A stretch of DNA of 64,000 nucleotides from an uncultured Phycisphaerales bacterium. Lineage in GTDB: Bacteria; Planctomycetota; Phycisphaerae; Tepidisphaerales; Tepidisphaeraceae. Where the stretch lies: assembly GCA_963758525.1 (NCBI GenBank), contig CAVWVQ010000005.1:288001-352000 (forward strand). The letters run 5' to 3'. The position numbers were made by a program, and so were the translations under genes. Shown piece after piece: positions 1-64,000 of this stretch. Positions within the stretch are counted from its first letter, which is position 1, and every line of letters starts with the position of its first letter. The notes beneath the pieces were generated by a model that worked only from the letters and a program-made list of their open reading frames with translations, made no database searches and was not told where the DNA came from.

Positions 1-379
1 TTGACATCCTTTGGCGGTTGGACCTGGCCATAAAGCACGCTGAAGCCATGACAGAAGCAGAGGGTCTGGCCGTGCGCAGGTGAGGGGCGATGTCACGCTT
101 GTACACGGCCGGCTGCACCGGATCGGCCAGTTCGATCAGCAGCACGTCCGCCTTGAGCGTCGCGTCGGCGACGCTCATCACATCAAAGCCGTCAGCGGCG
201 GCGTGATCATGACTGGGGGATTCGCTCGCCGGCCGCGTGCCGATGATGACCCTGCATCCGCTGTCCCGGCAATTCGCCGCCTGGGCCTTTCCCTGGATTC
301 CATACCCGATGACGGCGAGGGTCTTGCCCTTCAGAATTGCTAAATCGACGTCGGCATCTCTGTAGATCTTTTCCATCAT
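1..379 (-). CDS. ilvC: Ketol-acid reductoisomerase-like protein, N-terminal part (runs off window edge; 1-nt frameshift near 70)
   Basis: Hand translation: MMEKIYRDADVDLAILKGKTLAVIGYGIQGKAQAANCRDSG...then after the shift GQTLCFCHGFSVLYGQVQPPKDV, matching the KARI N-terminal Rossmann domain and HGF motif. Not in the ORF track. Confidence 0.85.
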   Translation of the reverse strand, partial: MMEKIYRDADVDLAILKGKTLAVIGYGIQGKAQAANCRDSGCRVIIGTRPASESPSHDHAAADGFDVMSVADATLKADVLLIELADPVQPAVYKRDIAPHLRTARPSASVMASACFMARSNRQRMS

Positions 380-405
380 TGCCCTGTGTCTGGTGAGAGA
401 ATCGT

Positions 406-1146
406 TCAAAGTGAAATGTCGCGGTTCACGTTTTTGTAATAGATATACCGCGACGCGGTGGGGCCCGTCGCGTAGAAGGATTGAGGACAATACGGCCCCA
501 TCCAGATGAAGTCATCCGCCTCGACCTCCAGCCAGCGATCGTCCAGGAAGTAGAGGCCTTTGCCCTGAAGAAAATAGAGACCGTGCTCCATCACGTGGGT
601 TTCGACAATCGGCAGACCAAAACCGGGATCGAACGTGAAAATGTTGACCGCCAGATCGTAAGCCAGGTCATCGGGGATCAGCGTCTGCAACATCGAATGC
701 GGATTGTCGGCCCACACTTCCTTGCTGATCTGCGACTCCTGCCCGAATACCGCCTTGAACAGCCCGACGCCGGGCGCCGATTCGTATCGCTTGCGAAGAA
801 GCAGGAGGCTCAGAGCTTCGCCAGCGGTTATTTCGATGCCGCTTCCCGGTGGGATCAGTCCAAAGCTGCCGGGGGCAAGACCGCGGTCGGGCATCCGACC
901 CGTGCCGCTGAGGACATAGAAAAACGTCTCGGTATCCGGGTCGGCGGCGAACGAGCCGCCTTTCCCCGCCGGCAGCTCGAACAGATATTGAACGAACGCG
1001 GCGCCCAGGGGGGGCGAGGCCAGCACTTTCACCGCCGCGTCCGGCCAGCCTGGCAGACGGGACACGGGAAAGCCCTCCAGCGGCATGAGCGCATATCTCG
1101 AGCAGACTCGCGTTCGGCAATGAACCAGATCCTGCACCGCTCGCAT
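406..1146 (-). CDS. allE: (S)-ureidoglycine aminohydrolase (bicupin)
   Basis: ETHVMEHGLYFLQGKG, DFIWMGPYCPQ and C-terminal YIYYKNVNRD motifs of AllE/YlbA; next to adenine deaminase. Confidence 0.9.
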   Translation of the reverse strand: MRAVQDLVHCRTRVCSRYALMPLEGFPVSRLPGWPDAAVKVLASPPLGAAFVQYLFELPAGKGGSFAADPDTETFFYVLSGTGRMPDRGLAPGSFGLIPPGSGIEITAGEALSLLLLRKRYESAPGVGLFKAVFGQESQISKEVWADNPHSMLQTLIPDDLAYDLAVNIFTFDPGFGLPIVETHVMEHGLYFLQGKGLYFLDDRWLEVEADDFIWMGPYCPQSFYATGPTASRYIYYKNVNRDISL

Positions 1147-1161
1147 CGACTCCCTTTCTCG

Positions 1162-2873
1162 TCAGACAAATAAATCAACAAACTGAAACGCGTCGACATC
1201 GACCAATCCGCGATCCGTCAGTTTTAACGCCGGGATGACCTCAAGTGTCATAAAGCTCATGGCCATGAACGGATCCGCCAGCGGCGACCCCAGGTCGCGG
1301 GCGGCGTTGACCACGGCGGCATATCCCGCCGCGACTTCGGCGATCGGCCGGTCGCTCATCAGGCCGGCGATCGGCAGCGGCAGTATCGCAGCCACGTGCT
1401 CTCCGACCGCCACGGCCAATCCTCCTCCGACGTCTGCCACCGCCCGGGCGGCGCATTGCATTGACACGTCATCCGCGCCGATGACCACGAGATTGTGGTG
1501 ATCGTGCGCAAAACTTCCGGCGATAGCGCCGCGCCGCAGGCCAAATCCCTGGACGAATCCAGCCGAATTGTTGCCGGTGGCCCGGTGGCGCTCGATGACA
1601 ATCATCTTCAGCACATCCGCCGCGACGTCCGCGACAGCGTTGCCGGCAACGATTTTGGCGCGCATGACGCGCTGTTCGGTGAGCAATTGATCGGGAAGCG
1701 AACCGATCACCCGGATCCGCTCACCGGTTGCTGGCACGCTCCAGCGCACGCGTTCCCAGTCGACGCGACAACGGCCCCTGACGTGCGGACCTGGAACCGC
1801 CGGCCGCAATTGAGCGACGAGCTCCCCGGATTTCGCGACCAGCGCGCCTCGGCTGAACACCAGACGCGCCTGCACATTCTGCAAGTCATCGAAGACGAAC
1901 AGATCCGCGGCGCGGCCAGGCGCGACTGCGCCAGATGGCGAAGACCAAACAGTTCAGCCGTATTCAGCGTTCCCATTCGAATCGCATCGAGCGGATCGAT
2001 TCCGAAAGCGATCGCGCGGCGAACCATCTCGTCGACTGAGCCGACGGCGAGCAACTCATTGGGCGTGCGATCGTCGGTGCAGAAGCAGATGCGGCGGCTG
2101 TTGGATCGAGTCACCACCGGCAAGAGCGCCTCGAGATTGCGCGCGTTGGTCGCTTCGCGGATCATCAGGTAAAGCCCCCGGGCCAGCTTCTCGCGCGCTT
2201 CCTCGGCGCCCACCGATTCGTGATCGCTGCCGATGCCCGCGGCGATGTAGGCATTCAGCTGGTGGCCGGTCAGTCCGGGTCCATGCCCGTCGATCGGGCG
2301 GCCCTGCATGGCGGCGAGCTTTTCCCATACGTGAGCATCTCCGGCCAGGAGGCCTGGGACGTTCATCATTTCGGCCAAACCGTGTACGACCCCGCCGGTT
2401 CGAAAATCCCGGAGATGACTTGCGGTAATCTCTCCGCCGCTGCTGGCCAGTTCGGTGGCGGGCACGCAACTGGGCGCCATCAGCGTCACTCTCAGCGGCA
2501 ATTCAGCCGACGCCTCCGCCATGAATTGGACCCCGGCGGATCCCAGCACATTGGCGATCTCGTGCGGATCGGCAACGACGGCAGTGACGCCGCGGGGAAC
2601 CAGCGCCGCGGCAAATTGCGAGGGCACGCAGAGGCTGCTTTCGATATGCACATGAGCGTCGATCAAACCCGGCGCAACAAAGGAACCGCACAAGTCGATT
2701 TGGTGAACTCCCCGGTAGCCCTTCCCGACGCCCGCGATCACCCCATCGGCGATCGCAATGTCTGCCGATTCAATCTCGCCGTTGAAAACATTGATAATTC
2801 GTCCGCCAGTGAGGACCATGTCGGCGGGCACGTGGCCCAGAGCTGCAGCGATGTAGCGGGGGGGGTTAACCAT
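1162..2873 (-). CDS. ade: Adenine deaminase (1-nt frameshift near 1931)
   Basis: PGLIDAHVHIESS, DPHEIANV, LAEMMN, DGH, CTDD in the N-part (ORF 1707..3461); AHDHHNL, LPIAGLMS, EVIPALKLTDRGL in the C-part (ORF 1162..1884). Adding one G restores HLGAVAPGRAADL. Confidence 0.92.
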
Positions 2874-2945
2874 CAAAATTACGTCGCCAGTTGGCTCAAG
2901 AGACAAGGATATAGCAGAGTTGCACGTGAGAGAAATGAGACGATC

Positions 2946-3776
2946 ATGAATATTGCTGTTTTGGGTTTGGGAATCATCGGTAGTTCGTGGGCGAGAAACC
3001 TGATCGCCGATGGGCATGCAGTACGGGGCTGGAACCGGACGCCAAAGGACTTTCCCCACTACCATGCGTCCATCCAGGAGGCCGCGGATCAGGCGGAGAT
3101 CATCTTCATCGTCGTGGCTGACCCGCCGGCGGTTCAGTCCGTCCTCAATCAGATCCAGTCCAAACTCGGCCCAGGCCAACTGGTCATCCAATCCAGCACC
3201 ATCTCCGCCCATTGGACGCATCTGTTTGCCGAGCAGGTGCAGCGATCGGGCGCGTCGTTTTTGGAGGCGCCGTTTACGGGGAGCAAAGACGCGGCGGCAC
3301 AGCGCAAGACGGTTTTTTACCTGGGCGGCTCCCCGGAAGTTGTCGATCGGGCACGCCCGGTTCTCCAACCCCTGTCGACCGCCATTCTGCACATCGGGCC
3401 ACTCGGGTCCGCGTCCTCGCTGAAGCTGGCCATGAACCTCAACGTGGCGGGGGTTGCCCAAACCCTGTGCGAAAGCATCATGTTGTGTCGCAAGGCCGGG
3501 ATTTCAGACGACATTTTTTTCAACGCACTGGCTCGCAATGTCGCGCACTCGGGTTTGGCAGACCTGAAGAAACCGAAGTTGCTCCAGCACGATTACAGTC
3601 CGCAGTTTTCGCTGAAGCACATGGACAAGGATCTGCGGCTGGCGCTGGAAACCGCCGCCGATCTCGGCCTGAGCCTTGAAAAAACCGCCCAACTGAAGAA
3701 CCTCTACGCGCAGGGAATGGCTGCGGGTTGGGGGGACGATGATTTCATCGGACTGGTGCGACTTCTGGAAAAATGA
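2946..3776 (+). CDS. NAD(P)-dependent beta-hydroxyacid dehydrogenase (3-hydroxyisobutyrate DH / tartronate semialdehyde reductase family)
   Basis: MNIAVLGLGIIG Rossmann start, WNRT, FLEAPFTGS, KLAMN, FSLKHMDKDLRLA. ATG at 2946; the upstream extension in the ORF track is antisense to ade. Confidence 0.88.
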   Translation: MNIAVLGLGIIGSSWARNLIADGHAVRGWNRTPKDFPHYHASIQEAADQAEIIFIVVADPPAVQSVLNQIQSKLGPGQLVIQSSTISAHWTHLFAEQVQRSGASFLEAPFTGSKDAAAQRKTVFYLGGSPEVVDRARPVLQPLSTAILHIGPLGSASSLKLAMNLNVAGVAQTLCESIMLCRKAGISDDIFFNALARNVAHSGLADLKKPKLLQHDYSPQFSLKHMDKDLRLALETAADLGLSLEKTAQLKNLYAQGMAAGWGDDDFIGLVRLLEK

Positions 3777-3831
3777 GCGGCGAATGCAAGCACGCGTGAA
3801 GTGCGCTGCCGGCCCAGTGATGCCAGAACTG

Positions 3832-4290
3832 TTACGGGCCATCCCGAATTTCGGGTTCGACCAGACGCGCCAGCTGCGAGAGCGACTCCTGCCAGCCGAG
3901 GTAGCAGAATTCGACCGGGATCACTGCCGGCAACCCGGCCTGCACGATTTCCAGCTCGGTCCCGCAAGCCACTGCCCGCAGGGTAATCGTTACCTGCATC
4001 TCGCCCGGCATCGCCGGGTCCTCGAAATGATCCGTGTATCGGATACGCTGATGTGGCGTGAGCTCCGTGTACGTGCCCCCGAACGAATGGCCCTTGCCCG
4101 TGCCGAAGTTCGTAAACGACATCCGGTATCGGCCGCCCACCCGTGCGTCCATCTGCTGGACCTTACCAGTGAAGCCGTGCGGAGGAAGCCACTTAACCAT
4201 CGCTTCGGCATCGAGGAACGCTCGATAGACGCGTTCCGCCGGGGCGCGGATCACCCGGTGAAGTCGAACGGTGTTTTCAGGCGAGGGCAT
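3832..4290 (-). CDS. SRPBCC (Aha1-like) family protein
   Basis: RLHRVIRAPAERVYRAFLD...WLPP...GWQESLSQLARLVE pattern. Confidence 0.88.
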   Translation of the reverse strand: MPSPENTVRLHRVIRAPAERVYRAFLDAEAMVKWLPPHGFTGKVQQMDARVGGRYRMSFTNFGTGKGHSFGGTYTELTPHQRIRYTDHFEDPAMPGEMQVTITLRAVACGTELEIVQAGLPAVIPVEFCYLGWQESLSQLARLVEPEIRDGP

Positions 4291-5478
4291 GGGAATAAAC
4301 CTCCGGTTGCAACCGGCTTGAATCTATTCGATCGCACGTCATTCGCCAAAGGTTAGCCAACGACGCGACGCGGCGCCCTCCCGGCGGCACCTGGCGGGGG
4401 ATTCTCCATTCGTTCATCCGGTTTCATGCGTCCCGCCGTGGCAGCCCCAAGGAGGCGTCAGTGGCGGGCCAAGGTAACTCTTACCCATCTTGCCAGCAGG
4501 GAGCGGCGCGAAATTGGAAAGACTTTTACGCAATCGTCTGTTTGGGGTAAATAGAGAACGATCTGCGAGGCGGGAGGGGCGCAGAGACTAATCAAACCCC
4601 GTCCTCCTGCCCAAAAAACGCGCGAAATCGGCAAAAAATGCATACTTTGGAATGGTTAAGTAAGGAAAAAATATCTCCCTTTTGCGGGGAATTGACTTGC
4701 CACGACTTCGATCTCCACTACTATGCGTCCGACAATTTAGAAGGGCGCTTTGGTACTGGGTAGGTGAGCAACGGCGAAAGTCGTTGTATGAAGCGAGTTC
4801 AAACGGAATGCTGGCACCGTAGATTCGACTGCTGGCTTTGGTTTGAAACTTGCTTTCCAGATCGATAGCGCACACAGGGGCGAAGTTGCACTTCGTGCGG
4901 CTCCTGTACTGGTGAACGAGAGTATTTGTGCGATCGGGCCTCTGCGCTCGACTGTTGGATTCCTCGCGACGCTTTTTCGACTGTGGCGTTTGCGAAGAAT
5001 GTTCGCAAAGGCTCCCGAGGTGGAAGCCGTCAGCGAGTCCGGTCTGGGTCGAGTGATCCTCGGCTCCCAACGCAAGCGGGCGTGACGAACGCTGCTGCGG
5101 GTCAGACCGGGCGGTGCACCGACGGGGACGGAGTCTGCGCCAAAATCAAATCGAAAAGCCTTGTGCTTTGCTGGAAAACCAATCTTCTTCATAGTTCCCC
5201 GAGGTCGCGATCGTGTTTGACGGGATTGCTGATCTGTATGTCAATGTGTCAATTTCGGCGGCTCTTGCAACCATAGCAGAAAGGATGAAAACCTCATGCT
5301 CGGGGAGCTTTAGTGAGGTTTGCCGCCGTTCGGTCGCGAAAGCAACTGAAGCAGTCCCGCTTGCGTAGTCTTCGTGTTGAATGCGTCATTCAATACGCCT
5401 GTTTTTAGTCGTGGAATGTCTGTGTCTGGCCGCGGCCTCATGCAGGCAATTCACATTCACACTTGGAAGGTGGTCTCT

Positions 5479-5799
5479 ATGATTTACCGTAAACTACTTG
5501 TAAGTGCAGTAGTTGTGGCAAGTCTAGCCAGCCTTGGGTTCGGTTTGCCCAAGGCCTCAGCGTGCGGAAGCACGTCGTACAACCCGTTCTGCTGTCATCG
5601 GTGGTGTCAGCCCGTTTGCTGCCCCCCGCCGGTTTGCTATTACCCGCCTCCGGTGGTGATCATTATCGTGATCTACCCACCGCCGTGCTGCCCGCCTCGT
5701 TCGCCATGCACCCCGTGCTGGTCCCCGTGCCATCCGTGCTTCGGATTCGGCGGGGGCTGGGGCGGTTGGGGCGGCTTCGGCGGCTGCCGATTCGGGTAA
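5479..5799 (+). CDS. Small secreted Cys/Pro-rich protein with Gly/Trp/Phe-rich tail (106 aa)
   Basis: GGAAGG upstream of ATG 5479; Sec-type signal MIYRKLLVSAVVVASLASLGFGLPKASA; 14 Cys in the predicted mature part. Confidence 0.7.
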   Translation: MIYRKLLVSAVVVASLASLGFGLPKASACGSTSYNPFCCHRWCQPVCCPPPVCYYPPPVVIIIVIYPPPCCPPRSPCTPCWSPCHPCFGFGGGWGGWGGFGGCRFG

Positions 5800-6122
5800 T
5801 TTCCGTGTTCAGTTCCTGACGCAGTGTTGCTCTGCAACACGCGGCAAGTGTCGATCTGCAGTAGTCGGAAGTCTCTCCCCGCGTCTGACGCCACGTTCGG
5901 AGGGAGATGCGCCGTATCCTGAGGTTGCAATGATCTCGCGCGCCGGCCCCACTTCAGACGACATCGCTACTGAATGCAATTCGTCTTATTCGGCACGGGG
6001 GGAACTGTTCGGACGATCTCCGACTCAGTTCCCTCCGTGTTCGGACGAACGCTTCCCTTCATCGCTTGACTATCTGAACGCGCCGCAAACACGCGGTCGT
6101 TCGCCCAATCGGAATCCAAGTC

Positions 6123-8369
6123 ATGCTTTCAAAAATATCTGATTTGCGTGTAGAACGAGTCGAAGTCCCGGCGGCGGAAAGTGCCGCCTCTCACCACCGC
6201 GCACTGCTTCCCGTGCTGTGGCGCAGACGCTGGACGCTGCTTTTGGCTGTTGTCATTTGCCTGGCCATCGCGGGGCTGTATCTGCTGAAGGCGACGAGAA
6301 TCTATACCGCCCACTCCACGATCTATCTCGAGCGCCAGGGTGTTCGCATCATGAGCGACTCGCAGGCATTTGAAGCGAAGAGCGACTCATTTCTTTACAC
6401 CCAGGCCGATGTCTTCAAGGCTGAGCCCATTCTCAATGCGGCCCTGCAAGCCGTTGACTACAAACACATGAAGACGTTTGCAGGCATCGACAATGTCATT
6501 GCGTGGCTGCAATTGGACAAGGATTTTCACGTCGAAGTCGGCAAGAAAGAGGACATTGTCACCGTCTCCATGGATTCGCCGTATCCCGAGGAGGCAGCAC
6601 AGTTCGTCAACGCGGTCGTCGATTCTTATGTCACGTACCAGAGCAAACAAAAGCGAACCACTGCGGCGGAGATGCTGAAAATCCTTCAGAAGGAGAAGAA
6701 CGAGCGAGATCAGGAGCTCGATCAGCGACTCAAGGACATGCTTGACTTCAAGAAGGCCAACGGCGCTTTGTCGTTCCAGGACAATGACAAGGGCAACATC
6801 ATTCTCGAGCGTCTGGCGACGCTGTCAAACACCTTGACCGCCGCGGAATTGATCACGCTCGATCTCTCCACACAGAAAAAGCAAGCCCAGGCGATCCTCG
6901 CCGATCCCGAGATGGTCAAGGCGTACATCGAATCGCAACAGACCAAGGAGCAAAACGGCGATAAGGAGCTTCAGGGACTGCGCGATCAGGCACAGCAATT
7001 AAATGTTTTGCTGGCGACCACGGATCAGGTCATGGGCGCCAGGTCGCAACGTCGACAGATTTATGCCGCCGACATGAAGATGGTCCAGGCGCAGATCGCT
7101 GCCAAAGAGAGGCGGTTGGTGGAAGCGCACCTGCTCGAAGTATCGCAGGAGCTGGCCGCCGCGCAGGAGAAGGAGAAACAGTTGCGTCTGGCGTTTGCCG
7201 ACCAGCAGAAGGAGGCCCTGGATCTAAATGCAAAAGCGGCGGAATATCAGCGGCTGGACGCGGACGTGGATCGCACGCAGAAGCAGTGCGACTTGCTGGA
7301 CAGCAGAATCAAGGAAGTGAACGTCAATAGCGAGGATGCCGGCGCGCTCAACATTCAGGTTCTTGAGGCGGCCCGCACGGAGGACAAGCCGACGAAGCCG
7401 CGAGTCTCGATGACGCTGAGCGTCGCCATGCTTCTTGGCATGCTGCTGGGAACTGCCATGGCCCTGGTGTTGGATTGGCTGGATCAAACCCTCCGCAGTT
7501 CTGAAGACGTCTCCATGGCATTGGGTGTTCCGATGCTCGGATTGGTGCCGCACATGCGAGGGAAGCTGTCGCAAGCTGAGCGCGGCCAGGTCATCCACCA
7601 GAATAACAGCAGCGATGTCGCCGAGGCGTATCGCACCATCCGCACGGCCTTGCACTATGGAACGAGCAAGAACGTGAAAACGATCTTGCTCACCTCGCCG
7701 GCGCCGTCGGACGGCAAATCCACCTCCGCCAGCAACCTTGCCATTGCACTGGCGCAAACAGGGCATCGCACGCTGCTGCTGGACTCAGATCTCCGCAAGC
7801 CGGTGCAACACAAGATCTATAACCTTCATGACAAGGCCGGCATAAGCGATGTGCTCGGCGGGACGGCAAAGCTGCGCGACGTGATTTATCCATCGGGCAT
7901 CGCTCGCCTCTCGATCCTGCCGGTCGGGTCAATTCCGCGGAATCCATCGGAAATGATGACGAGCAATCGCTTCGCGCAGGTAATGGAATCGTTGATTGAG
8001 GGCTTCGATCGCATCGTGATCGACACGCCTCCGGTGATGAGCGTCGCGGATGCACGCATTCTCGCTTCGGCTGCGGACGCTTCGATCCTGGTCGTGCGCT
8101 GCAACAAGTCGAAACGCAAACTGAGCATGATGGCCTTGGAAGGATTGCAAAGCGTGGGGGCCAAGGTTGTCGGCGTGATCGTGAACGACATCCCTCGCGG
8201 CAGCCGCGAGTACGGGTACGGAAAATACGGCACGTATGGGGTATACGGTGCAAGCACCGGCCGCAACGAACAGCGGAAGCTGAGCATTCCTGTCGCCGCT
8301 TCCTCGCCGGAGCACGGGCCTGGCGCTGATCCGAGCGAACTGCCGGCCGATTCAATCGTTCTTCAGTAA
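6123..8369 (+). CDS. wzc: Polysaccharide co-polymerase / tyrosine autokinase (Wzc/GumC family)
   Basis: N-terminal TM after LWRRRW, coiled-coil periplasmic region, P..KP..PR second TM, AEAYRTIRT, Walker A DGKST, DSDLRKP, IDTPP, C-terminal Tyr cluster EYGYGKYGTYGVYG. Confidence 0.92.
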   Translation: MLSKISDLRVERVEVPAAESAASHHRALLPVLWRRRWTLLLAVVICLAIAGLYLLKATRIYTAHSTIYLERQGVRIMSDSQAFEAKSDSFLYTQADVFKAEPILNAALQAVDYKHMKTFAGIDNVIAWLQLDKDFHVEVGKKEDIVTVSMDSPYPEEAAQFVNAVVDSYVTYQSKQKRTTAAEMLKILQKEKNERDQELDQRLKDMLDFKKANGALSFQDNDKGNIILERLATLSNTLTAAELITLDLSTQKKQAQAILADPEMVKAYIESQQTKEQNGDKELQGLRDQAQQLNVLLATTDQVMGARSQRRQIYAADMKMVQAQIAAKERRLVEAHLLEVSQELAAAQEKEKQLRLAFADQQKEALDLNAKAAEYQRLDADVDRTQKQCDLLDSRIKEVNVNSEDAGALNIQVLEAARTEDKPTKPRVSMTLSVAMLLGMLLGTAMALVLDWLDQTLRSSEDVSMALGVPMLGLVPHMRGKLSQAERGQVIHQNNSSDVAEAYRTIRTALHYGTSKNVKTILLTSPAPSDGKSTSASNLAIALAQTGHRTLLLDSDLRKPVQHKIYNLHDKAGISDVLGGTAKLRDVIYPSGIARLSILPVGSIPRNPSEMMTSNRFAQVMESLIEGFDRIVIDTPPVMSVADARILASAADASILVVRCNKSKRKLSMMALEGLQSVGAKVVGVIVNDIPRGSREYGYGKYGTYGVYGASTGRNEQRKLSIPVAASSPEHGPGADPSELPADSIVLQ

Positions 8370-8407
8370 TTGGTTGATCGCTCAGGCATCTTTTCGTGCG
8401 TGAATCT

Positions 8408-11062
8408 ATGAACTTCGAAGCTGTGAGCCCGCGTGTGGATCGTTCGTCGGCAATGGCCGGTGATCGCGAAGGGTTTCGCGCCCGCAGGGTGCGGCGCGAA
8501 AACACGCAATGGAAGAGCGTCTCGTCCACCAGTCTGGATTCACCGCCGGATCGACTGGCGATTGCCGTTGAAGCGATTGTTTACATGCTCCTTCTCTTCA
8601 TGCCCGCGGCGCTAGGCGCGGTGCAACCCTGGAGCGAGACGGTTGTCTTCGCTGGAAGCCTTGTCATTGCCTTCCTGCTGGCCGTCCGGCGGTGGCGTGG
8701 CGAGAGCAATGGGGCGGCCGGCTGGACGCTGCTTCCGATCGTTCTTTTCATCGGGTTGATTCTGCTCCAGTTGGCGCATTTGCCGGCGGGAGCGCTGCGA
8801 ATCATCGCGCCTCCGACGTTCGCCATGAAGAGGGAACTGCTCTCCGATCTTCCCAATCTCGCCCAGTTGACTCACTACATGACGCTGAGTTTTTATCCTC
8901 CCGCGACCCGTCACGACCTTCGCATCGTGCTGTTTGCAACCTCACTATTTGCCGCCACGATCGAGGTGTTCCGTCGGCCCGCGCAGATCGTTCGCCTGCT
9001 CGCGGTCATTGCCGCCATTGGCGGGGCTGAAGCGGTCCTGGCGCTGATTCAGAACTTCACGGGAACGGAAAAAATCTATTGGATCATTCCCTCGGCTTAT
9101 CGGGCGGTGTGTGGCTCGTTCATCAATTACAGCAACTTTTGTCAGTTTATGAACGCGTCGATCGGCGCTGCCCTGGGATTGCTTTTGGTCAAGGCCGAAG
9201 AACTGCCGCGCGAGCGCGAAGGGTTTAATTTCGGAACGTCCTTTGCCGAAATGATCGAGTCATTCAGCACGCTCAAGCTGCAGGGCATTGCCTCATTGGC
9301 GGTGATGATCATGCTCGGCTCCATTGCGGTTTTTCTGTCGATGAGCCGTGGTGGGATTCTTTCGTTCATGGTCGGCGTCAGCGTGATGGTGCTTCTGCTG
9401 GCCCGCCGCGGACGCCTGCGCGGCTACGGTTGGCTGATGACCGTGATCGGGTTGGCGGTGTTCGTCACGTTGCTATATGGCGGATTCGAGCTTGTCTGCG
9501 ATCGGCTCGCCACCATCTACAAGTGCCCCGATCCTTCTTCGGGCCGCTTTCAAACATATAAGGACATAGCCGTTGTTTGCCGTCGATTTCCGATCATGGG
9601 AATCGGACTGGGATCACACTCTCTGGTCTATCCGATGTTCGATCGCTCCAATAACCTCAATCTGGCCGAATATGCTGACAGTGACTGGTTTCAGCTGTTC
9701 GAAGAGACGGGAATTCTGGGAATCACGCTCGTTCTCGCGTTTGTTGGACTGATCGGATTTCATCTCGCCCGCGCGATCCGTGCTGATCGTCCTGCTATTT
9801 GTACTGCCGCGTTTGGGTTGGGAGCGGGGCTGATTGCGGTCGTCGGTCACAGTTTTACCGATTTTGGCCAGCATCTCCCCGCAGACGCGGCTCTTTCCGC
9901 GATCTTCTGCGGCCTGATCGTCAATTTCTCACGCATGCCTGGCGCGGGGCAACCCAAGCCCGCATTATCCGAGTCTCCGCTCGCCGGTACTGGTTGGCTG
10001 CCGCGACTGGCGCGGGCCGTTCCCTTCATTGCGCTGACGGCTGCACTTGCCTGGGCGCTGATCAGCGCGGAAACCATGCGTGTGGCGGCCGGACACTGGG
10101 ACCAAGCCTCTGCGATGGGCGAGGCGCTGGGCCAAAAGAACTGGTTGGGAAATGATGCCGAGTACACGTCGCTCCTGCAGGAGGCGACTGCGGCTGCCGA
10201 TCTCGAGCCGGATAATGTCAATTACGAATACGGTTTGAATTGCATGCGTTGGTATGCAGTCAGCCGCGCTCCCGATGGCAGTGCGCCGGCGACCGACGGT
10301 CAAATCACCTTCACGCCGGAAGCGCTCGGCTTTATCCAGCAGATCGTCGGCGAGTTGCACGGAGCTCGGCTGCTGTGCCCGACCTTCGGCCCACTTTCTT
10401 CGTTCGCCGGCCAGTTGGAGCTGTTCGCCCTGGGCGAGCCTATCGGAGCCCAGCACGTTCGTCAGGGCTTCGCGTTGAATCCAACTCATCCGGCTGTCTG
10501 CTTCTCCGCTGCCCGGGTTGCAGCATCTGAAGGGAAATGGGACGAATCGATTCAGGAATTTCAATGCGCCTTGAGTCTGGATCGAGAGCTCTTCCCGCAG
10601 ATCCTGCCGATCTACATTCAGGCGAAGCGTCCCGATCTTGCCATCAAACTGGCTAAGAATGATCCTCAACATCTTCTCGATGCTGCCTATGCGCTGGATG
10701 CGACCGGGAAGCGAAGCGAGGACGCCGCGGTTGGAAAAGCGTTCGAGGAAACCATGGTTGAGCTCCGTGCCGACAGTCTGCAAGAAGACGCGCCGGTCTG
10801 GCTCCTGCGCGGGATGGTCGATCTCGCCGTGAAGCAGAACGATTTCAGCGGCGCGATCACCTTCATGAAACGTGCGATTGTCAAGGACTATGGCAAGCCT
10901 GACTGGCATCTTCTGCTTGCACAACTTCTGGCGCAGCAGGGACGCACGATGGACGCGGTTCACGAAGCCCGGATCACGCTTCGGCTCAACCCTGCGGCGG
11001 AGGATGCGCGTCAGTTGCTGGGAAACCTCAGCACCCGTCGCGATTTCGTCTCTGAAAACTGA
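8408..11062 (+). CDS. O-antigen ligase family membrane protein with C-terminal TPR-like repeats
   Basis: About 12 hydrophobic segments, GSFINYSNF, SMSRGG, FPIMGIGLGS, HSFTDFGQH; helical TPR-like C-terminus. Start may be GTG 8396. Confidence 0.82.
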   Translation: MNFEAVSPRVDRSSAMAGDREGFRARRVRRENTQWKSVSSTSLDSPPDRLAIAVEAIVYMLLLFMPAALGAVQPWSETVVFAGSLVIAFLLAVRRWRGESNGAAGWTLLPIVLFIGLILLQLAHLPAGALRIIAPPTFAMKRELLSDLPNLAQLTHYMTLSFYPPATRHDLRIVLFATSLFAATIEVFRRPAQIVRLLAVIAAIGGAEAVLALIQNFTGTEKIYWIIPSAYRAVCGSFINYSNFCQFMNASIGAALGLLLVKAEELPREREGFNFGTSFAEMIESFSTLKLQGIASLAVMIMLGSIAVFLSMSRGGILSFMVGVSVMVLLLARRGRLRGYGWLMTVIGLAVFVTLLYGGFELVCDRLATIYKCPDPSSGRFQTYKDIAVVCRRFPIMGIGLGSHSLVYPMFDRSNNLNLAEYADSDWFQLFEETGILGITLVLAFVGLIGFHLARAIRADRPAICTAAFGLGAGLIAVVGHSFTDFGQHLPADAALSAIFCGLIVNFSRMPGAGQPKPALSESPLAGTGWLPRLARAVPFIALTAALAWALISAETMRVAAGHWDQASAMGEALGQKNWLGNDAEYTSLLQEATAAADLEPDNVNYEYGLNCMRWYAVSRAPDGSAPATDGQITFTPEALGFIQQIVGELHGARLLCPTFGPLSSFAGQLELFALGEPIGAQHVRQGFALNPTHPAVCFSAARVAASEGKWDESIQEFQCALSLDRELFPQILPIYIQAKRPDLAIKLAKNDPQHLLDAAYALDATGKRSEDAAVGKAFEETMVELRADSLQEDAPVWLLRGMVDLAVKQNDFSGAITFMKRAIVKDYGKPDWHLLLAQLLAQQGRTMDAVHEARITLRLNPAAEDARQLLGNLSTRRDFVSEN

Positions 11063-11219
11063 TCTTCGTTGATGGGCAAGGCAGTCCCGTGCGGCAAAAT
11101 CAGATCCGGCCGCGCGACGGCCCAGTCTGACGGCGCCGCTGGGAATTCGGTTCTGCGTCGGCGTGCCGGCGTATGTATCTATCAGGGGTTAACTTCCTTT
11201 AAGTCTGGGGAGCAGATAC

Positions 11220-12838
11220 ATGAGTGCAATACAAGGTCGTACCGTTTTGCATCAGGAGATCGATCTCACCGATTTGCCTGGTGAGATCGGTTTGGGAACA
11301 AGCCTCGCTGAGGTGCTTCCGGCCTCGATGGTTTTGGCGCAGCAGCGCGCCATCGAACAGAACGGGGTCACAGGGACGGAAGATCTCTTGGCGAGTTCGC
11401 CACGGTGCTTCCCCGCTCAAAGGCGTCGCGACGCCATCTTCTTCGGTCCAAACAGATCATCTGCACCGTCTTCCCCCTCCTGGCAGCTGACGTGCTCGCG
11501 GCCTATCTGTCCGGAATCGTCTCGCTTCTGATCCTCAAAGCGATTGCCGTCGCGCCGCTGGCAAGGCTTGGCTGGGCATCGCCGGTGATTTTGCTGCCGG
11601 TCTTGATAGCCTACTGGGCAGGGGGGCTGTATCCCGGAATCGGACTGCATCCGGTCGTAGAGTTTAGAAAGATCGTCAAGCTCAATACATTTGTCTTTCT
11701 TGGAGTGCTGCTGGCGTCGATGATCGAGCTGGCGCCAGCGCGAAGCTCGGCATTTTTCGCGATCAGTTGGGCGTTCTCAGTGGCAGCGATGCCCCTCGCA
11801 CGCGGGGCAGCCCGCAACTGGAGCGCCCGTCGTTTATGGTGGGGCTATCCTGCGCTGATCATCGGGTGCAGCAAGGGCGCCGAAAAGGTTCTGGCCACTC
11901 TTCAGGAGACTCCGCGAACCGGGCTTCGTCCTGTAGGCCTGATCGACTTGTCGGAGCGCCGCGATGATGATTCGTCGATTACGATCTGTACTCGACGCGC
12001 AGCGATGGCCGATGCGCTGATCGAAAAGTTCGCGATTCCCTATGGCATCGTCGCGATGCCCGACTTGTCACGCCATGAGATTGTCGAGCTGATCAATCAC
12101 TGTTCAAGCCAGGTCCCGCATCTGCTGCTGCTGTCCAACTGCGACGATGTTCCAAGCCTGTGGAACGCGCCGAGACTTTGTGGAAGCATGCCTGGCACCG
12201 AAGTGCGCAACGGGCTGATGCTGGCAAGTCTGCGGGGGATCAAGCGGGCCATGGACTTCGGTTTCGCGGCGTCGGCGACACTGATCGCAAGTCCGCTGAT
12301 CGCTGCAATTCTGGTACTCGTGAAACTGTCCAGTCCCGGGCCGGTGTTCTACGGACACCGGAGAATTGGGCTGCAGGGCGGATCCTTCAAAGCCTGGAAG
12401 TTTCGCACGATGCACGTCGATGGCGATGAAATTCTGAGAAGGCATCTCTCATCGAACCCCGAAGCGCGCGAGGAATGGGAGCGCGATCACAAGTTGCGCA
12501 ACGATCCACGCGTGACATCCGTCGGGCGGCTCTTGCGCAAATTGAGTCTGGATGAATTGCCGCAGCTTTGGAATGTGCTGAAGGGCGAAATGAGCATGGT
12601 TGGACCGCGGCCGATCGTCGACGAGGAGGTCGAAAAATATGGCCGGGTCTATTCCCTCTATACGGGAGTCGTCCCGGGAATCACCGGGCTTTGGCAGATC
12701 TCGGGGCGCAACGATACGACCTACGGGCAGCGTGTTCGATTGGACAGTTATTACGTGCGCAACTGGTCGCCATGGCTCGACGTCTATATCCTCGCGCGGA
12801 CGCCGCTGGCCGTACTTTGCGGCAAGGGAGCCTGCTGA
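11220..12838 (+). CDS. wbaP: Undecaprenyl-phosphate galactose phosphotransferase / priming sugar transferase (frameshift near 11401)
   Basis: [71 protein letters not shown] 11220 with GGGGAG joins ORF 11405..12838 if one base is restored. Confidence 0.88.
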
Positions 12839-12882
12839 ACTTGTGTCGTTTTGATTAGTCGTAACCGTAGTCGCAGCACCCT

Positions 12883-14205
12883 ATGAATTCATTGTCGCAC
12901 CGCAGACTTGCAAAGGACACGACTTGGACCACGGTTGCGCTGGGCAGCCGGCTTGGGTTTCAAGCGCTCTATTACGTGCTATTGGCGCGGACTCTGGGCG
13001 CTCACGGATTAGGGGTGTTCGCAAGTGCCCTCGCCCTGGTCAACATCCTCTCTCCGTTCAGCGGCGTTGGAGCCGGAAGTCTGATCGTCAAATACGTCGC
13101 TCGTGACCGCAATGCGCTGGGCTTTTACTTTTCCCACGCGGTGAAAGCCATGATAGTCAGCGGTGCGCTGCTGGCGGCGGCATGCGTGGCGCTTCGCGGC
13201 CCAAGCCTTGGTCCGAGTGTTGGCTGGAGGGTCGTCATCCTGGTTGCCGTTTCCGAATTGATTGTGGTTCGCTATGTGGAAACGATCGTCCAGACGCTTC
13301 AAGCGATCGACCGACTCGATCTGATGGCTCACGTCCAGTTCGTGACCGGAGCCGTCCGGCTCGTTGCGGTCTTGGTCTGCCTGGGCATTGACCGCCATCC
13401 ATCGGTTGTCACTTTCTCCGGCTGCTATCTGGCTGCCGGCATCGTTTCGGCGATCCTCGCTCACGCAATGCTGGCTCGCGAGGCAGGCTCGCTGTCGGTG
13501 ACAACGCTTCCCGGATCGTCGCTTGCTAGCCGCCTGCGCGACGGCTTGCCGTTCTCCATCGGTGTCGCTTCCAAGTCGGTTTACGCTGACATCGATAAGA
13601 CGATGCTCACCCGGATGGTGTCCGCCGACGTGACCGGAATCTACACTGCCGCCTATCGTCTTGTGACTACCGTGTCGATTCCGATTCTGGCTGCTGTCAT
13701 GTCGGTCAACACGCGGCTTTTCAAGCGGGGGAAGGACGGGCTCGGTTCTGCCGTCGGGCTTGCAAGACAAATCATGCCGTATCTGCTCGCCTACGCCGTG
13801 CTCACCGGCGGTTTGATTTACCTTTGCGCTCCGATGCTCACGCTGGTCCTTGGGGAGTCGTTCGCGCCCTCGGTAGCGGTCGTCCGCTGGCTGGCGTTCG
13901 TACCGGTCATCCAGGCGGTGCATTATCTTCTCGGTGATACGCTGATGGGGGCGGATTTTCAGGGGTGGCGCAGCGCGTGCCAATGCATCGTGGCCGCCGT
14001 GAACATTGTGCTGAATCTTTGGCTGATTCCGCTGATGTCTTGGAAGGGGGCGGTGATTGCGACGTTCCTGTCCGAAGGACTGCTGGCGGTGCTGATGGTG
14101 TTCATGATTTTCCGATACATCCGCATTGAGTCCGCCGCGCAGGCTGAAACCTCGGTTGACTGCGGCTCCGACTCCTTGATGCCTGCGATCGCGGAGGTCG
14201 CGTGA
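12883..14205 (+). CDS. wzx: Oligosaccharide flippase (Wzx family)
   Basis: LARTLGAHGLGVF, IDKTML, GIYTAAYRL, LNLWLIP..SWKGAVIAT; about 12 TM; polysaccharide locus context. Confidence 0.85.
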   Translation: MNSLSHRRLAKDTTWTTVALGSRLGFQALYYVLLARTLGAHGLGVFASALALVNILSPFSGVGAGSLIVKYVARDRNALGFYFSHAVKAMIVSGALLAAACVALRGPSLGPSVGWRVVILVAVSELIVVRYVETIVQTLQAIDRLDLMAHVQFVTGAVRLVAVLVCLGIDRHPSVVTFSGCYLAAGIVSAILAHAMLAREAGSLSVTTLPGSSLASRLRDGLPFSIGVASKSVYADIDKTMLTRMVSADVTGIYTAAYRLVTTVSIPILAAVMSVNTRLFKRGKDGLGSAVGLARQIMPYLLAYAVLTGGLIYLCAPMLTLVLGESFAPSVAVVRWLAFVPVIQAVHYLLGDTLMGADFQGWRSACQCIVAAVNIVLNLWLIPLMSWKGAVIATFLSEGLLAVLMVFMIFRYIRIESAAQAETSVDCGSDSLMPAIAEVA

Positions 14206-15428
14206 AGCTGCTGATGGTCAGCGCACGCTACGCGCCTCATCTGCACGGCGGGGGCGAAATCAGCACGATGCACTTTGCCGAGATGCTCATCAATGCGGGC
14301 GTCGAGGTCACGGTGGTCACAACGCATCCGCAGGGCGAGGTCGAGAAGGATGAGATCCGGGGCGTCCGCGTCATCCGGCTGCCCAATCGAAATCTCTACT
14401 GGCAGGTCCCCGGAGTTTCGCAACCGAAGTGGAAGAAGGCTGGCTGGCACGTCCTGGACCTGTACAATATCCCCATGTATCGGGCATTGCGGAAGGTCAT
14501 CCGCCAGACGCAGCCCGACCTGATTCAGACTCATGCCTTGGAGGGGTTTTCCTGTTCGGCGTGGTCGGCGGCACGTGATGAAGGCGTCGCCGTTTGTCAC
14601 TATATTCATAGCTACTACCTGCTTTGTCCGCGCGCAACGATGCATCGAGGCGGAAACAACTGCTCATCTCAATGCGGCTCCTGCGCCGTCATCACGCAGC
14701 CCCGGCGTCGGGCATCAAAGCTCGTGGACGGAGTCATCGGAAACAGCAGATACGTCCTGGACCTGCATCTGCGGGCCGACTACTTTCCAAACGCGAAACA
14801 TCGAACGGTGATCAGCGGGTCGTATGACACAAAGATCTCCGAGAGTGACATCACCGATCGTTCGTCCGGTCCGCTTCGGCTTGGCTATCTGGGAAGGCTC
14901 GATCCCACAAAGGGTCTCGATTGGCTCGTGGAGCAGATTCGCCGCGTGAAGCCCGGCATGGTCGAACTGCTCGTCGCCGGAAAGGGCAGCGAAGACTACG
15001 AAGCGGCGCTTCGCAGCAAATCGGCGGGGCTTCCAATCCGGTTTCTCGGTCACGTGGCGCCCGGCGCTTTTTTTCCGCTCATCGAACTGCTCGTCGCCCC
15101 GTCGATCTGGAACGAGCCTCACGGCCGCATCATTTACGAGGCATACGCCCATGGCATCCCCGTCGCGGCGCCCGCCCGCGGCGGAATGCCCGAACTGATC
15201 GAAGATGGATGCAATGGATTTATCCTTCGCCCTGACTCGGATGACCTTTTATCGGTTATTCAGAAACTGGCCGGCGATGCCAACTGCCTGAAGGGGATGC
15301 GTCATCGCGCCCTCCTGAGTGCCGGTCGATTCTCATCGACGCGGATTTGCGACGAGATGATGCGATTCCTCGCCGAGATGACGCCGGCTGCAATAGTGTC
15401 ATCGCCCGTTCAATTGGCTGAAGCTTAA
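14202..15428 (+). CDS. Glycosyltransferase family 4
   Basis: YLGRLDPTKG, PSIWNEPHGRIIYEAYAHGIPV, GGMPELI. Confidence 0.9.
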   Translation: MKLLMVSARYAPHLHGGGEISTMHFAEMLINAGVEVTVVTTHPQGEVEKDEIRGVRVIRLPNRNLYWQVPGVSQPKWKKAGWHVLDLYNIPMYRALRKVIRQTQPDLIQTHALEGFSCSAWSAARDEGVAVCHYIHSYYLLCPRATMHRGGNNCSSQCGSCAVITQPRRRASKLVDGVIGNSRYVLDLHLRADYFPNAKHRTVISGSYDTKISESDITDRSSGPLRLGYLGRLDPTKGLDWLVEQIRRVKPGMVELLVAGKGSEDYEAALRSKSAGLPIRFLGHVAPGAFFPLIELLVAPSIWNEPHGRIIYEAYAHGIPVAAPARGGMPELIEDGCNGFILRPDSDDLLSVIQKLAGDANCLKGMRHRALLSAGRFSSTRICDEMMRFLAEMTPAAIVSSPVQLAEA

Positions 15429-15442
15429 TAAGTTGTGATCAG

Positions 15443-16831
15443 ATGAACTCCATCGACGCCAAAATGAATGACTCTTTTCAAGCTCCCCGGGCACGTTGGC
15501 AATCTGAGCCGGCTCCTCAGGGCGTTGCAAGAATTTCAATTGCCCGGCGAGATCCTCCTGAGAAGGTCCTGTGGCATTGGAACGGCCGATTCGTTTTCAC
15601 ACCTCATGGGATCGTGCTGACCACCGTGGCGATCTCCGCGTTCTTCTGGCTGGTTCCCCTGGAAGGATTTGCCGTCACGGCAGTTCATCCGGAGCTGAGC
15701 GGCCTGTGTCTCCTGGCTGGGTGGTACCTGACAATCGTTCTCGCCGCCCGAGTCGGTTACGAACTGGGCGGCAACCTCCCGCTGGCCTCGGGTCTGATGA
15801 ACAACGAACGCATGGACATCGCTTATCTCGTCATCAGCGCCCTGGCCACCGTGGGCGTGATGGCTACCCTTCAGGCGGTGTCATCAGTTGGCGTCTCCTC
15901 TGTCATCGATGCCTTCACCAACTCGTACGCGAATTCACTCAAGTCATCGCTGTACGAGGATTATTCGGCGGGAATTTATACCCTTCGCTACGCATCGATA
16001 CTCGCGTCAGCGATCGCGATCTATCGCCTGATATTCGGGCGTGTCGATACAATTCTCGGGCAGACGCGTTACCCGGCCGCTCTGCTGCTCCTGGACATCT
16101 GGAACGTTTTGATGCTGCTCTTGAGCGCTGCAATCGCCAGCCGATTGTCGGTGATTTGCTGTATCGCCATCGTCGGGTATCTCGCGAGTCTCAGGGGAAC
16201 CCTCGGGCTGCTGAGAAATCGATATACGCTGCTGATCGCTGTTGTGATTATTGTGGCCATGGTTTTCTTCAACTACTCGCGCAATTCCCGTTATTACGGG
16301 AAGGTTTACGGAGTGGACAATCCGATTACCATGCAGTTGGGCGAAATGAAGCGATACGCGGGCGAGCCGTTTCGCGCGAGTATTGCCTGCTGCAGCGTGC
16401 TGGCGGGGAGTCAGGCCGATCGGATCGATGCGGATCTCACGCCGAAGGAAATTATTCTTCCGGGTTTTTTGATCGAGAAGGGCCGGGTGCCGCGCGAGTT
16501 GGAAATACGCTGGTACCATCGCTATGTGGATGTTGACGATTCTCTGACCACTAACTCAGCGTTTCTCGATATCATGCCTGTTCTTGGGGCCTGGGCGATT
16601 CCCTTCATCGGGTTCGTATCGCTGATGATGGGCATTGCGGCGGCGTGGCTTCCGCGGCATGGTTTCCTGCCCACCCTCTCCGCCGGTGCAATCACATACG
16701 GCTTTGCCGAACTGTGGCGCATCTATTTGTTCAACCAGGGCATCCTGATTTTTCTCATTGGTTTGCCCCTTCTTGTCGTGTTCGCCTCGCGATTCTGGAT
16801 CTCAGAACGCGGCGCTGGGCGCAGTGGGTAA
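15443..16831 (+). CDS. wzy: Putative O-antigen/EPS polymerase (Wzy)
   Basis: About 10 TM segments with one large periplasmic loop, located among GTs and Wzx; assigned mainly by topology and context. Confidence 0.6.
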   Translation: MNSIDAKMNDSFQAPRARWQSEPAPQGVARISIARRDPPEKVLWHWNGRFVFTPHGIVLTTVAISAFFWLVPLEGFAVTAVHPELSGLCLLAGWYLTIVLAARVGYELGGNLPLASGLMNNERMDIAYLVISALATVGVMATLQAVSSVGVSSVIDAFTNSYANSLKSSLYEDYSAGIYTLRYASILASAIAIYRLIFGRVDTILGQTRYPAALLLLDIWNVLMLLLSAAIASRLSVICCIAIVGYLASLRGTLGLLRNRYTLLIAVVIIVAMVFFNYSRNSRYYGKVYGVDNPITMQLGEMKRYAGEPFRASIACCSVLAGSQADRIDADLTPKEIILPGFLIEKGRVPRELEIRWYHRYVDVDDSLTTNSAFLDIMPVLGAWAIPFIGFVSLMMGIAAAWLPRHGFLPTLSAGAITYGFAELWRIYLFNQGILIFLIGLPLLVVFASRFWISERGAGRSG

Positions 16832-16834
16832 TCC

Positions 16835-17851
16835 ATGCAGATCATCGTGGATGCAAGATGGGTCGGGATCTACGGAATCCAACGGTACGCCGCCGAGGTC
16901 CTTCGCAGGGCTCCATCAAATGCGCAGTCCGTCAACTTGGTTGGCGGCCCGTCCCCGAGCAGCCCGCTCAGCCCCTTCTGGCTGTCGCGGAAGTTGGCCT
17001 GCTGCGGGCAAGGCGTCTTCTTTTCGCCGGGATATATGCCTCCCGCTTTCTCGGCTCGCTCCTATGTAGTCACTCTGCACGACCTGATTCCCTTGCGGAG
17101 TGCGACCAAGCTGCTCGCCGCCAAGCGCGCGTTCTTTCAGTTTGTGGTCAGACCGGCTGCAAGACGAGCGGCCCGGATCCTCACGGTTTCGGAATTCTCC
17201 CGAAGGGAAATCATCGACTGGCTCGATGTGCCACCGGAACGCGTGGTGGTAGTCGGCAACGGCGTCGATCCGAAATACTGCCCGGGAGAAGACCAATCCA
17301 AATACACGTTTCCATACGTTCTATATGTTGGCGGCAACAAGCCTCATAAGAACCTCAGGCGTTTGATGGCAGCATTCGCCTCGCCAGCGATCCCGTCGGA
17401 GTTCAAGCTGGTATTAAGTGGTGATTCCAACAGTGAGCTTGCCTCGATCATCTGCGAATTGGGCATCGGTGAACGCATTGTCTTCGCCGGTCGCCTTTCC
17501 GAGGATGAATTGGTAAGGCTCTATCGCGGGGCAGCGGCCCTGGCGCTGGTGTCCTTATACGAAGGTTTTGGGCTGCCGATTCTCGAGGCGATGGCCTGCG
17601 GGACTCCGGTGGTCACATCGAACTCCAGTTCGCTTCCGGAAGTCGCGGGCGAGGCAGCCGTATACGTCGATCCAATCTCGATCGACTCGATTGCCGGCGG
17701 AATCTCGGTCGTATTGCGCGATGAATCGCTGCGCAGCCGGCTGCGGCAGGCAGGGCTCGAACGAGCGGGGCGGTTTAGTTGGGACCGAACTGCCGGTCGC
17801 GTGTGGGATGTCGTCGAGCAGGTGACGAACGAGAAAGCGGGCGTTGCGTGA
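16835..17851 (+). CDS. Glycosyltransferase family 4 (mannosyltransferase-like)
   Basis: TLHDLIP, LTVSEFS, KPHKNL, SLYEGFGLPILEAMACGTPV, SSLPEVAG, FSWDRTA. Confidence 0.92.
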   Translation: MQIIVDARWVGIYGIQRYAAEVLRRAPSNAQSVNLVGGPSPSSPLSPFWLSRKLACCGQGVFFSPGYMPPAFSARSYVVTLHDLIPLRSATKLLAAKRAFFQFVVRPAARRAARILTVSEFSRREIIDWLDVPPERVVVVGNGVDPKYCPGEDQSKYTFPYVLYVGGNKPHKNLRRLMAAFASPAIPSEFKLVLSGDSNSELASIICELGIGERIVFAGRLSEDELVRLYRGAAALALVSLYEGFGLPILEAMACGTPVVTSNSSSLPEVAGEAAVYVDPISIDSIAGGISVVLRDESLRSRLRQAGLERAGRFSWDRTAGRVWDVVEQVTNEKAGVA

Positions 17852-19016
17852 AGACTGCGATTGTTCACGAATGGTTTTCCACCTACGCCGGCTCCGAGCG
17901 CGTCGTGGAGCAAATGCTCCAGCTCTATCCGGATGCAGACCTTTACGCATTGGTGGATTTTCTGCCTGAGAAAGAGCGCGGATTTCTGGAGGGACGGTCC
18001 GTCAGCACATCCTTTATTCAGAGATTGCCATTTGCTCGCAGGCGTTTTCGCGGATACCTGCCGCTGATGCCGCTGGCGATCGAGCAGTTTGATTTGGCAG
18101 GGTATGACCTGATTCTGTCCTCCAATCATGCCGTGGCAAAGGGCGTGATTCGCGGACCCGACCAGGTGCATATCAGTTATGTGCACACGCCGATGCGGTA
18201 CGCGTGGGATCTGCAGCACCAATATCTTCGCGAGTCGAACCTGGAGCACGGACTTCGCAGTTGGATCACAAGAGCCATTCTTCATTATGTTCGCAACTGG
18301 GATAGTTCGGCGGCCGGTCGCGTCGATCGCCTGGTCGCGAACAGCCGCTATGTCGTGCGCCGCATCTGGGCGCATATCGCCGCGAGGCGACGGTGATTCA
18401 TCCGCCGGTCGACGTGGACGCATTTTCGCTCTGCGAGGAGAAAGAAGACTTTTACGTAGCGGCTTCCCGCCTCGTTCCGTACAAGCGGATGCCGATGATT
18501 GCCGAGGCATTCGCAAAGATGCCGACTCGCAGGCTGGTCATCATTGGTGACGGTCCCGAAATGAACCGCGTGAGGGCCGCCGCTGCCCCAAACATTCAAG
18601 TGCTCGGCTATCAGCCATTCACGGTGCTCCGCGATTACCTGCAGCGTGCCAAAGCGCTGGTGTTCGCGGCGGAAGAGGATTTTGGAATCCTTCCCGTCGA
18701 GGCGATGGCCTGTGGAACTCCCGTCATCGCGTACGCCCGCGGCGGAATTCTGGATATCGTCGTTCCCGGCCAGACCGGGGTATTCTTTGAAGAGCAATCG
18801 GTCGAGGGGATTATCGATGCAGTTGAATCGGCCGACCCCGAATTGCGGCAATTCGACCCCGCGGCAATTCGTTCTCATGCCGAGCTTTACGGTCCCGAAC
18901 GTTTTCGCTCGGAGTTTTCCGCTGTGGTCGCCGCTGAAACCGCCAAATGGCGTAACCGCCGGCTCACCGAACGATTATTGCCTCCAGAACCCGCCAACCA
19001 GTATGCCGCATCCTGA
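17848..19016 (+). CDS. Glycosyltransferase family 4, WbaZ-like (frameshift near 18370)
   Basis: GTG start MKTAIVHEWF..YAGSERV, YVHTPMRYAWD, then IHPPVD, SRLVPYKR, AEEDFGILPVEAMACGTPVIAY. Confidence 0.9.
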
Positions 19017-19026
19017 GAGGAATGTT

Positions 19027-19752
19027 ATGTGCCGTCCAAATGACAAAGCCGTTAAAATAAATCGTTGTTCTCACATCCACGCGGCGCTCAATGACTCCAT
19101 CAACGAACTGCTGGAGCAGCACGGGCCCAAGGGCGGATCGCTCCTGGATATCGGGTGCTGGGACGGAGCGACGACGATGTCGTACGCGGCTTCGCTGAAA
19201 ACCGCCCAGTTAAGTGGAGTGGAGTGCATGCCCGTGCCGGCCGAGTCCGCCAAGGCGAAGGGGATCACCATCATCGACGCCAATCTCGAGACTGACATTC
19301 TCGCATGCGCCGATGAATCCATAGACATCGCCGTGTGCAATCAGGTATTCGAGCACCTCAAAGACATCTTCCATCCCATGGACGAGATTGCCCGGGTCTT
19401 GAAGACAGGCGGGCTGCTGGTCATCTCTGTCCCCAATCTCGCAAGTTTTCACAATCGCTGCATGCTGGCGCTAGGGTTGCAGCCGTCCTCGATTCGGATT
19501 TGGGGCCCGCACGTGCGAGGGTACAGCCTCAACGAATTTACGAAGTTCTGCACCACTGGAGGGTGCTTTGAAGTAGTCGACATCAGGGGGGTCGGCTTTT
19601 ATCCGTTCTCGCCCAAGGGTGGCGGAAATCTTCTCGGGAACGTCTGGAAGACTGCGTGCCATACACCCATCTGGGTATTGCGCAGGACTGCTGAACGCGG
19701 GACTTCGTTTCGCAATATGTACCAGTCGATGGGTCAGCAGACTTTGATGTAA
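19027..19752 (+). CDS. Class I SAM-dependent methyltransferase
   Basis: LLDIGCWDG motif I, NQVFEHL, LKTGGLLVISVPN. Confidence 0.85.
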   Translation: MCRPNDKAVKINRCSHIHAALNDSINELLEQHGPKGGSLLDIGCWDGATTMSYAASLKTAQLSGVECMPVPAESAKAKGITIIDANLETDILACADESIDIAVCNQVFEHLKDIFHPMDEIARVLKTGGLLVISVPNLASFHNRCMLALGLQPSSIRIWGPHVRGYSLNEFTKFCTTGGCFEVVDIRGVGFYPFSPKGGGNLLGNVWKTACHTPIWVLRRTAERGTSFRNMYQSMGQQTLM

Positions 19753-19919
19753 ATACCAAACTATTCGCGGCTCCGCCCTGGAGAAGGCCGGCCGCTCGAA
19801 TGTTTCACGCGGAAAATGCCTGCATCGGCGATGGTCGCCGATGCTGAACGGTGGAATTCGCCCCCGATTAAAATGCTCGGGGACGCAGTTGCAACTTTTG
19901 AAGATACGGCAGGGAGATT

Positions 19920-22900
19920 ATGCATCTTAGTAAAATTGATAACGGTCGGGCTCGAGCGCGAAAAACGAAGCTGTGGGATCGCATCGGCGATGCCTCTGCC
20001 GCAGTGGTCGAGGGACTGGAAAAGCGGGTACTGATGTCGGTCAACGTATTGACCTACCGCAATGACCCAAACAGTGACGGGGCTAACAGCAACGAAGTCC
20101 AGCTCAGCTCCGCCAACGTTAAGGTGGGTTCGTTCGGGAAACTCTCGACGACATCCGTGGACGGAAACGTCTATGCCCAGCCGCTGATCGACACTGGCGT
20201 TACGATCGCTACGGGTGTGAATACCACCGCGGGATCCGCGGGGGTGCATGACGTGGCCTATGTGGCGACGGAGAACGATTCGCTCTATGCAATCGATGCG
20301 TCCGTCGGCGGCAAAGGTAAGATACTCTGGCAGCGCAGCTTCCTCGAACAAACCCCCAATGGCAACGTTAATCCGGGCAGCGGCTCGGGTGTGCTCGGCG
20401 ATCAGGACGAATCACTTGCCAACACGACCGTCGTTGACACGCTGACAACCACCGACGTCGGTGTTGCGGACATCAGCCCGACCATCGGAATCACCGGAAC
20501 ACCGGTGATCGATCCAGCGAACAACGCAATCTACCTGGTCGTCAAGACCAAGGAATCGACTGTGGTCAACGGCGTGACCACCACCTACTTCGTGCAGCGA
20601 CTCCACGCCATCAACTTGTCCGATGGCACGGATGTCGTTGCGCCGTATGTGATCGGTACGACAATTGATGTGAAAAGCGGCAACACGGATACATACACGA
20701 ACAACTCGCCGATCTACGTGTACGGTACTGGCGACGGATCGGTGACCGACCCTTATAACGGCACGGGCAAGAAGGTGGTGCAGTTCAACGCCTTACGTGA
20801 GGCGGAACGCCAGGCCCTAAGCCTCGTGAACGGGCAACTCTATGTGAGCTGGGCCTCGCATGGCGACAATGGGCCGTATCATGGCTTCATCGCCCGCTGG
20901 AACGTGTCCGATCTGCAAGGCACTGATTCGGCCGGCGGCTTCCAGCTCAACGGAGTTCTCTGCTCTTCGCCCAACGACGGCGAATCAGGATTCTGGGGCG
21001 GAGGCGGCCGGCTGGTCTTCGAGCCCAATCCCAGTGGTTCAAGCCAGCCCACCAGTGACACCTTCTACGCGTTGACGGGAAACGGAACCGGCGGGGCGCC
21101 GGTCCTGAATGCCCAGGGATTCCCCAGCAACGCCAACTACAACGAAGCTCTCATCAAGGTCCAGCCGGATGCAACGACGAGCCCTGCCAACCAGAATTCC
21201 AATGGCTGGGGGATGAAAATTACCGACTACTTCATTCCCTACAATGTCACCGCGCTCGATGGCGCTGACTCCGATTTCGGCTCGGGCGCACCGCGCTATT
21301 ACCCGATTACGCTGCGGGGACGTCTGAGCCGCAACACCTGATGGTCGTCGGCGGAAAAGAAGGGAAGCTCTACCTGGTCAACCGCGATAACCTCGGTCAT
21401 TTCAGCGCCAATGGCGATAACGTGGTGAACGCCGTCCCCAATGGCTCGGGACAAAATACGCCAGCGACGGTCATCGGCGGCCTGCTGAGCACGCCCACAT
21501 ATTACAACGGGTTTCTCTACGCAGTTCCGGGCTACTCGGGCACCGCTACGCAATACGCGATCAGCTCGACAGGGATTATCTCCGCAGTCTCGCAAGCTCC
21601 CGAGGCGTCGTTCGCATCACTTGGCGGTTCCCCGTCGATATCCTCCAACGGCACCAGCAACGGGATTGTCTGGATATCTGATCGCAACAACAGCCAATTG
21701 ATCGCCTACGATGCGAGCTCGCTGTCCAACGAGTTGTGGAATAGCGGAAAGGCCGCTGGCGGCGCCGATACCCTGGGGGCGCCGACGAAGTTTTCCAATC
21801 CGACCATCGCCAATGGCGAAGTCTATGTCGGCACGGCAAACAGCTTTGTTGTCTACGGGCTCACACCACCTGCATCGGCGCCGCCGTTGGCGCCCACGCT
21901 CAGCGCCGTGACCGTCTCGGGATCCTCGGTTAATCTCAGTTGGACTGATACGACAGCCGCCCCAAATACGGCGAGCCTCTACTACATCTACGAGTCGACG
22001 AATGGAACCGCCGGTCCATTCAATCAGATCACCACGGCTCCCGCCGGAGCCACATCTATTTCAATCGGAGGTCTGAGCGGGCAGACGAGTTACACGTTTG
22101 AAATCCGAGGCTTCAATGGATTTGGCGGCTCCAGCTATTCGCCCTACTCGAACCCCGCCAGCGCACTGACGGGCTCGCAAAATTATACCGTCGACTTCAC
22201 CGGCGGCTTTGCCAATGCTTCCAACGTCCTGCAGTTGAACGGTTCCACTGCCGTTAATTCCACCTCCCTGGAGCTCACCGACGGCGGCGGCTTCGAGGCA
22301 GGAAGCGCCTTCACGAAGAGCGAGGTTGATGTCTCTTCGTTCAACAGCCAGTTCACCTTTAACACCACCGCCAACGAATCATCGGCCGACGGCTTTACGT
22401 TTACCATTCAGAACAGCGCGCAACGGCCCTGGGGATTTCGGGCGCGGGCTTGGGTTACGGCGAGGGCTCTCCGGGCGCAGGCGGGGGCATTCCAAATAGC
22501 GTTGCCGTGAAATTCGATCTGTACGACAACGGGGGGGAGGGAATCAACTCCACCGGGCTGTACCAGGACGGCGCCGCCCCGATCAGCGCGGGCTCGATTG
22601 ACCTGACCCCCAGCGGCATCGATCTGCACAGCGGCGACCCGTTCCAGGTCAACATGAGTTACAGCGACAACACGCTCACTGTGCTGATCACGGATGAGAC
22701 CACCCAGAAAACGGCAACGCAAACTTATACCGTCAACATCCCCCAAGTGATCGGCTCCAATGCCGCGTATATCGGGTTCACCGGCGGAACGGGCGGAATC
22801 ACTTCAACCAACAACATCACCACCTGGCAGTACAACTCCACTACTCCAGTCTCTCCCAACGCGCCTACCGGCCTGGGTTCCGTTCCCGCAACAGCGACTT

Positions 22901-25900
22901 CGGTAACACTGAATTGGAACGCCAACTCCAGCAATCAGACTGGATACCATTTGGACAGGGCGACTGATCCCAATTTCACGCAGAGCTTGATCACCGAGAA
23001 TTTGCCCGCCACGCCCGCTTCGTTTATTGACGGAGCCGCTGGCCTGGCGCCGGGAAGCACTTATTACTACCGCTTGCGCACTTTCAACGGCGCGGGCGAC
23101 TCGGGCAATTCAAACACGGCACAGGTGACGATCCCGCTTGCCCCGGCCAAGCCGACGCTTCAGCAGGTGGATGATGTCACAACCAACGAGATCGATATCA
23201 GCTGGCAGGACAATGCGGGCAACACCGCCCAGGGTTACCATATCTTCAAGGCGGTCAATCACGGTGCGTTCAACCTGGCGGCCTCGCTCCCGCCCACCTC
23301 GCGGCCGGCGACCAGTGAATACGACTGGAGCGACACGAATCTCAGCCCCGGAAATTACTACGAATACCATATCGTGGCGTACAACACCTCCGGCAACAAC
23401 GACTTCGCGGGCGTCAACGCAACGACCATCACCACTCCGCCGACAGGGCTCACCGCCGTCAATTCCAACACCGGCTCGGTCACGCTCAACTGGACGCCTC
23501 CCTCTATCGGAGCGGCGACCTACAACATCTATCGCAGCATGACCAGTGGCGGCGAAGGGGCCACCACACCAATCAAGACTGGCGTCACCGGGACGGTCCA
23601 AAGCAACGGCACTGTCAGCTACTCGGACAGCAGCGGTGTCAACAACACGACTTATTACTACGAAGTGTCGGCGGTCAACGCCAACACCAATATTACGCCC
23701 ACGATTTCCTCTGAGAGCCTGGTCTCCAACGAGGCAAACGTACTCTTCGTCACGCCGCCGGCGAACACCCCGTCAACTCCGACGGCGGTCCCCGGGAATC
23801 AGGCCATCAGCGTGATTTGGCCGACCGTCGCCAATGCCACCAGTTACAGCATCTATCGCTCCACCGCCGCCGGTCAGGAAACGCTGTACCAAAGCAACCT
23901 GCCCGCGACAGGTGGGCAATCCGGCGTCTTCACGGATTTCTCCGTAACCGCGGGCACGACCTATTTCTACAAGGTGTGCGCCAGCAATGGTGGGGGGCCC
24001 AGCGCACTTTCCCCCGAAGCGTCCAGCGTCGCGGTCGGCGCCAGCACGCTGTCGGACTCGGACATCGGAGAGTCCCAGGCCGGATCGATCAATGTCAAAA
24101 ATGGCACGTACACAATCACCGCTGGAGGCCTCGACATCTTCGGAACTGCCGATCAGTTTAATTACGACGCAGGCACGGTTCTTCCAACCAACTCGGTCAT
24201 CGAAACGGAGGTAACCAACATCCAGAACATCACCGCTTACACCAAGGCCGGTGTGATGTATCGCGCCAATAACTCCGATCACAATTACATGGACCCGGGC
24301 GCGGCTGAAGTTTCAATGCTCGCCACGCCGGGCGCCGGCGTGCTGTTCGAATATCGCCTGGGGTATCAGGCATTCACCACGAGCGTGAAGGATATGACGG
24401 TCCCCGCTCCCAGCGCATCGGCCCCAGTTTGGCTCGAAGTCGTGCGCACCGGGAATAATTACAGCGGCTTCTACAGCCTCAATGGCTTGACTTGGGTGCA
24501 GGTCGGGACGGCCACCACCGTCAATCTTGGCAATACTCCGGTTGCCGGAATTGGCGTCACCTCGCACAACAACACGCTGACGGCCACGGCCAGCTTCACC
24601 AACGTCTTGATCCCCTCTGTGGTTAGCCTGCCGGCGGTACCAACAGGCGTAACCGCGATCCCGGGAAGCAGTTCGGTCAGCGTCGTCTTCCCGAACGTTC
24701 CCAAGGCAACCAGCTACAACATCTATCGCTCGACCACCTCCGGCGGAGAAGCGATCTACAAGAGCGGAATCCTCGCCAGTGGTGGGACCTCCACGCTCTT
24801 CACGGATACGAATGTGACCAACGGCACCACGTACTACTACAAGGTCACCGCTCTCAACGCCGCGGGGGAAACCGCCCCGTCAACTGAATCATCGGCGACG
24901 CCCGTGGCGGCGGGCGCTCTGCGGGACGCCGATATCGGCGGGCTCGCCCCGTCTGCCGGGTCCGCGGTCGGCAGCGGAACGATCACGCTCTCCGGTGGTG
25001 GCGCCGACATCTTCGGAAATTCAGACCAGTTCAACTTCGATTCATCCGCCGGAGCCACGGGCAATACGGCCCTGACGACGGAAATCACCAGCCTCTCCAA
25101 TACCAACCCCTTCACCAAGGCCGGCCTCATGCTCCGAAGTGACGGGAGCCCCGGCTCGGCCCAGGTATCTGTGCTGGCCACTCCGGGCAATGGCGTGATG
25201 TTCGAATGGCGCGCGGTTGCTGGAAATGCGTCGGTCAGCGTCAAGGATTCAACCGTTCCGATTCCCACCGCATCCAACCCTGTTTGGCTGCAACTCATTA
25301 GAATCGGAAACAGCTTCAGTGCCTTCTACAGTCTCAACGGCTCGGCATGGGTGCAGGTCGGGACGGCTCAAACCGTCAGCCTGAGCCCGACACCATTGGC
25401 CGGGCTTGCGATCACGTCACATAACACTGGCAAGCTTGCCACCGCCACCTTCACCAATACCTCGATTCCCGGATCAACCGCCGCACCGGCGATTCCCACC
25501 GGCATTACTGCCGTGGCCGCCGGTACGGCCGTAAGCCTGCTCTTCCCCTCCGTCAGCGGTGCGACCAGCTACAACATCTATCGCTCAACCAGCGCAGGTG
25601 GGGAGACACTCTACAAGAGCGGCGTCACGCCCGGTGGTGGCGCCTCGACTCTCTTCACCGACACAGCTGTCACCGCCGGTACGAAGTATTACTACAAGGT
25701 GACCGCCCTGGCTGGCGGAGCCGAAAGCGGGCAGTCCAGCGAGGTCGTTGCCACTCCGACCGCGTTGGGGACGCTCGCCGATGCGGACATTGGCATCGGA
25801 TCCGATCCGGCGGGTAACGCCAGCTTGAGCAATGGGACTTACACCGTCTCGGGCAGCGGCGGCGACATCTTCAACAAGGCTGACGCCTTCAATTTTGACT

Positions 25901-26343
25901 CGACAACGACCACCGGTGACACGACGCTTATTACCAAAGTGACGAGTCTCTCCAGTCCGAGCAACACCAGTTCAGTCGCCAAGGCGGGCGTGATGTTCCG
26001 CGCCAGCTCGGATCCAAAGGCCGCGGAAGTCTCTCTCGTCGCCACTCCGGGCGAAGGGGTCTTCTTCCAGTGGCGATCCACGTACGGCGGAGTGTCCAAC
26101 AGTGTCAAGGTGCTGGGTATCTCCGGACCGACAGCGGCCAAACCGGTCTGGGTGCAACTGGTGCGGACGGGCAGCACGTTCACTGCCTTCTACAGCGCCG
26201 ACGGTGTTTCTTGGATCCAGATCGGCACCCCGCAGACGATCGCGCTCTCCAGCCTGCCCAGCGCGGCGCTGACCGGATTGGCCGTCACTTCCCACAACGA
26301 CAGCCAGCTCGCGACCGCCACGTTTACGAACGTCGTCATGTGA
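19920..26343 (+). CDS. Large secreted/surface protein of about 2140 aa: LEPR-XLL motif, PQQ-like beta-propeller, FN3 repeats, legume-lectin domain, three FN3 + ConA-like modules (frameshifts near 21293 and 22417)
   Basis: GGGAG RBS; VEGLEKRVLMS; VDGNVYAQPL, GITGTPVID, DADSDFGSG-like propeller motifs; SADGFTFTIQ...AVKFD...YIGFTGGTGG lectin motifs; ORFs 19920..21341, 21341..22510 and 22450..26343 join with one added G each. Confidence 0.8.
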
Positions 26344-26394
26344 TCGAGGCAGTCAGCCACAGATCGCGGCCTTGCGCCGCAATCCCAAACTCAC

Positions 26395-26428
26395 AGACCC
26401 CGCCGGATTCCGGCGGGGTCTTTTATTT
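26395..26428 (+). terminator. Intrinsic terminator between convergent genes
   Basis: AGACCCCGCCGGA-T-TCCGGCGGGGTCT inverted repeat followed by TTTATTT. Confidence 0.8.
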
Positions 26429-27517
26429 CGTGGGTGCAACGAACAGTCCGACCGCTCCCGCCGTGATGCAGATCTGTTTGCTCCTCGTATTGCGTGCAAC
26501 AACATTTTTCGCGTACCCGTCAAAGTGCCAGAAAGCGGGATCGCTATTCCCGTCCGCGTTGCCGACATGCACGAGAACCGCGTGCTTGCACCCCTCCACC
26601 GTCATCCCGTCTACCGCAACACCTCGGCTGGCGGCGATTGTCTGTTTGTATGAGCTGCCGTTGGAAACCGAGGAACTGATTTCGATCGCGGAGCCGATCG
26701 CGTTGGTCACGATCAGATTGGAAACGCTGACGTTCAAACTCCCCGCGATACGGCACCCGTTGGAACGCGAATTGGTCGAACGAATGTTGGCGGCAATGGA
26801 ATCGCTGTTCGACCATGCTCCCAGAGACGGCTCGCTGAATGGCCCCTTCCCGGTAGTCGGTCCGTAGTACGTGACGAAGGCGAGTGTGTCGTCCCCTGTG
26901 TTGATGCCGGTTATATCGTCAGCGCGCACACGCCGGCAGGCGTTGAAGTGGAGGCCGTCGGCCAACGTGTTCACAGCCGTGAAATTCCCAACGCTCACGT
27001 CGCTGCAGCCCATGAAGACGGCGCCCGCTTGCGGAGCGCCTTCGACGGTCACGTTGCGCACAACGACGTCCCCAATCTGCTGTGATTCGCTTGGATATCC
27101 GCGCAATTCAATTCCGAATCCGAATCCGCGTTGGCTGGGAAACGTCTTCCATTTCACGTGCGCGTTCAGTACCGCGATGTTCCGCGCCCGCCCTTGGATC
27201 AGAATGCCGTTGCCAGTGCCCAGGCCGTCCCGAAGATTGTCCATCAGAAGCATTGCTCCGGCATCAAACTGAACGGTGAGGTTGCTGACGTTGTCGAACC
27301 TGGCGGCGGTGCCGGGAGTTGCATGCCGATAGATGCCGGCGGGAAAGAGAAGCGTTCCCGATCGGTTGGCGCTCAGAGCCTTTGCTGCGCTCTGAATCGC
27401 CGACCCATCGTCGGCAACTCCGTCACCGACGGCCCCGAATGCGCGGACGTCGAAGACGGCGGCGACTGCCGTTGCCGGAGAGCATGATTCGGTCTGTCGT
27501 GAGTCCGGATCATTCAT
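26423..27517 (-). CDS. Right-handed beta-helix glycoside hydrolase-like protein (paralogue 5, no obvious export signal)
   Basis: FDVRAFGAVGDGVADD (pectate_lyase_3-type N-terminus), TLADGLHFNAC, NTGDDTLAF. Confidence 0.8.
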   Translation of the reverse strand: MNDPDSRQTESCSPATAVAAVFDVRAFGAVGDGVADDGSAIQSAAKALSANRSGTLLFPAGIYRHATPGTAARFDNVSNLTVQFDAGAMLLMDNLRDGLGTGNGILIQGRARNIAVLNAHVKWKTFPSQRGFGFGIELRGYPSESQQIGDVVVRNVTVEGAPQAGAVFMGCSDVSVGNFTAVNTLADGLHFNACRRVRADDITGINTGDDTLAFVTYYGPTTGKGPFSEPSLGAWSNSDSIAANIRSTNSRSNGCRIAGSLNVSVSNLIVTNAIGSAIEISSSVSNGSSYKQTIAASRGVAVDGMTVEGCKHAVLVHVGNADGNSDPAFWHFDGYAKNVVARNTRSKQICITAGAVGLFVAPTK

Positions 27518-27527
27518 CGTGCCCAGT

Positions 27528-29126
27528 TTATAAGAGAGCGGCTGTGATGGGAGCGAGAACCGGCTCGTTCTTCTTTTTCAAGTCTGCTGCCGGCCGTGGT
27601 TTTTTTGCTTTCGTTCTGCGCGGGCGAGCGGGCCGCTTCTTCACCTTTCGTTGATGATGAGCTGGCGACGCCGCGGTTGTCTCTGCCGCGGCGGGAGCGC
27701 CAGGCAGCGAAGAGACGGTTGCAACCGTACCCGTGGCGTTCGCGGCCGCAACAGGAGCAACTGAACTTGTGCTCTGGGTCACGGGAGTAGCGGTCGGGCC
27801 GGACGAACTGCCCGTGGAAGTTGTGCCGCTGGCGGGACTGGAGGTTGTGGTCGGGCTGGGCGCTGTAGTGGTGGAAGTCGCACCCCCGGTGGCGATGGAA
27901 CCCGCTGGTCCGGAAGAGCTGGGAGCGGAAACCGAGCCAACGGGAGCGATATTGAGTCCCAGGGCCCCCTGGGTGATCGCTACCGGAATACTTCGAGTAT
28001 CGCTTGCCGAAATGTTGCTCACCGACGCACCGAATTGCCAGTACGTGGGGTCGTCGCTGTTGCTGGCGTCGCCGCCAACATTTGCAAGAAACGCATGATA
28101 ACAGCCGGAAACCTTCAGCCCGTTGACCACGATGCCTCGGCTGGCGGCATAAGTCCACATATAAGAACTGCCGTTGGCGATCGAGGAGTCGACTTCGAGC
28201 CCAGAGCCTATGGCATTTGACACATTCAGATTGGAGATGCTTACGTTCATGCCTCCGCTGATCCGGCAGCCGTTCGCGTGAGAGTTGGTCGAGTAGATGT
28301 CGGTCGCCGTTGAATTCGAGTCGGACCAGGCGCCCAGGGTGTTCTCGCTGAAAGGCCCGGCTCCTGTGGTCGGACCCTTATAGGTGACGAATGCCAGGGT
28401 GTCGTCGCCGGTGTTGATGCCGGTGATCTGGTCGGCAGTGACATGACGGCAGGCGTTGAAGTGCAGCCCGTCGGCCAACGTGTTCATTGCCGTGAAGTTT
28501 TGCACGGTCACGTCACTGCAACCCATGAAGACGGCGCCGGTTTGCGGCGCCCCTTCAACCGTGATATTTTGAAGGACTGCATCCTCGATCGTTTGCGAGT
28601 CGCTCGGGTACCCGAGGAATTCCAGGCCCGATCCGAAGCCCCGCTGCAAGGGAACTGTCGCCCACTTGATGTGAGCGCCAATTACCGAAACATTCGTCGC
28701 GGGACCTTTGATCAGAATGCCGTGCCCGGTGCCCAGGCCGTCCGCAAGATTATCCATCAGCAGCGTCGACCCGCCGTCAAATTCAATCTTCAGATTGCTG
28801 ATGCCGTCAAAAGTGATGGCAGTGCCCGGCGTGGCGTCGCGATAGGTGCCGGCGGGAAAGAGCAATGTGCCCGAACCATTCTCCACCAGCGCGTTTACGG
28901 CGGCGGTGATCGCCGGCTCGTCATTTGTCTTGCCATCGCCCAGTGCGCCATAAGAACGCACGTCGAAGACAGCTGAGGTCGCGGTCCCCGCCACTGCCGA
29001 AAAGAGGACTCGGGATTCCATCGTTTCGATGGATACCGGAGCGGCAGGTGTGCCCCCTGGCCTCACATTCCGCGAAGCACCCAATCGCCATTTCCGCGTT
29101 TGCGGATGGGTTACAACATTGTCCAT
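27528..29126 (-). CDS. Beta-helix glycoside hydrolase-like protein (paralogue 4) with LEPR-XLL motif and Ser/Thr/Ala-rich plus basic tail
   Basis: IETMESRVLFS, FDVRSYGALGDGKTND, TLADGLHFNAC, NTGDDTLAF. Confidence 0.82.
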   Translation of the reverse strand: MDNVVTHPQTRKWRLGASRNVRPGGTPAAPVSIETMESRVLFSAVAGTATSAVFDVRSYGALGDGKTNDEPAITAAVNALVENGSGTLLFPAGTYRDATPGTAITFDGISNLKIEFDGGSTLLMDNLADGLGTGHGILIKGPATNVSVIGAHIKWATVPLQRGFGSGLEFLGYPSDSQTIEDAVLQNITVEGAPQTGAVFMGCSDVTVQNFTAMNTLADGLHFNACRHVTADQITGINTGDDTLAFVTYKGPTTGAGPFSENTLGAWSDSNSTATDIYSTNSHANGCRISGGMNVSISNLNVSNAIGSGLEVDSSIANGSSYMWTYAASRGIVVNGLKVSGCYHAFLANVGGDASNSDDPTYWQFGASVSNISASDTRSIPVAITQGALGLNIAPVGSVSAPSSSGPAGSIATGGATSTTTAPSPTTTSSPASGTTSTGSSSGPTATPVTQSTSSVAPVAAANATGTVATVSSLPGAPAAAETTAASPAHHQRKVKKRPARPRRTKAKKPRPAADLKKKNEPVLAPITAALL

Positions 29127-29294
29127 GGCTCTTCAATCGGTTCAACAGAGTCCCCGCTTCTCAGCAACTTCCCTCAAAAGCTCGACGCTGAAGGTATTGT
29201 CGGCAATCCGTACGACTGAAGTCGCATAACCCGGAAACTCGCCAGGAATCAGACTTCATTCACTCCACTCCCGAGCGGGTGTCATTCGCTGCCC

Positions 29295-30914
29295 CTATTG
29301 CAGCAGCGTCCGCTCCTCCACTTCCAGCAGCGTGATGGTTCTCCCATGCATGTGCTGGCCGGTCGCTCGGACGCCGGACCGGACCCTTGGGCCGACCTTT
29401 GTTCTCGGCCGCGTCGGGGTCGCCTTAATGATCGTGGCTGAGCCTGACGTTCCCTTGCCACTGATGGTGGCGGCGATCGGCGTTTGGACGACCGACTTCG
29501 AGGAAGGTATCGAGCTCGCGCTGGTAGTGACGCTCTCAACGGTGCCGGGTGAACTGGAGCCGGACGCAGCACTGCCCGCACCCGTAGCAGCCGCTGCCGT
29601 AGAACTGGAGCTGTCATCGGCAACGATAGGAGTGGTCCCGGCACTGGAGCCCGAAGCAGGAGAGCTGGCAACTGCAGGCGCTGAAGCGGAGCTGGCGGCG
29701 GCGCTTGAGCCAACAGGATCGATCACCAGGCCGGTCGCGCCAGGCGTGATGGTAACGGGGGTGCTTCTCGTGCCCTGCGCTACCACGTTGCTGACGGTTC
29801 CGCCAAATGCCCAGAACGTTGGATCGGTGTTGCCGGCGGCATCGCTGACTTCCAGGAGCACGGCGTGATAACAGCCGGTCACGTTCAGCCCATCCACGGT
29901 GACGCCCTTACTGCCGCCGATCGTCCACGAGAAGGTCGTGCCGTTGGCAATCGAAGAACCGATTTCCACGCCGGAGCCGATGGCGTTGATCACCGTGAGG
30001 TTCGATACGCTGACGTTGAGCACACCGGAGATTCGGCAGCCATTCGCATGGGAGTTGGTCGAAGTAATGTTGGTGGCGGTTGAATTGGAGTCTGACCATT
30101 CGCCGAGCGATGGCTCGCTATAGGGTGCGGTGGCGGTGGTTGGGCCGTAATACGTCACAAATGCGAGAGTGTCGTCGCCGGTGTTTACGCCGGTGATGTG
30201 ATCCGCAGTGACGTGACGGCAGGCATTGAAGTGCAGGCCGTCCGCCAGCGTGTTCATTGCGGTGTAATTCTCGACGTTGACGTCGCTGCAACCCATGAAG
30301 ATCGTGCCTGCCTGTGGTGCCCCTTCGATGGTGACGTTCTCCACGGATGCATTTTCGATCGTCTTCGCATCGCTGGGATATCCCTTGAATTCTATGCCGA
30401 AGCCAAAGCTGCGCACGCTGGGCAGCGTCTTCCATTTGATGTGCGCGCCGATCACCGAGTCATTGCTCGCGTGTCCTTGAATCAGGATCCCGTTGCCGGT
30501 GCCGCTGCCTGATTTGAGATTATCCATCAATAGCGTTGCGCCGCCGTCGAACTCAACGGTCAGATTGCTGATACCGTCAAAGCGCACGGCAGAGCCCGGC
30601 GTGGCGTCGCGGTAGGTTCCTGCGGGGAAAAGGAGCGTTCCGGACCCGTGCGCCGACAGCGCCTTTGCTGCCGCGGTGATGGCCGCTTCGTCGTTGGTGA
30701 CCCCATTGCCAGTAGCGCCGTAACTTTTGACGTTGAAGATGACAGGCGTTGGCAGGGCGGCAACAGTGGAAAACAGAGCGCGCGATTCCAGCGTTTCGAT
30801 CGCCGCCCGAAGCAGCGAAATGCTGTGCAACGCGTCAACTTTGCCACGCCTGAGCGACGACGAATTTCGATCCGAGTGAACGAGCGTGACGAGTTTGCTT
30901 ATTGGGGTGAGCAT
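29295..30914 (-). CDS. Beta-helix glycoside hydrolase-like protein (paralogue 3) with LEPR-XLL motif and Ser/Ala/Thr-rich tail
   Basis: IETLESRALFS, FNVKSYGATGNGVTND, TLADGLHFNAC, NTGDDTLAF. Start position uncertain (ATG 30914 chosen). Confidence 0.82.
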   Translation of the reverse strand: MLTPISKLVTLVHSDRNSSSLRRGKVDALHSISLLRAAIETLESRALFSTVAALPTPVIFNVKSYGATGNGVTNDEAAITAAAKALSAHGSGTLLFPAGTYRDATPGSAVRFDGISNLTVEFDGGATLLMDNLKSGSGTGNGILIQGHASNDSVIGAHIKWKTLPSVRSFGFGIEFKGYPSDAKTIENASVENVTIEGAPQAGTIFMGCSDVNVENYTAMNTLADGLHFNACRHVTADHITGVNTGDDTLAFVTYYGPTTATAPYSEPSLGEWSDSNSTATNITSTNSHANGCRISGVLNVSVSNLTVINAIGSGVEIGSSIANGTTFSWTIGGSKGVTVDGLNVTGCYHAVLLEVSDAAGNTDPTFWAFGGTVSNVVAQGTRSTPVTITPGATGLVIDPVGSSAAASSASAPAVASSPASGSSAGTTPIVADDSSSSTAAAATGAGSAASGSSSPGTVESVTTSASSIPSSKSVVQTPIAATISGKGTSGSATIIKATPTRPRTKVGPRVRSGVRATGQHMHGRTITLLEVEERTLLQ

Positions 30915-31069
30915 GCTCTCAAATCGGCACGCCCGAGCCGGCGGACTTGAGCCACGCGCGGAGAAAATTGATTTGTTAAATCTTTGTCGACGATCAATTC
31001 CGCACAAACCGTACAAGGGGCAGGGTCGAGCGGCCGCGGCCGTTGCGCCGGCAAGATCGTGACAGCGAC

Positions 31070-32236
31070 TTACTTGATCGCACTGACGACCACGCCCAGC
31101 GCGCTGGGCGACACTGATACGGCAACGCTTCTGGTCCTGCGCGCCACGACGTTCTTGACAGAACCATCAAACTGCCAGAACGCAGGATCGCTCGCGCGAC
31201 TTCCATTGCCGACATTGACGAGAACCGCGTGTTTGCAGCCTCTGACGGTTACGCCGTTGACGGCAAAGCCACGGCTGGCTCCGCTGGTCCAACTGTACGT
31301 GCTGCCGTTGGCGATAGTGGAATCAATTTCAATCCCGGCTCCAATCGCGTTGACGACATTCAAGTTCGAAATGCTGACATTCAGATCGCCGGTGATTCGA
31401 CAGCCGTTGGCGTGGGAATCGATGGAACGAACATGCGTGGCCGTCGAATTGGAATCCGACCATTCACCCAAAGCGGGCTCACTGAACGGTCCAGCACCGC
31501 TGGTAGCGCCAGCGTAAGTGACAAAGGCGAGCGTGTCGTCGCCGGTGTTCCTCCCGGTGATGTTGCTTGCTGTCACGCGCCTGCAGGCGTTGAAGTGCAG
31601 ACCATCCGCCAGCGTGTTGATCGCCGTGAAATTCTGCACGGTAACATCGCTGCATCCCATGAAGATTGTGCCCGCCTGAGGTGCGGCTTTGATGATTGCA
31701 TTTCGGACGACGGCATTTTCGATCGTTTGTGCATCACTGGGGTATCCGCGAAATTCAATGCCGAATCCAAACCCCCGTTGTGCTGGTACCTTCTTCCATT
31801 TGACGTGCGCGCCGATCACGGCATCGTTGCTTGAGTGGCCCTGGATCAGGATGCCGTCTCCGGTGCCAAGCCCGGCGGTGAGGTTGTCCATAAGCAACGT
31901 GGAGCCGCCCAGAAACCTGATTGTGAGGTTGCTGATGCCATCGAAGCGCACCGCGGTGCCGGGCGTCGCATCACGATAGATGCCCGTGGGGAACAGAAGC
32001 GTCCCCGATCCGTGCGCAGCCAACGCGTCTGCCGCCCGCGTGATTGCGGCTTCGTCGTTGCTGATTCCGTTCCCTCTTGCGCCGAATGCTCTCACATTGA
32101 AAACCGCTGGCGCAGGGGCTCCCACGGTCGCCGGGATCGCCGAGAGCAAGGTTCGTGATTCCAGCGTTTCAATTGTTGACCGGGACAAAACGGCGCGACG
32201 ACGCCTTTTCAATCGACTTCGGTCGTACACGTCCAT
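31070..32236 (-). CDS. Beta-helix glycoside hydrolase-like protein (paralogue 2) with LEPR-XLL motif
   Basis: KRRRRAVLSRSTIETLESRTLLS, FNVRAFGARGNGISND, TLADGLHFNAC, NTGDDTLAF. Confidence 0.82.
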   Translation of the reverse strand: MDVYDRSRLKRRRRAVLSRSTIETLESRTLLSAIPATVGAPAPAVFNVRAFGARGNGISNDEAAITRAADALAAHGSGTLLFPTGIYRDATPGTAVRFDGISNLTIRFLGGSTLLMDNLTAGLGTGDGILIQGHSSNDAVIGAHVKWKKVPAQRGFGFGIEFRGYPSDAQTIENAVVRNAIIKAAPQAGTIFMGCSDVTVQNFTAINTLADGLHFNACRRVTASNITGRNTGDDTLAFVTYAGATSGAGPFSEPALGEWSDSNSTATHVRSIDSHANGCRITGDLNVSISNLNVVNAIGAGIEIDSTIANGSTYSWTSGASRGFAVNGVTVRGCKHAVLVNVGNGSRASDPAFWQFDGSVKNVVARRTRSVAVSVSPSALGVVVSAIK

Positions 32237-32382
32237 GGGTGATCAGTCGTACGCCGCCGACGATCCACAGTTCGCCGCCGCGATGTGCTTCAGCGTCAGT
32301 GTCGCTCGCCTGCCAGAAGCGTGAAGGGGTTGGGTTGGGGGGATGGAGCCCAGTTGTCTTTGAGCATACGCCAGCGCGAAAT

Positions 32383-33567
32383 TCACTTGATCGGATCAAC
32401 TGCGAGCCCGGATGCGCCGGCCGTAATGGAAATCGCTTTGCTGCGTGTTCCATGTGCCACGACATGTTTCACGTAACCGTCAAAGTGCCAGTAAGCAGGA
32501 TCGGTCATATCCGCGGGATTGCCGACATGCACCAAAACGGCGTGTTTGCAGCCGGTGACATTGACACCGTCGACAGCCACGCCGCGGCTGGAGCAGCTCG
32601 TGTATTTATACGTAGTCCCGTTGGCGACCGTCGAATCGATTTCGATGCCGGCGCCAGTCGCGTTCACCACGGTCAGGTTCGACACGGTCACATCCATGTC
32701 GCCGGTGATCCGACAACCGTTGGAATGCGAGTCGGTCGAGCTGATGTTGGTGGCTTTAGTATCATTGTCGCACCATTCACCAAGCTTCGGGATCGCGAAC
32801 GGGCCTTTTCCGACAGTGGGCCCGGTGTACGTAACGATGGCGAGCGTATCGTCACCGGTATTTACGCCGGTGATGTCTTCGGCATGGATGTGGCGACAGG
32901 CATTGAAATGAATGCCGTCGGCCAGCGTGTTCTTTACGGTATAGTTCTTCACGCTGATGTTGCTGCACCCCATGAACACCGTGCCGGCCTGTGCCGCTCC
33001 CTCGACCAGGATGTCCTTCAGGACAATCTTTTCGATCGTCTTGTCATCGCTCGGATATCCGCGGAACTCCATGCCAAACCCGAAGCCGCGTTTGCGGGGG
33101 ATCGTGGCCCATTTGATGTGCGCGCCGAGTACGGAAACGTTGGTCGCGGGGCCCTTGATTAATATGCCGTTTCCGGTGCCAAGCCCATCCTTCAAATTAT
33201 CCATGAGCAGCGTTGAGTTGCCTTCGAATTTGAGCGTGAGGTGGCTGATTCCGTCAAACTGTATCGCAGTGCCGGGCGTACCGTCGCGGTATGTCCCGGC
33301 GGGGAACAAAAGCGTGCCCGAGCCGTGCTCAATCAGCGCCGCCACCGCCTTCTTCATCGCCGCCTCGTCGTCGGTTGTGCCGTCACCGGTGGCGCCGTAA
33401 TTCCGCACGTTAAAAGTTGCGGACTCCGGATCGGCTGGTGCTGCCGATGGGGCCGCCCATGTAATACGCAATCCCGGCAGGATCATTAAGGACAGCGTTA
33501 TGCCGCTCAGCATTGCCAGTTGAAATCGTTTGCCGTAACGCCAACGTTTCGAATCAGCAGGAAGCAC
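32383..33567 (-). CDS. Beta-helix glycoside hydrolase-like protein (paralogue 1) with Sec-type signal peptide
   Basis: GAGGTG RBS before GTG; hydrophobic signal LAMLSGITLSLMILPGL; FNVRNYGATGDGTTDD, TLADGIHFNAC, NTGDDTLAI. Confidence 0.82.
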   Translation of the reverse strand: MLPADSKRWRYGKRFQLAMLSGITLSLMILPGLRITWAAPSAAPADPESATFNVRNYGATGDGTTDDEAAMKKAVAALIEHGSGTLLFPAGTYRDGTPGTAIQFDGISHLTLKFEGNSTLLMDNLKDGLGTGNGILIKGPATNVSVLGAHIKWATIPRKRGFGFGMEFRGYPSDDKTIEKIVLKDILVEGAAQAGTVFMGCSNISVKNYTVKNTLADGIHFNACRHIHAEDITGVNTGDDTLAIVTYTGPTVGKGPFAIPKLGEWCDNDTKATNISSTDSHSNGCRITGDMDVTVSNLTVVNATGAGIEIDSTVANGTTYKYTSCSSRGVAVDGVNVTGCKHAVLVHVGNPADMTDPAYWHFDGYVKHVVAHGTRSKAISITAGASGLAVDPIK

Positions 33568-33817
33568 GGTTCACCTCGTTTGTTGTATCTTTGAGAATCG
33601 CCGACGGTAGGCTACCGTGGGATACACCCGCGCACCAATATAATTCTGCATTGTCGAACCCGGCTGCTGTCTTCGGAACAAACTCGGTAAAGGCTTGCGT
33701 GCAGACGATCATGCCCGGGTCAAACACAGCGGTGGGTTACCGATGAGAGGCCGTTGTCGATAGGGAGCAACCGGTCGCGGAGCGGCCACTGTCCGAATCC
33801 GACAGCCCGCCGATCGC

Positions 33818-34530
33818 TCATCCTTCTTTCCGCGCCGAATCCGGTTGCGGCAGGTCTTTGAGCGTGTTGAGACCAAAGAGCTCGAGGAATCGCTTCGTCG
33901 TCCCGTAGAGAATCGGCCTTCCAGGCTCTTCCGCGCGGCCGGCGATTTTCACCAGGTGCTTTTCCATCAGGCTGCGGATCGTCTCGCCGCAGGCGACGCC
34001 GCGAATCGCCTCCACGTCGGCGCGGAGGATCGGTTGCTTGTAGGCGATGATTGCCAGTGTTTCCAATGCGGCTTTCGTCAGCTTGGCGTCAATTTCCTTC
34101 TGATGGAGCTTTTTGAGAAACTCGCCGAATTCCGGGAGCGTGAGGAGCTGGAATCCCCCGGCTACCTGTTCGATTCGGAACGACCGCATCGTCGTTTCGT
34201 ATTGCGCGTTGAGTTCCTTGATTGCCGTGCGCACTGCCTTGGTGCCAGAGACTCCCAGCAACTCCGCGAGCCGGCCGGCCGTGAGTGGGTGATGCGTGCT
34301 CAGCAGCAGGGCCTCGAGGCGCCGGAATTGGCCGGCTCCGCGGCCGGTTCGTCGGCAGGATCCGCCTGCTCGACGGCTCCGTCGGGCTGCTCGGATGATG
34401 ACGCCCTCGATTGCTCGGGTTCCAGCAATTCTCCCTCGCTGTCCACTGGCGGTGCGCTCTCTTCCATGACTTGCAAACCATCTTCCGGAAATTCATCCCG
34501 CACTAATCGCATCGTCGTTTCTCCGATCAT
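33818..34530 (-). CDS. scpB: SMC-Scp complex subunit ScpB (frameshift near 34318)
   Basis: LEALLLSTHHPL after restoring one C; VAGGFQLLT, AALETLAIIAYKQPI, IRGV, GRPILYGTTKRFLELFGL; acidic N-terminal extension. Confidence 0.92.
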
Positions 34531-34632
34531 GTCGCATCGACATTATCGGTCCACGACAAGCAGGACGTGCAGGAATTCACCGACCATGGTGGCGAAAGCG
34601 ATCCGCGGAGTCAAACGGAACGGGGAAAGGAT

Positions 34633-34902
34633 CGGAGGGACGAAGGGACAAAGGGACGGAGGGACAAAGGGACAAAGGGACGAGGGACAAAGGGACGGAG
34701 GGACAAAGGGACAAAGGGACAAAGGGATACAAAGGGACAAAGGGACAAAGGGACAAAGGGGCGGAGGGACAAAGGGACGAAGGGACAAAGGGACAAAGGA
34801 ACAAAGGGACAAAGGGACGAAGGGACGAAGGGACAAAGGGACAAAGGGGTGGAGGGACAAAAGGGACGAAGGGATTTAGGGACGAAGGGACAAAGGGACG
34901 GA
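34633..34902. repeat. 8-nt tandem repeat array (GGGACAAA/GGGACGAA/GGGACGGA), roughly 30 units
   Basis: Directly visible: cggaggga cgaaggga caaaggga cggaggga caaaggga... Confidence 0.95.
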
Positions 34903-35111
34903 GCACTAGGGTTTCACGACAGAATCGATCCCGCGCCGAAGGGCGCATGGGGCGAGAATCAGAACGTGACGCGGGGCAATACCGTGGGAAGCATTCGGGT
35001 AGCCGCCGCCGGGAACTCGCCGCAGGGCCGGGCGTGGCTTGCCCTTCGCGGAGCGAAAAAGCACTACAACAGAAGTAGAACGAATGAAGTCCCCACAGCG
35101 CACCCGCACGC

Positions 35112-35366
35112 TCACGCCGCAACTGCTTCATCATTCAGCGACGGAAACTTCCGGCACTGCAGGCACAGCGCCAGAAAGATGTGACGCACGCGGTCCAGCG
35201 GCAGCGTTTCCAAAAAGCCCGGCGTGAAATCGACCGGAAAACTCGATGGGAATTCCTCGAAGTGCCGCATCAGCGCCGGGCGATCCAACGCCGACACGAG
35301 ACAGATCAATTCTTCGAGTTGTTCCGCTTGTAACATCGCGTGCCTCTCGATCTCTGAATATACCAT
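35112..35366 (-). CDS. Small hypothetical protein (74-84 aa)
   Basis: Protein-like helical sequence LEELICLVSALDRPAL...FPVDFTPGFLETLPLDRVRHIFLALCL; ATG at 35366 or 35336. Confidence 0.65.
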   Translation of the reverse strand: MVYSEIERHAMLQAEQLEELICLVSALDRPALMRHFEEFPSSFPVDFTPGFLETLPLDRVRHIFLALCLQCRKFPSLNDEAVAA

Positions 35367-35395
35367 GACGTGCGGGTCGCGAAACCGGCAGCGCC

Positions 35396-35845
35396 TCAAA
35401 TAAAGCAGTCCAGCACCGTCCCTTTAGCACAGATATCGGGTCTGTATCGGATGATCTTAATCTTCGCCGGCGAGCGCGACGGCTGATTCCACGGCAGCGA
35501 CTTCCACGGCGGAGCCAGCGGAGAACAAAGCTCGTCAGCCACCTTTTGCACGATCACCTCGACCACCACTGGCATCGAAGCAGCAGCGGGGGAAGCAAGG
35601 GCGCACCGGTGATGTGAATACAGCGCGGGCGCCGCGGCGCGTTCAACGGCGTTTCTGATAACGACATCGTCGCGGTAGACGCGCGCGGGCTCAGCCGGCA
35701 GCGCATGCGTGACGATCGGCAGGGGGGACTTCTTATCCTGCCCGCTCTGGATGTCGGCCGTGCGAATCGCGCCCAGAACCGATTCGACCAGCTTCAGGTC
35801 GAGTTCGGCGGCGAGAAATCCGGCTGCTGTTGCGAAACTGCTCAC
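35396..35845 (-). CDS. Hypothetical protein (149 aa)
   Basis: Fills the gap divergent from queA; ends PPWKSLPW...KGTVLDCFI. No family recognised. Confidence 0.5.
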   Translation of the reverse strand: MSSFATAAGFLAAELDLKLVESVLGAIRTADIQSGQDKKSPLPIVTHALPAEPARVYRDDVVIRNAVERAAAPALYSHHRCALASPAAASMPVVVEVIVQKVADELCSPLAPPWKSLPWNQPSRSPAKIKIIRYRPDICAKGTVLDCFI

Positions 35846-36049
35846 ACCTAATATGGAGCAAACGCAACGCTCGCCTCAGCAACGCAAACCACCCGCATCC
35901 CGACTTAAGCGGGAATCACCGAGCAAAATAAATATCTGTGGCTCGCGCAAGGCCGACATGACATTGTTCTGTTTATGCCGGATGATGCCTGCACGCCACA
36001 TCCACGGTTGAGAAAACGAAGAGAGGACGCGAATGTGGCTCCGATCGCC

Positions 36050-37087
36050 ATGCGCACCGATGAACTCGATTTTGATCTTCCCGAAGAACTGATCGCGCAG
36101 AGTCCGCCGGCCGAGCGTGGCGCATCGCGGCTGATGCACTACCGCCGGACCGACGGACTGCTGGCACATCAAGTTTTCCCGGACCTGCCTAATCTGCTGC
36201 GCCCCGGCGATCTCCTGGTCTTCAACGACGCGAAGGTGCTTCCCGCGCGCTTCGCGTTGCGAAAAAGCACCGGCGGCCGCGTCGACGGGCTCTTTCTCCT
36301 TGAGCGAGAACCGGGACGCTGGCGGGTACTGCTGCGAAATATGGGGTCTGGCGCAGCCAAAGAGCTATCGATGATCGGCGCGCCGCACATCCGGGCCCGG
36401 GTGATGCGGACGCTGGCGGCAGGGGAGTTCGAACTGGAGCTTTCTTCAACAGAGAGCGCTGAGGTGATTCTCCAAAACGTCGGACGGATGCCGCTGCCGC
36501 CCTATATTCGCAGAGCCAAAGACAGCGACGAGCGTGATCCATCCGATCGGGAGCGATATCAGACGGTGTTTGCAAAAAACGCCGGCGCCGTCGCCGCCCC
36601 GACGGCCGCCCTGCACTTTTCAGAGGCCTTGCTCATCGCACTGGCGTCGCGGGGAATCGAGCGGACGTTCGTCACGCTCCACGTCGGAATGGGAACCTTC
36701 AAGCCGGTCACGGCCGACACGCTTGAGTCTCACGCGATGCACGTCGAACGATACGAAATCAGCGAGGAAGCCGCCGCCGCGCTCAACCGCGCCAAAGCCC
36801 AGGGCCGCCGAATCGTCGCGGTGGGAACGACGTCGGCCCGCGTGCTGGAGAGTCAGCCCGAAGCGGTCTTTTCAGCGCGCGAAGATGAGACCCGACTGCT
36901 GATCTATCCCCCGTACCAGTGGAAGCACATTTCCGTGCTGCTGACCAATTTTCACCTGCCCCGCAGTACGCTGATCGCGCTGGTTGCGGCCTTCGTTGGG
37001 CTGGAAGTTCAGCGGAAGCTCTATCAAGCCGCGCTGGAGCAGAAGTACAAATTCTTTAGTTACGGTGACGCCATGCTGCTTGAGTAG
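36050..37087 (+). CDS. queA: S-adenosylmethionine:tRNA ribosyltransferase-isomerase
   Basis: DFDLPEELIAQ, VFNDAKVLPAR, PLPPYIRR, RYQTVFA, AVAAPTAALHF, TLHVGMGTFKPV, AVGTTSARVLES, TNFHLPRSTL, FFSYGDAML. Confidence 0.97.
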   Translation: MRTDELDFDLPEELIAQSPPAERGASRLMHYRRTDGLLAHQVFPDLPNLLRPGDLLVFNDAKVLPARFALRKSTGGRVDGLFLLEREPGRWRVLLRNMGSGAAKELSMIGAPHIRARVMRTLAAGEFELELSSTESAEVILQNVGRMPLPPYIRRAKDSDERDPSDRERYQTVFAKNAGAVAAPTAALHFSEALLIALASRGIERTFVTLHVGMGTFKPVTADTLESHAMHVERYEISEEAAAALNRAKAQGRRIVAVGTTSARVLESQPEAVFSAREDETRLLIYPPYQWKHISVLLTNFHLPRSTLIALVAAFVGLEVQRKLYQAALEQKYKFFSYGDAMLLE

Positions 37088-37191
37088 CGTGCATTACGCG
37101 CGAATTTCGCTTCCGTCGCGGTCGGGCGTATCGGGCTGCGCCTCGGCGCGCGCGTTCCGACGGAGGATCCGTCGGCTTTGGGACAACTTTG

Positions 37192-37228
37192 TCTCCCGGC
37201 TCCTTGCTCCTGGCTTCTTGCTTCTCCC
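37192..37228. repeat. Short 7-nt tandem repeat (GAAGCCA/GGAGCAA type on the minus strand)
   Basis: ctcccggctccttgctcctggcttcttgcttctcc in the convergent queA-moxR gap; a related tract occurs at 61447..61485. Confidence 0.55.
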
Positions 37229-37275
37229 GGCGATTCCCGCGCACTTTACCGGTCATGTCTTGTTGCGTCGCAGTC

Positions 37276-38409
37276 CTACCTGGGCACCGGGATTTTCTCC
37301 AGCGATTCCTCAACGATCTGCTCGGTGCGCTGGCCGCCGTACTTGGCTTTGGTTTCGAGGACGACGCGATGCGACAGGACCGGCGGGGCGATGGCGCGCA
37401 CGTCGTCTGGGGTGACGAAGTCGCGGCCTTGCAGGAGAGCGCTGGCCTGGGAGGTTCGATACAGCGCCAGCGATCCGCGGGGAGAGACGCCGAGCCGGAG
37501 GCGCGGATCGGTCCGGGTCCAGGAAGTGAGGCGGACGATGTAGTCGGCGATCGCGGGATCGACGCGCACCTGCTTCACGCGTTCCTGCATTGCAATCACG
37601 TCGTCGCACGTGGCGACGGTTTTGAGATCGTCGAAAGGGTGATGCTCCCGCTGGCTGAACAAGACCTGCATCTCGCTTTCATGATCGGGGTAGCCGAGCG
37701 TGACGCGCAGGGCAAACCGATCGAGCTGTGCTTCAGGGAGCGGATAGGTTCCGTGATATTCGGAAGGGTTTTGCGTGGCGATGACGAAGAACGGATGCGG
37801 GAGGTCACGGCGCTTGCCATCGACGGTCACCTGCGCTTCACTCATGACCTCGAGCAGCGCGGATTGCGTGCGGGGGCTGGTCCGGTTGATCTCGTCGGCG
37901 AGGAGAATGTTGGTGAAGACAGGGCCTTCACGGAATTCGAAGGAGCCGTCCTGGGGCTTGTAGAAGCTGCTGCCGGTGATGTCGGCGGGGAGCAGATCGG
38001 GGGTGAATTGCACGCGGCGGAAGATGCCGCTGATCGAACGCGCCAGCGATTTGGCGAGCGTGGTTTTGCCGGTCCCGGGAACGTCTTCCAGCAGCGCGTG
38101 GCCGCCGGCGAGCATGGCGATCAGCAGCAGGCGAATGCTTTGAGGCTTGCCACGGATCACGCTGGAGAGATTCGCTTCAAGCCTTTGCAAATGGGCAAGA
38201 ACCGTCGCGAGCGGTGTGGTATCGGACCTGAGATCTGAAATTTCAGATTTGGAGTTGAAGATTTCAGATTTGAGAGGAGCAGAGCCTGGGATTTCAGACT
38301 TGAGATGTTGCGGATTTGAGATTGGAGATTTGAGATCCTGAGACTTTGCAATCTCAGATTTGAAATTGGGAATCTCTGCGGCGGCACCTGCATGTGAGTC
38401 GCGATTCAT
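37276..38409 (-). CDS. MoxR family AAA+ ATPase
   Basis: LLEDVPGTGKT, RVQFTPDLLPADITG, LADEINRTSPRTQSALLE, IATQNP, YPLPEAQLDRF, GVSPRG; N-terminal about 50 aa derived from a heptamer repeat. Confidence 0.95.
   Translation of the reverse strand: MNRDSHAGAAAEIPNFKSEIAKSQDLKSPISNPQHLKSEIPGSAPLKSEIFNSKSEISDLRSDTTPLATVLAHLQRLEANLSSVIRGKPQSIRLLLIAMLAGGHALLEDVPGTGKTTLAKSLARSISGIFRRVQFTPDLLPADITGSSFYKPQDGSFEFREGPVFTNILLADEINRTSPRTQSALLEVMSEAQVTVDGKRRDLPHPFFVIATQNPSEYHGTYPLPEAQLDRFALRVTLGYPDHESEMQVLFSQREHHPFDDLKTVATCDDVIAMQERVKQVRVDPAIADYIVRLTSWTRTDPRLRLGVSPRGSLALYRTSQASALLQGRDFVTPDDVRAIAPPVLSHRVVLETKAKYGGQRTEQIVEESLEKIPVPR
38227..38375. repeat. AT-rich heptamer repeat (GATTTCA/GATTTGA) inside the moxR 5' end
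   Basis: gatctgaaatttcagatttggag...gatttcagatttgag...gatttgagattggagatttgag; encodes repeated KSEI. Confidence 0.8.
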
Positions 38410-40344
38410 GGGTTGGGATTCCTCGGTTCCTGTTCGATCTGGTCGAGTAATTCGTTGAGGCGATGCGGGTCGCCGGCAGCGCCAAACCTCAGCGTGTTGT
38501 AGGTGCTGATGAATTCATGATAGGCTGCGGGGGCCGTCGCCAGCGATTCGCGCCACGTGCGATGGGGCGCAAGATTGTGGCCGCGCTGCTGCGCGGCTCT
38601 CTCGAAGCGGCGCGCCGCGGCGGCGAGCTCCGCCGGGGGAGGCGGATACTGGAGCGCCCGCGGGCGGAGAAGTTTTGGCCGGTTGCGCAGGTAGCGGATG
38701 AGCGAAACGAGCGATGCGATCGCGACCGCGATTGCCGCCGCAAGAATCATCGTGCTGCGATTGGCTCTTGCGGAGAGTCGTTTGAAGAGCCGGGGCAAAT
38801 CGGTGATCGAGTCCCAGCACCGTCTCCACGCGGAGGTCCGGGGATACAGTGCGTCGGGAGTGCCGGCCGATGGCGTGGCGTCCACGGTCACCCAGCCGGT
38901 TCCGTCGATCCAGCATTCGGCCCAGGCGTGGGCGTCGCGGCCGCGCACGATCGTCTGGTTTCCTTCCCGTTCATGCGCGTAATAGCCGCTGACGAACCGG
39001 GCGGGGATGCCGATGGAGCGCGCCATGATGACCATCGCGGAAGCGAAATACTCGCAGTGGGCGGCACGGTGATTCAGGACGAAATCGCTGATCGGCTCTC
39101 CCTGCGGGGTGAACGACAGGCTGTAGCCATGATGCTCGCGCAATTCGTCGGCGAGGCGCGACAACTGTTCCGCCGGGCTCCCTGTCCCAGATACCTTGCG
39201 GGCGAGCTTGCCGACACCCGGGTCCAAATCTGGCGGAATGGCAAGCAGGGTGGCGCGCTCGCTCACATCAGGCGCGACGCAGAGCGCGCCTTGATAGGCG
39301 TTTTGCGGCGCCGAGATGATCTGGTAGGTGAAGTCCGCGACCGGATCGTGCAGTTGGAGTTCGCCCTCGTCTCCGCGATCCACCGGAGCATCGCAGACGA
39401 TTCCGGCCGAATTCAGCGGTGCCAATAGCAAGCCGAATGTGTCGGCAAGCACCCTGACATCCAGACGCGGACCTGTCTTTCCAGCGCCCACGTCGCCGGG
39501 ATCGATCGGCGTGAAAACGCGCTCGTGCATCAACGGCCGCCAGAGATGCCCCTCATAGCGATCAAATGCCATCGCGCAGATGCGGATCAGAGAGCGACCC
39601 GTCGACGACCACCACGCGCTCCAGCGAGGCCTTTGGATTGAAAACCGCGCCCAGGTACGCGGTGTCGGAAAGACCGATCTCGTCCCGCTGCTGCGTGCGA
39701 TTGAAGATCCGCATGGCCAATCTCGTGATGCGGTAGTCATATCGATTGATCGTCTCAACCGCGCCGTACCCGAAGGACAGCGCAAGCAGTCCAAACAATA
39801 CGCGCAGCATGACCAGCCGGGCGATGTGCCGCGGCGGCTTGGCGGGGTTCCCGAAGCGGCGCAGCGAAATCAGCAGCATCGCCGCATAGACGGGAACGAA
39901 CTGACTGACCTGGCGATGTTTGTATGTGTTGGACCCCGCCGCCACGATCAGTGCGGTGAGCAGAATCGCGACGCCCGCGGCCTCGGGCGGCTTCGACCAG
40001 TCGCGCCAGCGCCACGCCTGCACCACCATTTCCGCGGCCAGCAGATATCCGGCGAGGCGCGTGTACTCCGGCTTGAAATACCAGAAATCGGCAGACTCCC
40101 GCGGAATGCCGACGATCAGGATGATCGCCCCAAACAGCAGCGTGCGCAGGGCGTAGCCGTAAAATCGCCCCGCGGGGAGACGCCAATCGGTCGCATAGGT
40201 GAACAACAGCAGCGCGGCCAGAATCGGCAGCCCGGGGAAGTGCCCCCCGGTGACGTACAACATCGCAAAAGCCGTCAGCGCAGCCCCGGTGATGGAAAGG
40301 GGGACGGAACGGGCGCGGGGTTGTTCCTCTGGCGCGTCGGTCAC
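38406..40344 (-). CDS. Membrane-anchored transglutaminase-like (TgpA/DUF3488-type) protein (frameshift near 39572)
   Basis: N-terminal TM region (ORF 39562..40344); catalytic triad motifs AHCEYFASAM, DAHAWAE, WVTVDATP (ORF 38406..39794); ATGA/GTGA overlaps with neighbours. Confidence 0.85.
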
Positions 40345-41648
40345 AGGACGCTGACTCCTCGCTCAAATTGCTCGCGGTGAATCACGGGAATGTTCCCCAG
40401 CGCGTCATCGTCCGCCAGGGGATCCAGCGAGCAGGGTTCGTCGCGGACGACGACCACCTTGATGGCAATTCCCCCCGCCCGCAATCGCAGCACGAAATCA
40501 CGGCGCGTGGTGTTCCAATCCAGAAAGACGCAAATCACCGTGGACAGGCGCGCAAGCAACTCCGCGATTCGCGGCTCGATCGCATCAAAGGGTTCGGCCG
40601 GGTTCTCGCCCACGCAGGCGAGGATGTCCAGAATCTGATCGAGATACGCAAGGCTCCGCCCGGCAGTAAGATGATATAGATCGGGACCGGCGGCAAACAG
40701 ATCGACCAGGTAATCCTGGCGGGCCATGTAATCGCTGACGGCGGCGGCAATCGACACCGCTCGCTCGAAATCATCGCGCCGGCGCTGCGCTCGCTTGCCG
40801 CGCAGCGAGGCTGGAACGTGCGTGTCGAGGATGACTGCTGCCCGGAGCATGTATTCCTCAACCCACTCGCGCACGATCGGGCGAGTCGCCCGGGCCGTGG
40901 CGCGCCAGTCAATGTCACGGGGATTGTCTCCCTCGCGGTAATCCCGATTGCCCAGATATTCAAACGACTCGCCAAGGTGCGACGTCATGGCAACGCCGCC
41001 CGGCTGATAACGCCGCGCCGTCGGCAGCACGAGTCGCGCCAGCGGGTGAAACGCCGGATAGACCAGCAGCGCGTGGGGCCGCGAGAAACTTTGCCGTGCG
41101 CGCAGGAGCCCGAACGGGAAACCGCTTTCCACGCGGAATCCGCGCAGGGTATAGGCGCCACGCTGTGTGCAGCGCAGCCTTACGCGGATTGGCGCACTCT
41201 CTCCGCGGCGCAGATCGGGCAGCGGAACGCCTTCGGGAGGAATCGAATCGATGTCCTGCGGCAGCCGATGCGGGAGGAGCATCAGGTCAGCGCCGGTGAG
41301 AAAGCCGCGCTGCTCGATTCGTACGTCGGCAATGAGCGTCTCGCCGGCACAGACGCGGGCGGGCAGGTGGCTTGTGAGCCTGGTGCGCGGCCGATAGACC
41401 AGCATCGTGGCGGTGGCTGCCATCCAGATGGCGAGGATATAAATTGCGGTCACGTATGCCTGGAGCTGTAGTGACGCGCCGCCGTAGATGATGAAGACGA
41501 AGCTGATGAGGACAAACCATCGCCCGGCGGGCGTGAATCTCTGGGTGTAGATGCGCCACAGCCAGCGCGAGATTCCGCCGCGAAGCAGGAGGTAGTCGCC
41601 GATGTCTTTGGTTGGCGCCAGCGGTGGCCAGCGCGCAGGCCGGGGCAT
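40341..41648 (-). CDS. DUF58 domain-containing protein
   Basis: FPFGLL, LLVYP, EYLGNRDYREGDNPRDIDWRATAR, FERAVSIAA; first gene of the DUF58-TGase-MoxR triad. Confidence 0.9.
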   Translation of the reverse strand: MPRPARWPPLAPTKDIGDYLLLRGGISRWLWRIYTQRFTPAGRWFVLISFVFIIYGGASLQLQAYVTAIYILAIWMAATATMLVYRPRTRLTSHLPARVCAGETLIADVRIEQRGFLTGADLMLLPHRLPQDIDSIPPEGVPLPDLRRGESAPIRVRLRCTQRGAYTLRGFRVESGFPFGLLRARQSFSRPHALLVYPAFHPLARLVLPTARRYQPGGVAMTSHLGESFEYLGNRDYREGDNPRDIDWRATARATRPIVREWVEEYMLRAAVILDTHVPASLRGKRAQRRRDDFERAVSIAAAVSDYMARQDYLVDLFAAGPDLYHLTAGRSLAYLDQILDILACVGENPAEPFDAIEPRIAELLARLSTVICVFLDWNTTRRDFVLRLRAGGIAIKVVVVRDEPCSLDPLADDDALGNIPVIHREQFERGVSVL

Positions 41649-41761
41649 TCAGGGGATTATTCCAGATTTGCCGGGAAATGCGCCATCGCGGGCTCCGGCC
41701 CGAAGCCGCGCGGGCTTGGGTTCGTACGCACCGATCGTTGCCGAAGGTCCCGCCGCCCGCT

Positions 41762-42053
41762 CGGAAACCCGAATGACGAAACCCGAAACCAGAATCAAAC
41801 CCGAAGCTCGAATGACGAATGACGAATGAGCGAAACGGTTCGTCTGCGGGGCTCACTTCAACAATGGTGTCGGCAGGCAGATTCGGGCGCAGCGAGATCG
41901 CCTCTACGTCCGGGGATCGCCGGCAGCCCGCCGAGAGCGGTGCACGACGCGCAAAATCGACGCTCAACGACCGCGACGCTCATCCGCGGTTTCGTCATTC
42001 GGACTTCGTCATTCGGACTTGATTCTGGTTTCTGGTTTCGTCATTCGGATTTC
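41762..42053. repeat. Inverted pair of heptamer-repeat tracts (CGAATGA/GAAACCC type) flanking about 155 bp
   Basis: 41762..41829 gaaacccgaatgacgaaacccgaaaccagaatcaa...cgaatgacgaatgacgaa is the reverse complement of 41988..42053 tttcgtcattcggacttcgtcattcggacttgattctggtttctggtttcgtcattcggatttc. Confidence 0.85.
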
Positions 42054-42087
42054 AGCGGCGCGCACCTCGTTATTCACGACGGACGGC

Positions 42088-43869
42088 TCACTGCCCCACT
42101 CCCAGTTCCGTAACGGTTCCCGTGGCAACCGCATTGTCCAGTGTTGCGTTGACCGGATTCGAGAGCGTCAACGTGAAATCCAGGATGGTCGTGATCGTGG
42201 CATTGCCGAAAATCGGGATGCTGACGAGCTTGTTCGTCTGACCCGGATCGAAGGTGACCGTTCCGGTCTGGGCCGTGTAATCGATGCCGGCGACCGCGGT
42301 GTCGTCGGCGGTCGTGTATTGAACAGAGACCGGAAGCGTTGAGGCCGACTCCAGCGATACTGTGAAGTTGATCACGCCATTCTGGGCGCTGTGCACCATC
42401 GCGCTCGCATCTTCGACGGTGACCAGCGGCACTCCGACGACCTCGGCGAGATTTTGAATCGTTCCGGTCGCGGTCGCTCGCGCGATGATTCCATTCACCG
42501 GGCTGGAGATGTTGACCGCGAAAATCTGGTCGCCAAAGGCGAACGGGTCCGCAAGCACCGGCACGGTGAACGCGAGGCTGGTCTGCCCTGGCTGAAACGT
42601 GAGCGTTCCGGAGCTGGCGGTGTAATCCGTGCCGGCGGTGGCGTTCTCAAACACGCCCGAATCGGTGCTGCCGCCATCGGCAGTGTTGTAGGTAAAGGTG
42701 ACCGGCAATGACGAGGGCGCGTTCAGCGTTGCGAAAAACGTCACCGGTTTCAGCGGAGCAGCATTGGCCTCATCCACTACCGCGTCATTGATCGTGATCG
42801 AAGGGTAGAAAAGGATGGTACCGATCGCGTTGTTGCCGACGATCTGCGCATTGGCCGGTGCGGAGAGAACCAGACGGAATTGCCCGTCCGCATTGACATT
42901 GCTATCGACGGCCGTGGGAACCGAAATGGTCGCCGTGGTCTGACCGGCGGGGATTGTCAGAATGCCGTTCGTCTGCGCGAATTGCGCCTCGCTTGCGGTG
43001 CCGGGCGTTGTGAAATAATGGACGGAGACATCATTGGCCGACGGAGCAGAGAGCGTCAGATTGAAGACCGCGTCGGCGCCGCGAACTGCGGTTGCATTCG
43101 AGATCGTCAGGTTGGGACGGACGATCCCGCCGGTCACATCATCCGTAATGACAACCCGGGAAAACGTCCCCGGGGGGACCTGCCCGTTGGTCGCGCCGGT
43201 GATGTTGACGTCGAAGACCTTGTCCGGCGATACCATTGCCGTGCCGACGATTTTAATCTTGATGTTGCCGCCGGTCCTGAATGGGGGGATCACGACATAT
43301 CCGTTGCCGGGAAAATAGTTGATACCGGGAACGGCGGTGACGCCTTGCGTCAGGTAGTGAACGGTAACGGGTGAGGCCGTGCGGTTGGTCAGCCCGACGA
43401 AGAAGCTGGCGATCGTGACGCGATGCGCTCCGAGCCCGACTTTTACCGTTGCATCAGAAACCGTCACCGTCGGCGGCGTGCTGCTTTCGATGATGGTGGC
43501 GCTGGTCTTCTTGCTGGCAAGATCATTTCCGGGGCCGGCGCTGAGCCTGACGAAAAACGCGCGATCCGGCTCGGTCACCGTGCTGGAGAGCACGTTCACC
43601 GAAAATGTCGCGCTCGTCGCGCCCGCCGGGATCACAACATGCGAGGCGGTCGCGCGATAGTCGAGCCCCGCCTTCGCGGAACCGTTCAGCGTCGAATACG
43701 ACAGCTTGATCGGACTGGCAGCGGGGGCGTCGAGCGTGGCGGTGAAGACCGCCTGCGTCGGCGCGATGCCGGCCACCACTTCAACCGGTGTGACCGTGAT
43801 CGTGGAAAAGAGCCTGCGGGATTCGAGCAATTCGATGGTGTCGGTCCGTGCACGCAAGGTGTTGTTCAT
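42088..43869 (-). CDS. Calx-beta repeat surface protein with LEPR-XLL motif
   Basis: IELLESRRLFS followed by five repeats of F.V.L..AS..PV.V.Y.T.DGTA.AG.DY....GTLTF.PGQT. Confidence 0.88.
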   Translation of the reverse strand: MNNTLRARTDTIELLESRRLFSTITVTPVEVVAGIAPTQAVFTATLDAPAASPIKLSYSTLNGSAKAGLDYRATASHVVIPAGATSATFSVNVLSSTVTEPDRAFFVRLSAGPGNDLASKKTSATIIESSTPPTVTVSDATVKVGLGAHRVTIASFFVGLTNRTASPVTVHYLTQGVTAVPGINYFPGNGYVVIPPFRTGGNIKIKIVGTAMVSPDKVFDVNITGATNGQVPPGTFSRVVITDDVTGGIVRPNLTISNATAVRGADAVFNLTLSAPSANDVSVHYFTTPGTASEAQFAQTNGILTIPAGQTTATISVPTAVDSNVNADGQFRLVLSAPANAQIVGNNAIGTILFYPSITINDAVVDEANAAPLKPVTFFATLNAPSSLPVTFTYNTADGGSTDSGVFENATAGTDYTASSGTLTFQPGQTSLAFTVPVLADPFAFGDQIFAVNISSPVNGIIARATATGTIQNLAEVVGVPLVTVEDASAMVHSAQNGVINFTVSLESASTLPVSVQYTTADDTAVAGIDYTAQTGTVTFDPGQTNKLVSIPIFGNATITTILDFTLTLSNPVNATLDNAVATGTVTELGVGQ

Positions 43870-44149
43870 GGGGCGGCATCTCGATGGAAAGCGGCCTGTG
43901 GAGCTTTCAGATTCGACGCACCGGTGGAGGTCCATCCGCGATCATCGTTCGTCTAAAGGGCTCCGCCGGGACTGGCGGCAATGGTAACTTGCGCGACAAA
44001 AGAATTCCATTTTTACCGATTTTCGGGCAGCAGGGGGGAGCAGGGGGGCAGGGGAGGGCCGTTTGGAAGTCCAGAATATGCTTCGGTATCAGTGCCTTCT
44101 GAGTGCCTACGGAGCTTGCTCCGTAGGTTTTGCCTCACTCGGGCTGCTG

Positions 44150-44784
44150 TCAACTTCTTCCGCCCCGACTTCGCGCCTCCTCCCACTTTCGATGCCCTCC
44201 CCAGTCAATGTAATGCAGATCGGGTCGTTTCTGGGCGTACTCCTTGTACAAGGCGATCGCTTGCGGATCTTCCAGGATCTGCACCTCGCGGATGTTCCCT
44301 TCACGCAAGATTGCCTCGGTGCTGGGGGCATTGGTAATGTCCCCGATCACCACTTTCTGGAAGTTGGCGCGATGGGTGATCTGGCGCAGCACACGACGCA
44401 GGGCGTGAGCGTCGTAAACATCACCGCCTTGCGAAAATCGACCGGCCCATTGCCTTCGAGCATCGCCACTCGTCCTGCATCGCGCAGCGCCGCGGTTTCC
44501 CCGTGCGTCGTGGAGTCGTTTTGCTGACCTAGGGTGTTGTGTCCCTTCCCCATGATTTGCCGGGTGGCGCTGTCGATGATGACTCCGCCGATGGGGCAAC
44601 CGCCCTCGTCATGGGATTTCTGCGCTAAGAGAGTGCCGATCCGCATGAAATCCGCGTCCGACAATTGCTGGAAGAAAACGGGATCGATCAGCTTGGGAAG
44701 ATATTCGGTGGGAAGATACGCGATGACATTGAGCAGCGCATCGTTCGGGGGCGTATCTTTGGTGATAAAAAAGTCGGTCTTCAT
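44150..44784 (-). CDS. Zn-dependent nucleoside/cytosine deaminase (CDA superfamily; frameshift near 44384)
   Basis: EGGCPIGGVI, GHN, HGETAALR, TTLTPCVVC; one added C gives CCAQITHRANFQKVVIG. Confidence 0.85.
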
Positions 44785-44851
44785 AACGATCGATTCTAGC
44801 AAAAGTCTCTGATCGTGTCGGAGCTGTATCGCCGAGGGTTCTAAGTCATCA

Positions 44852-45007
44852 GCGCCGCTGGACGCACCTCGCAAGCGAGGCGGCTAACGGATGCGGAGTG
44901 CTTCGCACGCGGGAAGGATCATCTGACGACGCTGTGCCTTCTTGTTCTGGTGTCTTCTCATTCCGTATTCTTCAGCCGCCTCACTTGCGGGGCGTGTCCA
45001 GCGGCGC
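44852..45007. repeat. REP doublet upstream of RAYT (copies 44852..44887 + and 44972..45007 -)
   Basis: GCGCCGCTGGACGCACCTCGCAAGCGAGGCGGCTAA and an inverted copy; internal palindrome CCTCGC-AA-GCGAGG. Confidence 0.9.
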
Positions 45008-45033
45008 ATATATTCCACACCCAACGAGTTTCG

Positions 45034-45629
45034 ATGCGCCTGCTCGCCGCTCACATTATCTTTACCGCATACGGTTTCTGGCTGCCCAACGACCCGCGCG
45101 GTTCATGGAGCGAGTGGGTCGCCTCCTGGGAACTTCTCAAATACGGAAGGGCAACCAAAGTCGATCACGGCAGGTCCGTCGCTCGCGTGAAGCACGACGC
45201 GGATTTACGGAGAGCCGCGAAGCAGTCACTGAAATACAGTCCAGTGCTGTTTACCGGCCTGCAAGCGCGCAGCATCGCGCGCGGATTCAGTAGAGCGATT
45301 GACGAGGGCGACTATCCCGTTCACGCCTGTTCGATTTTGCCCGATCACGTTCATCTGGTAATCGGGGACCACGAACGACGGTTCCAGCAGATCACATCGC
45401 ATTTAAGGGTCATGCATCGCGGGCGTTGCGGGCAGAAGGATTGCATCCATTTGTGAAGCATGAAAGACCTGATGGGTCGCTGCCATCAATCTGGGCGGAG
45501 GGGTTGTGGAAGGTGTACTGCTATGATCGCGATCATGTTCTTGATGCGATCGGATACGTGGAGAGGAATCCGCTGCGCGAGGGGAAGCGCAGACAGCCCT
45601 GGTGGTTTGTCAGGGGCTTCGAGCAGTAG
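45034..45629 (+). mobile_element. REP-associated tyrosine transposase (RAYT, Y1 HUH family; frameshift near 45405)
   Basis: HIIFTAYGFWLPNDPRG N-terminus, HUH motif ILPDHVHLVI, HLKGHASRAL after adding one A, IWAEG, YVERNP; flanked by REP doublets; no tnpB. Confidence 0.88.
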
Positions 45630-45867
45630 CGCCGCTGGACGCACCTCGCAAGCGAGGCGGCTAACTAAAGGATTCGGAGTGCTTCGCATGCGCGAGGAAT
45701 CATTCGTGTCCTGTCGCTCAACTTCCTTATCCTTTAGCCGCCCCGCTCGCGGGGCGCGTCCAACGGCGCAACTATCGAGCAACCCAACGAGCTTCCTTAT
45801 CCTTTAGCCGCCCTCGCTCGCGGGGCGGGTCCAACGGCGCAACTATTGAGCAACCCAACGAGCTTCC
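45629..45867. repeat. REP cluster downstream of RAYT (45629..45664 +, 45734..45769 -, 45804..45840 -), last unit tandemly duplicated
   Basis: 45629..45664 is identical to 44852..44887; the about 70 bp unit cttccttatcctttagccg...ggcgcaacta..gagcaacccaacgag occurs twice. Confidence 0.9.
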
Positions 45868-45878
45868 GAAGCGTGCTG

Positions 45879-47105
45879 TTATCCTGGCAGATCCCGATCC
45901 CGCACCCCGATCAGGTACAGAATCGAGTCCAGCCCAAGCTGCGAGATCTTGTGACGGGCGCTTTGTGCAACCATGGGCTTGGCGTGGAAGGCGATCCCTA
46001 ACCCAGCCGCGGCGAGCATCGGCAGATCGTTGGCGCCGTCGCCGACGGCGATCGTCTGCTGCAGCGAGATGTTTTCCTGGGTTGCGATCTCCTCCAGAAG
46101 CTGCGCTTTGCGCTGGGCGTTGATGATTTCACCTTTCAGCCGGCCGGTGAGGACGCCGTCGGTAATTTCCAGGTCATTGGTGCGAACATAGTCGATGCCA
46201 AAGCGCTGCTGGAGATGGCGGCCGAAATAGGCGAATCCGCCGGAGATGATGGCGGTCTTGTACCCGAAGGATTTGAGGGCGGTGATGAGCCGCTCGGCGC
46301 CTTCGGTCAGATTCAGCCGGGCGGCGACGCGCGGCAGCGTCGCTTCGGCCAGGCCCTTGAGCAGGGCCACGCGGCGGGTAAGGCTCTGCTCGAAGTCCAA
46401 CTCGCCGCGCATCGCTGATTCGGTGATCGCGCTGACGCGGTCGAAGACGCCGGCTTCGCGAGCCAATTCGTCGATCACTTCGTGCTGGATCAGCGTGGAA
46501 TCCATGTCGAACGCGACGAGCCGGCGGATGCGCCGATAGATGTTGTCGCGCTGCCAGGCGAGGTCGATCGGAGTCCATTGCGTGATCTGCATGAGCGCGG
46601 CCCGCAACAGGTCTTCATCGTGCGGCTGGCCGCGAACGGAAAATTCCACGCAGGCGCGTTGCGCCCGGCCGTCCTCCACGCGCGGGGGTCGGCCTGAAAG
46701 GCGGGTGATGATGTCGATGTTCAATCCCTGCGCCGCAAGCACCGAAGAGACCGCCGCCAGGTGCTCGGCGGCGAGCCTTCGCGCCAGCAGCGTGAGAATA
46801 AAGCGCGGCGCGCCCTGCCGCGCCACCCAGGCATCGTATTGCTCATCGTCCACCGGCGAGATCCGCAGCCGCAGCTCCGCGTGATGCGCGGTAAACAGGA
46901 GATCCTTCAGCACCGCCGTCGATTCCACCTCCGGCGGGAGCCGCACGAGCATGCCCAGCAGCAGGGTTTTGTGAATCACCGTCTGGTTGATGTCGAGGAT
47001 TTCGATGTTCTGGCGACCCAGAATCTGCGTGAGGGATGCCGTGATCCCCGGATGGTCCTCGCCGGTCACATGGAGCAGGAGAATGGATTGAGTTACATCA
47101 GCCAA
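45879..47105 (-). CDS. serB: Phosphoserine phosphatase (ACT-ACT-HAD)
   Basis: VTGEDHPGIT, FDMDSTLIQHEVIDELA, AMRGELDF, ISGGF, AVGDGANDLPML, AFHAKP. Start approximate (TTG 47105). Confidence 0.95.
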   Translation of the reverse strand: MADVTQSILLLHVTGEDHPGITASLTQILGRQNIEILDINQTVIHKTLLLGMLVRLPPEVESTAVLKDLLFTAHHAELRLRISPVDDEQYDAWVARQGAPRFILTLLARRLAAEHLAAVSSVLAAQGLNIDIITRLSGRPPRVEDGRAQRACVEFSVRGQPHDEDLLRAALMQITQWTPIDLAWQRDNIYRRIRRLVAFDMDSTLIQHEVIDELAREAGVFDRVSAITESAMRGELDFEQSLTRRVALLKGLAEATLPRVAARLNLTEGAERLITALKSFGYKTAIISGGFAYFGRHLQQRFGIDYVRTNDLEITDGVLTGRLKGEIINAQRKAQLLEEIATQENISLQQTIAVGDGANDLPMLAAAGLGIAFHAKPMVAQSARHKISQLGLDSILYLIGVRDRDLPG

Positions 47106-47148
47106 CGTCGCGGGATTGTAAGGGGCGACAGGGGGGTGTAAAGCGATC

Positions 47149-47267
47149 GTGAGGCGGACTCGGGCTGGGATACTCGCGCTTCCAGATGATATAAAGATGC
47201 GGACGACACGCTGTACGTTATTCACGCGATGCCGCTGACGACACGCAGACGGAAGGTCCATCGGTGA
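47149..47267 (+). pseudogene. Remnant of a BrnT-like toxin gene
   Basis: 47193..47267 reads KDADDTLYVIHAMPLTTRRRKVHR*, preceded out of frame by VRRTRAG; resembles a BrnT/RelE-type C-terminus; no intact start. Confidence 0.45.
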
Positions 47268-47309
47268 TGGCGTGCCCCACGTCGACGTCCGGCGCGATCG
47301 GAGAACACT

Positions 47310-47537
47310 ATGGACCAGCGAAAAACTCGTACCAGGGAATTGACCGGGCGTGCATTTGACGCCCTTCCTGATGTCGAGAAGCAGCGGATTTTTGACGAAC
47401 TCGAAAGCGGCACGCCCGAGCGGCGCCGCGCCGAGGCGACGGCGCCGACCGCGGCGGAGAAGGCGCGGTTGCATCGCGTCCACAAAAAGATGGGACGACC
47501 GAAGATCGGCAACCGGGTCAAAGATTCCTTCAAATGA
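47310..47537 (+). CDS. Small protein, probable truncated BrnA-like antitoxin
   Basis: GGAGAA RBS; ...AEKARLHRVHKKMGRPKIG, ending soon after the GRP motif without a ribbon-helix-helix tail. Confidence 0.5.
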   Translation: MDQRKTRTRELTGRAFDALPDVEKQRIFDELESGTPERRRAEATAPTAAEKARLHRVHKKMGRPKIGNRVKDSFK

Positions 47538-47549
47538 GCTGCGCTCGCA

Positions 47550-48626
47550 TTATTCATTGTATGCGGCACTGATAGCAGTGCCTTGGGGCGCTGGCCCTTC
47601 GACACTCGCCGACCGAGCGCGATTGATCTCCTCCATCGCGGCGGCGGCAATTTCGAACGAGTGAACTCTTGCGGCATGATCGAAGATATTCGCGGTGAGG
47701 ATCAGCTCATCCGCGCCTGTAGCGGCAATCAGTTTTTCCAGGTAAAGCCGGACAGTCTCCGCGGAACCGGCGATGGAGTAATGCGTTTTGCGAAAGACCT
47801 CCATTTCCTCGGCCAGGGACCAGCGGCCTTTCATGGTGTCGATGGCCGGCGGAAGCTCGCGCGGCGTCCCGCGAATGTAGTTGAGAAAGGCCTGCTGCAG
47901 CGACGTGAACAGACGTCGCGCTTCCTCATCGCTGTCGGCGGCGATGACGTTGACTCCAACGATGGTCTGAGGATGAGTCAAGAATTCGGAGGGCTGGAAG
48001 TTGCCGCGGTAGAGACGAAGGGCAACGTCGAGATACTCGGGGGCGAAGTGAGAGGCAAAGGCAAAGGGGAGTCCGAGCTCGGCGGCGAGGCGGGCGCTGA
48101 AGTCGCTGGAACCCAGGAGATAAATCGGAACGTGAAGGCCCTGCCCGGGGACCGCTTTGACGAATTGCCCCGGAGTGGGGACGGCGAAGTAACCCTGCAG
48201 CTCGAGCAGATCGCGGGGAAAGGTGTCGCCGTCGCTTCCAAGGCTCCGGCGCAGGGCGCGGGCGGTCCGGCCGTCGCCCCCGGGAGCGCGGCCGACGCCG
48301 AGATCGATGCGGCCGGGGTAGAGAGATTCCAGCGTGCCGAACTGTTCGGCGATGGTAAGGGGCGCGTGGTTGGGGAGCATGATGCCGCCGGATCCGATGC
48401 GCATGCGCGAGGTGCCGCCGGCAATATGGCCGATGAGGACCGCCGTGGCGGCGCTGGCGATGCCGGACATGTTGTGGTGCTCGGCAAGCCAGTAGAGGGT
48501 GTAGTTCCATCGCTCGGCGTGTTGGGCGAGGTCCAGAGAATTGCGAAAGGAATCGGCAGCGCTGCCGCCGGCGCAAATCGGGGAGAGGTCGAGGATGGAG
48601 TAACGGGTGGGGCTGGTGTGGGGCAT
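47550..48626 (-). CDS. LLM-class flavin-dependent oxidoreductase (luciferase-like)
   Basis: [66 protein letters not shown]. Confidence 0.93.
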
Positions 48627-48745
48627 GCAGGGGTCTTTAACGGAAGGCATTTTCATTCTAGGCGGGAGAAGCTGAAGCGGGGAAGGTTAAATCGCCGGAT
48701 CGGGACGGGCGTGAGCATCGATTCGGAAGTCCGTTCATCCAACTC

Positions 48746-48984
48746 TCGCGTGCGCAGCACTCCAAATCCTTTAGCCGCCTCGCTTGCGAGGCGTGTCCAA
48801 TGGCGCCGTTTCGCCGCTGAGCGCACAATGTACCAGTTCGCGCTCGCGTTCCCTCCCGCATCTGAAGTTCGGTGAATTGCTGAACATTTTGCGCCGCTGG
48901 ACACGCCCCGCAAGCAGGGCGGCTAAAGGATAAGGAAATTGAGCGACAGGAGATGAATGATCCTCCACAGGCTTCGCACGCGAG
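48746..48984. repeat. Distal REP cluster of the RAYT family (48771..48806 -, 48891..48926 +) with conserved flanking spacer sequence
   Basis: Reverse complement of 48771..48806 is GCGCCATTGGACACGCCTCGCAAGCGAGGCGGCTAA; 48891..48926 is GCGCCGCTGGACACGCCCCGCAAGCAGGGCGGCTAA; flanks match the 45665..45733 spacer. Confidence 0.88.
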
Positions 48985-49011
48985 CTGCAAAAAAGCTTGA
49001 GAGCGACAGGG

Positions 49012-50856
49012 CTACCGCGCTTCGGCGGTCTCCAGCGGGACTTGTCGGCGATATTCCTTCTCGTTGAAGTCGACCAGCTTCGGTCTAACGGAGGCAGGCG
49101 GCAACTCCAGCTCGGGCGAAGGGGGAACCTGCAGGTAAGTGAGGGCGCGCTGCATCATCTGCGACGCGCCGGGGGCGGAGACGGTGCCGCCGAAATGGGC
49201 GATGGCGGGGTCGGGCTCGTGAATGATGAAGGCGATGACCATCCGGGGATTCTCGGCGGGGGCGGCACAAATGAAACTGCTGGTGAAACGGGTGAGGCTG
49301 TAGCCGTTTTTCCCTTCGCTGATGTGCGCGGTGCCGGTCTTGCCGAAGAGGTTCCAGTATTCGCTGCGGGCTTTGGTGGCCGTGCCGCGGACGACCACGT
49401 CGCAAAGAATTTGCCGCATCTGCATCTCGGTTTCGGTGCTGATCATGCGCGGGCAGTCGGCAAGCGGTGTCGCTTTGTGCAGGGGGATGATCTGGCCATT
49501 GGGACCAAGCGTTCCTTTGATAATGGTGGGGCGAATCAGGCGTCCGCCGTTGGCGTAGGCGCAGAAGTTTCGGCAGAGTTGCAGCGGCGTGATGCGCAGC
49601 TCATATCCCTGCGCGACGGACTCGGTGCTGTATTTGTTCCACTCGCGCAGCGGATTGAGCCGGCCGGGATCTTCGCCGGGAAGTTCGATGCCGGTGGCGT
49701 GTCCATACTGCCACATGGCAAGAACCTGATGCAGGCGGGGATTGCCCATGCGTTCGCCCAGCATGGACATCACGATATTGCTGGATTTGACCAGCCCGTC
49801 CCATGTCGAGAGCGGGCCGTAGGCGTGCACGTCGGTGATGGTGCGGCCATACGGCGTGCGGTAAGTCTTGCCGGGGACGGGCCAGACTTCGTCGATGCGG
49901 GTGATGCCGGCTTCGAGTGCGGGGCCGGCGATGAAGGGCTTGCCCGTGGAACCGGGCTCGTAAGAATCGCAAACGGCGCGGTCGCGGCGAATTTTTTCAT
50001 CCGAATCGTTCAGATTCTGCGGATTGAACGTCGGCCAGTTCGCGAGAGCCAGCACTTCGCCCGTGCGGGGATCCATCGCGACAACTTCCCCGGATTTGAC
50101 CTTGAATTTCTCGCAGGTGGCGGAGAGTTCCTGCTCGGCGATCATCTGAATGTTCGTATCAATGGTCAGCACCAGATCCTGGCCCTGCTCCGGCGGCTGG
50201 TAGTCCTCGCTCGCAACCGAAATCGCGCGATGGTGCGCATCTTTGAGCGTGCGTTCCCACCCGTCGCGGCCCGTGAGCTGTTTGGCAAATGCCAGCTCAA
50301 CACCTTCCAGCCCCTTGCCATCCTTACCGACGCCGCCCAGCACATGGGCCGCGAGCGATCCCATCGGGTAATAGCGAAAGTTTGTCGGCTGCATGCCGAC
50401 GCCTGGAAGATCGAGCTTGCGGATTTGCGCGGACGTGGAATCGTCCAGGTTTTCGGCGACTTTGACAAACCGCGAGGTCGAGCGGTCGCCGAGCAACTGA
50501 GCGAGCTCAAACGAATCCCGATCGAGGATCTTCGCCAGCTTGCTGATCGCGTCATCCATCTCGACGAGGCTGTGGCCCTCCTGCTGGTAGAAATCAGACA
50601 GGAATTTGGGGTCTATAAAGAGAGTCTGCGTTTGAATGGTGCCGGCCATGAGCTGCCCGTTGGCGCTGAAGATCCCCCCGGGCCGCGCCGGGAGCGGGAT
50701 TGTCTCATGCTGCTGGCGCTCGGCGCGGGAGATCGTCTGCTGACGACCGATCGTTTCGAGATAGAGCACCCGGCCGAGCATTCCGACCAGGAGCAAGCAG
50801 ACCAGAACGAAGACCGCCGCGGCACGATGAAAGGAGAACGTCTTCATGGAGAGCAT
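49012..50856 (-). CDS. ftsI: Class B penicillin-binding protein (FtsI/PBP3-like)
   Basis: N-terminal TM, RYYPMG, GLEGVE, GQDLVLTID, EPGSTGK (SxxK), KSSNI (SxN), GKTGT; last gene of the dcw cluster. Confidence 0.9.
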   Translation of the reverse strand: MLSMKTFSFHRAAAVFVLVCLLLVGMLGRVLYLETIGRQQTISRAERQQHETIPLPARPGGIFSANGQLMAGTIQTQTLFIDPKFLSDFYQQEGHSLVEMDDAISKLAKILDRDSFELAQLLGDRSTSRFVKVAENLDDSTSAQIRKLDLPGVGMQPTNFRYYPMGSLAAHVLGGVGKDGKGLEGVELAFAKQLTGRDGWERTLKDAHHRAISVASEDYQPPEQGQDLVLTIDTNIQMIAEQELSATCEKFKVKSGEVVAMDPRTGEVLALANWPTFNPQNLNDSDEKIRRDRAVCDSYEPGSTGKPFIAGPALEAGITRIDEVWPVPGKTYRTPYGRTITDVHAYGPLSTWDGLVKSSNIVMSMLGERMGNPRLHQVLAMWQYGHATGIELPGEDPGRLNPLREWNKYSTESVAQGYELRITPLQLCRNFCAYANGGRLIRPTIIKGTLGPNGQIIPLHKATPLADCPRMISTETEMQMRQILCDVVVRGTATKARSEYWNLFGKTGTAHISEGKNGYSLTRFTSSFICAAPAENPRMVIAFIIHEPDPAIAHFGGTVSAPGASQMMQRALTYLQVPPSPELELPPASVRPKLVDFNEKEYRRQVPLETAEAR

Positions 50857-50916
50857 CTCAAGTCCGATAATGTCATCGGACAGGAAGCCCCGCCGGTTGC
50901 ATTGAAAATTCGCTGA

Positions 50917-52133
50917 TCAGCAGCCGCGGATGTACATCCGCGGCTTGATTGGGTGGGCCGCTGGGCTTTGAACAACAATGCGCGAATGCGCTGGAGCGGC
51001 GCCGGAAGGGAAGAGCAGTTGGGGACCTGTGTCGGCGAGGACTTCGCGATAGAGAGCGATGTGGCGCTGTGCCGCGGAGCGGGCATCAAAGTTTTCACTC
51101 GCGAACGCTTTGGCGCGCCGCGACCAGCGGATCAGTGCATCCGTGGATTTCATCGCCTTGGTCAGCGCCATGGCCGCGGCCGCGGAGTCCGTTGGAAGCA
51201 GCAGGCCCAGATCGTTGTCGCGAAACGCGGCTGCGAGATGAATCTGATTGGAAATCGCGCAGGGCACACCCAGATGCATGGCTTCCGCGATCGAGATGCC
51301 AAACGATTCAGATCGCGACATCTGAATGTACATCGTCGCGTCGCAGAGAGCCCGAACCTTGTCCTGGCCGTAGACCGGCGGATGGAAGAAGACATTGGCG
51401 GCGCAGCCGCAGCGAATTTGCCGAAGCCATTCGCGCGTCGCGTGGTCCTGCAGGCCATAGAGATGGAACTCATGGTCGCGCATGAGGCCCGCAACGCCCA
51501 GGAGCAGGTCAATTCCCTTGACATGCACGTCAAATCGGCCCAGAAAAACAAGCCGGGGGGGAGTGAAGTTCTGCTTCCACTGGCTGCCTGCCAACGCATC
51601 GGTGTCGACGCCAACGGGCATGTTGCGGATCGGGACAGTCGCGGGGCCAAGAAATGCCCGCAGATCAGCTTCTTCGCCAGTCGATGCGGTGAGCATTGCC
51701 GCGGAGAGGCAGCGGGGACGTTCCAGCACCCTGGCGTAAATGGCTTTCTTTATTCGATTATGACGCAACACTTCGGCGGAAAGGCCTCCATGCGGCGTGG
51801 TGATATAAGCGATCCCCATCGCGCCAACTGCCGGGCAAGGGATGCCTGGCGGGGGATGAAGACCGAATGCATATGAACCAGATCCGGCCGGCGCTCATCG
51901 ACCGCCTCCGCGAGCTTGCGATGGTTCACACTCCATAACCCGCCGCCCAGAAAGAGCAGGCGGATGCCCGCCGCCTTGGCCGCACTCAGCGCGGCGGCGC
52001 TCGGTACCACCCGCAGGAGAAGCGTCACCTGATGGCCAAGCCGCGCCTGATGCCGGGCGAGGAGCCAGATGGTGGCGTTGACACCGTTGACACCCACCGA
52101 ATTCGCATCGGCCCCGTCGTGCCAAATGCACAT
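50917..52133 (-). CDS. Glycosyltransferase family 4 (frameshift near 51815)
   Basis: NGVNATIWLLA..Q.RLGHQV, VHMHSVFIP, YITTPHGG, FLGRFDVHVKGIDLL, SRSESFGISIAEAMHLG. Start uncertain (52133 or up to 52241). Confidence 0.85.
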
Positions 52134-52407
52134 TGTACGGGCATCGACTTTCCGCGACTGAAGGTAGGAACCATCAGTTGAAGGGTGTTCGCGCAGATTG
52201 TATGGGCTCGCTTCAACACACATCAGTTGCTCGTCTCCCAACGGGCTGTTGATTCGTGGCGGACCTCAATTCTCCGGGTGGAGCGGTACTCCAAACCGAA
52301 GAAAATTGGTCAGCGCCCCGGATTCATATTCGGTCATTTCGGATTGCAAGAGAGGTGGTTTTCCAAAAATTCCGTAGGGGAATTCCCTGCCGGGCTCCGC
52401 CAATCCG

Positions 52408-52695
52408 CTACTCTGCGTCGGGCGTTTGGCTCTGCTGTGTCCAACTGCGGCTCACGGGGGAGTTGGAGAGGGGAACCATCCTAAAATGATGTGCGCTAAA
52501 GGTTTGCATAACCGCGGTGGGGCCGGTCCAAACTGCGATCTGCAGTTGCTGGTTCCACAGGCGGGACTGCTGATCCTCGATCTGATGATGTAATTCCGTT
52601 TGCTGATGCGCCAGTTCGAGGCGTTGCTGACGAAGCTGTACCATCCCAACAGCAAGGATGAGTCCGCTTCCGAGACATACAAGGAGCTTGATCAT
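52408..52695 (-). CDS. ftsL: FtsL-like cell division protein
   Basis: 95 aa, single N-terminal TM followed by a Leu/Gln heptad coiled coil; lies between rsmH and ftsI. Confidence 0.65.
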   Translation of the reverse strand: MIKLLVCLGSGLILAVGMVQLRQQRLELAHQQTELHHQIEDQQSRLWNQQLQIAVWTGPTAVMQTFSAHHFRMVPLSNSPVSRSWTQQSQTPDAE

Positions 52696-52739
52696 GAGGG
52701 ATGAGACACCGATGGTTTGCGGACGTTTGGAACCGGCGT

Positions 52740-53654
52740 TTACTGCGCGGACGCAAGCGGTTTAGCAGGAAGACGGAGCTTCATGTTGGGGTGAATGCTG
52801 CCGTTTCCCTTTAACACATCAGCATTTAAGTCTTTGATTGCTGTCCAAGCGCTCCCGTTGCCGAGTTGATCGGCGGCGATGCTCCAAAGGCTGTCATTCT
52901 CCTTAACAGTATACCAGAACTGGGCTTGATCACTCGCTGCGGGGCTCGCAGCGACCGGCGCGGTCGGTGTCGCTGGGACTTGCGTAATTGGAAGGGGCTG
53001 CGCACCCGTCGGCTGGGCGTCAGCCGCGCTCCCGGGAATGATGTATGCCCGGCCGACGATGATTTTGTTCGGATTGGACTTTAATGACGGATTTGCATTC
53101 ACGATCAGGTCGCGATTGGCCTTGGTGTTCCCGCCGAGGAATCGTCCCGCGAGCCGGTTGAGCGTATCGCCAGCCTGTGCCGTATATTTGCGGGCAGTGT
53201 TCCCGCCGGCCGGGACGCTGGTGGAATCGGCGCCGGAGGCGCCGATGATCGGCTCGCCGTTGGCGCGAGCCACTTCCTGAAGCGACCCGGGCTGCCCAAC
53301 CTGGGAGGCGGGGCTGTCACCATTCTTGCCCGGCTCTGAGGGGACTTGAGTGACGGTAACCTGACGGATCTGAATCGGCGTGTTGTTGCCGCCAGGACCG
53401 ACTCGCACGATGCTTTGGCCTGGGTCGCTATGGGTGGAAACGGTATCGCGCGGGGTAATGTTTTGTGTGACGACGGTGATCGGCGGGGGGTCTGTCACCG
53501 GCGCCGCAACGCTGTCGCGCACGTTGCCGGCCGTGTTGGTCAGCGGAGCCGCGACCGGCTCGGTTGTCGAAGACATGTGGTCGGAGAGAAGGATTCCGAT
53601 CACGATGATGAACGCCAGCCCGACTAAGAGCCCGATTTTCGTTTCACGTGTCAT
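52740..53654 (-). CDS. Membrane-anchored protein with two LysM domains
   Basis: MTRETKIGLLVGLAFIIVIGILL anchor, Pro/Thr linker, YTAQAGDTLNRLA...NP and YTVKENDSLWSIA...LN...LRLP. Confidence 0.88.
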   Translation of the reverse strand: MTRETKIGLLVGLAFIIVIGILLSDHMSSTTEPVAAPLTNTAGNVRDSVAAPVTDPPPITVVTQNITPRDTVSTHSDPGQSIVRVGPGGNNTPIQIRQVTVTQVPSEPGKNGDSPASQVGQPGSLQEVARANGEPIIGASGADSTSVPAGGNTARKYTAQAGDTLNRLAGRFLGGNTKANRDLIVNANPSLKSNPNKIIVGRAYIIPGSAADAQPTGAQPLPITQVPATPTAPVAASPAASDQAQFWYTVKENDSLWSIAADQLGNGSAWTAIKDLNADVLKGNGSIHPNMKLRLPAKPLASAQ

Positions 53655-53717
53655 TGGCTACCTCGACAACAACGGCGCTTCGGTCGGCCGATGCAAGACC
53701 GGAGCAAAACGGCAGAA

Positions 53718-54671
53718 CTATGCAATCTTCTCGGCAACGCGGAGCTTGGCGGAGCGGGAGCGGGGATTGCGGTCGGATTCGAGCGGCGAAGGAGTGACGG
53801 GCTTTTTGGTAAGCACCTTCATCTGCCCGGTCTGCTCCGCCGACCGAAATGCCTGCTTGACCATCCGATCCTCCGTCGATTGAAAACTGATCACCGCCGC
53901 GCGTCCCCCGGTTCGCAACAGCGATGGTCCTGCCTTCAGCAGGGCCGCGAGGTTCTCACGTTCCCGGTTTACTGCCATGCGCAGGGCCAGAAACGTGCGG
54001 GTTGCCGGATCAATTCTCTGCGGGGCTCCGCCCCGCGCCGGTATTGCCGAGCGAACCAGCTCGGCTAACCGATCTGTAGTCGTAATCGGCGAGATGGCGC
54101 GGGCCTGTCCAATCTTTCTGGCGATTCTGCGTGAATAACGCTCCTGTGCCAGTTCATATAGGACGTTGGCCAAATCTGTCTCGGAGAGAAAATTCACCAG
54201 ATCGGCGGCGGATTTTTCGGTCCGCGAGTCGATGCGCATGTCCAACGGCATGGGCTGGCGGAACGACATCCCATATTCCGTTTCGAAGAGCTGGTTGGTG
54301 CTGATCCCCAAGTCTGCAAGAAATCCATCCAGCGCTTCGACGCCTGCGGCGGAGACGACATCCGGCAGTTCCGAAAAGTTGGCGTGAAAGAAACGGACCT
54401 GGCAGGGGGCGTCGCGGAGCCGGTCGCGGGCAAATTGCAGATTTCGCGCATCGGCGTCGATACAGAGCAGGGTGCCATTGGGCGCCAGCTGCCGTGCAAG
54501 GAGGAGCGAATGCCCGCCTCGGCCGGTGGTGCAGTCGGCGAAAATTTGACCGGGACGCGGGGCGGTCAGTTCGATCACTTCGCCGGCAAGCACCGGCTCG
54601 TGACCGTGCGGCGCCGCTTTGCTTTCAACGGTGAAAGGATTTTCGTTGTAATTATCGTTATCGTCTGCCAT
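53718..54671 (-). CDS. rsmH: 16S rRNA m4C1402 methyltransferase
   Basis: HEPVL, DCTTGRGGHS, HANFSEL, DLGISTNQL, PLDMRID, PATRTFLALRMAVN, ISFQSTEDRMVK, NPRSRSAKLR; ATG 54671. Confidence 0.95.
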   Translation of the reverse strand: MADDNDNYNENPFTVESKAAPHGHEPVLAGEVIELTAPRPGQIFADCTTGRGGHSLLLARQLAPNGTLLCIDADARNLQFARDRLRDAPCQVRFFHANFSELPDVVSAAGVEALDGFLADLGISTNQLFETEYGMSFRQPMPLDMRIDSRTEKSAADLVNFLSETDLANVLYELAQERYSRRIARKIGQARAISPITTTDRLAELVRSAIPARGGAPQRIDPATRTFLALRMAVNRERENLAALLKAGPSLLRTGGRAAVISFQSTEDRMVKQAFRSAEQTGQMKVLTKKPVTPSPLESDRNPRSRSAKLRVAEKIA

Positions 54672-54799
54672 AATGTGCGGGTTCGGTCGATGTTCGTGAG
54701 GCACTACACTCAGAAGACTGGTGGAGCGTTCCCAGACCTCCGCGATGGCAGCATTAGTGTAAGAGTAATCGACCGACGCTGACGTGAGCGTTTGCAATA

Positions 54800-55345
54800 G
54801 ATGCGCCGGAGTGATCCGGCGCAACTGATGCCGCGGCACAATTGCTCGCGGCATAAACGCAGAGCCGGGGCTCCGCCCCCAAGCGATCTCCCAGGATCGA
54901 AAGGCCCCATCCGTGGGGCGACTCCACGTGCACAAATGCCGAGGCGCGATCCGTCGCGCTTTAAACCACCGCAAGCCTGCCTTGGCTTTGCGTGCGCGGT
55001 TCCCGCTGGACGAAGCTGCGCGATCCATCGCGCGAGCTTCGTCAGCGGGCGCCAGGCGGTTTCGCGTGTGACCAGGGGCGGCTTCACAACCCAAACGCCG
55101 CTCCACGCCGCACTTTCCGCATGACCACTGCCGCATCCTTGCGGCATCACCGTTCCCCCAGCCTGCGATCCGGCATCCATGCCTTTCGCCCGGCGAGGTT
55201 GACGGGCGAGGCATCCTGCCAGCGGCCCGTCACCGGTGGATCATTCGGCAGAAACCTTTGCCGACCAATCCGTTCAATTGTTGAAGCCTGCCTTCCCTGG
55301 AAGTGGCTTCGACGGCAATCCTTCGCCGTCTCCTGAATGTCGTCC
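54800..55345 (-). ncRNA. Candidate CsrB/RsmZ-like structured RNA: array of hairpins with GGA loops
   Basis: At least nine stem-loops with GGA in the loop on the minus strand, e.g. TGCCGCA-AGGA-TGCGGCA (55129..55146), GCGCGA-TGGA-TCGCGC (55018..55033), GCGCGA-CGGA-TCGCGC (54944..54959), GCCCCA-CGGA-TGGGGC (54904..54919). Ends are approximate. Confidence 0.6.
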
Positions 55346-55366
55346 CACTGCCGCGGCCACGCCCGG

Positions 55367-55849
55367 TTACGAAATGCTTGAATCCGGGTTCGCGGGTCCG
55401 CTGCCTTTTCTCTTCTGATCCATTATTTCTTTACGTCTCTCATGCAGGTCGTCCAGGTGCGCGTTCCAGTCTGCTCGATTCCAAATCTCGCAATGATCTC
55501 GCGAGCCAATCACCGTCACCGCACTCTCCGTTCCAGTTCGTTTCCTCAACGTCTCGGGAAGCAAGACCCGGCACTGTTTGTCAACCGCGACCAAATGAGC
55601 CGTCGGAAAATTAAGATGGTCGAAATCGAGCGCGGCATCCGCAGCCAATAGCGCGGGTGTCTCCTGCTTGACGAGCTGCTCGTAGTACTTCTCGGGGTAG
55701 AGCCAGATTTTGTTATTTTGCCCGAGGATGACAAAGAGGTTGGCCTCCCGCTCCGGCACAATCGAATTGCGGATGGCAGAGGGAATGAGCATGCGGCTCT
55801 TTTCGTCAAGGCTGATGTCATAGGATCCAAAAAGTAAGCCGTAGGTCAC
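55367..55849 (-). CDS. mraZ: Division/cell wall cluster transcriptional regulator MraZ
   Basis: LFGSYDISLDEKSRMLIPS, VDKQCRVLLP, VIGSRDHCEIWN; upstream of rsmH. Confidence 0.92.
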   Translation of the reverse strand: MTYGLLFGSYDISLDEKSRMLIPSAIRNSIVPEREANLFVILGQNNKIWLYPEKYYEQLVKQETPALLAADAALDFDHLNFPTAHLVAVDKQCRVLLPETLRKRTGTESAVTVIGSRDHCEIWNRADWNAHLDDLHERRKEIMDQKRKGSGPANPDSSIS

Positions 55850-55876
55850 TGGGTTTCCGGTTGCCCTTCATCGACC

Positions 55877-55901
55877 AGCACTTTTTACCACAGAGACCCA
55901 C
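55877..55901 (-). promoter_or_regulatory. Putative MraZ operator (three GTGG-type boxes, 10-bp period)
   Basis: Minus strand GTGGG-tctct-GTGGT-aaaaa-GTGCT, ending 27 bp upstream of the mraZ start. Confidence 0.7.
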
Positions 55902-55977
55902 CGAAGCTAGAAAAAAATCGTGAGCTTCGAGAAAAACTTTAAAATCGGCTGAAACCAGCTGCGATTGAGGCTGAAGA

Positions 55978-55997
55978 GGTGGAGAAGCTGTGGATAA
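55978..55997. promoter_or_regulatory. DnaA box (perfect) with an adjacent degenerate box
   Basis: TGTGGATAA at 55989..55997 (reverse complement TTATCCACA); GGTGGAGAA at 55978..55986 has two mismatches. Confidence 0.55.
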
Positions 55998-56013
55998 GTT
56001 GGCGACAAGCATC

Positions 56014-56658
56014 TCACATCCATCGGGTCGAGTGCCGTCTGGCTCGTGATGCGCGAAATATAGCGAAAATAGCGAAGGAAGCAATTGGGGGAAGAAGTGG
56101 AGTGAAAAATCTAAAATTCGGCCCATCGGTGGCGATTTGAATCGCGTTCGTCATGGGGCCGGCAACAACTTGGGGCAGCGGACCGGCGATTTGCAGAAAT
56201 TCCAATCGCAAATAAACCAGCAAGCCTCCCCCAATGGACCACACGATCGCGATTACCCAGGAAATACTTCTCGTTGGCCGCGAGCGGAACGCCGACGCCG
56301 CCATGGCAACCGCAACGAGCCACAGATCGGCGTCAATTTCTCCGCGCACGGTCGCGCCCAATGGAGCCGAGCTGAGGGTCCCCGCGATCAGCGCGATTGG
56401 CCACCCCGCAAGTACCGCCATGGCCGCCTTTGTCCAGTCCTCCAGAACGGGCAGCACCGCGGCGGCGGTTGCAATCTGCACCGCGAGCATCAGCGCCAGC
56501 GCCAGCGATTCGCCCGCAGGCGGGAATCGCGCCCAAAGTGGAACGCGAAACGCCGCGAGCGCCACCGCCGCTAGTTGAGGAGCGAGCCATCCCGCCAGAA
56601 AAGCGGATCGGGCAGCAATCTGAGAATCGGAATTGCGATCGGGGGAAGCGAGGTCCAT
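56014..56658 (-). CDS. Hypothetical multi-pass membrane protein
   Basis: 214 aa with about six hydrophobic segments; co-oriented between ftsQ and mraZ. Confidence 0.7.
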   Translation of the reverse strand: MDLASPDRNSDSQIAARSAFLAGWLAPQLAAVALAAFRVPLWARFPPAGESLALALMLAVQIATAAAVLPVLEDWTKAAMAVLAGWPIALIAGTLSSAPLGATVRGEIDADLWLVAVAMAASAFRSRPTRSISWVIAIVWSIGGGLLVYLRLEFLQIAGPLPQVVAGPMTNAIQIATDGPNFRFFTPLLPPIASFAIFAIFRASRARRHSTRWM

Positions 56659-56722
56659 CGGCGTCGATGAATGTTACCGCCGATTGTCCAAGCTGGCGCT
56701 GACTGAATCTAACTGGCTGGGT

Positions 56723-57657
56723 CTAACCGCGGGCCGCCAGGGGTGTGGGATATCGTACACCTTCAAACCGCAGGTCAATCCACGGCTGGCGCATGTCAAC
56801 GCGCCCGAATTTCTCGTATACCTCTTTCAGCTCCGCAAGCTTTCGCTCCGGCCGAACTTCGATGAATGCGTCCCGGTCGCTGCGGCGCGCCCCCACAGAA
56901 TGCTCGTTCCGTAGCGTGTCATCAGTGCGATCTGAGTGGCGTCATGATTCAGCCGGCCGCCAAAGTTCGCGACGTCGATCTTGACGATGTCCTCCGTGTA
57001 AGCGCGATTGAACAACACTGCCGCCATCTCCAGCCCCGCGGCAAGATCAGCTCCGTCCCATTTCTTTCCCGCCTCAGGCGGCGGCGTGCGCACCCCGTCG
57101 ATAATCCGCAGGTTGATTCGGCCGTCCGCTCCCACCACTTCTCCCGGCATCTTCGCGGCCGAATATTGCTCGGGAAGCTTGCAGGCGTCGCGATCAACCA
57201 GCCAGTAGTATTGCCCCCACCGCACCCACGCCGCCGGGACCCGGAAATCACAGTCGAGTTCCAGCGTATCGCCGGGCTGATTCGTATAAGCGCGACGAAC
57301 TTCGTTGACTTGGGCGATCCACGGATCGGCTTCGAGCGCCTTGCGCGTGTCCTGCAGCATCTGACGATCAAACGCGGAATGGGCTCCCTTGGGGCGAGCC
57401 ACGTCCGCTATCTGTTCGACGACGTTGTCGCTCATCCATTGCGGGCGATTCTTGATGACCACAATCATCGAATCGGAAGTAATCGCGATGTCTCGCTCGA
57501 CGTGTAGTTTCAAACGATCCAGCCCGAACGCAGCGCCCCCCAGCAGGATGATCGCCAGCAGCATCTGCGCGAAAACACGCCGCACCTTCGCGGCGGTCTG
57601 CGCGGTCTTGGCGTTCCCCTTGGCGGGGGACTTAGGCTTACTATTCTGCGCCATCAA
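56723..57657 (-). CDS. ftsQ: FtsQ/DivIB-like cell division protein (frameshift near 56883)
   Basis: Basic N-tail, single TM, POTRA-like LEADPWIAQVNEVRR, FRVPAAWV, LVDRD; the shifted frame ends ...QPWIDLRFEGVRYP...* (IDLR motif); follows ddl. Confidence 0.75.
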
Positions 57658-57993
57658 TTTATTTATCGGACGGAAGGGGGGAGAACAGTAGGGGAGATCA
57701 ATTCAGCCAAATCATCTTGGTGTCTGGTCTGGCTTCGGCGAGTGAGCGATGGATCTCAGCGACTCATGAGCGCGGTATTCAGCACCTCGTTTGTCATTGC
57801 AGAGAGCTGCGTTAGACTTTTCCCCGCACAGGCAGCGGCGACATCGCCGAGCGGTGTGCTGGAGTCATGGAGGCGGCCGCGCATCAGACACAGCCAAGCC
57901 AAGTAAAATCGTCCGGAAGATGTGGAGCACCGGGCACGCATTTGCGCGAAATCGGCATGCGATCGCCGGGGTTTGATGGACTCATGTGGGGTC

Positions 57994-58904
57994 CTATGCC
58001 GCCGCGCGTTTCCGCTGATACGCTCTTCGCACCAGCAGATCGACTAGTGCCCCAAACTCAATGCCAGCATGCTTGGCTGCTTCGGGCAGCAGACTCTTTG
58101 GCGTGAATCCGGGAAGCGTGTTGATCTCCAGCAAAAACGGGTTGTGCTGCTTGTCCAGCATGATGTCGACCCGGGCCAGATCGCGTGCGCCGACTACCTC
58201 GTTCGCTTGGCGCACCAATTCCTGGCAGCGCTTCACGACAGCGTCCGGCAGACCGGTGTCGAAACGATGCTCGGTATCGCTGGCCTTGTACTTCGCTTCG
58301 AAGTCGAAAAACTCTCGCTTGGGCACAATGCGGATGGGGGCGAGCGGTCGTTCCTCCAGGAGGCCGACGGTCAGTTCGACGCCATCAATGAACTGTTCGA
58401 CGAGAACCGCATCATGCTTGGCAAGCAACTGTTTGATCGCCGCTTGCCCTGCGCCGGTTGCTCCGCAGGAGATTTGCAGAGAATCACGTCGATGCTGCTG
58501 CCGCTGCTGATCGCCTTGACGACGCATGACGTGGGCGCGTCGGGGAGAACGTCTCCGCGTTTCACGACACGGTAGGCCGGCGTCGGCAAATTTGCAGTTA
58601 CCCAGGCGCGTTTCGTGTCGACCTTGTTCATTCCCAGCCGCGAGGCTGCACTTCCGCTGCCGACGAAGGGAATCCCGTGTTGCTCGAGGATCTCCTGCAG
58701 TTCCCCGCTCTCGCCAAACTGTCCGTGCAGCACCGGAAACACGACGTCGGCAGGGTGATCGAGTCCAGAAAGGTCACCTGGGGAGACGTCGCTGCCGAAG
58801 ACGGTGTGTCCCATCGATCGCAATCCGTCGATGACCGCTTTCCCACTGACGAGGCTGACTTCACGTTCAACGCTGGGGCCGCCGTAGAGGACGGTGACGT
58901 TCAT
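57994..58904 (-). CDS. ddl: D-alanine--D-alanine ligase (frameshift near 58448)
   Basis: VLYGGPSVEREVSLVSG, FPVLHGQFGESG, GSS, VEQFIDGVELTVG, FFDFEAKY, ARVD, LEINTLPGFT. Confidence 0.95.
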
Positions 58905-58929
58905 TGGCGATTCCTTTCGCTTCAATCTT

Positions 58930-59053
58930 TCTCCCGGTACTCCGGGAGAGTGCTGGGGTCAGGGTGATTTCGGATGTCGCGCGCCGCTGAGACCTGGAAA
59001 TCACCCTTGCCCCAACCTTCTCCCCGACTACGGGAGCGGGGGTGAAGAGGGAA
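58930..59053. repeat. Inverted pair of CCCTCACCCC...CTCTCCC-type REP-like palindromes in the murB-ddl gap
   Basis: TCTCCCGG-TACT-CCGGGAGA hairpin at 58930..58949; 58944..58971 is imperfectly complementary to 58997..59024. Confidence 0.65.
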
Positions 59054-59063
59054 CAGACGTACT

Positions 59064-59978
59064 TCACGGCCAGATGCGCACTTCCGTTTCCAGATGCACC
59101 TGCTGCTTGTCGTACACTTTCTCCTGCACGATCTTGATCAGTTTCAGCACGTCATCTGACGTGCAGCCGGGATGCGCCACGATAAAGTTGGCATGCTTGG
59201 CGCTGACTTCCGCGCCGCCCACCCGCAAGCCCTTCAGCGCCGCCTGGTCGATCAGAGCACCGGCGCTGAGTCCGCGCGGATTCTTGAAGATGCACCCGGC
59301 ATTTTTCGTGTTGAGCGGCTGGGTGTTGCGCTTGAACATCCAGATCTGCTTGGTCCGCTCCATGATCGTGCGCGGCTCTTCCTCTTCGAGCTCGAGCGTT
59401 GCGCCGAGAATGAACGGCGCGGTGATGTTCGTCGAGCGATAATCGAACACCAGGTCATCCTTCATGCGCTCGAAAATGACACCGGCCGAGTCCATCACCT
59501 GCACGCGGGACACCACCGCGCCCAGGTCGCCGAATTTTCCGCCGGCATTCATGCGCACGCCGCCGCCGAGCGTTCCGGGAATCCCCGCCAGGCACTCGAT
59601 TCCCGCCAGTCCCTGCCGCACGGTGCGAAGCAGCAGCTTTTGCATGTCCACGCCGGCGCCTGCCTCGACCATGTTTCTGTCGTATCGGACGCGGCGCCAA
59701 TGTTCCGCGTCGAGCCGGAAGACGGCTCCATCGACGCCGTTGTCGCTCACCAGCAGATTCGCGCCCAGCCCCAGCACGTAAAAGCGAATCCCTTCCTCGC
59801 TGCAGCGCTGCGCCGCCTGCTGCAGTTCTTCAGGAGTGCGCGGCTGCAGGAACCAGCGCGCGGGCCCGCCGATGCGGTACCAGGTATGGGGAGCCAGCGT
59901 CTCGTTTTCCTTGACGATCTCCTCGAGCCCCGCGAACGGGTTGGGTCGTGCCAGGCGCATGCTCATCGTGGTGCTCAT
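59064..59978 (-). CDS. murB: UDP-N-acetylenolpyruvoylglucosamine reductase
   Basis: RIGGPA, LGLGANLLVSD, GIPGTLGGGVRMNAG, YRST, TQP, AGCIFKNP, VSAKHANFI, LETEV. Confidence 0.96.
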   Translation of the reverse strand: MSTTMSMRLARPNPFAGLEEIVKENETLAPHTWYRIGGPARWFLQPRTPEELQQAAQRCSEEGIRFYVLGLGANLLVSDNGVDGAVFRLDAEHWRRVRYDRNMVEAGAGVDMQKLLLRTVRQGLAGIECLAGIPGTLGGGVRMNAGGKFGDLGAVVSRVQVMDSAGVIFERMKDDLVFDYRSTNITAPFILGATLELEEEEPRTIMERTKQIWMFKRNTQPLNTKNAGCIFKNPRGLSAGALIDQAALKGLRVGGAEVSAKHANFIVAHPGCTSDDVLKLIKIVQEKVYDKQQVHLETEVRIWP

Positions 59979-59982
59979 CGGA

Positions 59983-61410
59983 TCACGGTTCGTGGATCAG
60001 GCTGTGCCCGATTTCCCATACGTTGCCAGCACCCATCGTCACAATCAAGTCGCCCGCCTCGGCGGCCGCTTTGAGATACGACGTGATCTGATCGAAGTGC
60101 GAGAGATACCGCGCTCGCTGCCCATTTTGCACGATTCGATCGACCAGGTCGATGGCGCTGACTCGGCCGCGCTCCAACTCGCTGTCGCGCACAAAATAAA
60201 TGTCGGGAACGATCACCTCGTCGGCCTCGGCGAAGCTCGACGCAAAGTCCTCCAGCAGAAACCGCGTCCGGCTGTGCTGATGCGGCTGAAACACGCAGAA
60301 CAGGCGTTTGGGCCGGTAGCGCCCGCGCAACGCCGCCAGCGTCGCGCGGATTTCCGTGGGGTGATGACCGTAATCGTCCACGACGACCGCGCCGTTGCGC
60401 CGTCCTACTTCGGTCATGCGCCGATCGACCCCCGCGAAATGCCGCATCGCTTCCGCCGCCGCCGCAGGCTCAGCCCCGCAGGCAACGCACGCGGCGACGG
60501 CCGCCGTCGCGTTAAAGAGATTGTGCAGGCCCGCCACGGAAAGCCGCAGCTCGCAGACGAACTCGCCATTGTAACGGAGTCGCCCGATATAGCAGCCGTG
60601 CTCCTCGCCCGTAACGTCCGTCCGCCAGACGGCATCGGCATCGAGCGCCACGGTTTGCAGCGGAGCCGAAGCGTCGCGCATTGCCTCGGCAACGTGCTCG
60701 TCGGCGCCATTCACAATCAGCACGCCGTCCCTGGGCACAAGTTGGGAGAACCAGCGGAAGGCCTCAATGATCTCGTCGATGTCGTGGTAACAGTCGAGAT
60801 GGTCCTCCTCGATGTTCGTGATGATCGCGACCTGTGGCCGCAGGTGATGGAAGCTGCGGTCAAACTCGCACGCCTCGGCCACGAACAGCCGCGACGCGCC
60901 AGAATGGCTGCCGCCGCCCAACTGCGGAACGGTTCCGCCCACCACAAAGCTTGGGTCCATCCCCAGCCGCGTGAGGGCGAAGGCGACCATCGCCGTCGTC
61001 GTCGATTTCCCATGTGTGCCCGCGACCGCGACGCCGAACCGCTCCTGCATCACCTGCCCGAGCAGTTCCGCATACTTGACAGTCGTGAGCTGGAGCGATT
61101 GCGCGACCTGAAATTCGGCGTTGGAGTCGCTGATCGCCGCCGTCCGCACGACCAGATCGATCTCGCGCGAAAGCAGCGTTCCAGTCTGGTCGCGCGAGAT
61201 GTGAGCGCCGCGTCTGCCCAGTTCCCGGCTGGTGGCGTTGGGGCGCAACTCCGTACCGCTCACCACCGCGCCGCTGTCGAGCAGCATCTGCGCCAGGCCG
61301 CTCATTCCGCTGCCGCCGATCCCGATGAAATGCACGCGCTGCCCCGCAAATCGGCTCAACGACCGCGAATCCATTCGCAACCCAGCAGCAGCTTCCATGA
61401 CGGACGGCAT
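59983..61410 (-). CDS. murC: UDP-N-acetylmuramate--L-alanine ligase
   Basis: HFIGIGGSGMSGLA, AVAGTHGKSTTT, EACEFDRSF, TNIEEDHLD, GLHNLFNA, DDYGHHPTE, FQPHQHSRT, TMGAG. Confidence 0.96.
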   Translation of the reverse strand: MPSVMEAAAGLRMDSRSLSRFAGQRVHFIGIGGSGMSGLAQMLLDSGAVVSGTELRPNATSRELGRRGAHISRDQTGTLLSREIDLVVRTAAISDSNAEFQVAQSLQLTTVKYAELLGQVMQERFGVAVAGTHGKSTTTAMVAFALTRLGMDPSFVVGGTVPQLGGGSHSGASRLFVAEACEFDRSFHHLRPQVAIITNIEEDHLDCYHDIDEIIEAFRWFSQLVPRDGVLIVNGADEHVAEAMRDASAPLQTVALDADAVWRTDVTGEEHGCYIGRLRYNGEFVCELRLSVAGLHNLFNATAAVAACVACGAEPAAAAEAMRHFAGVDRRMTEVGRRNGAVVVDDYGHHPTEIRATLAALRGRYRPKRLFCVFQPHQHSRTRFLLEDFASSFAEADEVIVPDIYFVRDSELERGRVSAIDLVDRIVQNGQRARYLSHFDQITSYLKAAAEAGDLIVTMGAGNVWEIGHSLIHEP

Positions 61411-61446
61411 CGTACACCTCAGGGGTGAGAGATTAAAGAGAGCAGG

Positions 61447-61632
61447 GTCGGGAGGTCAGGAGTCAGAAGCCAGAAGCAACAAGCAGGCACGGAGGCACGG
61501 AGGCACGAAGGCACGAAGGCACGAAGGGGAGGACGCTGCGCGGCGGAGCATTTCATTTATCGTATACCCTTCCTTACCCTTCGTGCCTTCGTGCCTCCGT
61601 GCCTTTCCCCATCCGTGCCTATGTGCCTTCAT
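61447..61632. repeat. Inverted 8-nt repeat tracts (GGCACGAA/GGCACGGA) plus a 7-nt tract in the murG-murC gap
   Basis: 61485..61528 aggcacggaggcacggaggcacgaaggcacgaaggcacgaagg versus 61578..61632 ccttcgtgccttcgtgcctccgtgcc...; 61447..61480 ggtcgggaggtcaggagtcagaagccagaagc. Confidence 0.85.
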
Positions 61633-62751
61633 CCCTTGCCCCAACCATCTCCCCAACTACATCCGCGACGCGATCCGCGGCATCGGGTTTTCCGATGCGA
61701 CGGGCGGCATCGGACATTTCACGCCGGCGAGCGCCGTCGTGCAGCAATCGCTCAACAACCGGCCGCAACTTCGCCGCGTTGCGCGCGGGATCTTTCTCAT
61801 CTTTCACGCGGATCGCAGCGCCGGCTCCCGAGAGCACGTGGGCATTGAGCCGCTGATGCATGTCCTTATGAAACGGGTAGGGCATCAGCACCGACGGGAT
61901 GCCGCACGCGGTCAACTCCGCGCAACTGCTCGCGCCCGCCCGGCTGATGGCCAGATCCGCCACCGCCCAGACGTCGGCCATCGCGGGCGTGAAATCGATC
62001 ACCCGCGCTCCAATTTCCGTCTCGCGATATGCACCGCGCACTGCGGCGGCGTGTTCGCGACCGGCCAGGTGCAACACCTGCCATCCGTCCAGCGTCATCC
62101 CCGAGAGCATCCTCACCGCGGCCTCGTTCACCGTCTGCGCTCCCAGCGAAGCGCCGGTAATCACCAGCGTCCGCAGCATCGGATCGAGGCTCAGCCGGCC
62201 GGCGGCTTCTTCCCGCGCAGGAAGGTGACGCAGTTCTTCGCGAATGGGGCAGCCGGTCATCCTGATCTTTGCACGATTGGCGGGGCTGATGAACTTGCTC
62301 GTCAATTCGAACTGGCAGCAGACCGCGAGCACCTTTGAGGTGAGAAATTGATTGGCCTTGCCGGGAATCACGTCAGGGTTCAGCAGGGCACAAGGAATAT
62401 TCCGAGAGGCCGCCATGCGGATTGCCGCTCCGGCCGCGAAGCCGCCCAGCCCGATCGCCGCGGTCACGCGCTCGCGCTTGAACATCGCGCGCAGCAGATC
62501 TTTCGTCTCGCGCCATGCCCGCCAGAATTTCAACAGACCGCTGACGCTCGTCGAAGGGGGGACAATCGGCTGCGCAATGTATTCAAATCCCGTCGGTCCG
62601 AGAATGACTTTGTCGATCTCGCGCTGTGTGCAGAGAAACAAAATGCGCAGATTCCCCATGCGCCGCGCAGCGCCTCGGCAACAGCTACGCCCGGGTACAA
62701 ATGACCGCCGGTGCCTCCGCCGGCAAGCACGATAGTTTGAGATTCGGCCAT
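61619..62751 (-). CDS. murG: Undecaprenyl-PP-MurNAc-pentapeptide GlcNAc transferase (frameshift near 62660)
   Basis: AGGGTGGHLYPG, GLGGF, PGKAN, TGCPIR, TGASLGA, SRAGASSCAE, PYP...HQRLNA. Confidence 0.95.
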
Positions 62752-62838
62752 TGAACGTCGAGTACAGCGTATCCGCCTCTGGCGAATCCGACATCCACCG
62801 GGCGACTTTCCCGCTCTTCATCGGCCCCGCCGGTGGAT

Positions 62839-64000
62839 TTACTCGACTGTCGGCGCCGCGCCCAATAACACCGCCTCTTCTGCCTTTTCCGGGCCGCGGC
62901 GCGCCACGCTGTACAACACCCCCAGGGCTCCGCACGTGATCACCAGTCCGCTTCCCCCAGCGCTAATCAGCGGCAGCGATAAGCCTTTCGGGGGCACGCT
63001 CACTGTGGCAACGGCAATGTTAATCGCCGCCTGCAACCCCAGCATGGTCGTGATCCCAAAGGCGAGCATGCGTCCGAAATCGTCACGCTTCTGCTTGATG
63101 ATCTGCCAGCCGACGAACAGCACGCCCAGATAAAGCGCGACCGTCAGCATCGCCCCGAACAATCCCAGTTCTTCGCAAATCACCGCGAAAACAAAGTCGG
63201 TCGTGTCTTCCGGCAGATACCCGAGTTTCTGAATTCCATTTCCCAGTCCGCGTCCCAAAATCCCGCCGCTGGAAAAGCTCAGCAGGCTCTGAATCATGTG
63301 ATATCCCTGCCCCTGCGGCGAATCGTACGGATGCAGAAACGAGGTGATGCGGGCCATGCGATATGCCTTGTGCGTGACAAACCAGGCAGCCACCGCCAGC
63401 GCCGGAAACAGAACGATCATCAAGTGACCGACCTTGACCCGCCCGGCCAGCAGCATCATCAACGCGCAGAGCCCGATCAGCGCCGCGGTTCCAAAATCCT
63501 GAATCACCACCAGCAGGCAGAGCATGCCGACCGGAATCAGCGTCGGGAGAAATCCCCGGAAGAAACGTTCTAAGTTCACCGGATGAATCGTCAGCCAGTA
63601 TGCGAGAAACAAAACCGCCGCCCACTTGGCCAATTCCGACGGCTGCATCTGAATCGGCCCCAGCTTGATCCAGCGCCGCGCCCCATTGACCGACATGCCG
63701 ATCCCCGGCACCAGCACGAGCAGGCAGCTAATTGCCGCGATCACCACCGCCCACATGATCGGCGAGCGCATCCACGACCCGCTCTGCATCGACAAGCGCG
63801 AATAATCAAACCTGCCCACCGCCATGAACGTCGCAAACGCCGCGACGGCGAATTTGAGCTGCTTGATCCCCACGACGGACCAGTGCCAACCTCCATGGTT
63901 GTCTGTCATCGCTCCCAGCGACGTGGAAGCGGACTGCACCATCACGATTCCCATAGCCAGCAGCGCAAGCACGCAAAGGACCAGAATATCCTGCGTCCGC
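62839..64000 (-). CDS. ftsW: SEDS family peptidoglycan glycosyltransferase (start lies beyond window edge)
   Basis: NGARRWI, QPSELAK, QDFGT, GYHMIQSL, GRGLGNGIQK, LPEDTTDFVFAVICEELG, PPKGLSLPLISAGGS; directly upstream of murG. Confidence 0.93.
   Translation of the reverse strand, partial: RTQDILVLCVLALLAMGIVMVQSASTSLGAMTDNHGGWHWSVVGIKQLKFAVAAFATFMAVGRFDYSRLSMQSGSWMRSPIMWAVVIAAISCLLVLVPGIGMSVNGARRWIKLGPIQMQPSELAKWAAVLFLAYWLTIHPVNLERFFRGFLPTLIPVGMLCLLVVIQDFGTAALIGLCALMMLLAGRVKVGHLMIVLFPALAVAAWFVTHKAYRMARITSFLHPYDSPQGQGYHMIQSLLSFSSGGILGRGLGNGIQKLGYLPEDTTDFVFAVICEELGLFGAMLTVALYLGVLFVGWQIIKQKRDDFGRMLAFGITTMLGLQAAINIAVATVSVPPKGLSLPLISAGGSGLVITCGALGVLYSVARRGPEKAEEAVLLGAAPTVE

Follow-up and report, generated by a model that had tools for sequence, protein, structure and literature searches.

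Sponge RNAs of the CsrB/CsrC type in Escherichia coli and of the RsmX/RsmY/RsmZ type in Pseudomonas are several hundred nucleotides long, present many GGA triplets in loops, with ANGGAN hexaloops on stems of variable sequence, and occur in genomes that encode CsrA (PMC7652899, a 2020 review, in its accessible text). The same text gives ANGGAN as the consensus loop obtained by CsrA SELEX and NMR, as bound by CsrA/RsmE, and reports four or fewer base pairs for most of the SELEX winners; RNA specificity differs among CsrA homologues (PMC12247646). Planctomycetes are listed among the phyla that may use the protein FliW instead of small RNAs, and the BarA-UvrY/GacS-GacA systems are anti-correlated with fliW (PMC4682653). 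The joint action of FliW and small RNAs on CsrA was described as undetermined in any species in the available part of the 2020 review (PMC7652899).

Sponges that are predicted, not validated, have been published outside Gammaproteobacteria, namely TwoAYGGAY and Bacillaceae-1 (PMC4333381, accessible part). TwoAYGGAY (RF01731), known also from Clostridia, consists of two AYGGAY-loop hairpins on a common basal stem and is multi-copy in Pseudomonas (PMC4333381, 10.64898/2026.09.22.753630, as far as their accessible texts go). RsmW of Pseudomonas aeruginosa provides a precedent for a sponge derived from a 3' UTR; the available text describes an RNA of about 120 nt with three of seven GGA triplets in loops and a hypothetical host gene (PMC4950607). 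In Campylobacter jejuni, CsrA is titrated beside FliW by the flaA mRNA, that is, by the leader of a repressed target itself (PMC4894983, accessible part). Two structured RNAs have been reported at the mraZ/mraW locus, UpsM of Rhodobacter sphaeroides, which lies 5' of mraZ and is Hfq-dependent (PMC5089854), and the actinobacterial mraW motif RF01746 (PMC2864571); neither is described as a GGA array in the accessible parts of these sources.

The candidate CsrA-binding RNA analysed here (54850..55366, minus strand, ends approximate) lies in a window of 64,000 nt, the whole stretch of planctomycete DNA under study, and directly follows the stop codon of mraZ. It shares with CsrB and RsmZ the abundance of loop GGA, the ANGGAN hexaloops, the variable stems, the length and the presence of CsrA in the genome. 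Unlike them, it has no Rfam match, lies outside Gammaproteobacteria, coexists with fliW, has no sigma-70-type promoter of its own that we could find, ends in a conserved four-way junction and has a weak terminator. The array probably works like CsrB/RsmZ and is not a member of that group by homology, as CsrB/RsmY/RsmZ-type Rfam models gave no match. Comparison with CsrB, CsrC, RsmX/Y/Z and the mraW motif had been proposed in a preliminary description of this DNA, and it returned no relevant family in the window or in the loci of 16 relatives. The TwoAYGGAY model gave 0 matches in 5 genomes at E 5; unlike TwoAYGGAY, the array is single-copy and fixed behind mraZ, and its junction carries a third hairpin between the two GGA loops on the basal stem. 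In comparison with RsmW, the array is longer (about 500 nt) and has 7-8 loops, its host gene is the division regulator mraZ, and CsrA binding is here a prediction. Whereas flaA is a target's own leader, the array would be a dedicated non-coding trailer on a non-flagellar gene.

In the open texts searched, we found no report of this array and none of sponges in Planctomycetota, and the main text of the TwoAYGGAY preprint (10.64898/2026.09.22.753630), whose supplements could bear on distribution, mentions neither Planctomycetes nor mraZ in its accessible part. By these searches the family is undescribed, and predicted sponges outside Gammaproteobacteria are already in print in the form of TwoAYGGAY.

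The hairpin array and its conservation

The genes on either side, named in the preliminary description, were upheld by Pfam: mraZ (55367..55849, 160 aa; PF02381, E 1e-21), the inferred host gene of the trailer, and its downstream neighbour rsmH (mraW; 53718..54671; PF01795). The spacer from the mraZ stop to the rsmH start measures 695 nt (54672..55366), in agreement with the earlier estimate of about 690 bp. All features described in this section lie on the minus strand, the strand of mraZ. Reading from mraZ, an AAGGAU-loop hairpin (55311..55330), whose GGA has a predicted unpaired probability of 1.0, is followed by the conserved 5' module, a hairpin with an AGGGAA hexaloop and a bulged outer stem (55283..55310). 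Sequence and predicted fold then give an AGGAU loop capping a longer stem (55210..55220), an AUGGAU loop (55172..55183) and an AAGGAU loop (55129..55146), and, beyond a middle module without GGA (the GGUUGUG..GCC arm, 55075..55104), an AUGGAU loop that caps a long stem (55018..55033) and an ACGGAU loop (54944..54959). The conserved 3' module is a four-way junction with a closing helix (54859..54927) and a weak U-rich tail after it; two of its hairpins have GGA loops (54904..54919 and 54867..54879), and the middle one (54884..54899) is variable. Many of the stems are long and GC-rich, in contrast to the short stems of most SELEX winners. The nine hairpins quoted originally were all recovered letter for letter; that list had overlooked the best-conserved hairpin, 55283..55310, whose AGGGAA loop is only 0.41 unpaired in the predicted ensemble of the source genome. 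It had also counted 54884..54899 as a GGA site, which is not conserved: relatives often have CUGCAA or CUGUAA there, and this junction hairpin with its varying loop is probably no CsrA site.

A recount of GGA in 54861..55350 gave the same strand bias as before, 19 on the minus versus 4 on the plus strand. The spacer holds 22 GGA versus 14.3 in shuffles (9 of 2000 shuffles as high). Its A(N)GGAN loops with a closing stem of 3 bp or more number 7, whereas 5000 dinucleotide shuffles averaged 0.27 and never exceeded 4. In the 6.47-Mb genome, the array is the top 500-nt cluster of A(N)GGAN hairpins (7; the next has 4). However, control loop motifs reach 4-6 per 500 nt genome-wide, and one reaches 12, so a single genome is not decisive and the case rests on relatives. 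GGA had a mean predicted unpaired probability of 0.63; five trinucleotides used as controls lay at 0.13-0.43, and AGG, which overlaps GGA, reached 0.66. Predicted folding energy by itself favours the plus strand (z of -6.3) over the minus strand (z of -2.9).

Among named relatives, those closest in MraZ carry the label Tepidisphaerales or Tepidisphaeraceae, and the family sample comprised 37 genomes, the source genome included (the unpublished genome G004 is counted in the tallies and in alignment A2; no claim depends on it alone). BLASTN with the spacer against 61 genomes returned just weak, short matches, in 9 genomes including the source, and the corresponding DNA of relatives was therefore taken by synteny, behind mraZ. 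At least two hairpins were found there in 34 of the 37 family genomes and at least three in 30; the three exceptions are one contig ending 70 nt past the stop codon and two genomes with one hairpin. The orientation is strongly biased, with 160 hairpins on the mraZ strand and 6 antisense. Other Phycisphaerae have at least two hairpins in 13 of 23 cases. Across the class, 59 spacers with a length of 200 nt or more held 204 hairpins in total, against 17.5 expected; 46 of these spacers reached p<0.05, and the remaining 13 come mostly from families other than that of the source genome. When stem-closed hexaloops were ranked in 58 class-wide spacers without demanding GGA, the ten commonest were all ANGGAN, led by ACGGAU, AAGGAU and AUGGAU, and accounted for 146 of 915 such loops on the sense strand and 0 of 802 on the opposite strand. 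The loops thus match the CsrA consensus in length and in the positions of A and GGA. Loop conservation in Phycisphaerae spacers, suggested earlier as a check, is borne out: the GGA loops are kept among relatives, on stems that differ. We conclude that the hairpin array behind mraZ is a real, conserved family of predicted RNAs.

Three modules recur in constant order: the 5' AGGGAA hairpin, the middle arm without GGA and the 3' four-way junction. The 8-mer core of the 5' module, CAGGGAAG, is present in 41 of 62 family spacers, and the module begins 12-180 nt past the mraZ stop in 28 of the 29 spacers having it. The middle module, found in 18 of 62 family spacers, always lies between the other two where these were found. 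For the junction, 47 of 48 pattern-picked examples were aligned, one with a long insertion being left out. In this alignment 92% of cells pair, none of 500 shuffles being as high and slid controls far lower. Covariation, another of the checks suggested at the outset, was found as well, with compensatory changes at 12 of 20 junction pairs (0 of 500 shuffles as high). The pattern demanded GGA in the last loop, whose invariance is therefore by construction; the first loop, where GGA was not demanded, is A-N-GGA in 42 of 47. G-U cells outnumber A-C cells by 151 to 21, which favours an RNA read from the mraZ strand, with the caveat that the structure had been predicted on that strand.

A covariance model of the junction matched in 27 of 80 genomes, some of which may overlap its training set: the source genome, 24 of 35 others of the family and 2 of 44 outside it, with no match in 11 of the 35. 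The 25 strong matches, those with an E of 1.4e-4 or better, all follow mraZ directly and on its own strand, with one in each genome, indicating a single-copy array; three weaker matches that are not behind mraZ are probably due to chance.

Linkage to mraZ, promoter and 3' end

The link of the array to rsmH is not obligate. Where mraZ precedes rsmH, 18 of 20 spacers carry at least two hairpins, and upstream of 10 rsmH loci without mraZ in the preceding 1.5 kb there are 0 or 1 (one locus is cut by a contig end). Conversely, all 12 family genomes with rsmH elsewhere and enough DNA keep at least two hairpins behind mraZ. Since the array stays behind mraZ when rsmH is elsewhere, and is absent before those rsmH genes, it is not an rsmH leader, and the intercistronic leader that had been offered as an alternative to a sponge is not supported. 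In the window, the last hairpin ends about 190 nt before the rsmH start and the hairpins overlap no ribosome-binding site. The genes downstream of the array vary; 29 of 78 loci have no rsmH in view, some of them being cut by contig ends.

A conserved, predicted sigma-70-type promoter precedes mraZ, with a median score of 13.9; the stretch from mraZ to the array scored 5.8, the same as coding DNA. With the matrix used, trained on 10 mraZ-upstream sites, no sigma-70-type promoter was found between mraZ and the array; alternative-sigma promoters would escape it. The 230 nt around the mraZ stop have no common motif except the 5' hairpin. An exact DnaA-box 9-mer upstream of mraZ (55989..55997, minus strand) is present in 26 of 37 family genomes. 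GTGG boxes with 10-bp spacing (55878..55902, minus strand) lie over the inferred sigma-70-type mraZ promoter, and paired boxes of this type occur in 25 of 37 family mraZ promoters and in 4 of 62 spacers; GTGG repeats form the MraZ operator of Bacillus subtilis according to the accessible text of 10.1101/2022.02.09.479790. The link of MraZ and DnaA to transcription of the locus that had been envisaged earlier agrees with the presence of both kinds of boxes at the mraZ promoter.

Just after the junction, 30 of 53 relatives have a U-rich tail, compared with 11 of 53 and 9 of 53 in controls, and in some relatives the array ends in a clear U-tract terminator. No terminator was called on the minus strand in the window, as had been remarked before. 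A long-range helix between the 5' and 3' ends was considered as a processing stem and rejected, the median energy being -51.0 kcal/mol for a locus's own ends and -50.1 kcal/mol for cross-species pairs (53 loci). The simplest reading of these sequence data is that the mraZ message carries the array as a 3' trailer whose end is leaky, and synteny and promoter pattern would fit an RsmW-like origin by co-transcription with mraZ and processing. The weak terminator here, together with tails in 30 of 53 relatives, makes read-through and a role in cis possible.

CsrA, FliW and the proposed role of the array

The csrA gene, whose absence would have spoken against a sponge, is present in the source genome, where it adjoins fliW, and two further CsrA-domain frames were found there. 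The main CsrA is canonical in retaining the N-terminal LVLSR strand and the HRKE motif, and has a longer C-terminus; its best PDB match is chain D of 5DMB, the FliW complex. In the wider samples, 60 of the 61 genomes drawn from the class carry csrA, and 58 of the 61 drawn from the family carry fliW. In none of the loci analysed did csrA adjoin the array. Three Phycisphaerae CsrAs are listed in the Swarm-seq supplement, and the two entries examined give no activity class. Regarding the CsrA-domain frames L002:1501-1644 (-) and L003:1366-1809 (-), one of the two apparently enters a deaminase-like frame through a frameshift or overlap, and the other encodes a protein of 147 aa whose CsrA-like domain is split or doubled.

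When the genome was scanned at 4-bp stems, the second and third clusters of GGA hairpins were located upstream of a flagellin gene and of fliW (G000:C3:3745005-3745345 and C3:4289720-4289913), with the flagellin ribosome-binding site inside a GGA loop. Both leaders are likely CsrA targets; flagellin mRNA is the textbook CsrA target of FliW-bearing bacteria in the available parts of PMC7652899 and PMC4894983. In 78 other Planctomycetota (2 of 80 genomes had no mraZ place), at least one hairpin stands behind mraZ in 11 of 35 genomes with csrA and 1 of 43 without; three or more stand there in 4 of 35 (Phycisphaerae in two cases) and 0 of 43, respectively. This co-occurrence is only suggestive, as kin are not independent and the spacers of csrA-less genomes are shorter. 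Most csrA-bearing Planctomycetota outside the class are without the array. Within the class, the csrA-less genome G038 has no hairpins, and since G047 and G056 have csrA yet likewise no hairpins, G038 is uninformative.

Conservation among relatives, the type of loop, the covarying pairs and a csrA gene in the genome all support the sponge proposed in the preliminary description. In the model that we favour, and regard as somewhat better than an even bet, the array is a 3' trailer of the mraZ message that binds several CsrA dimers and titrates CsrA. It would be co-transcribed from the mraZ promoter, as the lack of any other detectable sigma-70-type promoter suggests; the closing helix of the junction would serve as the 3' end or as a barrier to decay; several CsrA dimers would bind the A(N)GGAN loops, by analogy with E. 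coli and Pseudomonas; and the trailer, whether still part of the message or released by cleavage, would titrate CsrA in trans away from targets such as the flagellin leaders. The level of the sponge would then depend on a promoter that has DnaA boxes as well as MraZ-type ones, and FliW and the array RNA would both antagonise CsrA. Conserved non-GGA sequence in the middle module and the junction is not explained by a plain sponge. A more far-reaching version can be put forward only tentatively: that the mraZ 3' end of Phycisphaerae is a dedicated sponge, the boxed promoter letting replication and division gate flagellin translation, in a non-gammaproteobacterial family beside FliW that replaced a small CsrA-regulated gene still carried by other Planctomycetota.

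Several other explanations must be weighed against the trans-acting trailer. CsrA might bind the array and act in cis, on the stability of the mraZ message or on read-through into rsmH and downstream genes, which would make mraZ a target and not an antagonist. The fixed position at mraZ, the lack of an own sigma-70-type promoter and the weak terminator fit this reading, as does the occurrence, at the same spot in other lineages, of a small ORF whose ribosome-binding site is covered by GGA hairpins or has them close by. However, two or three sites would suffice for such control, whereas the array has up to 7-11; moreover, the gap of about 190 nt to rsmH leaves no ribosome-binding site overlapped, and the downstream genes vary, so that we consider a role in cis rather unlikely. 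Less probable still is a stand-alone sRNA gene of the CsrB type, with an alternative-sigma promoter, that merely lies behind mraZ. Its size and the 22 GGA of the spacer resemble CsrB (22 GGA in the accessible text of PMC7652899), and some relatives have clear U-tract terminators, but only the 5' hairpin is common around the mraZ stop, that module keeps its distance from the stop in 28 of 29 spacers, and 25 of 25 strong matches remain behind mraZ though rsmH moved off repeatedly.

We give little credence to the idea that the RNA is real and serves another protein ligand, or that its GGA loops are docking sites in a larger fold. The conserved non-GGA modules speak for it, and the similar TwoAYGGAY has unproven CsrA binding and behaves as a mobile repeat in the accessible text of 10.64898/2026.09.22.753630, but the loop consensus agrees with that of CsrA, the same hairpins recur at the flagellin and fliW leaders, and hairpins are found in 1 of 43 csrA-less versus 11 of 35 csrA-bearing genomes, with the dependence among kin and the shorter csrA-less spacers noted above. 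Highly improbable, finally, is that there is no RNA element at all. In favour of this, one 11-mer core has 39 occurrences genome-wide, an open frame of 186 codons extends into rsmH, and MraZ boxes are G-rich. REP-like repeats were rejected because the spacer as a whole is unique in the genome, where a REP/BIME element should have dispersed copies and the array is single. An N-terminal extension of RsmH, which the preliminary description had named as a refuting finding, was rejected as well: the frame is not conserved, spanning 1-55 codons in 22 of 24 family spacers, and the length of 186 codons is matched by one relative. MraZ operator DNA was rejected on the 4 of 62 spacers with GTGG pairs, compared with 25 of 37 promoters, and on an ANGGA spacing without a 10-nt period; the excess of G-U over A-C cells also speaks for RNA. 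A small-ORF profile found nothing in the family spacers, and by these sequence comparisons the array is non-coding.

Cell division in Planctomycetota is poorly understood, and a sponge at this place would tie post-transcriptional control to a conserved division regulator, mraZ. The family has fliW in 58 of 61 genomes and a large predicted RNA with CsrA motifs at a fixed locus, and one carrier of the array, Fontivita pretiosa (L142), is in culture, which makes the question of joint FliW and RNA action directly testable.

The same place in other Planctomycetota, and neighbouring genes

In other lineages, an unannotated ORF of about 65-90 aa lies directly behind mraZ in 74 of 202 distinct Planctomycetota spacers, none of them from the family of the source genome. 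Examples are L179:2488-2694 (+), L069:2119-2367 (+), L257:1001-1219 (-) and L287:263-517 (+). Nine tested products had no Pfam match above the cut-off, and the source genome has no convincing copy. When 168 spacers no shorter than 200 nt were sorted by hairpin number, the ORF was missing from 66 of the 73 that have at least three hairpins and present in 49 of the 58 that have none, and 12 spacers combine it with two hairpins or more. The ORF and a large array are thus nearly mutually exclusive, and GGA hairpins sometimes lie over the ribosome-binding site of the ORF. The array may have grown from the CsrA-controlled message of the small-ORF gene; a quick MraZ tree, with long branches and 27 of 53 inner branches open, does not resolve the order of the two states.

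A different element was seen behind mraZ in genomes of family f17, from another class (L112, L123, L124, L128, L255 and L258), with 9-14 csrA paralogues each. It has a conserved stem-loop of the CUACCGGGC type, which reads AAACCGGGC in one of them, together with some GGA hairpins, and three examples end in a clear U-tract terminator; four tested examples had no Rfam match.

Two DNA sequencing runs gave five short contig pieces and were uninformative. The gene order of the dcw cluster in the window (49012-64000, minus strand) is unusual by inspection, with ftsW, murG, murC, murB, ddl and an ftsQ-like gene upstream of mraZ, and a LysM protein, an ftsL-like ORF, glycosyltransferase frames and a PBP after rsmH. 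ddl lies in two frames (58371-58925 and 57994-58527), possibly through a frameshift or an assembly error. The ORF 44950-45456 (+) looks by eye like a REP-associated (HUH) tyrosine transposase and is flanked by imperfect repeats near 45486-45782 and 48653-48990. A second rsmH-like gene (G000:C5:60422-61300, +), 44% identical, is also present in many genomes of the family.
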